Below are positions 1-47,309 of a stretch of DNA of 47,309 nt, piece by piece (within the stretch, counting starts at the first letter, position 1; every line of letters begins with the position of its first letter). Below the pieces are notes generated by a model. The model saw only the letters and a program-made list of their open reading frames with translations, made no database searches and had not been told where the DNA came from. Origin of the DNA: a virus (Duplodnaviria; Caudoviricetes); the IMG/VR virus record IMGVR_UViG_3300002092_001330, positions 1 to 47,309 of that record; one strand, given 5' to 3'. Made by a program: the position numbers and the translations under genes.

Positions 1-1
1 A

Positions 2-265
2 ATCACAACAAGTGGATTAAGTGCAGGAGCAACAACTTTATCGACTACACAAATGCCTAGTCATACACATAGTGAAACTGGTTCAACTAGAGTTTGTTAT
101 GGTTTCAATGGTGCTTGTGGTAATAGTTATGTTCCAGCAGGTTCAACAACAGGTGCTACAGGTGGTGGTGGTTCTCATACTCATACTGTTACAGGTTCAG
201 CAACTTCATCAGCAATTACTCTTAATGTTCAATATGCCAATATTATATTAGCAAGCAAAAATTGA
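2..265 (+). CDS. C-terminal fragment of a tail fibre protein (5' truncated by the window edge)
   Basis: Frame is open from base 2 (ITTSGLSAGATTLSTTQMPSHTH...GGGGSHTH...LASKN*). It is closely paralogous to the C-terminus of the 40997..42313 fibre. Confidence 0.85.
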   Translation: MTTSGLSAGATTLSTTQMPSHTHSETGSTRVCYGFNGACGNSYVPAGSTTGATGGGGSHTHTVTGSATSSAITLNVQYANIILASKN

Positions 266-318
266 TTAAATTTAGTGTATAGTAGTATTATCTTTGATGT
301 GATGCCAAAGGAAAAATT

Positions 319-921
319 ATGTTTGATTTACAATCTTTATTCTATTTCCCATCTGCTATTTATAAAATAAATAAGCCAGAATTTTTACCTGTTGCTAAAG
401 AAGTTTCAGAAGATTATATTGCAAGGGTAAAAACAAAAGTTACATTTAATGAAATTTATCCAGTTTACATGACAGAACATTTTTTTGTTGATCAAAGAAT
501 GAATAAATTTTGTGAGTTTATTGCAATTACAGCTTGGGATATTTTGCAAGAACAAGGTTATCAAATGGATAATCAGCTTACTTATTTTACCGATATGTGG
601 GCACAAGAACATCATAAACATTCACTTAATGAAGAACATATTCATGGTTATGGATCACAAATATCAGGATTTTATTTTTTAGAGTGCCCTGAAAATTGTT
701 CTAAATTAATTATCCATGATCCTAAACCATCTAAAATTATTGTCGGTTTGCCTGAAAATGATATTAGTAAAGCAACTTTAGCTTCCAATAAAATAGCCAT
801 TACACCAGAGGTGGGACAATTAGTTTTTATTAACTCATGGTTAAATCACAGTTTTGATCGTCATGGATCTAATGAACTGTTTAAATTTATTCATTTTAAT
901 ATCTCTGTAAAGACAAAATGA
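319..921 (+). CDS. Putative 2OG-Fe(II) oxygenase (TIGR02466 / 2OG-FeII_Oxy_5-like)
   Basis: HIH...ISGFYFL...DPKP...PEVGQLVFINSWLNH pattern typical of this family; AAGGA RBS. Confidence 0.8.
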   Translation: MFDLQSLFYFPSAIYKINKPEFLPVAKEVSEDYIARVKTKVTFNEIYPVYMTEHFFVDQRMNKFCEFIAITAWDILQEQGYQMDNQLTYFTDMWAQEHHKHSLNEEHIHGYGSQISGFYFLECPENCSKLIIHDPKPSKIIVGLPENDISKATLASNKIAITPEVGQLVFINSWLNHSFDRHGSNELFKFIHFNISVKTK

Positions 922-2321
922 AATACTCTGTAGTTATACCTACTTACAATCTTTGCAATAAATATTTAAAACCATGTATTGATTCTATGATTCAATATAC
1001 AGACATGGAAAATGTAGAATTGATTGTTTCTGCTAATGGGTGCGTAGACAATACAAGAGATTATTTAAACTATTTAAAAACAGCCATACCTAATTTAAAA
1101 GTAGCTTGGGATGATCAACCATTGGGTTTTCCAAAAGCTGTTAATGAAGGAATTAAATTAGCTACAACCAATAAAATTATTTTGTTAAACAATGATACTT
1201 TGTTATTACAGCAAGCTAAAAATGATTGGTTAAACTTTCTTGAAAAACCTTTTTTAGAAAACCCTAAATGTGGAATTACTTCTAGCCTTAAATTATTTTC
1301 TTCTGAAGCACAAAGACATTTTGCAGTATTTTTTTGTACCATGATTGATAGAAAGGTATTTAACAAAATTGGATTGTTAAATGAAGAATACGGAATGGGT
1401 TCTGGTGAAGATATGGAATTTTCCATAACAGCAGAAGAAGCTGGATTTGAAGTTATTCAATGTTTTCCCAATAAATTAGAAGGTCATCAATGGACAAGTC
1501 AATTTCCTATTTATCATATTGCTGAAGGCACAATGTTTGATGAATCTTTAGTACAAGGTTGGGATGAACATTTTAAAAAGAATACAAATTTAATAGCTAA
1601 AAAATTTGGTGATATTGATGTTAAAGAATCATTAAAATTTCTTTGTGAAAATGGCAGAGAAGCTACTGTTTTTTACAATGAAATCATTAAAAACAATGGT
1701 TATAACATTAGTAAAATTAGATTAAAAAATAAAGAAGTAATTGATATAGGTGCAAACATGGGAACATTTTCTTTGTTTGCTTCTAAACTAGGTGCAAATA
1801 AAGTTATTGCTGTAGAACCATCTACAAGAGTTTTAGATATATTTAAAACAAATATTGAAAAAGCAAATATTAATAACATTATACTTAAACACCATGCAGT
1901 TTCTCATGTAACTGGCAATGAATTAAAATTAGCTTTGCATGATGAATCAGGCTACAACAATACTTATGTTCAAAGTAATAATTATGAAACTGTTACCAGC
2001 ATTACTTTAAAAGACATTTTGCAAGAATTAACTACTGATTCTATATTTTTAAAAATGGATTGTGAAGGTGCTGAATACGATATTTTATTAAATGCTGATA
2101 AAAAAGATATGGATAGAATATCTCATATAGCTATGGAAGTGCACTATGAAACACATCCAATACATAAAGGTATTCATTTAATTAATGAAAAATTAAAAGG
2201 GTTTGGATTTACTTTAATACATGAGGCACAAATAGGTTTTTGGGAAGGAATTAATCCTGATGGAACTTACATTAATTACAGAGATATTCCATTTAAACAT
2301 CAGCATTGGATTAAGCAATGA
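918..2321 (+). CDS. GT2 glycosyltransferase fused to FkbM-family methyltransferase
   Basis: N-terminal SVVIPTYN...LLNND...GSGED (GT-A fold); C-terminal VIDIGANMG...AVEP...LKMDCEGAE (FkbM). Confidence 0.9.
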   Translation: MKYSVVIPTYNLCNKYLKPCIDSMIQYTDMENVELIVSANGCVDNTRDYLNYLKTAIPNLKVAWDDQPLGFPKAVNEGIKLATTNKIILLNNDTLLLQQAKNDWLNFLEKPFLENPKCGITSSLKLFSSEAQRHFAVFFCTMIDRKVFNKIGLLNEEYGMGSGEDMEFSITAEEAGFEVIQCFPNKLEGHQWTSQFPIYHIAEGTMFDESLVQGWDEHFKKNTNLIAKKFGDIDVKESLKFLCENGREATVFYNEIIKNNGYNISKIRLKNKEVIDIGANMGTFSLFASKLGANKVIAVEPSTRVLDIFKTNIEKANINNIILKHHAVSHVTGNELKLALHDESGYNNTYVQSNNYETVTSITLKDILQELTTDSIFLKMDCEGAEYDILLNADKKDMDRISHIAMEVHYETHPIHKGIHLINEKLKGFGFTLIHEAQIGFWEGINPDGTYINYRDIPFKHQHWIKQ

Positions 2322-3280
2322 TTTTGTGTTCTGTAGCTACTAGAGGTAGATATGAAAGCACTTTACCTTTGGTTTTAGAAGCCATTATTAATCAAACAAA
2401 ATTACCAGATAAATTGATTATTTGGGATGATAATGATAATGCTGAAGATGTTAGAGAAAAATTATTTTATAAATACTTTTTTCAACGATTAACTATTAAA
2501 GGTGTTCAATGGGAATGGAATTTTGCTCATAAAAAAGGTCAGCATCATATTCATCAAATGGCAAATACCAAAGGATATGATTGGGTTTGGCGAATAGATG
2601 ATGATGCTATACCAGAGCCTAATGTATTGGAAACCCTTTCACTATATGCTTTTGAAGGCATTGGTGCTGTTGGTGGTGCAATTTTAACTCCACCATTACT
2701 TTATAATAATTCTGGCATAACAGGTAAAATTGATAACATTAACAATGAATCTAATATCCAATGGAATTTTATCAATGAAACAAAAGAAGTCGAACACCTA
2801 CATTGTTCTTTTTTATATCGTGCTGGCATCTATGATTTTAATTTGGGGTTGTCTAGGGTAGCCCACAGAGAGGAAACTTTATTTACTTATGGTTTGCATC
2901 AAAAAGGTTATAAGATATTAGTTGTACCTAATGCAAACACATGGCATTTAAAAAATCCTACTGGTGGCATACGAAGTGAAACATCACAGGAAATGTATGA
3001 CCATGATGAAAAAATATTTCAAAATTTTCTTCAGTTTAGGAATAATACAATTGTTGTTCTTAATTGTGGCATGGGAGATCATATTGTTTTTAAACATATT
3101 TTATCTAATGTCAAAAACCCACTTATTTTTTCTTGCTACCCTGAAATAATAGAAGGTAAATCAATAGCTGAAGCAGAACATCTTTTTGGCGATTTAGATC
3201 AATGGAACATTTATAAAAAAATGGAACAATGGAAATGGAAAGATAGTTTAGAAAATGCTTATAGAAAGTTGTATTTATGA
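2318..3280 (+). CDS. GT2-like glycosyltransferase with C-terminal GT9-like N-lobe
   Basis: WRIDDD DxD motif and HREET; the last ~80 aa begin IVVLNCGMGDHI, resembling the GT9 G-x-G-D start. Confidence 0.75.
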   Translation: MILCSVATRGRYESTLPLVLEAIINQTKLPDKLIIWDDNDNAEDVREKLFYKYFFQRLTIKGVQWEWNFAHKKGQHHIHQMANTKGYDWVWRIDDDAIPEPNVLETLSLYAFEGIGAVGGAILTPPLLYNNSGITGKIDNINNESNIQWNFINETKEVEHLHCSFLYRAGIYDFNLGLSRVAHREETLFTYGLHQKGYKILVVPNANTWHLKNPTGGIRSETSQEMYDHDEKIFQNFLQFRNNTIVVLNCGMGDHIVFKHILSNVKNPLIFSCYPEIIEGKSIAEAEHLFGDLDQWNIYKKMEQWKWKDSLENAYRKLYL

Positions 3281-3720
3281 TTGTTATATCTCCTTACTCT
3301 AAAAAACTAAGGAATGGTAAAGAAAATCCCAAAAACTATCCATATTGGGAAGAATTAATTGCTTGGATACAAATCAATGTAGGTTTTGACATTGTTCAAG
3401 TAGGAGTTGAAGGAGAAACTAAACTTGTTGATGATTGCAGATTTAATTTGTCATTAATTGAACTAAGAAATTTAATTAAAAAATGTAATACATGGATTTC
3501 TTGCGATAGTATGTTTCAACATTTGGCTTGGTCTGAAGGAAAACAAGGAATAGTGTTATGGTCAGTATCAGATCCTTTAATTTATGGACATCCAGAAAAC
3601 ATTAATTTGTTAAAAAATAGGTCATATTTGGTACAAAATCAGTTTTTATGGTGGGATTCGTATGAATTTAACCCAGATGCTTTTGTAAAACCTAAAGAAG
3701 TGGTACACTTTTTGAAATAA
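3277..3720 (+). CDS. GT9 (heptosyltransferase-like) C-terminal lobe
   Basis: IVISPYS...KNYPYWEELI...IVQVG...ISCDSMFQHLAW...GIVLW matches the nucleotide-sugar-binding half of GT9. Confidence 0.75.
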   Translation: MIVISPYSKKLRNGKENPKNYPYWEELIAWIQINVGFDIVQVGVEGETKLVDDCRFNLSLIELRNLIKKCNTWISCDSMFQHLAWSEGKQGIVLWSVSDPLIYGHPENINLLKNRSYLVQNQFLWWDSYEFNPDAFVKPKEVVHFLK

Positions 3721-3735
3721 CTATTGGGGAATATC

Positions 3736-3909
3736 ATGTTTCAGAAAATAGCTTCTTTATTAACAAGAAAAAAACCTGTACTAATTGAATCAAAAAAACC
3801 TATTATAAAAAAAGTAATTAAAGCATCATCAAAAACTATTGTTAAATCAACGGTTAAAACTGATCTACCAAAATCAACAGTTAAAAAAGTGTCTACTAGA
3901 GGTAAGTAA
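3736..3909 (+). CDS. Small Lys-rich basic protein
   Basis: ATG at 3736 after GGGGA; very Lys-rich; stop overlaps the next start. Confidence 0.55.
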   Translation: MFQKIASLLTRKKPVLIESKKPIIKKVIKASSKTIVKSTVKTDLPKSTVKKVSTRGK

Positions 3910-4118
3910 TGGATATGGAAGCAATAATAATTGATACAGATAAACGATTAAATGCTCACGAACAAGTATGTGCTGAAAGATATAGTGGGATTTTAGATTC
4001 TTTTGAAAAGGGATCTAAGCGTATGCAAAGGATTGAATACCTTTTATATGCTGTAATTGCATCAGTATTTTTTGGTAAAGATATGATTTTAGATATTATT
4101 AAGACATTAATTAAATAA
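3909..4118 (+). CDS. Small membrane protein of the lysis cassette (holin/antiholin-like)
   Basis: HEQVCAERY coiled segment followed by a C-terminal hydrophobic helix; lies upstream of the endolysin. Confidence 0.55.
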   Translation: MDMEAIIIDTDKRLNAHEQVCAERYSGILDSFEKGSKRMQRIEYLLYAVIASVFFGKDMILDIIKTLIK

Positions 4119-4264
4119 TGGATTTATTAGACACCATTACTAAATTGTGGGCTATTGTTATAGGTTTTATAACTTTAGTAATTGTCTTAGCTAAAATGGA
4201 TGTTCGTATTGGAGTATTGGAAGAAAAAATAAAAGCCTTATTTGATTTATGGAACAAAAAATAA
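4118..4264 (+). CDS. 48-aa membrane protein (not in ORF track)
   Basis: MDLLDTITKLWAIVIGFITLVIVLAKMDVRIGVLEEKIKALFDLWNKK; TAATG coupling at both ends. Confidence 0.7.
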   Translation: MDLLDTITKLWAIVIGFITLVIVLAKMDVRIGVLEEKIKALFDLWNKK

Positions 4265-4671
4265 TGTCACTTGATCCCATTTCTGCGGCACTTGATTTAG
4301 GTACAACCTTAATTAACAAAATATTTCCTGATCCCACACAGGCATCAGAAGCAAAACTTAAATTATTAGAACTTCAGCAAAATGGTGAATTAGCCATTAT
4401 GACTACTCAAACAGACATTAATAAAACAGAAGCCTCTAATGGATCTGTATTCGTATCTGGCTGGCGACCAGCTATAGGTTGGGTATGTGCCCTAGCTTTA
4501 TGTTATCAATACTTGTTTAAACCACTAATCACTTGGGGCACTTCAGTAGCTGGATACAATTTACCACCAATGGTAGGACTTGATGACAATCTTTGGCAAC
4601 TGATGATGGGTATGCTAGGCATGGGTGGATTAAGAACTTTTGAAAAGGTTCAAGGAGTTGCTTCTAAATGA
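4264..4671 (+). CDS. Holin, 3TM GTA-type family
   Basis: FVSGWRPAIGWVC and GMLGMGGLRTFEK motifs; start moved to the coupled ATG at 4264. Confidence 0.8.
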   Translation: MSLDPISAALDLGTTLINKIFPDPTQASEAKLKLLELQQNGELAIMTTQTDINKTEASNGSVFVSGWRPAIGWVCALALCYQYLFKPLITWGTSVAGYNLPPMVGLDDNLWQLMMGMLGMGGLRTFEKVQGVASK

Positions 4672-4883
4672 CCAAAGAAAAATTATCAACTTTTGTCACA
4701 ATGATTGCAACTATTACATTATCAATTATATTATTAAGCATGGTTTTTGTTATGTTGGTTGGTTTATTTCACGACAATATAGATAACGCTAAAATATTTG
4801 AAGCTATAACTCCTGCATTTCAAACAATTGTAGGTGGATTTATTGGATTAATTACAGGCATAAAAATAGGTGAAAAAGAATGA
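4668..4883 (+). CDS. Two-TM membrane protein (holin-like)
   Basis: Two hydrophobic segments, PAFQTIVGGFIGL; directly upstream of the lysin. Confidence 0.55.
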   Translation: MTKEKLSTFVTMIATITLSIILLSMVFVMLVGLFHDNIDNAKIFEAITPAFQTIVGGFIGLITGIKIGEKE

Positions 4884-5413
4884 TTGAAAATTGGGATAAA
4901 TCGTTTGATTTAGTAATTGCCCATGAAGGTGGATTTACCAATGATCAGCGTGATAAAGGTAATCACCTACCAGATGGTCGTGAAGGTTGCACCATGTGGG
5001 GTTGTACTCAAGCCAATTGGGAAACCTATATAGGTAAACAAGTAACTCAAGATGATATGAAAAAGTTATTACCTAATGATGTTAAGCCCTATTATAAAAA
5101 ATTCTATTGGGATGCTTGTTCGTGCGATCAACTTCCTTCTGGAATGGACTATGCAGTATTTGATTTCGCTATTAATGCAGGAGTTGGCGGCAGTAAAAAA
5201 ATGCTTCAAAGGGCATTGGGAGTAGTTGTTGATGGTGCAATTGGACAAAATACTTTAAAAGCTATTCAACAGTCTGATTGTAAAGAACTGTTGCAAAAGT
5301 TTAGTGATGCTAAAACAGCTTTTTATCAAAGTCTTGGTAATTTTAATGTTTATGGTAAAGGTTGGTTACAAAGGGTAGCAGATGTTCAAAAAGTGGCTTT
5401 AACAATGACATGA
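4880..5413 (+). CDS. Endolysin, glycoside hydrolase family 108 with PG-binding domain
   Basis: HEGGFTND catalytic motif, FDFAINAG, VDGAIGQNT, YGKGWLQR. Confidence 0.9.
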   Translation: MIENWDKSFDLVIAHEGGFTNDQRDKGNHLPDGREGCTMWGCTQANWETYIGKQVTQDDMKKLLPNDVKPYYKKFYWDACSCDQLPSGMDYAVFDFAINAGVGGSKKMLQRALGVVVDGAIGQNTLKAIQQSDCKELLQKFSDAKTAFYQSLGNFNVYGKGWLQRVADVQKVALTMT

Positions 5414-5580
5414 ATGAAGATTTAAAAGAACAGACCAAAGAGCATTTTAATGGCTTTACTGGCTTTTGTTTATATTGCAATAATCCAATATCAAAAATTA
5501 AATTTTGTAGTCAAGAATGTGAAGAAGATTTTGAATTGGCTAGTAAAATTGGTTTAATTCGAGGTTTTAACAAGCATTAG
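5410..5580 (+). CDS. Small C4 zinc-finger protein
   Basis: CLYC...FCSQEC; ATGA overlap with the lysin stop. Confidence 0.6.
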   Translation: MNEDLKEQTKEHFNGFTGFCLYCNNPISKIKFCSQECEEDFELASKIGLIRGFNKH

Positions 5581-5732
5581 CTTTTTACAGATTCTTGTTC
5601 AATTGCTTGACCAATATCAGATAGCCTTTGTAGTGCTAGTTCTTTTTTAACAAGCTCAAGCTCATCATTTAAACGATTAACTTCTAACATCAGCGTAGCA
5701 ATGACTTTTTCAGTTTCATTTAATTCAATCAT
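5577..5732 (-). CDS. Hypothetical 51-aa coiled-coil protein (not in ORF track)
   Basis: MIELNETEKVIATLMLEVNRLNDELELVKKELALQRLSDIGQAIEQESVKS; coupled to the upstream gene. Confidence 0.6.
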   Translation of the reverse strand: MIELNETEKVIATLMLEVNRLNDELELVKKELALQRLSDIGQAIEQESVKS

Positions 5733-5893
5733 TTTTTTTTCCTGCATTGTTTAATTACTTCTTGAGGAACATCAATAGCTGTAGGATAAGTAGCTAATCG
5801 ACAATCATATTTTATTGGTTGTTTGGTTAATTCAGTTAAAAAAATAACAAAACCACACATAACTGTTGCTATTAGAAATGATATGGTTTTCAT
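5729..5893 (-). CDS. Small membrane-anchored protein
   Basis: MKTISFLIATVMCGFVIFL TM segment, then YDCRLA...PQEVIKQCR. Confidence 0.6.
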   Translation of the reverse strand: MKTISFLIATVMCGFVIFLTELTKQPIKYDCRLATYPTAIDVPQEVIKQCRKKK

Positions 5894-5897
5894 TATT

Positions 5898-6116
5898 TTA
5901 ATCAGCACTCTGTTTGCCATCCCAAATGTTTTCACAAGTGGTTTTTGTATAACCATAACCTGTACAATCTGCAATGTATTCATTTCTTTTACTTTGCTGA
6001 TTATCTATTACAGCAACAGTTTTTGTTTCAACTTTTGTAATATCAGGCACATTGTTACAACTACAATGACAACCAAATAAAGAATATAAAACTAATAGTA
6101 AAAAGATATATTTCAT
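5898..6116 (-). CDS. Putative Cys-rich lipoprotein/exported protein
   Basis: MKYIFLLLVLYSLFGC signal with lipobox-like LFGC. Confidence 0.5.
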   Translation of the reverse strand: MKYIFLLLVLYSLFGCHCSCNNVPDITKVETKTVAVIDNQQSKRNEYIADCTGYGYTKTTCENIWDGKQSAD

Positions 6117-6117
6117 A

Positions 6118-6363
6118 TTAATATGGCTCACAAAATACATTAACAGGAACTAACATTTTTCCATGTTCAGTAGGAACTGATAGGTATTGAACATTAGGCT
6201 TCATTTTGCTTAAAATACATCTTTTGCTATTTTGTAATACTTCATTAGAATCCATTGCAACAGCCCCACTAAACCCTGATAACTTATAAACTGGTTCTGA
6301 TGGTTTAACACTTGAGCAAGCTACTAAAAATATAATTGGCATCACGACAATTAATTTTTTCAT
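6118..6363 (-). CDS. Putative lipoprotein
   Basis: MKKLIVVMPIIFLVAC-SS, canonical lipobox. Confidence 0.7.
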   Translation of the reverse strand: MKKLIVVMPIIFLVACSSVKPSEPVYKLSGFSGAVAMDSNEVLQNSKRCILSKMKPNVQYLSVPTEHGKMLVPVNVFCEPY

Positions 6364-6548
6364 TTTTTTCTACCTTTCTGTTCTAATGTTTGTTTTAAAA
6401 GAATCAATTCACCTTCTAATTGATCTGCATGATGTTTATACATTTTTGCTTGAGTTTTAATATCAACATTTTCCAAACGAACTTTTTGAAGATCAATTTT
6501 TAAATCTTGAATAACTCGATTTAAATACTGTATTCTGTTGTCATCCAT
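6360..6548 (-). CDS. Hypothetical coiled-coil protein
   Basis: ORF in a tightly coupled operon. Confidence 0.6.
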   Translation of the reverse strand: MDDNRIQYLNRVIQDLKIDLQKVRLENVDIKTQAKMYKHHADQLEGELILLKQTLEQKGRKK

Positions 6549-6705
6549 AAAGTACCTTATAAAAAAATTGTAAAAAAATATTTTTGCTTTGTTTGTTTAA
6601 TAAACACTTTTGCACATATAGCATATCTTTGTCATTTTCTACATAAGGTCTTGGTTGATAATTAAGACCAATTTTCACTTTGCCTGTATCGTATGGAATG
6701 TTCAT
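6541..6705 (-). CDS. Hypothetical 54-aa protein (not in ORF track)
   Basis: MNIPYDTGKVKIGLNYQPRPYVENDKDMLYVQKCLL...; AGGAG RBS. Confidence 0.65.
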   Translation of the reverse strand: MNIPYDTGKVKIGLNYQPRPYVENDKDMLYVQKCLLNKQSKNIFLQFFYKVLYG

Positions 6706-6706
6706 T

Positions 6707-6862
6707 TTATTCTCCTTTGTTTACTTGTCTATAAGCCTTTATTGCTATTTTTAAATCTTCTTCCAATTGCTTAATGCGATCTTGTTGTTGTTTAATTAAT
6801 TCTATCGATTCTTTAGCAAATTGCACCAAATTATTTTTACTCCATAATTCAAAATCTGTCAC
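6707..6862 (-). CDS. Hypothetical 51-aa protein (not in ORF track)
   Basis: GTG start overlapping the upstream TGA; (M)TDFELWSKNNLVQFAKESIELIKQQQDRIKQLEEDLK... Confidence 0.6.
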   Translation of the reverse strand: MTDFELWSKNNLVQFAKESIELIKQQQDRIKQLEEDLKIAIKAYRQVNKGE

Positions 6863-7110
6863 GGATTACGCGCCTCTTGTAAAAGTTCAATACGTTCTCT
6901 GGCCACGCGCAACGTGTTATACCGTTGATGTAGACGTTGCAAAATAGACAGACGTTTATCTTGTTTTCTTTCTTGCTCTAATAACTGAAATACTTCTGCT
7001 TCATCTAATGTGTTAAGAACATCATTTAACGCTCTCCAACTTAATGCTTTCACAGGCTTCTCCTTATTAGGTTTAATAATATGACGTAAAAAACTTTTTG
7101 ACAATATCAT
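6859..7110 (-). CDS. Hypothetical protein (start uncertain)
   Basis: WRALNDVL...RLHQRYNTLRVARER; a GTG near 7053 with GGAG RBS is an alternative start. Confidence 0.65.
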   Translation of the reverse strand: MILSKSFLRHIIKPNKEKPVKALSWRALNDVLNTLDEAEVFQLLEQERKQDKRLSILQRLHQRYNTLRVARERIELLQEARNP

Positions 7111-7250
7111 TTTACTTTTTCCTTTAAATTATTAATTAACCGTTGCAATCTTGCAACATATTTATTTGCGGAGTTCGCTTGTCGTAACGCTATTTTTAAT
7201 TCTTCTTGTGCCGCTTTTAGTTTAATGCTATATAATTCTTCGCGTTTCAT
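7107..7250 (-). CDS. Hypothetical 47-aa protein (not in ORF track)
   Basis: MKREELYSIKLKAAQEELKIALRQANSANKYVARLQRLINNLKEKVK; ATGA overlap with the helicase stop. Confidence 0.6.
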   Translation of the reverse strand: MKREELYSIKLKAAQEELKIALRQANSANKYVARLQRLINNLKEKVK

Positions 7251-8599
7251 TTCAGTTCCTCAAGTGCAATATCAGAAATGGCTTTTTTAGTATCTAAAGC
7301 CGCCCAAATTTTTTCGTCAATTGTTTTGTTAGTTAATAAGATATAACACCAAACCGCTTCTTTTTGACCGCCGCGGTGTAAGCGCCCAATAGTTTGTTCA
7401 TATAATTCAAGGCTCCAAGGCAAAGATAAAAATACAATTTTGTTGCCGCCCATTTGAAGATTAAGACCATGCCCTGCGGATTTAGGATGCAATAACAATA
7501 ATTCAATTTTGCCTTTGTTCCAACGCTCAATAGCTTTATTAGCGTCTAATGTTATTGCTTGAGGATAACGGCGTTTTAATTCAGCCAATTCTTCTTTGTA
7601 GTTATAAACAATGATAGTATTTGCCCGTTGGTTTTCTGCCAATAAATCTTCTAACAATTCAAACTTATGGTTAGAAAACCATATTGATTGTTGATCCGTA
7701 ATAAATTGCCCGGGGGCATCAGGGTTGGCGTAACGCGTCGTGCTGTAGACAAACCCTGAACCCATTTGTTGTAGTTTTTGCGTTACTACCGCCGCGTTAG
7801 ATGCAATCGCTTTCGCGTCAGGAAACTCCACTACAAAATCTTTTTTCATGCGTTCATACGGTTCACGATCTGGCAAATCGCAACGCATTTCAACTGTATG
7901 CAATGGCGGTAAGGTATCTTTGTAATCGCTCGATTCTAATAAAAAAGTAGCTGGCTTAATTTTTTGCATGACGGCTTCTAAAGAACCTATACGGGGTTCC
8001 CATTGTCCAAAATCGCGATTAATACATACAAAATATTGTTGTTGAAAAACGCCTTTACTGCGGCCTAACAATGACTGATCCACAATTTTGCATTGACCAA
8101 AAACATCTTCAAGGCCATTGCTAGTAAAACTGCCTGTCAATCCCCAACGTATTTTCATAGGCTCAATGATGGACAATAAAGATTTAAAACGTACACCTGA
8201 TGGATTTTTTAATTTAGTTAATTCGTCAAAAATAATGCCGTCAAAATTTAACTGTTGTTTAACCAACCAAGGAATATTATCGTAATTAGTTACTACAATA
8301 TCGGTTTTACTTTGCAAGGCTTCTAAGCGTTTTTTAGGATCGCCAACGGCCAAAGCCAAAGTCATATTTAACTTCCATTTAATTAGTTCTTGCGGCCACA
8401 CATCGGTGCATACTCGTTTGGGCGCCAACACCAACCAACGCTTAACAATTTTGATGTTTAACATTTCTTGCATAGCCGTTAAAGATATTAGGGTTTTCCC
8501 TGCCCCTACAGATGCAAGAATCATAGCGCGATTGCGTTCGTATAAAAAATCAATGGCGTTTTCTTGATAATCTCTTAATTTCATATTGTTGCAATCCAA
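7247..8599 (-). CDS. SNF2-family (SF2) helicase
   Basis: VGAGKT, IIFDE, GLTGS, HPKSAGHGLNLQ, QTIGRLHRGGQ motifs. Confidence 0.92.
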   Translation of the reverse strand: MDCNNMKLRDYQENAIDFLYERNRAMILASVGAGKTLISLTAMQEMLNIKIVKRWLVLAPKRVCTDVWPQELIKWKLNMTLALAVGDPKKRLEALQSKTDIVVTNYDNIPWLVKQQLNFDGIIFDELTKLKNPSGVRFKSLLSIIEPMKIRWGLTGSFTSNGLEDVFGQCKIVDQSLLGRSKGVFQQQYFVCINRDFGQWEPRIGSLEAVMQKIKPATFLLESSDYKDTLPPLHTVEMRCDLPDREPYERMKKDFVVEFPDAKAIASNAAVVTQKLQQMGSGFVYSTTRYANPDAPGQFITDQQSIWFSNHKFELLEDLLAENQRANTIIVYNYKEELAELKRRYPQAITLDANKAIERWNKGKIELLLLHPKSAGHGLNLQMGGNKIVFLSLPWSLELYEQTIGRLHRGGQKEAVWCYILLTNKTIDEKIWAALDTKKAISDIALEELK

Positions 8600-8850
8600 T
8601 CATTAATTTCTTGTTTTGTTTTTAAAACAACGTATTTTTGTTGATATTGAATCATTTCGTTAGCAAAAATAATTTGTAACGGCGATCGAGCGCCAGTAGG
8701 ACTTTTTAATTCTACAAACCATGTGCTACCGGGCAAACAAACAATACGATCAGCTACCCCGCGTTGGGAAATAGATCTAAACTTATAGGCTTTACCGCCT
8801 TTGCGTTCAACTACCCAAATTAAATATTGTTCTATTTCGCGTTCTCTCAT
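8581..8850 (-). CDS. VRR-NUC domain nuclease
   Basis: EREIE...GVADRIV...FVELKSP..SPLQ. Confidence 0.88.
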   Translation of the reverse strand: MREREIEQYLIWVVERKGGKAYKFRSISQRGVADRIVCLPGSTWFVELKSPTGARSPLQIIFANEMIQYQQKYVVLKTKQEINDWIATI

Positions 8851-8856
8851 AAGTGA

Positions 8857-8905
8857 AAATATAACACAAAAGTTTTTGACACAAATTATTTTTTGTGTGT
8901 ATACT
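8857..8905. promoter_or_regulatory. Divergent sigma70 promoters with palindromic operator
   Basis: Plus strand: TTGACA (8876-81), 18 nt, TATACT (8900-05), with ACACAAA-N6-TTTGTGT at 8879-98. Minus strand: TG-T-TATATT ends 7 nt before the VRR-NUC ATG. Confidence 0.7.
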
Positions 8906-8946
8906 AATTGTTCAATAAAGTAAAAACTAAACTAAAGGATAAATTA

Positions 8947-10071
8947 ATGGCAAATCATTCTTCAATCGTTGGCGGTTCCACCGCTTCCCGCGTTATTAAA
9001 TGCCCCGGTTCTGTTGCTCTAGTAGCAAAGATGCCGCCTAAACCATCCAGCAAATATGCTGATGAAGGCACTCTTTTACATAATGTGATTGCGGAAATAT
9101 TAGAAAAGCAAAAAATAGCTAAAGAAATGATTGGTACAAAATATAAAGGGCATACCCTTACACAAGAGTTACTTGATAGTAAAATTTATCCCGCGTTAGA
9201 AAAATTAAATGAAATTGATCCTAATTGTGAAATGGACTTTGCTGTTGAAACTCAAGTGCATTTTAGCGACTTATTGCCGGGTGTATTTGGTTCTGCCGAT
9301 GTATTGGGAAAATTAAATCGCAGGGCTTTAGTGATTGATTGGAAGTTTGGGGATGGTGTTATTGTTGAAGCCGAAGAAAACTATCAAGGTATGTTTTATG
9401 CGGCGGCGGCCATGCACACACATGAAGTTAAATGGGTATTTGAAGATGTTGATGAAGTAGAAATTATTATTATTCAGCCCCCAATGATGAAGCGTTGGGT
9501 AACTTCTGTTGAACGAATTAAAGAATTTGAACAGGAATTAATGCTTGCAGTAAAAGAATCTGAAAAGCGTGATGCAAAAATAGAACAGGGTAGTCATTGT
9601 CGTTGGTGTGCGGCCAAGCCAGTATGTCCAGTAATGACAGGTGCCGTTGATCGCGCTATGAATACTCAACTCAAAGCGATTGACGCGAAACAGATTAGTG
9701 AATTTTTAAGTGTTGCTGATACATTAGAACAATGGATAACCGATTTACGAGCATTGGCGCATCAGTTGATAGAAGCTGATTTTGAAGTCCCCGGTTATAA
9801 ATTAGTGGCTAAACGAGCTACAAGACAATGGGCTGATGAACAAGAGGTAGCAAAATGGGCTAGTGATTTAGATAGTAGCGTGATTTATGAGCGCAAATTA
9901 AGATCTCCAGCACAATTAGAAAAAGAATTAAAGAAGTATGGAAAAGAATTGCCGAAGGATTTAGTTGTATCGATTTCTTCTGGTAGTACGTTGGCATTGG
10001 AGAGTGATCCACGGCCAGCGGTTTTGCAAATCGGGAAGCAATTAAATGCCGCCCTTAATAAACTAAACTAA
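8947..10071 (+). CDS. DUF2800 / Cas4-like PD-(D/E)XK exonuclease
   Basis: HSSIVGGS..RVIKCPGS, EGTLLH, GSAD, IDWKFG, HCRWC..KPVCP (four Cys); ATG at 8947 after AAGGA. Confidence 0.88.
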   Translation: MANHSSIVGGSTASRVIKCPGSVALVAKMPPKPSSKYADEGTLLHNVIAEILEKQKIAKEMIGTKYKGHTLTQELLDSKIYPALEKLNEIDPNCEMDFAVETQVHFSDLLPGVFGSADVLGKLNRRALVIDWKFGDGVIVEAEENYQGMFYAAAAMHTHEVKWVFEDVDEVEIIIIQPPMMKRWVTSVERIKEFEQELMLAVKESEKRDAKIEQGSHCRWCAAKPVCPVMTGAVDRAMNTQLKAIDAKQISEFLSVADTLEQWITDLRALAHQLIEADFEVPGYKLVAKRATRQWADEQEVAKWASDLDSSVIYERKLRSPAQLEKELKKYGKELPKDLVVSISSGSTLALESDPRPAVLQIGKQLNAALNKLN

Positions 10072-10085
10072 AGAAAGAAATAAAG

Positions 10086-10742
10086 ATGAACACTTTAACA
10101 ACATTTAAATCAGCAGGATTACCCGCAGTAAAAGATTTAGCAAGTGCATTAAAAGCCAATTTACCATCGATTGCAAGCGCTGGTAGTGTGATAATTAAAA
10201 TGGACAAAACAGGTCATTGGGTGTTTGGTACTGATCAAACTGAAATTGAACCCGATTCTATTTGGGCAGTTAATCCATTTAGCTTTATTCATGGTTATAT
10301 TGCGTGGGGTGATGGTGATGTATTAGGTGAGAAAATGGCACCTATTAGCCAGCCTATGCCTGAACTTGATGTAGCCCCGCCCGGCGCTAAAAAGGGTTGG
10401 GAAACACAAGTAGGTTTATCGATTAAATGTATGAATGGCGATGACAAAAATATGGAAGCGCGCTATACATCAACATCTGTTGGTGGCAAGCGCGCTATAC
10501 AAACTCTTGGAGTTGCTATTGCACAACAAATTGATAAAGACCCATCCAAACCTGTTGCAGTAATTACTTTAGGTAAAGAGTTTTATACCCATAAATCTTA
10601 TGGCCGTATTTACACGCCTATATTTAACATTATTGATTGGGTTTCAATGGATGCAGATAATTCTGCGCCAGTTTTAGAAATGGATGAGGAAGTTGAAGAT
10701 GCTCCTGTTGCGCCTATTCGCCGTCGTAGATCAGCGGTTTAA
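10086..10742 (+). CDS. Putative ssDNA-binding/recombination protein
   Basis: Position between DUF2800 and PolA; acidic tail; function inferred from synteny only. Confidence 0.5.
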   Translation: MNTLTTFKSAGLPAVKDLASALKANLPSIASAGSVIIKMDKTGHWVFGTDQTEIEPDSIWAVNPFSFIHGYIAWGDGDVLGEKMAPISQPMPELDVAPPGAKKGWETQVGLSIKCMNGDDKNMEARYTSTSVGGKRAIQTLGVAIAQQIDKDPSKPVAVITLGKEFYTHKSYGRIYTPIFNIIDWVSMDADNSAPVLEMDEEVEDAPVAPIRRRRSAV

Positions 10743-10747
10743 AATAT

Positions 10748-12685
10748 ATGACGCTTTGGGTTGATTTTGAAACGCGTAGTAAATGCAATCTTTTAGAGAA
10801 AGGTGTTTACAATTACGCGCAAGACATGAGCACCGAAGTGTTATGTATGTCGTATGCGTTTGGCGATGAGGATGTTAAAACATGGCTTCCTCATCAGCCA
10901 TTCCCGCAAAAAGTAAAAAATTATCAAGGTTTGATCTATGCTCATAATTCTGCCTTTGAACGGCTTATTTTTTGGTATGTATTAGGCATTAATTTTAAGT
11001 TGGAACAATTCTATTGCACAGCGGCGCAAGCTAGAGCCAATTGCGCTCCGGGTTCTTTAGAGGATGTTGGGCGTTTTGCTGGCGCATCGATGCAAAAAGA
11101 TCATCGAGGTAATCAATTAATTCGTTTGCTATCGATTCCTAAACCTGACGGAACATTTAATAATGATCCCGAACTAATGAAAGAAATGGTTGAGTATTGC
11201 GAACAAGATGTTCGAGCAATGCGTGTAATTAGCGTCAATCAGCGGCGGTTATCGATTGAAGAACTGCAAGATTATCATATTAACGAACGCATTAATGATC
11301 GAGGCGTGTTAGTTGATGTGTCATTGGCGCAAGCCGCAATGCGCTACGCCGCGGCAGAGTTAGAAGAAATACAAAATTTAGTTGTTGAAATTACAGAAGG
11401 CGAAATTATTAGCGTAAGATCTCCAAAAATGCGCGAATGGGTACAAGCGCGTGTTGGACAACAGGCATTAAAGTTGATGGAATCTTATAAAGAAGGTCGT
11501 AAGAAATATTCTATCGATAAGAACGTCAGAGCCAATTTATTAATTATGGATGACGCCGATGAAGTGCCGCCTTATGTGGCCGACGTCATTCAATGTGCTG
11601 ATGATCTATGGGCATCATCTGTGGCTAAGTTTGATCGCATGGTTAAACTGGCTGATGATGAGGATTGCCGAGTGCGTGGCGCATTTGTTTTCAATGGCGG
11701 TAGCGCAACAGGGCGCGCATCAAGTTTTGGTTTGCAAGTTCACAATTTTACGCGTAAGTGTGCTAAAGAACCTGAAGCCGTTAGACAAGCAATGATGTCC
11801 AACCAGTTGGTTGTACCAACTTACGGCAAGCGCGTAACAGATGTTTTAAAAGGTATGTTACGCCCCGCGTTATTACCCGCCAAAGGTAAATCTTTGGTTG
11901 TAGCGGATTGGGCGGCCATTGAAGCAAGAGCAAATCCTTGGTTATCCAATCAAGAATCGGCTAATGAAGTATTAAATGTATTTAGATCAGGGAAAGATAT
12001 TTATGTTCGAGAAGCCGCTGGAATATTTCATTGCGATGAATCAGAAATTACTTCTGATCGTCGGCAGATTGGTAAAGTTGCTATATTATCTTGTGGCTAC
12101 GGGGGTGGTATTGGTGCTTTTGGCGCTATGGGTAGGGGTTATGGTATTCATCTTCCTGAATCTGATGCTAAAAGAACTGTTGATGCGTGGCGTAGGGCTA
12201 ATCCGTGGGCTGTTTATTATTGGCAAGAATTAGAAACCGCATATACAAGAGCGCTTAGAAATCCGGGCATAGAATTTACTGCGGGGCGCGTTACTTATTT
12301 GTTTGATGGTTTGCATCTTTGGTATTCATTACCATCAAGCCGTGTGCTATGCTATCCTTATGCCCGCTTAGATGAGGAAGGGGTATCTTATGCTAAAGCG
12401 GCTTGGAAACCCGCCGCCGACGCAACAGAATGGCCTCGCGCAAGATTATGGAAAGGTTTAGCTTGCGAAAATATTACTCAAGCGGTTGCCAATGATATAT
12501 TGCGTCATTCATTACGTCAGTTAAATAATGTTGTACTTCATGTGCATGATGAAATCGTGATTGAAACTGATGATCCTGATAACGCCGCAGAAGAATTAGA
12601 ACGGGTAATGTGTACGCCCCCAGCATGGGCTACCGATTTACCCTTAGATGTAGAAGTAAATGTAATGGGTCGTTACGGAAAGTAA
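10748..12685 (+). CDS. polA: Family A DNA polymerase with 3'-5' exonuclease (APSE-like)
   Basis: DFETRS, HNSAFER, YCEQD exonuclease motifs; ADWAAIEAR, RQIGKVAILSCGYG, HVHDEI polymerase motifs A/B/C. Confidence 0.95.
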   Translation: MTLWVDFETRSKCNLLEKGVYNYAQDMSTEVLCMSYAFGDEDVKTWLPHQPFPQKVKNYQGLIYAHNSAFERLIFWYVLGINFKLEQFYCTAAQARANCAPGSLEDVGRFAGASMQKDHRGNQLIRLLSIPKPDGTFNNDPELMKEMVEYCEQDVRAMRVISVNQRRLSIEELQDYHINERINDRGVLVDVSLAQAAMRYAAAELEEIQNLVVEITEGEIISVRSPKMREWVQARVGQQALKLMESYKEGRKKYSIDKNVRANLLIMDDADEVPPYVADVIQCADDLWASSVAKFDRMVKLADDEDCRVRGAFVFNGGSATGRASSFGLQVHNFTRKCAKEPEAVRQAMMSNQLVVPTYGKRVTDVLKGMLRPALLPAKGKSLVVADWAAIEARANPWLSNQESANEVLNVFRSGKDIYVREAAGIFHCDESEITSDRRQIGKVAILSCGYGGGIGAFGAMGRGYGIHLPESDAKRTVDAWRRANPWAVYYWQELETAYTRALRNPGIEFTAGRVTYLFDGLHLWYSLPSSRVLCYPYARLDEEGVSYAKAAWKPAADATEWPRARLWKGLACENITQAVANDILRHSLRQLNNVVLHVHDEIVIETDDPDNAAEELERVMCTPPAWATDLPLDVEVNVMGRYGK

Positions 12686-12699
12686 TATACTAATAAACC

Positions 12700-12736
12700 G
12701 AAAAGGTTTGAACCCGACAAAGATTCAAACCTTTTC
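12700..12736. promoter_or_regulatory. 13-bp perfect stem-loop between polA and primase
   Basis: GAAAAGGTTTGAA-N11-TTCAAACCTTTTC. Confidence 0.7.
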
Positions 12737-12761
12737 TAACCACATTAAATAGAGGGATTAA

Positions 12762-15104
12762 ATGGCTGGAAACAATAATATCACAACAATGGAATTTGTT
12801 GAATACTTACAAAAATTAGCGGTTGAGGGAGAAACTTTACTCGTCGTGCGTCAAAAGCCCGTTATTATTGATGGGGCGCAAGCAACTTACAGCGACGGCG
12901 CTTTAAAATACACATGGCCAGCTTATTTGCCGGAGCGTTTTAAACCGGGCGGCGCTTGGTACGGCAACACAGGTTCTTTTATCATTGACCGTTTTATGAA
13001 TGGCCGTGTGGCCGCATCTGCCAGCAATTGCGAATATGTTGCGGTTATGGTTTTAGATGACATTGGTACTAAATCTAAAACCCCGCTTCTTGAACCAACA
13101 TGGAAAATTGAAACATCTTCCAATAACTACCAATGGGGTTATGTTTTTGTTGAACAACCTACTAAGGGGGAGTTCTGTGCGGCTATTAAAGCTATCGCTA
13201 ACGCGGGTTTTACTGATGGCGGCGCTATTAATGCGGTGCGTAACTTCCGCATCCCCGGTTCAATTAATTTTAAGCCCGGCAAAGAAAGTTTTGAATCTAA
13301 GCTGGTATTTTTTGAGCCTAATAACGAGTTTACACTTGATCAAATCTGCGGGGCTTTGGGCGTCAAGCCTGACATCGCTGATACTTCATCGATGCGAACT
13401 ATTCATTTGGTAGACGATGGTAGTGATGACATTCTTAACTGGCTAAGTGATAACGCTTTATTATTAGAAAACGCCAACCAGTCAGGCTGGTACGGCGTAG
13501 TTTGTCCTAATTATGCTGAACATAGCGATGGCAATCCGATGGGGCGTTACCATCCTGTAAACCGCGCTTACTGTTGTTACCATGAGCATTGCACCAATTT
13601 TCATTCGCGTGACTTTTTGAATTGGGCGGCGTTGCAAGGCGCCCCGCAACATGAGCCGGGTGTTAGATCTGAGTTGCTTACCGAAGTTTTTAGCAATGCT
13701 TTGGCCAAAATCACGCCATCGCAAATGTTTTCCAGCATACCTTCTGAACTGTTGGCTGAAATCGAACGCAAGGAATTGGGGCGTATTGAGCGTCAGCATT
13801 GGTACGAGCATTTCGCGTATGTGCAAGATGATGACGCGTATTTTGATATAGTAGACAGGCGTGAGGTTTCACGCGGAACATTTAACGCTCTTTATCGACA
13901 TATTTATTGCAAATCGGTGCATACAGGTCGTAAGGTAGAGGCCTCAGTTGCTTTTGACGAAGCTAGGCAAGCGCATGATTCCAAAGCGTTAGTAGGTTTA
14001 ACTTACGCCGCGGGCGAAGCCGCTTTCGTTGGGCGTGAGGGTGATATGTACGGCAACCGCTGGGTAGATGCTAGGCCTGATTTGTCTAACGTACAAGTCG
14101 GTGACATTAATCATTGGTTTGAACTTGTCAATCTGTTGATTCCTGATGAAGATAGCCGCAACCATGTTTTTGATCTGATGGCTTTCAAGTTACAGAACCC
14201 CGCTATTAAGATTAACCATGCCGTGTTGCACGTTGGTGATGAGGGTTGTGGTAAAGACACCATGTGGGCGCCGTTCATTTGGTCGGTATGTGGTTCACGC
14301 TTGAAAAACCGTGGTTACATGGATAACGATACCATTGGTTCTCAATGGGGTTATGATCTGGAATCAGAAATTTTAATCATTAACGAACTTAAAGAGCCAG
14401 ACGCCGCATCGCGTCGAGCACTTGCCAATAAACTCAAGCCAATTATCGCCGCGCCACCAGAGATGCTTAACATTAATCGTAAGGGTTTACACCCATATCA
14501 AATGGCCAACCGCGTGTTCGTGCTGGCATTTTCCAATGAACAAATTCCGATTACTTTAGCTTCACAAGACCGCCGTTGGTTTTGTTTAACATCCAATGCC
14601 GCGCGCATGAGTGATGATGCGGGTAAAATGATGTGGGATTGGTATAACGCTGGGGGTTTTGCTCAAGTGGCCGCATGGTTGAAGGCGCGCGATGTAAGCC
14701 AGTTTAATCCGGGTGCCACGCCAGAGATGACCGAGTTTAAGATGAATCTCATTGAGCATGGGCGTTCAATGGCAGAATCATATATCGTTGAATTGCTTAA
14801 AGCTCGACGTGGGGAATTTGCGCGGGGGATTATTGGTAGTCCGTTCCATGCCGTATGTGATCGCGTCGCGGCATTAGTGCCAGCCAACGTCAAGGTACCG
14901 CAAGCCGCTTTGCTCCATGCTTTGAAAGAAGCGGGTTGGGTAGATTGTGGCCGTATTGCATCGATTGATTACCCAAATAAGAAGCATATCTTTGCCGCGC
15001 CTGATGCGATTGAAGGTATGACTAAATCAGAAATCCGCAGGGTAGTTGAAGCCACACAAGAACCTAGAGCCGTATTACTTGACATAAAAAGGAAAACCGC
15101 GTAA
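12762..15104 (+). CDS. Primase-helicase (RepB-type primase + DUF5906/SF3-like NTPase)
   Basis: VLDDIG...PTWKIETSSNNYQWGY; Cys/His zinc cluster CPNYAEH...CYHEHC; Walker A GDEGCGKD; IINE; DRRW. Confidence 0.88.
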   Translation: MAGNNNITTMEFVEYLQKLAVEGETLLVVRQKPVIIDGAQATYSDGALKYTWPAYLPERFKPGGAWYGNTGSFIIDRFMNGRVAASASNCEYVAVMVLDDIGTKSKTPLLEPTWKIETSSNNYQWGYVFVEQPTKGEFCAAIKAIANAGFTDGGAINAVRNFRIPGSINFKPGKESFESKLVFFEPNNEFTLDQICGALGVKPDIADTSSMRTIHLVDDGSDDILNWLSDNALLLENANQSGWYGVVCPNYAEHSDGNPMGRYHPVNRAYCCYHEHCTNFHSRDFLNWAALQGAPQHEPGVRSELLTEVFSNALAKITPSQMFSSIPSELLAEIERKELGRIERQHWYEHFAYVQDDDAYFDIVDRREVSRGTFNALYRHIYCKSVHTGRKVEASVAFDEARQAHDSKALVGLTYAAGEAAFVGREGDMYGNRWVDARPDLSNVQVGDINHWFELVNLLIPDEDSRNHVFDLMAFKLQNPAIKINHAVLHVGDEGCGKDTMWAPFIWSVCGSRLKNRGYMDNDTIGSQWGYDLESEILIINELKEPDAASRRALANKLKPIIAAPPEMLNINRKGLHPYQMANRVFVLAFSNEQIPITLASQDRRWFCLTSNAARMSDDAGKMMWDWYNAGGFAQVAAWLKARDVSQFNPGATPEMTEFKMNLIEHGRSMAESYIVELLKARRGEFARGIIGSPFHAVCDRVAALVPANVKVPQAALLHALKEAGWVDCGRIASIDYPNKKHIFAAPDAIEGMTKSEIRRVVEATQEPRAVLLDIKRKTA

Positions 15105-15158
15105 CCCAAACGCTTGGGTAATGTGATAGCATAACCATTAACCCAAACGCTTAGGTTA
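15102..15158 (+). promoter_or_regulatory. Tandem palindromic operators around an extended -10
   Basis: TAACCCAAACGCTTGGGTA (15102-20) and TAACCCAAACGCTTAGGTTA (15139-58) flank TGATAGCAT. Confidence 0.65.
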
Positions 15159-15176
15159 TGTAAATTAAGGAAATTA

Positions 15177-15341
15177 ATGATGACAACTCCAAAACGAAAT
15201 GATTCAGGTGGATTGAAATACACAGAACTATCATCTGCGGGTAAAACTTTAGGGCAAAAAGGTGGTAAATCTACATCGCCCGCTAAAGAAACCGCATCTC
15301 GTACTAACGGGGGTTTAGGTGGCCGGCCAACTAAACGATGA
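15177..15341 (+). CDS. 54-aa basic KGG/GGRP-motif peptide (not in ORF track)
   Basis: MMTTPKRNDSGGLKYTELSSAGKTLGQKGGKSTSPAKETASRTNGGLGGRPTKR; TAAGGA RBS. Confidence 0.75.
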   Translation: MMTTPKRNDSGGLKYTELSSAGKTLGQKGGKSTSPAKETASRTNGGLGGRPTKR

Positions 15342-15571
15342 TTATTCAAAACTTAATACTGACTGGATTAAGTTTTATTATCGTTGGTTATGTATTAATA
15401 TTATTTGCATCATTTTTTTAATTATTTGGTTTGGTGTATTTTTCTTTTGTTTTTTTAATTTTTAAACCCTAAACAATTTTTTTGTCGTTTTTTTTTGTTG
15501 TTTTGCATTTTTTCATAAAATGTTGCGGTGCATCATAGGGTAAACCCTTAGATTTTCATTTTTTTCTTTAA

Positions 15572-15720
15572 AATCAAATACTTGCGCCCTATTTTTAAAG
15601 TATTTTCGAGGAAAACTCTTTTTTTTCTTTAAAATCAATACTTTACGGGCTTTTTTGAGGTTTTTTAAAAACTTAAAAACCCCCGCTATTTTGCTTTTTT
15701 GCTTTAAAATCATAGGTTTA
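15572..15720 (+). promoter_or_regulatory. Three IHF-consensus sites in direct repeat
   Basis: AATCAAATACTTG (15572-84), AATCAATACTTTA (15633-45) and AATCATAGGTTTA (15708-20, one mismatch) versus WATCAANNNNTTR; each preceded by CTTTAA and a T-tract. Confidence 0.7.
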
Positions 15721-15976
15721 CGGGCTTAGGGCTTACGGGTTAGAAAATAGGTATAGCCGCCGCCGTAACTTTAGGCCGCCGCCCGTATGTGTGGGGGCGC
15801 GGCGTTGCGTATAGGCGCGATAATACCCGCTTAAATAGCGCCCGTTTTAATCTAGCGCGGGCGCTATTCTCGCAAAAACCCCGCGGCGGCCTCATTATCT
15901 AGCGCCCGCGATTTTTGCGACAATAGCCCGTTATTAAGCGCCGCTTTTTTAGGCGGGGGGCTTAATGCTATTAGAT

Positions 15977-16001
15977 AAAAAAGCCGCCCTTTAAGGGCGG
16001 C
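15977..16001 (-). terminator. Rho-independent terminator ending the early operon
   Basis: GCCGCCCT-tta-AGGGCGGC hairpin followed on the minus strand by T6. Confidence 0.8.
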
Positions 16002-16022
16002 CTATTATTTTAATTCATGGTT

Positions 16023-16181
16023 TTATGTTTTCTCTATAATGTAAATAATAGATAAACCCTCAAAAACGCGGCTTAAATAGGCCACGGCCTCGTTGTAACT
16101 ATCAAACGCTAAAGAATTAAAATATTCGCTTTTATAATATATTTTCCACTTCAAAATAAAACGCGCTTTTTTATCAACCAT
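16023..16181 (-). CDS. Hypothetical early protein, 52 aa (not in ORF track)
   Basis: MVDKKARFILKWKIYYKSEYFNSLAFDSYNEAVAYLSRVFEGLSIIYIIEKT; GAGGG RBS. Confidence 0.6.
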   Translation of the reverse strand: MVDKKARFILKWKIYYKSEYFNSLAFDSYNEAVAYLSRVFEGLSIIYIIEKT

Positions 16182-16196
16182 TTTTAAAACCCTCTC

Positions 16197-16949
16197 TTAA
16201 TTAACTGATAACCAAAAATTATTATTAAGCGCCGCGATTCTCTCACGCGCGGCCGATACTTCGCGCTTATAATCGCGCAATTTGTGAATTAAAACGCCGC
16301 AAATTAAGGGTTTTATATCGCCCGTTTGCCGTTGCGCCCGTATGTCTTGAATTAAACGCCGCGCCGCGTTTTTGGCCTCGTTTATATCCTCGCGTAATTG
16401 ATCAATATCATTTTGCGCGGTGTCGCGGGCGTCGTATTCTCTCGCGCTCTCGGCCTCGCGCTCGGCGTGATAATCGGCGCTATTAGCCGCCGCCCGTATT
16501 GCGTCGCTGTGATCGCTTGCGCCCTTATTTACGCGCTCGCGATCGTTAAAATAAAGTTTAACGCCGTCATAACTATCCGAAAATGTTACGGGTAAATAAT
16601 CCACGCCGCGCGAATGTCTTAATTTAATTACGCCGCCCGTTATTACATCATGGCCGAAATTATCGGCAAAATATCCCTTATGACTTAAACGCATATAATC
16701 CCCCGCCGCGCCTATATATTGGCCAATAACTTCTAAACTATCGGCGTATATAAGCCCGTTTTCTTTAATAGTAAATTGCGCGTCGTTTTTCCTATACCCA
16801 CTCATAAGGCCATATCGACAATCACGCCAATTTTTGCAATATTCGTTTTTTGATTCGCTTGCGCGTTTTTTGTAAATACTTAAACGATGCGCCGCCCTCA
16901 TATACTGATTATTCATTTTTAAACCCTCTAATTGTTTAAAATCGGGCAA
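16197..16949 (-). CDS. Hypothetical early protein with C-terminal coiled coil
   Basis: 250-codon ORF; the likely true start is the ATG near 16916 after GAGGG. Confidence 0.8.
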   Translation of the reverse strand: MPDFKQLEGLKMNNQYMRAAHRLSIYKKRASESKNEYCKNWRDCRYGLMSGYRKNDAQFTIKENGLIYADSLEVIGQYIGAAGDYMRLSHKGYFADNFGHDVITGGVIKLRHSRGVDYLPVTFSDSYDGVKLYFNDRERVNKGASDHSDAIRAAANSADYHAEREAESAREYDARDTAQNDIDQLREDINEAKNAARRLIQDIRAQRQTGDIKPLICGVLIHKLRDYKREVSAARERIAALNNNFWLSVN

Positions 16950-16959
16950 AATTACCCGC

Positions 16960-16988
16960 CAAAAAACCCCGCAAGCGCGGGGCGTTTT
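16960..16988 (-). terminator. Internal terminator-like hairpin
   Basis: CCCCGC-aagc-GCGGGG with an A-tract on its left (T-tract on the minus strand). Confidence 0.55.
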
Positions 16989-17000
16989 AACTGATAATTT

Positions 17001-17216
17001 TTAATCGGCCGCGTTTAAATCAATTAGCCATGAGGCGGGGATAGAATCGAGCGCCGTAACTTCTAACCCGTCATATTTAAAGCGAATAACGCCAATCGAA
17101 AACTCTTGACCGTTACCTAATGAATAGGGAAGCGCGATTCTATACGGCGTATTTTTTAATCTAACAGAGCGCGGCGTAATGTTTTGTTTAGTTAAATACT
17201 TGCTATTTTTTCTCAT
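17001..17216 (-). CDS. Hypothetical early protein
   Basis: ORF in head-to-tail minus-strand array. Confidence 0.65.
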   Translation of the reverse strand: MRKNSKYLTKQNITPRSVRLKNTPYRIALPYSLGNGQEFSIGVIRFKYDGLEVTALDSIPASWLIDLNAAD

Positions 17217-17219
17217 GTT

Positions 17220-17420
17220 TTAATATCCTAGTATAAAATTGTTTTTAATACGATCATTACACGCGTTTTTGATGTCGCGTATAATTTGCGTTTTTGTATA
17301 AAAAATATACGAGCGCTTAAAATAATCGCCGTTATCATGTAACGCGCTCGCTACAATGGCCGCGGGCGTGTAATCTAAAGTTATTAAATATTTTTTATAA
17401 TTAAAATAATCATTATTCAT
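17220..17420 (-). CDS. Hypothetical early protein
   Basis: ORF in array; 3-nt gaps to neighbours. Confidence 0.7.
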   Translation of the reverse strand: MNNDYFNYKKYLITLDYTPAAIVASALHDNGDYFKRSYIFYTKTQIIRDIKNACNDRIKNNFILGY

Positions 17421-17423
17421 TTT

Positions 17424-17609
17424 TTAATCTCGCCCCTCATTTAATAAATTGAATTCGTTTAATAATTCGGCTTCAGTCATATTAGATAAACCCTTAAATC
17501 CAAATAAAATAAAATCATACAAGGTATTGTCGTTATAAGCGCTATCATTTTGACAATTTTCTAGCGTCATATTTAATACGTTATCCCGTAAATTTTCTAT
17601 TGTTTTCAT
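17424..17609 (-). CDS. Hypothetical acidic early protein
   Basis: ORF in array; GFKGLSNMTEAELL. Confidence 0.7.
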   Translation of the reverse strand: MKTIENLRDNVLNMTLENCQNDSAYNDNTLYDFILFGFKGLSNMTEAELLNEFNLLNEGRD

Positions 17610-17612
17610 TTT

Positions 17613-17879
17613 TTATATTACCTTTAAAGATATGTATTGATTATGATATTCATCAAAATATTGCGTAAAAATACAGATAGCGGCGCCTTTAATATCGTGA
17701 CGCGTTAAATCGCCGTAATCCATAACTTTTTTTAAGCGGCCTTGATAGCCTTTATATTTACTAAATTTAATAATAGCCCCGCGAATTGTCGCGGCCTTTA
17801 TTTTATAGCGGTGAACCCATGAATAATTAGCTTCCCCGCCGTATGTATCCGTTATTTCAATAAAAAAGTAGTTATTCAT
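17613..17879 (-). CDS. Hypothetical early protein
   Basis: IEITDTYGGEANYSWVHRY motif; ATGA coupling. Confidence 0.75.
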   Translation of the reverse strand: MNNYFFIEITDTYGGEANYSWVHRYKIKAATIRGAIIKFSKYKGYQGRLKKVMDYGDLTRHDIKGAAICIFTQYFDEYHNQYISLKVI

Positions 17880-18265
17880 TTGTATATTCTCTCAATAAAA
17901 TCAATTTTTAAAAATTCTACTTGCGCCGCATATAGATTAGAATTACGCGTTAAATAGCGGCGCGCGGCGGCTTCAGGGCTCTCATCCGTAAAAAATAGCT
18001 CGTTAGCCTCTCGTATACAATTAAGCGTTTTATCTATATAGCTAAAAAAAACCGTTCCAGCGGCTTGTGGGGTTTTTATATCGCTCGCCGTATAATTTAT
18101 TTCAAAAAACCCCGTTTTGTTGCCGTTAGAATCATATATTGCGCCGCTATTTGCGCCGCCTGATATTTTCCTAATAACGGCGCTCAAATTGGCCTCAATT
18201 TCAAGCGCGCGCCCGTCGCCCTCATAAGCCGCGTTATCTAGCATAAGTTTTATATCTAATTGCAT
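17876..18265 (-). CDS. Hypothetical early protein
   Basis: DNAAY...GAIYDSNGNKTG; AAGGGG RBS. Confidence 0.75.
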   Translation of the reverse strand: MQLDIKLMLDNAAYEGDGRALEIEANLSAVIRKISGGANSGAIYDSNGNKTGFFEINYTASDIKTPQAAGTVFFSYIDKTLNCIREANELFFTDESPEAAARRYLTRNSNLYAAQVEFLKIDFIERIYK

Positions 18266-18405
18266 TTTTTCCCCTTTATTTCAAAAATTGTATTTGCGGC
18301 GTTTTTTAATTGTTTTTTTAACTCTATATTTTCGTTTTTAAGCGCGTTAAATTTAATTTGTAACTCAATAAATTTTTGCGCTATTGCTATTTTTTGACTA
18401 TCCAT
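18256..18405 (-). CDS. Hypothetical 49-aa coiled-coil protein (not in ORF track)
   Basis: MDSQKIAIAQKFIELQIKFNALKNENIELKKQLKNAANTIFEIKGKKCN; GAGGGG RBS. Confidence 0.65.
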   Translation of the reverse strand: MDSQKIAIAQKFIELQIKFNALKNENIELKKQLKNAANTIFEIKGKKCN

Positions 18406-18418
18406 TTTTAAGCCCCTC

Positions 18419-19144
18419 TCAATAATCAGTATTAAAAAAACCGTTAATTAAACAATCCCCCGCGGCCTTACCTAATGCGTTTAATTGATCTTGATCATAA
18501 GGCGCGCCCTCGATCGGATCTGTAAAGCCGTCGCCGTCGCGATAATCTAAACTCACGCCGTTTATATCAAAAAAACAGTAATTATCAAATAAAGCGTAGG
18601 GCTCGCAAAATTCAACAAATTTAAAAAGTTTTGCATCTGTATAGCCGCCGCGAATATCGGCGCCCCCGTGTATTTGTAGTAAAACGTAAAAATCCCCGTT
18701 ATTTTCTAAAATATGGCCTTGAATATCTTGCGACAAATTAGAATCAAAATTATACGAATTAAAGCCGCCTTTAAAATAATTGCGCGATTCTATAAACCCG
18801 TTATCATTTAGCCAATTTTCCCCCGCCTCGCTAACGCCGTAATAGCCGCCGCGCCAATCATCGACGGGTAACGCGTTAAATGTGTTACATAATTTAGTTA
18901 AACGTAAACACGCGTTTAATTTATGGTATAAACTAACGCCCACAATAAAATCATAACTTTTAAGGCCGTTATATACGCCGCTTGATATATCAAGATAGGC
19001 GGGCGCCTCGCTCTCAAAATCGGCCATTGTTTTATTGGCGTTGCGTTGCCACGCGCGGCCGCTATCGCCGCCGCTATCTAAAAAATGAATACCTGTATTT
19101 TCTGTTAATAGTGCATAAATTGTATTTTTTAATTTATCGCTCAT
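18419..19144 (-). CDS. Hypothetical early protein (LTENTG-HFLDSGG-GRAWQRN type)
   Basis: 241-codon ORF, AAGGA RBS; also QIHGGADIRGGYTD. Confidence 0.85.
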   Translation of the reverse strand: MSDKLKNTIYALLTENTGIHFLDSGGDSGRAWQRNANKTMADFESEAPAYLDISSGVYNGLKSYDFIVGVSLYHKLNACLRLTKLCNTFNALPVDDWRGGYYGVSEAGENWLNDNGFIESRNYFKGGFNSYNFDSNLSQDIQGHILENNGDFYVLLQIHGGADIRGGYTDAKLFKFVEFCEPYALFDNYCFFDINGVSLDYRDGDGFTDPIEGAPYDQDQLNALGKAAGDCLINGFFNTDY

Positions 19145-19164
19145 TTTTTATTTTCCTTTAATGT

Positions 19165-19278
19165 TTAGTAAATGGTAATTTTGCCGTTATAGCGGCGGGC
19201 AAATAATTGCGCGGCCGTTTTATCTGTAAATCGAATACTATATTTTTCGCCTTGAATTGAATAATGAACGATATACAT
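19165..19278 (-). CDS. Hypothetical 37-aa protein (not in ORF track)
   Basis: MYIVHYSIQGEKYSIRFTDKTAAQLFARRYNGKITIY; TAATG coupling. Confidence 0.6.
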   Translation of the reverse strand: MYIVHYSIQGEKYSIRFTDKTAAQLFARRYNGKITIY

Positions 19279-19517
19279 TAGGCCGCCCCTCTCTCAATAA
19301 ATTCTAACGCCTCAATAATGCAAGAATCGGCGCATGATAGCGCGTTAATTATTGCGCTATTTTTCCATGAAGCGCCATAATCGTTGTATAGATCACTAAT
19401 GAGCGCTTGCGCTAAAGTTAATTTTTGAATATCGCTTAATTGTTCGCTATTGGTTAGCGCGTTATTATATGCACAATACGCAAGCCCATGCGCCGCTATC
19501 TCTTGAAATAAAGACAT
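19278..19517 (-). CDS. Hypothetical early protein
   Basis: ORF in array with G-rich RBS. Confidence 0.7.
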   Translation of the reverse strand: MSLFQEIAAHGLAYCAYNNALTNSEQLSDIQKLTLAQALISDLYNDYGASWKNSAIINALSCADSCIIEALEFIERGAA

Positions 19518-19519
19518 AA

Positions 19520-19624
19520 TTAAAAACCCCCCGTTTTATAAATATAAACAAGCGCAAGCCCCGCGCCTACAATTAGCATAAATAACCCGCCTAAAATGTA
19601 ATCTTTAAAATTAGTTTTTTTCAC
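19520..19624 (-). CDS. 34-aa single-pass membrane peptide, first early gene (not in ORF track)
   Basis: GTG start after AAGGA; (M)KKTNFKDYILGGLFMLIVGAGLALVYIYKTGGF. Confidence 0.65.
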   Translation of the reverse strand: MKKTNFKDYILGGLFMLIVGAGLALVYIYKTGGF

Positions 19625-19680
19625 GTTTTTATATCCTTTAAGTTAAATTGTCACGGCCTTATTGTTGCGCCGTTATTAGT

Positions 19681-19709
19681 AATGTAAACGATTGTTTTAC
19701 AGTTAGCAA
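19681..19709 (-). promoter_or_regulatory. Sigma70 promoter of the early operon
   Basis: TTGCTA-17-TACATT on the minus strand, overlapped by TGTAAA-N7-TTTACA. Confidence 0.7.
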
Positions 19710-20019
19710 GCGTTTTTTACAAATAATTGTTAAATTGTCATTTTTATTTTTGTTTTGTTGCTAAAAAATCATAGGTTTTTTATTGTCACGGGTTTAACAA
19801 TTTTAGGGCTTTTTGGCGTATTGGTTAAATTGTTAAAAAAGTTTACGAATTTAATAAAAAACAAAAGTTTTAAAATTGTCAAAATAGGGCGCTTATTGTT
19901 ATTTTTTTGGGTTATGAATTTAAACGGTGTGACAATGAGCGCGGCCTCATAGCATACAGAAAAGCGGGGCTATTGGTTAAATTGTTAATGAGTTAATAGT
20001 AAGAATTTTTAAAATTGAA

Positions 20020-20039
20020 TACTGTATATATATACAGTA
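20020..20039. promoter_or_regulatory. LexA (SOS) box, perfect consensus
   Basis: TACTGTATATATATACAGTA, located between TTGAAT (20015-20) and TAGTTT (20038-43) with a 17-nt spacer. Confidence 0.85.
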
Positions 20040-20132
20040 GTTTATATAGTGTAATTATAGCGCTAAATAAATCGCGCGTGACAATTTGCCTATATGACAA
20101 TTCATAGGGCGGCGCTTTTTGGCCATTGTAAA

Positions 20133-20170
20133 GGGCTAATAGATAGGGGGCTAATAGATAGGGGGCTAAT
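20133..20170 (+). repeat. 15-bp tandem repeat, about 2.5 copies
   Basis: GGGCTAATAGATA GGGGGCTAATAGATA GGGGGCTAAT. Confidence 0.9.
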
Positions 20171-20320
20171 GAATTTTAGTAATTTTTTATCCCCGCCCCC
20201 CATGCTTTTAATTTTAAAGCCCCGCGCTATAACTTATTAGCCCTCAATTTTTAGCCCGTGACAATATGACAATATGATCAATACCTAAAAGCCGCTTGAT
20301 AGGGCGCGCGCCTAATACGC

Positions 20321-20428
20321 TAAGTTATTGATTTTATTAGCTTTTAGGGTTTACGGCGGGGCTTTTTGATTTTTGCTTTTTGCTTGCGGGCGGGCGGCTT
20401 GCGGCTAAAAGCCTCTAAGTATTTGATT
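20321..20428 (-). promoter_or_regulatory. Two IHF-consensus sites (inverted relative to the 15.6 kb cluster)
   Basis: TAAGTTATTGATT (20321-33) and TAAGTATTTGATT (20416-28) are exact reverse complements of WATCAANNNNTTR. Confidence 0.7.
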
Positions 20429-20669
20429 TTAAAAGATTTTTTCACCTATCAAAAAAAATGAGCCTCTCCACCCTCTTTCCCCCCACCACGCCGCACGGCT
20501 ATATGCTTTTTTGTACCTAGCTATCAGATAAAAGCCATACAAAAAAAGCCAAAAAAAATTTTTTTTTTAAATATAGTGTAAAAAATTCCTTTACATTTTA
20601 GCCTTATATTTGTGTTTTTTAGGCGTTATGCTAATATCGTATTTATTTGTTAGATAACGGGAAGTTTTT

Positions 20670-21077
20670 ATGACTACAAAACAGCGTTTTTCACCCGACC
20701 CATTATTTTACTCGATTGACTTTAAAGCCAAAAAAATAACGGCTACGGAAGAAGATTTAACGCGTATTTACGATAGCGCCTATCGAGGTCTAAAGGGGGA
20801 TACTTTAGCCCTATCTTCTGGGTACTTACCGACAGATTTTGCTATTTTGTGCGCCGCTGATGACCGCGCGGCCAATATGATTACTTACGCGCGCGCGGTA
20901 AATGAAGCAGAAATTAGTGGCGCCCTGATGAATAATGCGTTAAATGGCGATACCAAAGCAGCGGCCACTATTTTGACACATTTACATGGCTGGAAACCCG
21001 CTAAACCCGACGGCGATAGTTCGCAAGATATTCGCATTATTGTTGAAAATGCTTTGCCGGAACCTAAAATTATCTAA
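20670..21077 (+). CDS. terS: Putative terminase small subunit
   Basis: Size, position coupled to terL, GDTKAAATIL...HGW. Confidence 0.7.
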   Translation: MTTKQRFSPDPLFYSIDFKAKKITATEEDLTRIYDSAYRGLKGDTLALSSGYLPTDFAILCAADDRAANMITYARAVNEAEISGALMNNALNGDTKAAATILTHLHGWKPAKPDGDSSQDIRIIVENALPEPKII

Positions 21078-22369
21078 TGTCAGAAAATATCAAACGGGTA
21101 GTATTACCCGTTTTACATACTGGGCAAGAAGCATTATTTAATCAGCAAAATCGATTAAATGTCACCCGTTGCGGTAGGCGTTGGGGTAAAACTCGTTTTT
21201 TAGAGTGGTTAGCGGCTAAAAATGCTTGCAATCAAAAGTCGATTGGCATTTTTGCACCAGAACATAAACAGTTAGCTGAGCCGTGGGATCATCTGCGCGA
21301 TATGCTAGATCCCGTGATAAAAACTGCTAATCGTAATGATGGCACAATGAAATTAGTTGGCGGCGGGAAGATTGACTTTTGGACATTGAATGATAATGAG
21401 TTAGCTGGCCGCGGCCGTGAATATGACATGGTGCTGATTGATGAAGCGGGGTTTACTAAATCCCCGCAGATGAAAGAAGAAATTTGGTTCAAATCCATTA
21501 AGCCAACAATGCTCACAACCCGCGGGATTGCGTGGGTGTTTTCGACACCAAATGGCGTGGATCCCGACAATTTCTTTTATGCGGCTTGCAACCAAGAAGA
21601 ACTGGGATTTAGTTCTTTTCATGCGCCAACCAGCACTAATCCGTATGTACCGCTTGATGAATTAGAACGTGAACGTGTACGCAATCACCCGTTAGTTTTT
21701 AGGCAAGAGTATTTAGCAGAATTTGTTGATTGGTCAGGCGTAGCATTTTTCTCTGTCGATAAATTATTGGTTAATCACCAACCCGTGCCCTACCCCACAC
21801 GGTGCGATTCAGTATTTGCAGTAATGGATTGCGCCGTTAAAGGCGGTAGAGAGCATGATGGAACCGCCATCGTGTATTGTGCGTACAACGAAATGTTAGG
21901 GATACCGCTGACGATAATAGATTGGGATATTATCCAGATTGATGGCGCCCTACTGGAAAAATATATGCCTAGCGTTTTTGCGCGTTTGGAAGAATTTGCT
22001 AAAATGTTTAAGGCTAGATATGGCGTGGCGGGGACATTTATTGAAGATGCGGCGGCCGGGACAATACTATTACAACAAGGCCGCAGTCGCGGGTGGAATG
22101 TACATGAGATTGATAGCAAATTAACGCAAATGGGTAAAGATGAGCGCGCCATTGATGTATCAGGATACTATCACCAAGAAAAAATCAAAATAAGTGAGTT
22201 TGCGTATGATAAAACAGTTAATTTTAAAGGTTCTTCGCGTAATCACTTGCTAAATCAGTTGGCATCGTTCAGAATTGGGGATAAAGACGCTCACAAACGG
22301 GCTGATGATTTACTAGATGCGGTGGTATATAGTATCGCTATCGGCGTTGGAAATAAACTAGGATTTTAA
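21077..22369 (+). CDS. terL: Terminase large subunit
   Basis: LHTGQ, CGRRWGKT (Walker A), VLIDEAG (Walker B), STPNG, nuclease MDCA...DDLLDA. Confidence 0.95.
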   Translation: MSENIKRVVLPVLHTGQEALFNQQNRLNVTRCGRRWGKTRFLEWLAAKNACNQKSIGIFAPEHKQLAEPWDHLRDMLDPVIKTANRNDGTMKLVGGGKIDFWTLNDNELAGRGREYDMVLIDEAGFTKSPQMKEEIWFKSIKPTMLTTRGIAWVFSTPNGVDPDNFFYAACNQEELGFSSFHAPTSTNPYVPLDELERERVRNHPLVFRQEYLAEFVDWSGVAFFSVDKLLVNHQPVPYPTRCDSVFAVMDCAVKGGREHDGTAIVYCAYNEMLGIPLTIIDWDIIQIDGALLEKYMPSVFARLEEFAKMFKARYGVAGTFIEDAAAGTILLQQGRSRGWNVHEIDSKLTQMGKDERAIDVSGYYHQEKIKISEFAYDKTVNFKGSSRNHLLNQLASFRIGDKDAHKRADDLLDAVVYSIAIGVGNKLGF

Positions 22370-22378
22370 AGGTCAATT

Positions 22379-23791
22379 ATGTCTGATATATCAATCAATA
22401 ATTCGTCGGTGCCTTCTGAATTAATGCAGTTCTTAAACTCGCAAACGATTGAGCCGGGGACAGCGGCGGGCTATGAATTATGTAAAGTTATTTGGGAATA
22501 CCATCCATTAGGCGGCAAGTTAATTGAAAAACCCATTACTTTAGCGTTATCTAAACCAAGAAATGTTCACATCGACGCCCAGCCAAAAGAAATGTTGATT
22601 GATGCGTTTGAAAAAGAATGGGATTCATTAGGCGCAACGAACCACATTCGCGACGTAACGTATCTGAAAAGAGTATATGGCGCGGCGGCCATCGTCGTTG
22701 GCGCTGACAATATACCAACAACGGATTATATTGATCCTTGGCAGTTACCCTATTTAAATCTTTACTTTAACCAACTTGATCCGTTAAATACGGCGGGATC
22801 GATTGTTACCAATCAAAACCCTAATGCCCCTGATTTTCAAAAACCCCTACCCTATGTAACTGCCGCGGGGCAACCGTATCACCCCAGTAGATCCGTCGTT
22901 GTGTTTAATAACACGCCAATTTATTTAAGTTTTCAATCGTCATCTTTTGGTTTTACTGGCCGATCAGTTTTTCAACGGGCTGTATATCCGCTTAAATCCT
23001 TTGTTCAATCCATGATTACTGATGATATGGTGACAATGAAAGCCGGGCTATTAATTGTTAAACAGAAACAAGCTGGGTCAATTGTCAATCGGGCAATGCA
23101 AATTGCATCGGGTATTAAACGTACATATCTACAACAAGGTGCTACAGGTAATGTTTTAAGTATCGATGTAGATGAAGATATTGAATCTGTAGACTTAAAA
23201 AATACAGATACAGCAATGACAACTGCTAGAGATAATATTATCGCTAATATAGCGGCGGCGGCAGATGTTCCAGCTATGTTAATTAAAGATGAAGCCTTCG
23301 CTAATGGATTTGGTGAAGGTACAGAAGATAGTAAAGCTATTGTGCAATATGTTGAAGGTATAAGAGCCGACATGAGCACTTTGTTTGATTTTTTTGACAA
23401 TATAGTACAGCACAGAGCGTGGAACAGGGAGTTTTTTGAATCCGTTAAGACTGCTTACCCTGACAAATATGCCAATATGACTTATGAAGAAGCGTTTTAT
23501 AGTTGGAGAGATGCTTTTAAACCCAGTTGGCAGAGTTTAATGGAAGAACCTGTTTCTGAGCGCGTAAAAACGGATGAAGTCAAACTTAAAGGTATGACTG
23601 AAATGTTGAGAACACTTTTACCTGTTATCGACCCTGAAAATAGAGCCAGAGCAATTCAATGGGCACAAGATAATTTGGCAGAAATGCCAGATATGTTTAA
23701 AAGTTCAATGCAATTAGATATAGAAGCCATAGCTGAGTATGAGCCACCTACACCTTTAACCGCGCCAACTGAGCCACCATCTAAGGATTAA
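22379..23791 (+). CDS. Portal protein (DUF1073-like)
   Basis: Follows terL; 470 aa; RVYGAAAI, YHPSR, IAAAADVPA. Confidence 0.8.
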   Translation: MSDISINNSSVPSELMQFLNSQTIEPGTAAGYELCKVIWEYHPLGGKLIEKPITLALSKPRNVHIDAQPKEMLIDAFEKEWDSLGATNHIRDVTYLKRVYGAAAIVVGADNIPTTDYIDPWQLPYLNLYFNQLDPLNTAGSIVTNQNPNAPDFQKPLPYVTAAGQPYHPSRSVVVFNNTPIYLSFQSSSFGFTGRSVFQRAVYPLKSFVQSMITDDMVTMKAGLLIVKQKQAGSIVNRAMQIASGIKRTYLQQGATGNVLSIDVDEDIESVDLKNTDTAMTTARDNIIANIAAAADVPAMLIKDEAFANGFGEGTEDSKAIVQYVEGIRADMSTLFDFFDNIVQHRAWNREFFESVKTAYPDKYANMTYEEAFYSWRDAFKPSWQSLMEEPVSERVKTDEVKLKGMTEMLRTLLPVIDPENRARAIQWAQDNLAEMPDMFKSSMQLDIEAIAEYEPPTPLTAPTEPPSKD

Positions 23792-23793
23792 AC

Positions 23794-24591
23794 GTGACTT
23801 TCTATGAGGTAGTCACCGCCGCCATCGCCGATTTTATGCAGTATGGCTTTGACAATCAAAAAAGACTTGATTTTTGGATAGAAAAGTTACGCGAAGCGGC
23901 TGTAAAATCATTAATTACAGAAAAAGAGATGCAAAAAGAAATTGAGCGCTCTTTAAGCCAAGTATATTCTCGCTTAGTGACTAAAGGCGGTTTGTTAAAT
24001 GCGAATGTTTCTAAGTTTACGTTAGACAAATTAAAACCTAAGTTACGCGCTGAATTAGATAGGCGCATTATGGCTTCAGCCAATTTAATTAAGTATAACC
24101 GCGAAGAAACAATTAGTAATACATTAAGACGTTTCGCTGGTTGGGCTACTAGTATTCCTATCGGCGGTACAGATATTGTCGATAAGAAAAAAGAAAAGAA
24201 AAATATACGCAAAGATTTGGCCACGATAGATTTTAAAGAGCGTCGAGTTATTATTGACCAAACCCATAAATTAATTAATAATATTAACGAACTTGTGGCA
24301 ACTGATAATGGAGCAATTGCTGGGAAATGGCATAGCCATTGGAAACAACTGAACTATGATTATCGTGAAGATCATAAGGAAAGAGATGAAAAAATTTATG
24401 TTGTTCGTGGATCTTGGGCTGATAAACAAGGATATTTAAATCATCCTTATGGATATACAGATCAAATTACTCAACCCGGTGAAGAAGTTTATTGTCGATG
24501 TAATTATGTGTATTTGTATAATTTAAAACAATGCAAAGATATTTTGACAAAAAAAGGTGAATTAGCATTACAATCAATAAAAATTAAGTAG
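23794..24591 (+). CDS. Head morphogenesis protein (SPP1 gp7 / Mu gpF-like)
   Basis: IDQTHK, REDHKERD, PGEEVYCRC. Confidence 0.85.
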   Translation: MTFYEVVTAAIADFMQYGFDNQKRLDFWIEKLREAAVKSLITEKEMQKEIERSLSQVYSRLVTKGGLLNANVSKFTLDKLKPKLRAELDRRIMASANLIKYNREETISNTLRRFAGWATSIPIGGTDIVDKKKEKKNIRKDLATIDFKERRVIIDQTHKLINNINELVATDNGAIAGKWHSHWKQLNYDYREDHKERDEKIYVVRGSWADKQGYLNHPYGYTDQITQPGEEVYCRCNYVYLYNLKQCKDILTKKGELALQSIKIK

Positions 24592-24601
24592 GGTATTTTT
24601 T

Positions 24602-27271
24602 ATGCCATTTGAATCAGAAGCCCAAAGAAAAGCTATGTATGCCTCTGCAAGTGGCAAGGGTAATATTGGCATCCCTAAAGAAGTGGCTAAAAAATTCATT
24701 AAACATTCAACTGATGAAATCCCAAAAGAACCTACAGTTTTATCAACTCCAGAATTTATAGAAGATGAAAGTTCAGATTTAACTGAAGCTAGACATCAAT
24801 TAGATTCTATTCAATATGAAATAAAAGCTATTGCTCAAAAAATCCTTGCTTACAAAGGTGATGGGTTAATGCAAAAAGTTCAAGAATTACATTCTAAAGA
24901 TAAAGAAATTGTTGCTAGATTAGGTCAATCAACTGAAGCAGTTCCCAGACATGAAGATGATTCTGAAGCATGGGAAACCAAAGAAGGCAAAAATAAAAAT
25001 GGTGGATTAAATGCTAAAGGTCGTGCTTCTTATAATAAAGAACATGGGGCACATTTAAAAGCACCCCAACCTGAAGGTGGATCAAGAAAAGCATCTTTTT
25101 GTGCCAGAATGAAAGGCATGAAAGAAAAGCTAACATCTTCTGCAACAGCCCATGATCCTGATTCAAGAATCAATAAATCTTTAAGAAAATGGAAATGTGA
25201 TAGTGATTCAATTAAAGAAGATATTGGTAAAATTTGTGATTCAATATTAGATTATGCACAATCTATTCCAGATGAAGATCCCTGTTGGCAAGGTTTTACT
25301 CAATATGGGATGAAAGAAAAAAATGGTAAACAAGTTCCAAATTGTGTACCTGATGATGGCAAAAAACAGATTAATGGCAATGTTGCTATTTATGATCGAC
25401 CAGATGCTTTAGTTCCTGAAAAACCACAAGTAGTTATGCCAATAGAAAAAGATGCTGGAAAATTTGGTAGATCATCAGGCATTTTATTCTTAACTTCTGA
25501 TAATCAAACTTTAATGATTCGCAGGGGTGATGGTGGGGATTACCCTTATACATGGTGTGTACCCGGTGGTCATCAAAATCCTGAAGATAAAGATTTAGAG
25601 GAATGTGCTCGTAGAGAATGTTTTGAAGAAACAGGAATTGATTACAAAGGCAAATTAGAAGTATTACACGATGATGGACAATTCTGTACCTATATTGCTA
25701 GAAATGTTAAAAAAGAAGATGTTACATTAAATTATGAATCTTCTGGATATGATTGGGCTGATATTCATTGTCCACCATTACCATTGCACCCCGGTCTTGA
25801 AATAGCATTAAAAGTTGCTTCTGCTAAAACAGAAATGGATATTGCAGAATTGATTAAATGCGACATCTTGTCAAGTCCACAAATGTATGCGAATATCGGA
25901 TTATTCGCAATTCGCATTACTGGAACAGGTTTAGCTTATAGATCTTCTATTAATGAATATGTATGGAGAGATTCATCTTTATATTTAAATGATGAGTTTT
26001 TAAAAAGATGTAATGGTTTGATGGTCATTATGGATCATCCTGAATCTGCTGTATTAACTCCAAAAGAGTTTAAAGATAGAGTAGTAGGAAGTATTATGTT
26101 GCCTTATATTAAAGGTGATGAGATTTGGGGAATTGCTAAAATTTACGATCAAGACGCAATTGATGAAATTTGCGAAGGTGAAATAAGCACATCCCCTTCA
26201 GTAGTATTTGACAATACTGCTGGAAACACTACACTAACAACTGAGAATGGTGATCCACTCTTAATTGAAGGTGTTCCATTTCTTTTAGATCATATAGCTA
26301 TTGTTACAAAAGCTAGAGGATCTAAGGGAGTATGGGATAAGGGTGGCGAAGCCACAGGAGTTTTATTAACTAACCCAGAGGTATCTGATATGACAGAAAA
26401 TAGAAATGATCCAAAGGCAGATGCCAATGGTGACAAACTTGATGCCATTTTATCGGCTCTCAGCAATCTTGCTGTACGAGTTGATGCGATGGAAAAAGAT
26501 TTACCAGCACCACCATTAGTGACTGCGGCTGATAAAAAAGCCAAACGCAAAGATGATGACGATGATGCAATGTGCGATGATGATGATGAAGAATCTGAAT
26601 CTGAAGCCAAAGAAATGATGGAAAGAAAAGCTGACAAAAAGCGTAAAGATGATGATGACGATTCTAAGCATCGTAAAGATGCGAAAAAACGCAAAGATGC
26701 TGAAGGATCTGATCCTAAAGAACATGGCAAAGCTGGTGAAATGAAGCCTGATGATGAAGGTGAAGTAGAACATCCGGGTCATATCAAGTTCAAAAAAGAT
26801 GATGATGAGGAAGAAGAAACCAAGATGGATGATGATGACGAAATGGCAATGAAAAAAGATGAAGAAGAAGCTAAGATGGCTGATGCACAAGCCAAAGCTG
26901 ATTCAGTTCTTTCAGCCTTTGGTAAATCAGCATCTCGCCCATTACAAGGTGAAGGTTTAATGTCTTATCGTAAAAGATTGTTAAGAGGTCTACAAGCCTA
27001 TTCTGATGCTTATAAAGATGTAAATCTTGTTAAGGAAATCAAGGGTGAAAAGATGCTTTCTATTGCTGAAAAGCAAATCTTTAATGATGCTTTAGTAGCC
27101 GCTAAATCGCCTACTATGTATGCTAATGATTCAGAGTATGAAATCCATGAAAGAGATAGATCAGGTCGTACTATCACTAAATTCAAAGGTGGTTTTGGAT
27201 GGCTTGATGCTTTCAAAGTTCCATCATTGAGAGCCAAGGAGTTCAACCTCAACCCTAACAACAAACGATAA
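24602..27271 (+). CDS. Multidomain head maturation protein: N-terminal modules + NUDIX + DUF2213-like protease + acidic scaffold
   Basis: Nudix box GGHQNPEDKDLEECARRECFEETG; VIMDHP...STSPS...DHIAIV...GVWDKGG; D/E/K-rich C-terminus; sits in the protease/scaffold slot before the capsid genes. Confidence 0.8.
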   Translation: MPFESEAQRKAMYASASGKGNIGIPKEVAKKFIKHSTDEIPKEPTVLSTPEFIEDESSDLTEARHQLDSIQYEIKAIAQKILAYKGDGLMQKVQELHSKDKEIVARLGQSTEAVPRHEDDSEAWETKEGKNKNGGLNAKGRASYNKEHGAHLKAPQPEGGSRKASFCARMKGMKEKLTSSATAHDPDSRINKSLRKWKCDSDSIKEDIGKICDSILDYAQSIPDEDPCWQGFTQYGMKEKNGKQVPNCVPDDGKKQINGNVAIYDRPDALVPEKPQVVMPIEKDAGKFGRSSGILFLTSDNQTLMIRRGDGGDYPYTWCVPGGHQNPEDKDLEECARRECFEETGIDYKGKLEVLHDDGQFCTYIARNVKKEDVTLNYESSGYDWADIHCPPLPLHPGLEIALKVASAKTEMDIAELIKCDILSSPQMYANIGLFAIRITGTGLAYRSSINEYVWRDSSLYLNDEFLKRCNGLMVIMDHPESAVLTPKEFKDRVVGSIMLPYIKGDEIWGIAKIYDQDAIDEICEGEISTSPSVVFDNTAGNTTLTTENGDPLLIEGVPFLLDHIAIVTKARGSKGVWDKGGEATGVLLTNPEVSDMTENRNDPKADANGDKLDAILSALSNLAVRVDAMEKDLPAPPLVTAADKKAKRKDDDDDAMCDDDDEESESEAKEMMERKADKKRKDDDDDSKHRKDAKKRKDAEGSDPKEHGKAGEMKPDDEGEVEHPGHIKFKKDDDEEEETKMDDDDEMAMKKDEEEAKMADAQAKADSVLSAFGKSASRPLQGEGLMSYRKRLLRGLQAYSDAYKDVNLVKEIKGEKMLSIAEKQIFNDALVAAKSPTMYANDSEYEIHERDRSGRTITKFKGGFGWLDAFKVPSLRAKEFNLNPNNKR

Positions 27272-27281
27272 GGATTAAATT

Positions 27282-27932
27282 ATGTCAGCACTTATTTCAT
27301 TAAATCCTATGCTAACAACCAATGCACAAGGTTTGTTTAATACAAACTCGCAAGGTTATACGCAAGGTGATGCACAAGACGATCCAGCAATTAAGTTTCA
27401 ATTAGCTGGTGGTGTTCTTTCAACATCTGCTTCTACTCCAATTTGGGGCGGTGTTCCAATTCAGGAATTTTCTGCTATTGGTCAATATGGAAAAGGCACT
27501 TTGTCTGGAAATGTTCAACCCGGTACTAATACACTAGGTTCTTCTGTTTCTCAAGCAACTGCTGGAAATGCTCCAACTGGTATTGCAGTTTATAACCAAG
27601 CATACGCTGGTATCACTACTCCACAGAGTAATGCACCTTTGTATAGCCCCGGTATGTCTGTTAATTTCTATCGTTTTGGTAGTGGAGCAAGGATTCCATT
27701 AGTTTTAGATCCATCTTCCATTGGCATTGATGGTGAAATTATTACTACAGTTGTATATTACAACTATACAAGTGGCTGGGTTACAACAAGTAATCCGGGT
27801 GCTGGTCAAGTAGCTTTCCCTGTAAAAGTGATTGCTGTTAGCACTAGTGGTAATAAAACGGTTTCCTATGATGGTATGACAAATACTGCCAATTGGATTT
27901 ATGATCAATATGTGGCTCTTTGCCTAATTTAA
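27282..27932 (+). CDS. Putative capsid decoration protein
   Basis: Beta-rich 216-aa protein between scaffold and MCP. Confidence 0.6.
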   Translation: MSALISLNPMLTTNAQGLFNTNSQGYTQGDAQDDPAIKFQLAGGVLSTSASTPIWGGVPIQEFSAIGQYGKGTLSGNVQPGTNTLGSSVSQATAGNAPTGIAVYNQAYAGITTPQSNAPLYSPGMSVNFYRFGSGARIPLVLDPSSIGIDGEIITTVVYYNYTSGWVTTSNPGAGQVAFPVKVIAVSTSGNKTVSYDGMTNTANWIYDQYVALCLI

Positions 27933-27947
27933 TAAAGGAACTTTACT

Positions 27948-28976
27948 ATGTCAGGCTTCGCACCCTCATTTGTAACAGCCAATCCGCACTATATGATGCC
28001 TGAACTGATTATGCAGTACAGTTTAGCTTCAGGTGCTTTTACAACCCTTGCAACAGAAAACCCAATGCCTAGACTTGGTGAAGCTGATTTGTATGTGTAC
28101 GCTAAAAAAGTACAACTTACAACTCAAGTTCAAGCTAACCAATCTCAGTTTAATCAGTTACCTTCTGCATCAGTTATTCCTAGCATGATTAGTACAGCAA
28201 CTTATCGCTTACAAACTCGTGCTCAGTATGATAACTTTGATGAAGCGGCTACTGGTGCTTGGGGTTATGCACTTCCACAAGCCATGAGATTAGCGGCTCG
28301 TCAAGGTATTGCACAACAATTGCGTAATGCTTTGTTATATGGTTACAATCCTAGCAATGGTGAAGGACTGTTAAATACTAATGGTATTACTACCTCTACT
28401 TTAGGTATGGATACTAATGGTAATACAGGCTATTCAACATGGGATTCTGGTCAATTAGCCCAGTATATGCTCAATATGATTGGTACTTTAAAGACTAATA
28501 CTTTGCAAATTGGACAACCTTTACGCTTAGTATTCTTAGCACCTCAACGCTTTATTAGTCAGATCAGTTACTCTGGTGTTGTTTCATTAACTCAGTTCCA
28601 AAGAATTGGTGCTGGTGTTGAAACTGCGGCTGGTTTAGTTGAAACTGTTGCTCAATGGGCTGGTGGTGATGATGTTAGTTTTGCGGCTGATGATACTCTC
28701 ATTGGTCAAGGTGCTGGTGGTACAGATGCAATTTTATTAATTGCTCCTGAACTCAAGATTCCTAAAGCAAACAATACAATCAATACCAACATTTTTGCAA
28801 CATTGACACCTAATCAAACAGCAACTTCATTGATGCTTACTGATGTGTCAGCACCAACAGAAATTCCAACACCGATTCCTGATGGTGGAATTACTACCTT
28901 GTATACAATGAGAAGCACTTCTGGTTGGGGATTACGACCAGAAGCACTTTATTTGTTGTCTGCGGCTTACGCTTAA
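27948..28976 (+). CDS. Major capsid protein
   Basis: 342 aa, synteny, ARQGIAQQLRNALLYG...GEGLLN, strong RBS, followed by a terminator. Confidence 0.85.
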   Translation: MSGFAPSFVTANPHYMMPELIMQYSLASGAFTTLATENPMPRLGEADLYVYAKKVQLTTQVQANQSQFNQLPSASVIPSMISTATYRLQTRAQYDNFDEAATGAWGYALPQAMRLAARQGIAQQLRNALLYGYNPSNGEGLLNTNGITTSTLGMDTNGNTGYSTWDSGQLAQYMLNMIGTLKTNTLQIGQPLRLVFLAPQRFISQISYSGVVSLTQFQRIGAGVETAAGLVETVAQWAGGDDVSFAADDTLIGQGAGGTDAILLIAPELKIPKANNTINTNIFATLTPNQTATSLMLTDVSAPTEIPTPIPDGGITTLYTMRSTSGWGLRPEALYLLSAAYA

Positions 28977-28996
28977 TTTATGTGAGAAGTAAATTA

Positions 28997-29025
28997 ACCC
29001 CACTCAAAAGGTGGGGTGTTTTTTT
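28997..29025 (+). terminator. Rho-independent terminator after MCP
   Basis: ACCCCAC-N7-GTGGGGT followed by G and T7. Confidence 0.85.
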
Positions 29026-29028
29026 AGA

Positions 29029-29120
29029 TTAAGATACTTGAGTGATGCCAAGTTTGTATTAATGGGTGGCAGGAAATCTGTAAAAAGATTTCGCATCATC
29101 TGTCACCCACCCTTATGGGA
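29029..29120 (+). ncRNA. Candidate structured RNA with loop-bulge kissing pseudoknot
   Basis: Hairpin loop AGTGATGC (29041-48) is complementary to bulge GCATCAT (29093-99) within a two-helix stem. Confidence 0.6.
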
Positions 29121-29127
29121 AAATAAA

Positions 29128-29631
29128 ATGAAACTTTATATCGCAAATTGCAGTAAACAAGATCATCAATTCACTTACATGATTATGGAAAACCCTAGAC
29201 CATTTATGGAAAGAATTAGGGCTGGTGCTCAAATTGTTATAGATAGACCACCTAATGAACTCGATCAAATTATTAATCAACATTCTCGTTATGGCTTAAT
29301 GGAAGCAACTAAAGTAAAAAAAGGCTTTGGTGGTATTGCTTACAGAATGGATAAACCCATTAGTGTTGAAGCTATTGAAAGTGGAATTGAACAAAGAGAT
29401 CAAGAAATGATTGATCGTGCTTTAGAAGCAAGAAAAATTACAGCAGTAGCATCAGATCAAATTTTATTGGATAAAGCTCAAGAAATGGGAATTAAACAAA
29501 AATCTGGTTTGGAAATAGAAGTTGTTGAAGAAAAGAAAAATCCTTCAGACAATGCTCCAAAATTTAATCAAACAATTGAAGTTGTACGAGAAGGTTTAAC
29601 TCCAAGAAGGGGTAGACCAAGAAAAACATGA
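29128..29631 (+). CDS. Hypothetical head-cluster protein
   Basis: Start moved to ATG 29128 (MKLYIANCSKQ); ends in an AT-hook-like RRGRPRK. Confidence 0.75.
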   Translation: MKLYIANCSKQDHQFTYMIMENPRPFMERIRAGAQIVIDRPPNELDQIINQHSRYGLMEATKVKKGFGGIAYRMDKPISVEAIESGIEQRDQEMIDRALEARKITAVASDQILLDKAQEMGIKQKSGLEIEVVEEKKNPSDNAPKFNQTIEVVREGLTPRRGRPRKT

Positions 29632-29662
29632 TTTTTAATTAATCTTTAGGTACAATTTAAAT

Positions 29663-30121
29663 ATGACTAGCCCCATTATATCTCCACCAACTTTAGAAGG
29701 CTTTATAGCTTGGTCACAGGCTGTAATGGGCTTAAATTCAATGGTTATTAATCCAACAGATGTTGGTTATACCTATGCTTTTGCTGTTGCTAAAGACATC
29801 GTACCTCAAGATTTTTTAACATTATCACCAGATATTTATACGCTGACTGTTTATAACTATGGTGGTAGTTTGCTTTTACAATGGCAACAAGATATTCGTG
29901 GTCAAACATTTTTTGCTGATGCTAGACAGGCTTATGGCATGAATAGCTTTGTTGCTGGTGTAATTAGTAGTGCATCAGATGTTAGCACTAGCGAAACTTT
30001 AGCAATAGGTCAAGGATTACAAAATCTTGATTTAATTAGTTTAGAAGCAGTTAAAAACCCTTATGGTAGACAAGCAATTGCTTATATGCAATCTATTGGA
30101 ACTCTTTGGGGTTTAACATGA
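29663..30121 (+). CDS. Putative head-tail adaptor
   Basis: Synteny; GVISSASD, NPYGRQAI. Confidence 0.6.
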   Translation: MTSPIISPPTLEGFIAWSQAVMGLNSMVINPTDVGYTYAFAVAKDIVPQDFLTLSPDIYTLTVYNYGGSLLLQWQQDIRGQTFFADARQAYGMNSFVAGVISSASDVSTSETLAIGQGLQNLDLISLEAVKNPYGRQAIAYMQSIGTLWGLT

Positions 30122-30570
30122 AATTATACCTTGGGGTTATTGATGTACCTGAACCTGAAGGTGGAACAACCTATGATGTAGGTAAAATTCTTGAAGAAAA
30201 ATATACTCTATTTTCTGCATTTGTTGATAATAAAACCAAAAATATTGCTGAACATTTAGCTGAAGGTTTAGAACAGGCTGTTGCTCAAATGGCTTTGGGT
30301 GTTCCTTATAAACATTCATTAAATGCTGGTGCATCTATGATTGAACAGGATCTAAAAGATTGGATTTCTTTACGACAAGTTGAAAATGTAGGAATAGCTG
30401 GTGTTCCAACGCAAGCGGCACTTGATGGAACTAGTTTAAGAACTAAAGGTGGGAAAACTGTAAGTAAGGTTAGAAAAGGTCAAAAATTCAGAAAAGTTAC
30501 TGGTGCTCGTAGACCATCTTTTATTTATTCTGGTGTTTTAGAAGCATCTTTAAAGGCATGGATTGAATAA
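30118..30570 (+). CDS. Putative neck/tail-completion protein
   Basis: Synteny; RPSFIYSGVLEASL; ATGA coupling. Confidence 0.55.
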   Translation: MKLYLGVIDVPEPEGGTTYDVGKILEEKYTLFSAFVDNKTKNIAEHLAEGLEQAVAQMALGVPYKHSLNAGASMIEQDLKDWISLRQVENVGIAGVPTQAALDGTSLRTKGGKTVSKVRKGQKFRKVTGARRPSFIYSGVLEASLKAWIE

Positions 30571-31577
30571 TGGCTACTGTTGGAGAAACCTCAACTGCAA
30601 AGCCACAATTAGCGGCTGGACTTACTGAAGGTATACAAACCCTTGCAAATAATGAATTAGTTACTTTTACGCTATATGTAAGGGTTGTATTGCCTTTAGA
30701 TGGCTATGTATATTGGGTTAATGCTCATCTATTAAATGATAGTGCTATCTATAATGTGGCAATCTTAAATGTAGCTGAATACAATGTTTTAGGCAATAAA
30801 ATACCACCTAAAACTATTACAGTTAATGGATCTTTTCACTATAGTGCAGAATTACATCAATTGGAAGAAAGAACTACAGCTTATAACCATGTAGTCTTTA
30901 CTTCACCTCAATTAATTCAGGATTTTAATTTAACCAATCCTCATTTGTTATATATAGCAACTTATGAACAAAATCAGTTTGCGTTTAGTAGACATGATAA
31001 TTATTTTAAACAAGCTGATTTATACCATTATCGTGGTGATGCTGTTTATTCCATCATGCAAACTCAGCTTATTAATACTTCTACTGATATTAATTATGAT
31101 GATTTAGTGGTTTCTAACAGTTTACCTATTTGGCTGACATTAAATGAGTATTTCCCAATGTATCCATCTTATTTAGTGCCACAAAATTTAAAACCACCAT
31201 TTGCATCTGTTGATATTGAACCAAGAGATACTACAGCTTTACAGGCTTTTCCTTTGTTAGACATTAATTCAACACCTAATCAATTGGTACACGATAAAGT
31301 TAAAATTACCATGTTTGGTATTAAAAATCATAATGCTTTAAATTTTGCTAATTATGTGTTCCAATATAGCATCAATACTGATAATATTGGTTTAATGAAT
31401 ATGCCAGTCATTCAGGATGAGCATCATACTCAACCTGAATTGGGTGTCATAGCCATGAAAAAGACAATTACTTTCGAAGTAAGTTATTACCAGACAACTG
31501 CTAATGATATAGCTAGAAAGATTATTGAAAGTGCATTTATTACGCTTACCCCAAGTAATACCCCAGAGTTAGTTTAG
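30570..31577 (+). CDS. Putative head-closure/tail-terminator protein
   Basis: Position before the sheath; function by synteny only. Confidence 0.5.
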   Translation: MATVGETSTAKPQLAAGLTEGIQTLANNELVTFTLYVRVVLPLDGYVYWVNAHLLNDSAIYNVAILNVAEYNVLGNKIPPKTITVNGSFHYSAELHQLEERTTAYNHVVFTSPQLIQDFNLTNPHLLYIATYEQNQFAFSRHDNYFKQADLYHYRGDAVYSIMQTQLINTSTDINYDDLVVSNSLPIWLTLNEYFPMYPSYLVPQNLKPPFASVDIEPRDTTALQAFPLLDINSTPNQLVHDKVKITMFGIKNHNALNFANYVFQYSINTDNIGLMNMPVIQDEHHTQPELGVIAMKKTITFEVSYYQTTANDIARKIIESAFITLTPSNTPELV

Positions 31578-31607
31578 TGTTCAACAGTTTATATAAGGAG
31601 TTACAAA

Positions 31608-31934
31608 ATGGCAATTCAATCAAATCCAATTAATCAAAATGGTGCTTTAATCACAGGTGGTGGTACACATACATTTTTAAATATCACAACTGCAACTGTC
31701 GTTAAGACAACTGCTGGTCGTGTAGCTACAGTATGCGTTATTGAGCCATCTAATGCTGGTAATCAATATGCGGCTGTTGCTGATCATGCAAGCACTTCAG
31801 GAATTAGCAATGCAAATTTAATTACAGTTATCCCTGATGTTAGAGGAACTTACCAAGTCAATATGCCAACTTCCAATGGGATTGTTTTAGTCCCCGGTGG
31901 TGCTGGTCAAGTTTTAACTATTAGCTTTCTATAA
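31608..31934 (+). CDS. Small beta-rich virion protein
   Basis: Strong TAAGGAG RBS; late-gene context. Confidence 0.55.
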   Translation: MAIQSNPINQNGALITGGGTHTFLNITTATVVKTTAGRVATVCVIEPSNAGNQYAAVADHASTSGISNANLITVIPDVRGTYQVNMPTSNGIVLVPGGAGQVLTISFL

Positions 31935-31947
31935 TTAAGGGGGCATC

Positions 31948-33249
31948 ATGCCAAATATTGTCAATGTAGTTGTAACCCAACAGGTTGCAAGTGCACCTTC
32001 TACTCTGCAAAGAACAGGTGCATTTATATCGCAGGGTGGTACAACATTATCACCCAATACTTATCAACTTATTACTAGGGTGGCAGATTTATTAGCCATT
32101 CTTACACCATCAGTTTCTATTACATCTTTAGCATGGTCTACAGGAGAAGTTATAGTAACAACTACAACTCCTCATGGTATTCCATCTGGAGATACTGTAA
32201 CTGTTGTTATTGCTGGTGCTAGTCCTACTGGATACAATGGATCATTCCAAGGTACATCAACAGGTACAAGCACTTTAACTTATCCTTTAGCAACAGATCC
32301 CGGTTCTGAAACAGTAGCAGGAACTTTAGAAATAGGTTCTGCAACAGAATTAGTAGCAATGGCAACAACTTTCTTTGCTCAAAGTGCAAATTTAGGTGTT
32401 TATGTTTTGGAATTAGGTGTAGGTACAGTAGATCAAGGTGTAACAGATTTAACCACTTACATTGAAGAACAAACAACTCAAAAATTCTATAGTTATTTAG
32501 TTCCTACAGAGTGGGATGGTAATGCAAGTGCTGTTACTTTGTATATGCAATATGAAGGAACTACTGCACAAACTTATTTTTATGTTAGTACAACTTTAGC
32601 TAATTACAGTTCTTATGAAAATATGAAATCTGTATTTGCAGTATTGCCAAGTCCATTAGCACCAAGTTTAGAATTTAGTACAGCCGCATTTTTCCATGCA
32701 ACATTAAATTATGATCCGGGTCCGGCTAATCTAGCATCACCATTAGAATACACTTATTTGTATGCAGTAACTCCTTATAGTGCTTTAACCAATACTCAGC
32801 AAACTGAATTATTGGCGATTGGTGCTAATTGGGTAGGAACTGGTGCTCAAGGTGGAATTAGTAATACCTTAATTGAAGGTGGTAGTTTTATGGATAAAAA
32901 TCCATTCAATTATTGGTATTGTGTGGATTGGTTATCTATTAATATTACCCTTGCGTTATCTGCGGCAATTATTAATGGCTCTAATACACCTACTAATCCT
33001 TTGTACTATAACCAAAATGGTATTAATAGTTTACAAAAAGTAGCCCAAGCAACAGTTAATAATGGTATTGCTTTTGGATTAATTCTTTCTCCAGCATCAG
33101 TCAATGCTGTGCCATTTATAACTTATGTAAATGAGCATCCCGGTGATTATGCTATTGGTGTTTACAATGGTTTAAGTTGCACCTTTGTACCATTGAGAGG
33201 ATTTAGTTCCATTACTATTTACTTAACAGCATCTAACATTCCAGTTTAA
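31948..33249 (+). CDS. Tail sheath protein (DUF3383-like) with inserted beta domain
   Basis: NIVNVVVTQ, AMATTFFAQ, NYWYCVDWL, PLYYNQNGINSL. Confidence 0.8.
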   Translation: MPNIVNVVVTQQVASAPSTLQRTGAFISQGGTTLSPNTYQLITRVADLLAILTPSVSITSLAWSTGEVIVTTTTPHGIPSGDTVTVVIAGASPTGYNGSFQGTSTGTSTLTYPLATDPGSETVAGTLEIGSATELVAMATTFFAQSANLGVYVLELGVGTVDQGVTDLTTYIEEQTTQKFYSYLVPTEWDGNASAVTLYMQYEGTTAQTYFYVSTTLANYSSYENMKSVFAVLPSPLAPSLEFSTAAFFHATLNYDPGPANLASPLEYTYLYAVTPYSALTNTQQTELLAIGANWVGTGAQGGISNTLIEGGSFMDKNPFNYWYCVDWLSINITLALSAAIINGSNTPTNPLYYNQNGINSLQKVAQATVNNGIAFGLILSPASVNAVPFITYVNEHPGDYAIGVYNGLSCTFVPLRGFSSITIYLTASNIPV

Positions 33250-33261
33250 GGAGAATAAATA

Positions 33262-33708
33262 ATGGCAAATAATCCACAAATCGTACAAGGTACATTAAAT
33301 CGGCTACTAGCTAGTGTTGTATATGCTGATTTTGCAAGTTTAAATGTAACATCTTCTTATTTAGCAAAAGAAGCCATTAGTTTAGGTTTTGATGGCGATA
33401 CATCTTTGTTAATAGGCACTTTAACAGGGGCAGTAACAAGCCCAGAACCATATATGTTTGGTAATGTGACTATGCACTTATTAAGAACTCAGGCTCTTGG
33501 TAATGCTTATAAAACACAAATTGAAACTGCTACCACTTTGGGATCAGTAACAATATTTCCAGACAGTACAGCATTATCACCATTTCAATTGAACAATTGT
33601 GTGTTATCTAGTATTCAAGAAGTAGCTTTTGATGGCACACAAGCTGGTTTAATCGTTCGTTTGCGTGGTGTCTACTCTATCAACTCATCATTATTTGCGG
33701 CATCTTAA
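33262..33708 (+). CDS. Tail tube protein
   Basis: 148 aa directly after the sheath. Confidence 0.75.
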   Translation: MANNPQIVQGTLNRLLASVVYADFASLNVTSSYLAKEAISLGFDGDTSLLIGTLTGAVTSPEPYMFGNVTMHLLRTQALGNAYKTQIETATTLGSVTIFPDSTALSPFQLNNCVLSSIQEVAFDGTQAGLIVRLRGVYSINSSLFAAS

Positions 33709-33721
33709 TTAAAGGAAAAAA

Positions 33722-34309
33722 GTGAAAATCGAAAGAAATTTGAATTTAGTGATGCAAGTTCAAACTGTTAATAGTGGAATGATTCATGTACATTCAACAT
33801 CTATTGGCAGATCGGTATTTGAACAATTTTATTTAGAATTAGGAAAAGTATTTAGTCAATGTTTTGATTCAAATAACAAAGCTGAACATTTAGCCTTATC
33901 TGCACCACAACTGGCTTATCCAGCGTTAAAGTCAATATCAACACAAGCTGGTAATTGGGATGGTGTAGGTGGGGTTAAAGCTGGCTTAATTAATGAAATT
34001 ATTCGATTAACCAATGTTTTGATTGCTGGTGAAAATGGTTGGGAAGCTGTTCCTTTAGATACTGCTATCAAAAGAGAAATGATTGATGAAGATGATGAAG
34101 CAGAAATAATAAGTGCATTAGTTTTTTTTACAGCAATCTCCAAGGTTGCACCCAAGGATCTAAAAAATTCTTTCTTGGAGATGGCCGGGTCATTAAGAGG
34201 GTGGGTTCTTACATCCTCGGATATTACGGAATACCAGAATGGTTTGCCGATATTGACCAAAAAAGAATCTACTGGAAAGAAAACGAAGGAATTATTGCTT
34301 ACATCTTAG
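33722..34309 (+). CDS. Tail assembly chaperone
   Basis: Between tube and tape measure; overlapped by a -1 frame ORF. Confidence 0.65.
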   Translation: MKIERNLNLVMQVQTVNSGMIHVHSTSIGRSVFEQFYLELGKVFSQCFDSNNKAEHLALSAPQLAYPALKSISTQAGNWDGVGGVKAGLINEIIRLTNVLIAGENGWEAVPLDTAIKREMIDEDDEAEIISALVFFTAISKVAPKDLKNSFLEMAGSLRGWVLTSSDITEYQNGLPILTKKESTGKKTKELLLTS

Positions 34310-34431
34310 ATTACATTAGTAGTATAGGATTTAAAGCATTTATGGAAGAAATTGGCAGTAAATGGGATGATGCTGAAGAATACAGAAATAGATATTTAAT
34401 TAGAGCTATTAATAATAAATCACTTTTTTAA
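34201..34431 (+). CDS. Probable -1 frameshift extension of the tail chaperone
   Basis: Overlaps the upstream ORF by 109 nt in the -1 frame and fills the gap to the TMP. Confidence 0.5.
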   Translation: MGSYILGYYGIPEWFADIDQKRIYWKENEGIIAYILDYISSIGFKAFMEEIGSKWDDAEEYRNRYLIRAINNKSLF

Positions 34432-34446
34432 CCAATAGAGAAAAAA

Positions 34447-36189
34447 ATGGCAACGAAATCGGTTATAGAAATTGATGTATTAGACGAAAAATTTCAAACC
34501 TTTGCAAAAGAATTTGAAAAGATTAAAAAATCTTTAGCAAATTTTCCATCTGATTGGAATAAATCAAATATTGCTGGGGTTAAAAGCACTCAAGCTATTG
34601 GCAAAGGTTTAGACGATGCCAAAAAGAAACAAGATAACTTTAATAAATCAATTAAAGATGGTGGAGAAGCACTAAAAAAAGTTGCTTCTATAACAGCCAA
34701 TATAGCCAGAGATATGGCAAATGCCGCTTTTTCTATTGGAAAATTTTTTGCTTTTGGTTCTTTAACTGCTGGTTTTGGACTAGGTGCATTAGCATCTAGT
34801 GTTAGTGATAAAAGACGAACTGCACAGGGCTTGGGAATTACTACAGGAGAATTAAGATCAGCAGAAACTTATGGTAGTAGATATATTGATCCATTGCAAG
34901 TTTTAGGAAAATTAGCAGATATTAAAAGTGATGTTCGCCAACAATATAAATTAGGTGTTTTAGGTGTTAATAATATACAGGGTAAAAATCCAGCAGAACT
35001 TCTTCCAGAAACATTAACAAAAGCTAGAGATTTATTTAAACAATTTGGTGGACAAAAATCACCTTTAGAATCATTGGGTGTAACTGACATTATTGATTAC
35101 GAAAGTTTAAGAAGATTAGCTGGTTTATCAAAAGAAGAATTTCAAGATTTTATTGATAATTTAAAAAAAGGAAACCAACAATTTAAAACTTTTGATAAAT
35201 TAGATAAAGCATGGCAAGATTTTTGGGTTAAATTAAATGAAACTAGTCAAAAATTACAAATAACATTAATTGATATTTTAGCAAAATTGCCAGAACCTTT
35301 AAGTAAATTATCTGAAGCTGTTGCAGAAGCCATTAAAACTTTTTTAAGTCACCCCGAATTGCAAAAATGGTTAGATGATTTAGTTATAGGAATTAAAAAT
35401 TTTGCAACTTATTTAGTTAGTGGCGGATTAAAAAAAGATATTGATAAATTTTGGACTACTTTAGAAGAAGTAAGAATAACATTAGAACAATTTGCAAGAA
35501 AAACAGATAAAATTATTTTAGAATTAGAAACATTTGTAACACGATTAAAAAATTTATTTTTTGGATCAAAAAATCCTGAAATAGAAACTGAAACAGGAAA
35601 AAATCAACAAAAAAATCAATCAGATATTGATAGTTATCTTGATAAACAATTAAGAAAATTTTGGAAATGGAATTTGGGATTATCTGAAAAAGAAGATAAA
35701 TCACCTTCTACAGAAATTAATAAAATACCCAATGAAGTAAAAGCACTTCAGCCAAAAGGTTTTTATGAATCATTAGATAAAGCTAAAAAAGATTATAAAG
35801 ATCTAACTGGTAAAGATTTGCCTGTAACTAGCACATTAAGAACTCGTAAAGAACAACAAGATTTATATAATCGCTGGAAAGCTGGTGAAAAAGGTATTTT
35901 TATGCCTTTAAATCCAGCAGATTATCCAAATAAAGAATTTTTTCATCAAGGTAATGTTGATATAGGCATTAATCAAGTTCCTAAAGGTTTTGATATAAAT
36001 GAATTTATGAGTAAAGAAGGATTTAAAGGTGGCAATCCAAAAGATCCTGTGCATTTTAATTATGTAGATCCATTGAAAAATTTAGAGAAAAAAATATCAA
36101 ACAATGTTAATCTTAATATTAATAATGAAACTGGTGGAAGTGCCATTGTTTCTGCTAATGCTTTACAAACTTTTAGAGGTGCGGCTTGA
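34447..36189 (+). CDS. Tape measure protein with C-terminal peptidase M15-like domain
   Basis: Helical composition, synteny; TSTLRTRKEQQDLY...HQGNVDI...DPVHF. Confidence 0.8.
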   Translation: MATKSVIEIDVLDEKFQTFAKEFEKIKKSLANFPSDWNKSNIAGVKSTQAIGKGLDDAKKKQDNFNKSIKDGGEALKKVASITANIARDMANAAFSIGKFFAFGSLTAGFGLGALASSVSDKRRTAQGLGITTGELRSAETYGSRYIDPLQVLGKLADIKSDVRQQYKLGVLGVNNIQGKNPAELLPETLTKARDLFKQFGGQKSPLESLGVTDIIDYESLRRLAGLSKEEFQDFIDNLKKGNQQFKTFDKLDKAWQDFWVKLNETSQKLQITLIDILAKLPEPLSKLSEAVAEAIKTFLSHPELQKWLDDLVIGIKNFATYLVSGGLKKDIDKFWTTLEEVRITLEQFARKTDKIILELETFVTRLKNLFFGSKNPEIETETGKNQQKNQSDIDSYLDKQLRKFWKWNLGLSEKEDKSPSTEINKIPNEVKALQPKGFYESLDKAKKDYKDLTGKDLPVTSTLRTRKEQQDLYNRWKAGEKGIFMPLNPADYPNKEFFHQGNVDIGINQVPKGFDINEFMSKEGFKGGNPKDPVHFNYVDPLKNLEKKISNNVNLNINNETGGSAIVSANALQTFRGAA

Positions 36190-36842
36190 CATCTTTATTA
36201 CAAACTGTTTTTACTGCGGCTTATGAACAATCACCTATTTTATTACAAGGTGGAATTGCTCAATTTCTTCCGGGGCAAACATTACCTATAGTTGCTATTA
36301 CAGAATTATTTGATGTACCCGGACTTGTTAATAAATCTTTATTTGCTCATTGGAAGCCATTGCCCGGTGGTTCTTTGGAAGAATGGCAAGTGGCTGAATA
36401 TCCTTTTGCTAGTTTACAAGTAGCTTCTAATGCTGTAATTCAACAGCCATTAAAAGTTAGTATGTTAATGATTTGCCCTGCTCAAACTCATGGTGGATAT
36501 ATTTATAAACAAGCTATTTTAACTGCCATGAAATTAACTTTAGATTTACATCTTTCCTCTGGTGGGACATTTACTGTTATTACTCCAGCTTATACCTATT
36601 TAGATTGTCTTTTAACAAGCGTTAGAGATGTAAGTAGTGTTAGTGATAAACAAGTTCAATATATGTTTCAATGGGATTTTGTACAACCATTAATTAGTAC
36701 AGGTGGATTTTTACAACAAGTTTTGGGCAATGTAATGAATAGTATTACTAAGGGTACTCCAACAGTTCCTAATTTGGGTGGAAGTTCTGGATGGAGCAAT
36801 ACAGCACCAACATCACCGCCTAATGTGACAGAATTTTTCTAA
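36186..36842 (+). CDS. Baseplate/tube-initiator protein
   Basis: Follows TMP; AEYPFA..NAVIQQPL, TVITPAYTY. Confidence 0.6.
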   Translation: MTSLLQTVFTAAYEQSPILLQGGIAQFLPGQTLPIVAITELFDVPGLVNKSLFAHWKPLPGGSLEEWQVAEYPFASLQVASNAVIQQPLKVSMLMICPAQTHGGYIYKQAILTAMKLTLDLHLSSGGTFTVITPAYTYLDCLLTSVRDVSSVSDKQVQYMFQWDFVQPLISTGGFLQQVLGNVMNSITKGTPTVPNLGGSSGWSNTAPTSPPNVTEFF

Positions 36843-36843
36843 T

Positions 36844-37116
36844 ATGACAACTTATATTCAATTTACACCACAATCAACATCTAATTTTCAGTTTAATCCT
36901 GTATTAGATGGAATTACTTATGTGGCTGTTTGTACTTGGAATATTTATTCGCCTAGATATTATATTTCTATTTATGACACATCAAGAAATTTAATTGTTA
37001 GTAGACCGTTAATTGGCTCTCCTACTGATTATGACATTAATTTAATATTTGGATATTTTACAACTTCAACTTTAGTTTATAGAGTAAGTAGTTCTCAATT
37101 TGAAATTAATCCTTAA
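36844..37116 (+). CDS. Small baseplate protein
   Basis: Synteny; FNPVLDG...WN...RYYISIYD. Confidence 0.6.
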   Translation: MTTYIQFTPQSTSNFQFNPVLDGITYVAVCTWNIYSPRYYISIYDTSRNLIVSRPLIGSPTDYDINLIFGYFTTSTLVYRVSSSQFEINP

Positions 37117-38181
37117 ATGCGATATTACGACATTGTTATCACTCCTGCAAGAAGTAGTGCTTTTGCTGGTACTTTTGTAAGTCCATTACGATATAGCACT
37201 TTATTTTCTAATGGAAGAAACAATACACAAGCATTAAAAATTGATGTAGATATTCCACAGGCTTGGTATTATCAACCTAGTGGTTTAGGATATGTAAAAA
37301 TTTATGGGGTTAGTTTTGAAGATTTAAATCAATCAGCTAATTTAAATCCTGATTTTACAAATGACAAATATGCAAATATTCAAATAAAAATAGGAATGTC
37401 TAAGGGTTTACCCTTTGCTAATCCAGAACAACAAGGATTGGTGATTAATGGTTCAATATTACAGGCTTTCGGAAATTGGCAAGGTAATTTAGTTACTTTA
37501 GATTTAGTAATTACTAATGCTCAAGTTAGTCCTAGTGCTACTGTTAATTTATCTTTTAATTGGAAAAAAGATACATTTTTAGGTGATGCAATTAAAGAAA
37601 CTTTGCAAAATGCTTATCCAAAAAAACAAACAGGTCTTGAATTAGTTATTAATGGTTCTATAAGTTCTAATTTAAAAGCTACAGAAAACCAAACAGCACA
37701 ATATACAAATTTAGAAAGTTTTAGCAAATATTTAAATATTACAAGTAAAGACATTCTAAAATTACAAAATTATGCTGGTGTTAGTTTAACAGCAACTCCT
37801 TTAGGATTTTATTTATATGATGGAACAACTTCACAAGAACAAACTGTACAAAATAAAATTATTACTGTTAATTTTCAAGACATTATAGGTAATTTAACTT
37901 GGTTAGATTTGTTTACTATTCAAGCTAAATTAACTATGAGAGGCGATGTTCAAGTTGGAAATCAAATTATTTTTCCTAAAAAATCACCTATTGTAAATAC
38001 TGCGGCATCTGCTTTAACTCAACTTAGAAATAATGTTTCTTTTAATGGGCAATTTCAAATTAATAAAATTCGTCATGTAGGCAGTAGTAGACAAACTGAT
38101 GGAAATAGTTGGGTTACAGTTCTTGATTGTGTTGTTCTTCCAAATTTACCACCAAGCGTAACAAATCCTGTTAAATCTTAA
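37117..38181 (+). CDS. Baseplate hub protein
   Basis: Size and synteny; GQFQINKIRHVG...WVT. Confidence 0.65.
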   Translation: MRYYDIVITPARSSAFAGTFVSPLRYSTLFSNGRNNTQALKIDVDIPQAWYYQPSGLGYVKIYGVSFEDLNQSANLNPDFTNDKYANIQIKIGMSKGLPFANPEQQGLVINGSILQAFGNWQGNLVTLDLVITNAQVSPSATVNLSFNWKKDTFLGDAIKETLQNAYPKKQTGLELVINGSISSNLKATENQTAQYTNLESFSKYLNITSKDILKLQNYAGVSLTATPLGFYLYDGTTSQEQTVQNKIITVNFQDIIGNLTWLDLFTIQAKLTMRGDVQVGNQIIFPKKSPIVNTAASALTQLRNNVSFNGQFQINKIRHVGSSRQTDGNSWVTVLDCVVLPNLPPSVTNPVKS

Positions 38182-38184
38182 ATT

Positions 38185-38832
38185 ATGAGTTCAGCCCAAA
38201 AAACCCCTTTTGCAGTTTCAATGAATAATTTTGCAGAACAAAAAATATCTGCTTATGAACAAATTTTGGGGCAAGTTTACCCTTGTTCTGTTATTGAAGT
38301 AAATGAAGTTAATGCTATCGTAACTGTTAATTTTGAAGTAGATAATCAAGGATTATTTACTTTGCCACAAGTTACTTGTCCAATTATCGGAAGTAAATAC
38401 ATTAGGATTCCTGTTCAAGTTGGCGATACAGGCATTTGTATTTCTGCTAGTACCAAAATAGGTAATATTACAGGTTTAGGTAGTGGGCTACCTACATTAA
38501 CTCCAGCTAGTAATTTAGGTGCATTAGTTTTTGTACCTATAGGAAATGCTAATTGGCAAATAACAGATTTAAATTCAATAGTTCTTTTCTCTCCTAATGG
38601 TGATTCTATTGTTACTATTGGAAATGATCAAATAAAATTGGCTTTTCAAGATAAAAATATTATTATTAATGCAACAGGAATTACAATCAATGGTGATGTT
38701 CAAGTTAATGGGAAAATAACCTCAACTGGTGATGTTGTGGCTAATGGCATTAGTTTAGATAACCATGAACATAATGTAATGAATGTTAGTTCAGGATTAG
38801 TTACTAAAACAACAACTGTACCAAATAGTTAG
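38185..38832 (+). CDS. Baseplate central spike (gpV-like)
   Basis: PVQVGDTG, beta-helix repeats, terminal ISLDNHEH (HxH iron motif). Confidence 0.8.
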   Translation: MSSAQKTPFAVSMNNFAEQKISAYEQILGQVYPCSVIEVNEVNAIVTVNFEVDNQGLFTLPQVTCPIIGSKYIRIPVQVGDTGICISASTKIGNITGLGSGLPTLTPASNLGALVFVPIGNANWQITDLNSIVLFSPNGDSIVTIGNDQIKLAFQDKNIIINATGITINGDVQVNGKITSTGDVVANGISLDNHEHNVMNVSSGLVTKTTTVPNS

Positions 38833-38836
38833 GAAA

Positions 38837-39163
38837 ATGATGCGAACTTATGGAATAGATCCTTACACAAACAAATGGGTTGAAATTGATCAAACTGCTT
38901 ATATTTGGTTGGCTACACTTGCTCAAACTTTAAGATTAAATGAGAATGAAAGCCCTTTTTATTCCAATTATGGAATACCAGCATTACATTCAGTTCAAAC
39001 TCAAATAGCACCAGATATTGCTGTAAATCGTACTCAACAACAATATGCACCTTATTTTGCAAGTTTATCTGTAACAAGACAACAAAATGTGACCAACCCA
39101 ACTTATAATATTAGTGCAATATTTCAAAATGGCACAACAATTTCATCTGTAGTAGCTACATAG
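38837..39163 (+). CDS. Baseplate wedge / sheath initiator (gpW-like)
   Basis: Synteny; ESPFYSNYGIP. Confidence 0.6.
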   Translation: MMRTYGIDPYTNKWVEIDQTAYIWLATLAQTLRLNENESPFYSNYGIPALHSVQTQIAPDIAVNRTQQQYAPYFASLSVTRQQNVTNPTYNISAIFQNGTTISSVVAT

Positions 39164-39171
39164 GAATAAAA

Positions 39172-40380
39172 ATGGCAACCCTTACAACAGCAGGAGCAGT
39201 ACCTACAGCACCTCAAACACTTCTTGATAATGAGATTGCTTCAGCAACAGCTTTATCGCCCGGACTTACTGCTAATTTACCGGGTTCTCTTGTGGAAGAT
39301 ATGGCATCAACAGCCGCAGGAGCAGTCGTACAAATTGATCAAGCCTATGTAGATTTGATTAATTCTATCAGTCCTTATACTGCTAACCCTTTTATTTTAT
39401 ATGAACTGGGGGCTGTTTATGGAGTTCAGAAAGGCATTGGATCTAATACTTCTGTTTATGTAACTTTTATAGGAAGTGTTGGATTTGTTATTCCAATTGG
39501 TTTTGTTGTATCAGATGGAAGTTATCAATATACAGTTCAAGATGGTGGAATTATTGGTAATTCAGGTCAAAGTTCACCTTTATTTTGTTTAGCTATTTCA
39601 TCAGGTTCTTGGGCAGTTCCATCAGGTACAGTTACAACTTTAATTACCTCTGTGCCATCAGGAATTACTTTATCTTGTACAAATAATAACCCCGGATTTG
39701 CTGGTGCAACTGCACAAACTATACAATCTTATCAAGCACAAGTTATACAGGCTGGTTTAGCAACTGCACAGGGAGCACCTACTTTTGTAAAAACTGCCCT
39801 TGGTAATGTAAGTGGAGTTCAACCTAATTTAATTTCCATTAGAAATACTGATATTAATCAATGGGAAATTATTTGTGGTGGAAGTGGAGATCCTTATCAA
39901 ATAGCTAATGCTATTTTTAAATCTGTACCTGATATTTCTTCTTTGGTAGGATCAACAGTTGATAGCGGTAGGGATATAACTGTAACTATTAATGATTTTC
40001 CCGATACTTATAATATTATTTTTGTTGTGCCTGTAGTTCAAACTGTAGGTATTACATTAGATTGGAAATCACAAGCAACTAATGTAGCTTCAAATTCTGC
40101 TGTAGCTTCTTTAGCATTGCCAGCAATTATTACTTATATTAATACTATTTTTGTAGGTCAGCCCATTAATGGATTGGTAATTCAAAGTATTTTTGAAGCA
40201 TCTGTAGCTAGTATTTTGCCAGCAACTTTAATTTCAAATATTACTTTAACTGTTTATATTGCTGGTTCAGAAGTTTCTCCAGAAACAGGAACACAATTAT
40301 ATTTGGGTGATGTTGAAGGTTATTACAGTACAACATCAGGTTCTACAGTAGCTACCAGCGTTATTATTAATAAAGTATGA
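39172..40380 (+). CDS. Baseplate J-like protein
   Basis: GFVIPIGFVVSDG, GSWAVPSGTVT, LGNVSGV. Confidence 0.8.
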   Translation: MATLTTAGAVPTAPQTLLDNEIASATALSPGLTANLPGSLVEDMASTAAGAVVQIDQAYVDLINSISPYTANPFILYELGAVYGVQKGIGSNTSVYVTFIGSVGFVIPIGFVVSDGSYQYTVQDGGIIGNSGQSSPLFCLAISSGSWAVPSGTVTTLITSVPSGITLSCTNNNPGFAGATAQTIQSYQAQVIQAGLATAQGAPTFVKTALGNVSGVQPNLISIRNTDINQWEIICGGSGDPYQIANAIFKSVPDISSLVGSTVDSGRDITVTINDFPDTYNIIFVVPVVQTVGITLDWKSQATNVASNSAVASLALPAIITYINTIFVGQPINGLVIQSIFEASVASILPATLISNITLTVYIAGSEVSPETGTQLYLGDVEGYYSTTSGSTVATSVIINKV

Positions 40381-40988
40381 TTACTAATATACTTCCTTCT
40401 TATTTATATCAGCAATATCAATTGTTGGATACAACTCCAGATTTAGAGGCATTTTTTACTGCATATAATACTACCGCACAAACTTATTTAAACAATACTA
40501 ATTCTTTAAATTTGCCCATTTATACACAACAAATTGCCCCTTTATTAGATTGGACAGCTTTAGGTATTTATGGAATGAGTAGACCATCATTGCCAACCAC
40601 AACTACATTTAGTGGAGTTGGTGCTTATGATACTTTTGAATATGATGTTTTACCTTATAACCAAAATGTAATTAATCAACCAACTAGTTTTTATACTATT
40701 ACAGATGATTTTTTTAAAAGAATGATTACTTGGAATTTTTATAAAGGTGATGGTTTTCAATATACAACTATGTGGCTCAAAAGAAGGGTTGCCAGATTTT
40801 TATATGGTGTTAATGGAACTGATATTCCAACTGTTGCTGATTTGTATAATGTAAGCGTAACCTATACAGTACCTAACAGTATTACTATTACAGTACCCGA
40901 TTTATTAATTTCTCAAATTTTAAGTGTATCTATACAATATGGTGTTTTAAATGTACCATACGAGTATAGCTATACAGTAGTTTATTAA
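40377..40988 (+). CDS. Baseplate wedge protein (gpI/DUF2612-like)
   Basis: LLDWTALGIYGMSRP, TDDFFKR; follows gpJ. Confidence 0.65.
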   Translation: MITNILPSYLYQQYQLLDTTPDLEAFFTAYNTTAQTYLNNTNSLNLPIYTQQIAPLLDWTALGIYGMSRPSLPTTTTFSGVGAYDTFEYDVLPYNQNVINQPTSFYTITDDFFKRMITWNFYKGDGFQYTTMWLKRRVARFLYGVNGTDIPTVADLYNVSVTYTVPNSITITVPDLLISQILSVSIQYGVLNVPYEYSYTVVY

Positions 40989-40996
40989 GGGTTATT

Positions 40997-42313
40997 ATGA
41001 CTATACAAATTTTTACCAATAATGCTAAAACCACTTTAGCTACTAACATTACAAGTAGTCAAACTACTGTAACTGTAGCTGATGGTTCAAAATTCCCTAT
41101 TCCTTCTGCTGGACAACAATTTAAAGTAACCTTCAATAGTGTTACTAATACAACTCTTTATGAAATTTGTAATTGTACAGCTAGAAGTGGCAACACTTTA
41201 ACAGTTATTAGAGGACAAGAAGGTACATCTGGTCATGCTTTTGATGCAGGGGACAATGTAGGTCATTTTGATACTGCTGGAGTAATGACTGATTTAATTC
41301 AATCTGAACAGTTACAATCTGGTACATATTCTATAGGAACTGCTGGTGGATCTGCCAATGCTTTAACAGCAACAATAACATCAAATTTAACAGCTATTCC
41401 TAATGGAATGAGTTTAACTATTATTTCTGCTTACGCAAATACTGGTGCAACAACATTTAATTTAACTTTAGGTTCAACTATTACAGGTGTTTTACCAATT
41501 GTTCAAGGAAACAATTCTCCTTTATCAACTGGCATTATTCCTAGTGCTGGTTATCCAATAAGTTTAACTTATAGTGCTACTTTTAATGCTTGGGTATTAA
41601 CAGATGGATTAATTGATTTATCTACTTATGCACCTATTAATAGCCCTACTTTTACTGGAGTTCCAAAAGCTCCAACTTATTCACCACCTAGTCCTACAGT
41701 ACCTAGCCCAACAAATCAAATAGCAACTACTGGTTATGTTTACAACAGTTTGCAAAATTATGCCCCATTATTTAGTCCTGCTCTTACTGGAACTCCAACA
41801 GCACCAACTCCATCAGCAGGGGATAGTTCAACTAAAATAGCTACAACTGCTTTTATTCAATCTTCTGTTTCAATCCCATCTGGCTCTGTTACTAATTTTT
41901 TTCAAGCATCAGCACCAACAGGATGGACACAAGATAATACATATAATGATTATTCTATTCGTATAGTTAGTGGAACTGGTGGAACTACTGGTGGTACAAC
42001 AGCTTTTAGTACAGTATTTAGCAATCAAACACCAACTATTTCAACAAGTGGATTAAGTGCCGCCGCAACTACTTTAAGCACAAGTCAAATGCCAAGTCAT
42101 GCTCATAATTATTTAAGAGCTGCTGGAGTTGTTGTATGTTATCCATATAATTTTGCTCAAGGTGGTTGTCCTACTACACAATTTTCAAATAAATGTACAG
42201 ATCTTACAGGTGGTGGTGGTTCTCATACACACTCCATATCTGGCTCAATTACATCATCAACAATTACTTTAAATGTTTTATATCAAAATCATATAATGTG
42301 TATTAAAAACTAA
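40997..42313 (+). CDS. Tail fibre protein
   Basis: SPTFTGVPKAPT / SPALTGTPTAPT...IATTAF repeats, collar-like IPSG..FFQASAPTGW, MPSHAH...GGGGSHTH. Confidence 0.88.
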   Translation: MTIQIFTNNAKTTLATNITSSQTTVTVADGSKFPIPSAGQQFKVTFNSVTNTTLYEICNCTARSGNTLTVIRGQEGTSGHAFDAGDNVGHFDTAGVMTDLIQSEQLQSGTYSIGTAGGSANALTATITSNLTAIPNGMSLTIISAYANTGATTFNLTLGSTITGVLPIVQGNNSPLSTGIIPSAGYPISLTYSATFNAWVLTDGLIDLSTYAPINSPTFTGVPKAPTYSPPSPTVPSPTNQIATTGYVYNSLQNYAPLFSPALTGTPTAPTPSAGDSSTKIATTAFIQSSVSIPSGSVTNFFQASAPTGWTQDNTYNDYSIRIVSGTGGTTGGTTAFSTVFSNQTPTISTSGLSAAATTLSTSQMPSHAHNYLRAAGVVVCYPYNFAQGGCPTTQFSNKCTDLTGGGGSHTHSISGSITSSTITLNVLYQNHIMCIKN

Positions 42314-42322
42314 GGAAAAAAA

Positions 42323-42634
42323 TTGAAACTTGAATCTAAATCTAACTGTCCATTAAATAATTTTGAACCATGTAAATTATGGGAATGTTCATGGTTTATA
42401 GAAATTAAAGGTTCTCATCCGCAAACTGGAACAGAAATTAATGATTGGGGATGTGCTATTGCATGGATGCCAGTTATGTTAATTGATAACGCAAGACAAC
42501 AACATTCAACAACTTCAGCAGTAGAAAGTTTTAGAAATGAAATGGTTAAAGCTAATCAAATGTCACAACAAATATTATTAGAAACAGTTAAACAAGTAAA
42601 CATAGAATCTAAATATATTGGAGAAAATATATGA
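42323..42634 (+). CDS. Cys-rich hypothetical protein
   Basis: CPL...C...C...CAIAW, SAVESFRNEMV; TTG start after TAAGGA. Confidence 0.7.
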   Translation: MKLESKSNCPLNNFEPCKLWECSWFIEIKGSHPQTGTEINDWGCAIAWMPVMLIDNARQQHSTTSAVESFRNEMVKANQMSQQILLETVKQVNIESKYIGENI

Positions 42635-43107
42635 AATTAAGTATTATTCCTAGTGATAAAACAGTCTGTAAAGACGATTTATGTTATGCAAATTTAATTT
42701 GGATAGGTACACCTATTGATGTTCATGCACTTCAATGGCTTGATGTTTCTGGTTCAATTGAATTTATTGATAGTTTACAACCAAACGAAAATATAATTGT
42801 TCTTCCTGATTGGGCAAATAACGCATTGGCATCATGGCAAATTGCTTACAATGAAGCACATCAACCACCAGCACCACCAGAACCGCCAACAGCACAACAA
42901 AACAAAAATACAGCAAGTAATTTATTATCAAAAACTGATTGGACTACTATTGCAGATGTTTCAGATCCAGCAAAAAGTAATCCATATTTATCAAATGCAA
43001 ATGAATTTTTAGTTTATCGTAATGAGGTTCGTCAATATGCTGTTTATCCAGTTGCGGGTTACATTACTTGGCCGGTTGTTCCACAAGAAGTTTGGGTAAA
43101 AATATAA
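42631..43107 (+). CDS. Putative tail fibre assembly chaperone
   Basis: LLSKTDWT...YRNEVR...WPVVP C-terminal pattern. Confidence 0.65.
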   Translation: MKLSIIPSDKTVCKDDLCYANLIWIGTPIDVHALQWLDVSGSIEFIDSLQPNENIIVLPDWANNALASWQIAYNEAHQPPAPPEPPTAQQNKNTASNLLSKTDWTTIADVSDPAKSNPYLSNANEFLVYRNEVRQYAVYPVAGYITWPVVPQEVWVKI

Positions 43108-43427
43108 TGAATTTAACTATTATTAATGATGATGGAGCATTGTATGTTGATGGCATAGCATTAGCAGGGTTGGATTTATCTACTACAGGAATACCAACAA
43201 ATGTTCATGCCTTACAATGGAAAACTAATTTAGGATGGATTGAGTTTAAAGAAAATTCTGATTTTTCTAAAGACCAAAATCAAGTAATTAATGTTTTACC
43301 TAATTGGGCTAATAATTGTGTAACTGTTTATAACAATAGAGTAGCAGAAATACAAGCACAACAAGCAGAATCAGAAGCAAAAGCTAAAATTTCACAACCA
43401 ACAACAATAGGCACTCAAACATTATGA
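43107..43427 (+). CDS. Paralogue of the preceding protein's N-terminal domain
   Basis: Shared P..VHALQW..G.IEF...I.VLP.WANN; TAATG coupling. Confidence 0.7.
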   Translation: MNLTIINDDGALYVDGIALAGLDLSTTGIPTNVHALQWKTNLGWIEFKENSDFSKDQNQVINVLPNWANNCVTVYNNRVAEIQAQQAESEAKAKISQPTTIGTQTL

Positions 43428-43729
43428 GCCAAATAATTCCTCAAAGTAAAGTGATTGCAGTTGCTCCAGCACATAGCCTTACTTATGATGGAGCAACTTT
43501 AAACATATTTCATGTGGATAAAGGTCAGGGATTACCGGCACATAACCATCTTTATGCTCATGCAACTATGTGTATGGCTGGTTCATGTGCTGTAAGAAAA
43601 GAAGGAAAAGAAATAGTAATGACTAAAATAACGCAACCTGTAAATTTAATAGCTAATGATTGGCATGAAATTGAAGCATTAGAAGATGGTACAGTTTTTG
43701 CAAATATGTTTGCCGAAGGAAAATATTAA
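43424..43729 (+). CDS. Cupin-domain protein
   Basis: GLPAHNHLYAH...WHEIEALEDGT. Confidence 0.8.
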   Translation: MSQIIPQSKVIAVAPAHSLTYDGATLNIFHVDKGQGLPAHNHLYAHATMCMAGSCAVRKEGKEIVMTKITQPVNLIANDWHEIEALEDGTVFANMFAEGKY

Positions 43730-43740
43730 AAGGAAAAATT

Positions 43741-44091
43741 ATGTCACAAACTTTAGATAATTTATCAAAAAAACTTGGAAAAACTGTGCAAGATGCTACA
43801 GTTACAGGCAATGGAGTAACTACTAATTATGGTAGTACTTTATCTGGAACTATAGATCTTTCAGGAGTAACAGTTGTTAATATAACTGTTCCATTAACAA
43901 ATACTTATGTTTTGGTAATGAATTCAACTAATCCTACTATTTATTTTAGTTTGGATCATGGAACTACAGAAAATTTTTATACCCCAGCAAATCCAGTAAC
44001 AGGCGATAATCAAATTTATGCTGTAATGAATTTTCCTGTAACCCAAATTGTATTTTTAGGCAATGAAGGCGATACTTGGTATATTGTTTAA
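43741..44091 (+). CDS. Hypothetical beta-rich (virion?) protein
   Basis: AAGGA RBS; precedes the giant fibre gene. Confidence 0.6.
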   Translation: MSQTLDNLSKKLGKTVQDATVTGNGVTTNYGSTLSGTIDLSGVTVVNITVPLTNTYVLVMNSTNPTIYFSLDHGTTENFYTPANPVTGDNQIYAVMNFPVTQIVFLGNEGDTWYIV

Positions 44092-44113
44092 TAGTTTTTA
44101 ATTAGGGTTTACC

Positions 44114-47100
44114 ATGACTATTCTGTTATTTGCCAATCAAGCACAGACAATATTATCTGAACCAGTAGCTTCTACTGATTTAACTATTACTGTTGCTTCT
44201 GGTACTGGAGTTTATTTTCCACAGCCTACAGAAGGTCAAGGATTCCTATTAACTATTACAGATGCTTACAATCAATTAATTAATGAAATTGTTTTAGTCA
44301 CTAATATAGATGGTGATGTATTTACAATTTTAAGAGGTCAAGAAAATACAATTCCTAAAACATGGCAAATAGGTGATTTTTGTACCAATGTTTTAACTGC
44401 TGGAACTTTAAACAGTTTTCCACAATCAGGTTATTCTGCTTATTCAGGATATTCAGGATTTACAGCACCAACTTATGCAAGCACTCATTTACCTTTAACA
44501 GAAAATATAACATTTGAAAATGTTGAACTGTTATTTTCTAATCAAGCACAAACTACTTTAGCTTTACCTATTACATCAACAGCTACAACAGTTACAGTTG
44601 CTTCTGGAACAGGTGTATATTTTCCAACACCATCAACAAGTCAAGCCTTTAAATTTACTTTAACTGATCCATACAATGAATTAATTACAGAAATTCTTTT
44701 AGTTACACATAAAGAAGGTGATGTTTTTACAGTTGTAAGGGGAGATGAAAATACTATAGCTAGGGCTTGGGAACTTGGAACTTATGCCGCCAATCTTTTA
44801 ACTGCTGGATCATTAGCTAATTTTACTCAAATACCAGTTACATCAGGTTATTCAGGATATTCTGGAACATCAGGTTTTAGTGGTTGTTCTGGTATAAATG
44901 GTTCTTCAGGATTTTCGGGATGTTCTGGTTATTCTGGTTGTTCAGGCTATTCTGGATGTTCTGGATTTAGTGGATATTCTGGATTTAGCGGAAACAATGG
45001 AACATCTTTAAATATTTTAGGAACAGTTCCTACTCCTGCCGATTTACCACCAACAGGCAATCAACCTAATGATGCTTATATTGTTACTTCAGATGGTGAT
45101 TTATGGGTATGGAATGGTACAGAATGGTTTAATGCTGGAGCAATAGTTGGTGCTAGTGGATATTCAGGATATTCTGGGTGCTCTGGGTTTAGTGGTTGTT
45201 CTGGCTATTCAGGTTATTCGGGCTGTAGTGGTTTTTCAGGATACTCGGGCTGTAGTGGATTTTCAGGCTGTTCAGGTTTTAGTGGCTGTTCTGGATTCTC
45301 TGGTTGTTCTGGTTTTTCAGGTTATAGCGGATGTTCTGGTTTTTCGGGATGTTCAGGTTATTCAGGCTTTTCAGGTTGTAGTGGATTTAGTGGCTATTCA
45401 GGTTTTAGTGGATGTTCAGGAATAAGTGGATATTCAGGTTGTTCAGGAATAAGTGGATTTTCGGGATGTTCTGGAATAAGTGGATTTTCAGGTTGTTCTG
45501 GTACAAGTGGTTTTAGTGGTTGTTCTGGGTTTAGCGGTTGCTCTGGTTTTTCAGGTTGTTCAGGCTTTTCTGGTTGTTCAGGGTTTTCAGGATGTAGTGG
45601 ATATTCAGGTTGTTCAGGATACTCAGGAACTTCAGGTATAAGTGGTTATAGCGGATGTAGTGGATTTTCTGGCTGTTCTGGCTATAGTGGAACAAGTGGT
45701 TTTTCAGGTTGTTCGGGTTTTTCAGGATTTTCGGGATGTTCTGGCTATAGTGGATTTTCAGGTTGTTCTGGATATTCAGGTACTTCTGGAATAAGTGGAT
45801 ATTCTGGTTGTAGTGGCTATTCGGGTTATAGCGGTTATTCTGGCTGTAGTGGTTATTCTGGTTGTTCAGGCTATTCTGGATGTAGTGGATATTCAGGAAC
45901 AAGTGGAATAAGTGGCACTTCAGGAATAAGTGGTTATTCTGGTTGCTCTGGTTATAGTGGAACAAGTGGGATAAGTGGCATTTCAGGAATAAGCGGTTAT
46001 TCAGGATCAGGAATATCTGGATATTCAGGTTTTTCAGGATTTAGTGGTCAAAATGGAGATGGTCGATCTGGAGTTTCTGGTTATTCTGGTTGTTCTGGTT
46101 TTAGTGGTGAAAATGGAACATCAGGATATTCGGGAACAAGTGGATATAGTGGTTGTTCAGGAACATCTGGCTATTCAGGGGTTAGTGGCATTTCTGGATA
46201 CTCTGGAAGTGGCATTTCTGGCTATAGTGGATCTGGAATAAGTGGATACTCAGGAAATTCAGGTTATTCAGGCACTTCAGGATTTAGTGGTACAAGTGGA
46301 ACATCAGGATATTCTGGAACATCAGGATATTCTGGAACATCAGGATTTTCTGGATCAGGTATTTCTGGTTACTCAGGCACAAGTGGATTTAGTGGTGATA
46401 GTGGCATCTCTGGTTTCTCTGGAATAAGTGGCTATAGTGGCATATCTGGTTTTAGTGGAGTATCTGGATTTTCAGGCGAACAAGGATCATCAACCAGTTT
46501 ATTTTTATATCAAGCACAAACAACTGCAACAAGTGGTCAGCCTACAAATGGTCATTTGCTTTGGAATAATGCAACTCAAATTAGTGCAACTCAAATTAAT
46601 ATTAGTCATTTAACAGATGATAATACTGATATTGATGTATTTTTAGCATTATTAAAACCTACAGAAACTTTTATTTTGCAAGACAGAAATGTAAGTGCAA
46701 ATTATCAAACTTGGTTAATAACAGGCAATACAACAAATATAAATCCAAATACTACAAATAGTTATTGGACAGTACCAGTAAGCCTTGTATCGTCAGGTGG
46801 CACAGGAACAAGTAACTTTGCTAATAATCATCAATTATTTTTTGCAGTAACACAAGGGATAAGTGGTACATCTGGTTATAGTGGTTATTCTGGATTTTCA
46901 GGAATAGGAACAAGTGGTTTTAGTGGTTATTCTGGTATATCTGGATTTTCAGGCATTTCTGGATTTTCAGGTGTATCTGGATATTCTGGTATTTCTGGTT
47001 ATAGTGGTGCTGGAATAAGTGGCTATTCAGGAAGTGGAATATCTGGTTATAGCGGATATAGTGGATTTTCAGGAACTTCTGGTTTTAGTGGCACTAGTGG

Positions 47101-47309
47101 CACTAGTGGCTACTCTGGAACTTCAGGGATTAGTGGCTATTCAGGGACTTTAGGAATTAGTGGAACTTCAGGAATATCAGGATATTCAGGTACAAGCGGT
47201 TTATCAGGCACATCAGGAATATCAGGTTACTCAGGAACATCAGGTAAATCGGGGTTTAGTGGAACTAACGGAACTAATGGTTGTTCTGGGTTTTCAGGAA
47301 CATCAGGTA
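44114..47309 (+). CDS. Giant (Ser-Gly-X)n triplet-repeat fibre protein, 3' truncated (not in ORF track)
   Basis: ATG at 44114 (MTILLFANQAQT...). Frame phase confirmed at 45179, 46499 and 47300, with no stop seen through 1065 codons. Confidence 0.9.
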   Translation, partial: MTILLFANQAQTILSEPVASTDLTITVASGTGVYFPQPTEGQGFLLTITDAYNQLINEIVLVTNIDGDVFTILRGQENTIPKTWQIGDFCTNVLTAGTLNSFPQSGYSAYSGYSGFTAPTYASTHLPLTENITFENVELLFSNQAQTTLALPITSTATTVTVASGTGVYFPTPSTSQAFKFTLTDPYNELITEILLVTHKEGDVFTVVRGDENTIARAWELGTYAANLLTAGSLANFTQIPVTSGYSGYSGTSGFSGCSGINGSSGFSGCSGYSGCSGYSGCSGFSGYSGFSGNNGTSLNILGTVPTPADLPPTGNQPNDAYIVTSDGDLWVWNGTEWFNAGAIVGASGYSGYSGCSGFSGCSGYSGYSGCSGFSGYSGCSGFSGCSGFSGCSGFSGCSGFSGYSGCSGFSGCSGYSGFSGCSGFSGYSGFSGCSGISGYSGCSGISGFSGCSGISGFSGCSGTSGFSGCSGFSGCSGFSGCSGFSGCSGFSGCSGYSGCSGYSGTSGISGYSGCSGFSGCSGYSGTSGFSGCSGFSGFSGCSGYSGFSGCSGYSGTSGISGYSGCSGYSGYSGYSGCSGYSGCSGYSGCSGYSGTSGISGTSGISGYSGCSGYSGTSGISGISGISGYSGSGISGYSGFSGFSGQNGDGRSGVSGYSGCSGFSGENGTSGYSGTSGYSGCSGTSGYSGVSGISGYSGSGISGYSGSGISGYSGNSGYSGTSGFSGTSGTSGYSGTSGYSGTSGFSGSGISGYSGTSGFSGDSGISGFSGISGYSGISGFSGVSGFSGEQGSSTSLFLYQAQTTATSGQPTNGHLLWNNATQISATQINISHLTDDNTDIDVFLALLKPTETFILQDRNVSANYQTWLITGNTTNINPNTTNSYWTVPVSLVSSGGTGTSNFANNHQLFFAVTQGISGTSGYSGYSGFSGIGTSGFSGYSGISGFSGISGFSGVSGYSGISGYSGAGISGYSGSGISGYSGYSGFSGTSGFSGTSGTSGYSGTSGISGYSGTLGISGTSGISGYSGTSGLSGTSGISGYSGTSGKSGFSGTNGTNGCSGFSGTSG
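44842..47308 (+). repeat. Degenerate 9-bp coding repeat (TCN/AGY-GGN-NNN) in three tracts
   Basis: Tracts at about 44842-44992, 45155-46476 and 46862-47308. Confidence 0.95.

What the first reader, a model, noticed from the sequence alone, without database searches (positions are those of the whole stretch)
29029..29120. Kissing-loop structured RNA between the capsid terminator and the next gene
Seen: hairpin ACTTG-[AGTGATGC]-CAAGT (29036-53); a 10-bp stem TGGGTGGCAG/CTGTCACCCA (29063-72/29100-09) stacked on GAAATCT/AGATTTC (29073-79/29086-92); and a 7-nt one-sided bulge GCATCAT (29093-99) fully complementary to the first loop (GUGAUGC, 6 Watson-Crick pairs plus 1 GU). A small CCC-TTAT-GGG hairpin then covers the RBS of the 29128 gene. 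Nearly the whole interval is accounted for by pairing. Inference: a cis-regulatory pseudoknot setting capsid-to-neck stoichiometry, a nuclease-blocking element, or an RNA that multimerises hand-in-hand like phi29 pRNA. I do not recognise it as a known family.
Basis: partly seen in the sequence, partly recalled or inferred. Interest (0 to 1): 0.8.

Follow-up and report, generated by a model that had tools for sequence, protein, structure and literature searches.

The report
Kissing-loop leader RNA after phage capsid
A roughly 85-base stretch whose self-locking RNA fold is kept by matching mutations across a group of uncultured phages sits just ahead of the small gene after the capsid gene, matches no Rfam family, and likely limits how much of that one protein is made.

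Summary
Window 29036-29119 folds as hairpin P1, a 9-nt linker and a P2/P3 rod whose 7-nt bulge pairs with the P1 loop (a branched kissing loop). A 3-bp hairpin then covers the Shine-Dalgarno of gene X (29128).

The fold parses in 82 of 96 distinct gene-X upstream regions. On 70 aligned copies, 21 of 26 pairs show two-sided changes. The kiss itself changes compensatorily in at least three lineages. There is no Rfam hit, and one strong copy per matching record.

It belongs to gene X, not to the capsid gene or the whole neck operon. It follows X when an ORF is inserted after the capsid gene. A -10-like box precedes it in 63 of 73 variants. X is followed by a terminator or a new promoter-like box in 37 of 59 relatives.

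Best reading: a translational-operator leader for X (0.5). Ligand and function are untested. pRNA, ribozyme and antiterminator readings are weak. It may sit among Fremin 2023's unread candidates.

The parts
27948..28976 (+). Major capsid protein gene (context)
   Evidence: phrog_6671 and phrog_264 'major head protein'
28997..29025 (+). Intrinsic terminator of the capsid transcript; separate from the motif and absent in some relatives that keep it (L003, L011, L056, L309, L397)
29025..29030 (+). Predicted -10 box TAGATT (4/6, no TG extension here; most relatives have TGnTAnnnT). Inferred +1 near 29036
   Evidence: 63 of 73 cores have a box at this distance, 46 with TG; shuffles 27+-4 and 2.6. 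The window's own site is not listed by the consensus scan
29036..29053 (+). P1 hairpin (4-bp core, 5 bp here) with 8-nt loop N-GUGAUGC
   Evidence: all 4 core pairs show two-sided changes, 100% paired
29042..29048 (+). Kissing strand 1 (loop)
   Evidence: variants GUGAAGC, GUCAAGC, GUCAUGC and GUGAAGA, matched by bulge changes
29054..29062 (+). Linker J1/2: variable sequence, tightly held length
   Evidence: loop-to-junction span 24-27 nt, sd 0.85, against 15-37 nt for the P3 arm
29063..29109 (+). P2 (10 bp; 29063-72/29100-09) and P3 (29073-79/29086-92, variable arm)
   Evidence: 10 of 10 and 5 of 5 pairs with two-sided changes
29093..29099 (+). Kissing strand 2: 7-nt one-sided bulge GCAUCAU
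29110..29119 (+). P4: CCC anti-SD pairing with the GGG of the Shine-Dalgarno, directly after P2
   Evidence: 3-4 bp possible in 66 of 73; SD G predicted mostly paired in 68 of 72; CCC 90-100% conserved; no covariation
29128..29631 (+). Gene X, 167 aa, phrog_6737, function unknown; small N-terminal alpha/beta domain, long helix, basic RGRPRK tail
   Evidence: no Pfam or PDB match
29651..29656 (+). Predicted -10 box TACAAT 6 nt before the ATG of the next gene (29663): a separate, leaderless-type start that would uncouple the neck genes from gene X
   Evidence: 17 of 59 distinct X-Y spacers show such a box at 5/6 or better (rows)

Best explanation
This is a conserved kissing-loop RNA fold directly ahead of gene X, predicted to form the whole 5' leader of X's own transcript, and it likely acts as a translational operator that holds X synthesis down. 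Shown: the fold, its conservation and its linkage to X. Inferred: transcription starts 1-2 nt before P1 from a host sigma-70-type promoter; P1 and P2/P3 fold and the loop docks on the bulge, stacking P1, the 7-bp kiss and P2 into a rod of about 22 bp spanned by a nearly taut linker, which would lock P2. P2 ends 16-23 nt before the AUG, about the upstream edge of the 30S footprint (footprint size recalled), so the ribosome would have no unstructured landing strip and would have to melt the stacked CCC/GGG hairpin. A protein binding the locked rod would shut initiation further. The best candidate is X itself (basic tail, probable nucleic-acid-binding assembly factor), giving feedback like T4 gp32 or S15, but no call shows this binding.
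For: Fold and kiss covary, with two-sided kiss changes in at least three lineages on an MCP+X tree. All 48 of 120 pattern hits with the full structure lie in gene-X loci, and none of the other 72 do. The motif stays next to X when a 51-104 aa ORF is inserted after the capsid gene (12 of 64 spacers) and when the terminator is missing. A -10-like box sits at a fixed distance in 63 of 73. A terminator (21) or leaderless-type box (17) follows X in 37 of 59. The P2-to-AUG distance is fixed at 16-23 nt, sd 1.2. SD G residues are predicted paired in 68 of 72. No conserved uORF: 4 of 73 upstream ATGs are in frame and open. Precedent: T4 gp32 represses through a leader pseudoknot (PMC3014915 passages).
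Against: The SD hairpin does not covary (mean 2.93 bp against 3.02 in permutations) and is only 2 bp in 7 of 73. Predicted SD occlusion is not unique: another late gene (27282) scores the same 0.01. I found no alternative 'on' conformation. X residues conserved in motif carriers are mostly kept in the four close motif-less lineages, so protein and RNA show no co-evolution. X has no known RNA-binding fold. The promoter is a consensus inference, weak in this window, absent in 10 of 73, and the counts are not phylogenetically independent. In 22 of 59 relatives X shows no sign of being uncoupled from the next gene.
Confidence: 0.5

Rival explanations
1. A static leader with no ligand: the locked fold shields the 5' end from RppH/RNase E-type decay and sets a fixed low translation rate for X.
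For: The fold starts at the inferred +1. No switch conformation was found. Unpaired positions are poorly conserved.
Against: A plain 5' hairpin would suffice (established knowledge). The kiss and its flanking G-C pairs are 95-100% conserved in sequence while neighbouring stems vary freely, which points to a specific surface being read.
Confidence: 0.17
2. A small-molecule or ion riboswitch whose pocket is the kissing junction and whose expression platform is the SD hairpin.
For: 5' leader with an anti-SD. Conserved junction with a near-invariant G-U (64 of 68). Three riboswitches bind ligand at branched kissing loops (PMC8457670 passage).
Against: No conserved unpaired nucleotide at the junction. 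Confined to one phage gene with no metabolic context. Not found in 100 other genomes of the family of the one MAG that holds it. No Rfam match.
Confidence: 0.08
4. A put-like nascent-RNA antiterminator that modifies RNA polymerase for the neck and tail operon.
For: About 75 nt, two stem-loops, right after a promoter-like box, as for HK022 putL (PMC9378689 passages).
Against: One copy per genome. The terminator scan shows only one weak plus-strand terminator-like site beyond the leader (4 sites in all against 9.4 in shuffles). Many relatives restart transcription after X. The conserved tie is to the AUG.
Confidence: 0.06
5. A 3'-to-5' exonuclease roadblock that protects capsid read-through mRNA or leaves a stable small RNA.
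For: In the taut-linker model the 3' strand passes through the ring closed by the kiss (inference).
Against: A terminator hairpin already lies upstream in most relatives. The motif follows X's start, not the capsid stop.
Confidence: 0.05
6. A new self-cleaving ribozyme related in layout to pistol.
For: Three stems plus a pseudoknot from the P1 loop to the P2/P3 junction, as in pistol.
Against: The kiss uses the 3' junction, pistol the 5' one. The opposite junction has 0 nt. No conserved unpaired core. No Rfam ribozyme hit.
Confidence: 0.03

Closest known systems
T4/T2/RB69 gene 32 leader pseudoknot (autogenous translational operator)
   Same: Phage mRNA leader, pseudoknot upstream of the RBS, patchy among relatives (RB49 lacks it; PMC3014915 passages).
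   Different: Gene 32 has a two-helix pseudoknot 67 nt upstream, followed by an unstructured A+U tract. Here a four-helix loop-bulge kiss abuts an SD hairpin, before a virion-module gene of unknown function. Protein binding is not shown.
E. coli rpsO (S15) operator pseudoknot
   Same: Pseudoknot at the translation initiation region, bound by the gene product to repress (PMC3985624, start of abstract in listing).
   Different: rpsO switches between pseudoknot and double hairpin; no alternative fold was found here. Different topology and gene.
Branched kissing loop (bKL) motif: phi29 pRNA, THF riboswitch, pistol, RNase P, T-box
   Same: Hairpin loop pairing with a bulge, kiss helix predicted to stack between the loop stem and one bulge arm (PMC8457670 passages).
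   Different: A 7-bp kiss using the whole bulge and all but one loop base, with the hairpin lying 5' of the bulged rod. No Rfam family matched.
Pistol ribozyme
   Same: P1 loop pairs with a P2/P3 junction; three stems.
   Different: Mirror-image junction, no 2-nt cleavage junction, no conserved catalytic core.
HK022 putL RNA
   Same: About 70 nt, two stem-loops, promoter-proximal.
   Different: No loop-bulge kiss reported in the passages read (0 hits for 'pseudoknot'); put occurs twice per genome and acts on long operons.
Rfam phage motifs near structural genes (Mu-gpT-DE, GP20-a/b) and Fremin 2023 candidate RNAs
   Same: Structured RNAs beside head genes, of unknown or presumed cis function (Mu-gpT-DE description recalled).
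   Different: No Rfam match at gathering or E<10. Fremin's alignments and BED file could not be read, so overlap with an unnamed candidate is open.

Membership tests
Any Rfam 15 family (incl. Mu-gpT-DE, GP20, pistol, THF, ZTP) | Score at or above gathering threshold | tested here: not met
   0 hits on the window and on 15 homolog loci; at E<=10 no hit covers the motif, and the best are terminator-driven
Branched kissing loop motif | Watson-Crick pairing of a hairpin loop with a helix bulge | tested here: met
   7-bp kiss, 99.6% of cells paired, two-sided changes at 2 pairs, in at least 3 lineages
Branched kissing loop motif | Coaxial stack of loop stem, kiss and one bulge arm | not testable with these tools
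   Only an idealised length estimate
Gene 32-type translational operator | Pseudoknot in the 5' leader at fixed distance from the start codon | tested here: met
Gene 32-type translational operator | Unstructured A+U tract between pseudoknot and RBS | tested here: not met
   P2 runs straight into the CCC/GGG hairpin
Gene 32-type translational operator | Gene product binds the RNA and represses | not testable with these tools
   Indirect look at co-evolution gave no signal
Pistol ribozyme | Pseudoknot to the junction on the left (5') shoulders of P2/P3 | tested here: not met
   Kiss is on the 3' side (definition)
Pistol ribozyme | 2-nt junction on the right shoulders and 10 highly conserved nucleotides | tested here: not met
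   Right junction is the 7-nt kiss strand; conserved positions in the core are all paired
phi29 pRNA | Discrete non-coding transcript (recalled) | tested here: not met
   No terminator between motif and gene X; fixed spacing to the AUG
phi29 pRNA | Intermolecular loop-bulge pairing | not testable with these tools
   Covariation is blind to this; the linker allows the intramolecular form
HK022 put | About 70 nt with two stem-loops just after a promoter | tested here: met
   (promoter inferred)
HK022 put | Downstream terminators in the same long operon that need read-through | tested here: inconclusive
   One weak site in the window; where a terminator follows X, a new -10-like box usually follows it; Rho sites not testable
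Metabolite riboswitch | Conserved unpaired pocket nucleotides and a metabolic gene context | tested here: not met
   single phage gene of unknown function
gpFI/YqbF-like packaging chaperone (gene X) | Fold or sequence homology | tested here: inconclusive
   Weak only: YqbF 2hjq Z 3.1, rmsd 2.2, 47 aligned, rank 27; BFVD 'HeH/LEM domain' E 0.0065

The most novel reading that the evidence does not exclude
That would be a packaging RNA in a terminase-type myovirus, outside the phi29 group.
Probability: 0.07. Interest if true: 0.9.

Novelty: new variant of a known kind. Interest (0 to 1): 0.55.

Why it matters
Pseudoknot-based translational control is documented for very few phage genes; a 2010 review calls gene 32 possibly the only viral example. 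This family is compact, has 73 natural variants including ready-made compensatory kiss pairs, and can be tested with a simple reporter. It is also a clean natural 7-bp branched kissing loop, a motif with few solved examples. It singles out an uncharacterised, widespread post-capsid gene (701 representatives at 50% clustering) as one whose dose the phage controls separately. Unchecked notes from this scan report different knotted leaders at the same position in other clades, which would make this a recurring need. Against a higher score: function is untested, the range is one clade, and it may already be an unnamed candidate in Fremin 2023.

Tried and rejected
- Rfam: no family.
- Second pseudoknot between the U-rich linker and the A-rich P3 loop: rejected (3.79 against 3.92 bp in permutations).
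- uORF or N-terminal extension through the motif (the window has an open frame 29011-29127): not conserved, 4 of 73 in frame and open.
- Bulge pairing with tandem ATGATG starts: rejected, because variants with changed bulges keep ATGATG (L018, L078).
- P2 slip register freeing the SD: fits the window, not GA-containing variants (inspection).
- DNA-level inverted repeat or minus-strand RNA: disfavoured by 72 G-U among 755 P2 pairs and by MFE -30.2 against -24.0.
- Extra copies: window next best E 0.13; two extra hits at E about 0.04 among 35 records.
- Host-genome copies: only the source MAG among 101 genomes searched. The host is unresolved: two MAG contigs with conflicting labels.
- Protein-RNA co-evolution: none seen.
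- Function of X: no Pfam, PDB-sequence, Foldseek-PDB, VIA (none at Z>=5) or Atlas family.
- Expression: no RNA holder was listed, which is no evidence either way.
- Alignment A1 held a wrong range for L003 and was not used.
- Literature searches listed no paper describing this motif; most subscription papers are not covered. Fremin 2023: three supplement files searched for four short motif strings without a hit; two zip files and one table were not searched, and three files are unreadable.
- Popovic 2012 (gpFI) is not held, so the gpFI/YqbF positional argument is largely recalled.

Full report
Observation. Hairpin P1 (29036-53) has the loop A-GUGAUGC. A 9-nt linker leads to P2 (29063-72/29100-09), which runs into P3 (29073-79/29086-92). 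The one-sided bulge GCAUCAU (29093-99) can pair with seven of the eight loop bases. CCC-UUAU-GGG (29110-19) follows, 8 nt before the ATG at 29128. RNAfold finds the nested helices unaided. The window is a myovirus-like phage genome with TerL, portal, capsid and sheath genes. No Rfam family reaches threshold in the window or in 15 homologous loci, and no hit at E<=10 covers the motif.

Conservation. I collected relatives through the capsid protein and gene X. 321 loci carried X. After dropping two with too little upstream DNA and those whose match began past residue 6, there were 96 distinct 120-nt upstream regions. 82 parsed as the full fold (73 distinct cores) and 14 did not. Two of the 14 (L312, L391) are degenerate copies that the covariance model still finds. 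Five are motif-less relatives at 52-63% X identity, and seven are distant (32-39%), including five cultured phages of enterobacteria and Actinobacillus, which show only a terminator and RBS or an intervening gene. On 70 model-aligned copies 99.6% of 1,778 cells pair and 21 of 26 pairs change on both sides, with none of 500 shuffles as high. That alignment is fitted to the nested helices, but the kiss was not in the model. A plain MAFFT subset of 29, chosen for a 10-bp P2, gives 17 of 26.

The kiss. Of 73 cores, 64 have GUGAUGC/GCAUCAU. The rest are GUGAAGC/GCUUCAU (1), GUCAAGC/GCUUGAU (2), GUCAUGC/GCAUGAU (1), a G-U to G-C change (3), a 6-bp version GUGAAGA/ACUUCAC (1) and one uncompensated mismatch (L287). 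On a quick MCP+X tree (83 rows, 9 dropped for short matches) the two-sided changes fall in at least three separate lineages. The kiss is therefore under selection as pairing. It is also far more conserved in sequence than the stems around it: bulge positions are 95-100% conserved, with near-fixed G-C pairs on both sides and a G-U in 64 of 68. The variable loop base and the linker are not conserved in sequence; the only strongly conserved positions outside the core are the CCC after P2.

It belongs to gene X. A pattern scan of IMG/VR (stopped at 41 of 64 parts) gave 120 hits. 48 had the full structure, all in gene-X loci; the other 72 had neither. There is one strong copy per record in 32 of 35 records searched and one in the window. 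In 12 of 64 distinct capsid-to-X spacers a 51-104 aa ORF is inserted, and the motif stays next to X. Several relatives keep the motif without the terminator. A -10-like hexamer ends 10-15 nt before the loop G in 63 of 73 cores, 46 with a TG extension, against 27+-4 and 2.6 in local shuffles (relatives are not independent). That would put +1 on the A one or two bases before P1. The window's own box (TAGATT, 29025-30) is weak and was not listed by the consensus scan. Downstream, 21 of 59 distinct X-to-next-gene spacers hold an intrinsic terminator, and 17 hold a 5/6 or better -10 box 5-6 nt before the next ATG (counted from the rows; union 37). The window is of the second type (TACAAT 29651-56). 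In the other 22 relatives X appears co-transcribed with the next gene.

Geometry. The span from loop end to the P2/P3 junction is 24-27 nt (sd 0.85), while the P3 arm ranges from 15 to 37 nt. If P1, kiss and P2 stack as in described branched kissing loops (PMC8457670 passages), the rod is about 22 bp, two A-form turns. The linker must then cover about 60 A at a median 5.2-5.6 A per step, feasible in 72-73 of 73 (idealised helix, inference). A linker held just long enough favours an intramolecular, locked fold in which the 3' strand passes through the ring closed by the kiss. It does not exclude dimers. P2 ends 16-23 nt before the AUG. The following CCC is 90-100% conserved and can pair 3-4 bp with the SD in 66 of 73; SD G residues are predicted mostly paired in 68 of 72. 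This hairpin does not covary, and one of 12 other late genes in the window has an equally occluded predicted SD, so this link is the weakest part of the mechanism.

Gene X. It is a 167-aa member of phrog_6737, widespread (701 representatives), with a basic C-terminal RGRPRK-like tail. The model (pLDDT 76) has no clear structural match. There are weak leads to YqbF (Z 3.1) and to a viral 'HeH/LEM domain' protein. Its position after the capsid gene recalls gpFI-type packaging chaperones (one passage for TP901-1, PMC4493119; otherwise recalled). Residues conserved in motif carriers are mostly kept in motif-less close relatives, so nothing here shows that X binds the RNA.

Mechanism. The most likely reading (0.5) is a translational operator: a locked rod at the ribosome's upstream edge plus a stacked SD hairpin keep initiation low, and a bound protein, most plausibly X, would close it. 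It works like the T4 gene 32 or rpsO operators if the best reading is right, but it is not a member of either. It fails the pistol definition (PMC4604425 passages) as a mirror-image junction without a conserved unpaired core.

Prior description. Searches listed no paper on this motif. Fremin et al. 2023 screened the same IMG/VR intergenic space (abstract, methods and supplement list read); their alignments and BED file could not be read, so an unnamed listing is possible. Other papers seen: PMC3014915, PMC9378689 and PMC11445458 as passages (the last was irrelevant); PMC3985624 as a listing only; Wyckoff and Casjens 1985 on P22 scaffold autoregulation as a reference title only.

Verdict. This is a real, strongly covarying, uncatalogued kissing-loop leader specific to one gene of one phage clade, with function inferred only. 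Interest 0.55; a new variant of a known kind.

Noticed in passing
window 29651-29665: A -10-like box TACAAT 6 nt before the ATG of the gene at 29663, with no SD: a probable leaderless transcript for the first neck-region gene, seen in 17 of 59 relatives.
   Followed up: partly
L001 2527-2760, L031 2527-2850, L065 2527-2920: A small inserted ORF family (51-104 aa; N-terminal helix like LE..FM.EVR.FM plus an acidic Ala/Thr/Pro-rich tail) between capsid terminator and motif in 12 of 64 spacers.
   Followed up: no
L073 2620-2745: A motif-less relative has a different structured leader (two hairpins after a TAAAAT box) ahead of gene X; the RNA model does not match it.
   Followed up: partly
L312 1400-1489, L391 1403-1492: Degenerate copies with a 6-bp kiss and a frayed P2/P3 junction, next to an intact sister (L392): possibly the motif decaying.
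   Followed up: partly
L404 about 1395-1475: A tRNA-like sequence with a CAT triplet in the anticodon position sits between the capsid gene and gene X in a distant relative (seen by eye; not run through ARAGORN).
   Followed up: no
L076, L273, L307, after gene X: A terminator followed by about 300 nt of extra sequence, apparently holding a reverse-strand ORF (read by eye), between X and the next gene.
   Followed up: no
window 28918-28944: A 10-bp hairpin inside the 3' end of the capsid gene, flagged as terminator-like.
   Followed up: no
window 24602-27271: An 889-aa head-region protein fusing several small domains, including a Nudix hydrolase-like part.
   Followed up: no
window 44100-46000: The region beyond the tail genes gives only low-complexity, repeat-like alternative-frame ORFs in the listing, suggesting a repeat-rich fibre gene that crosses the contig end.
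   Followed up: no
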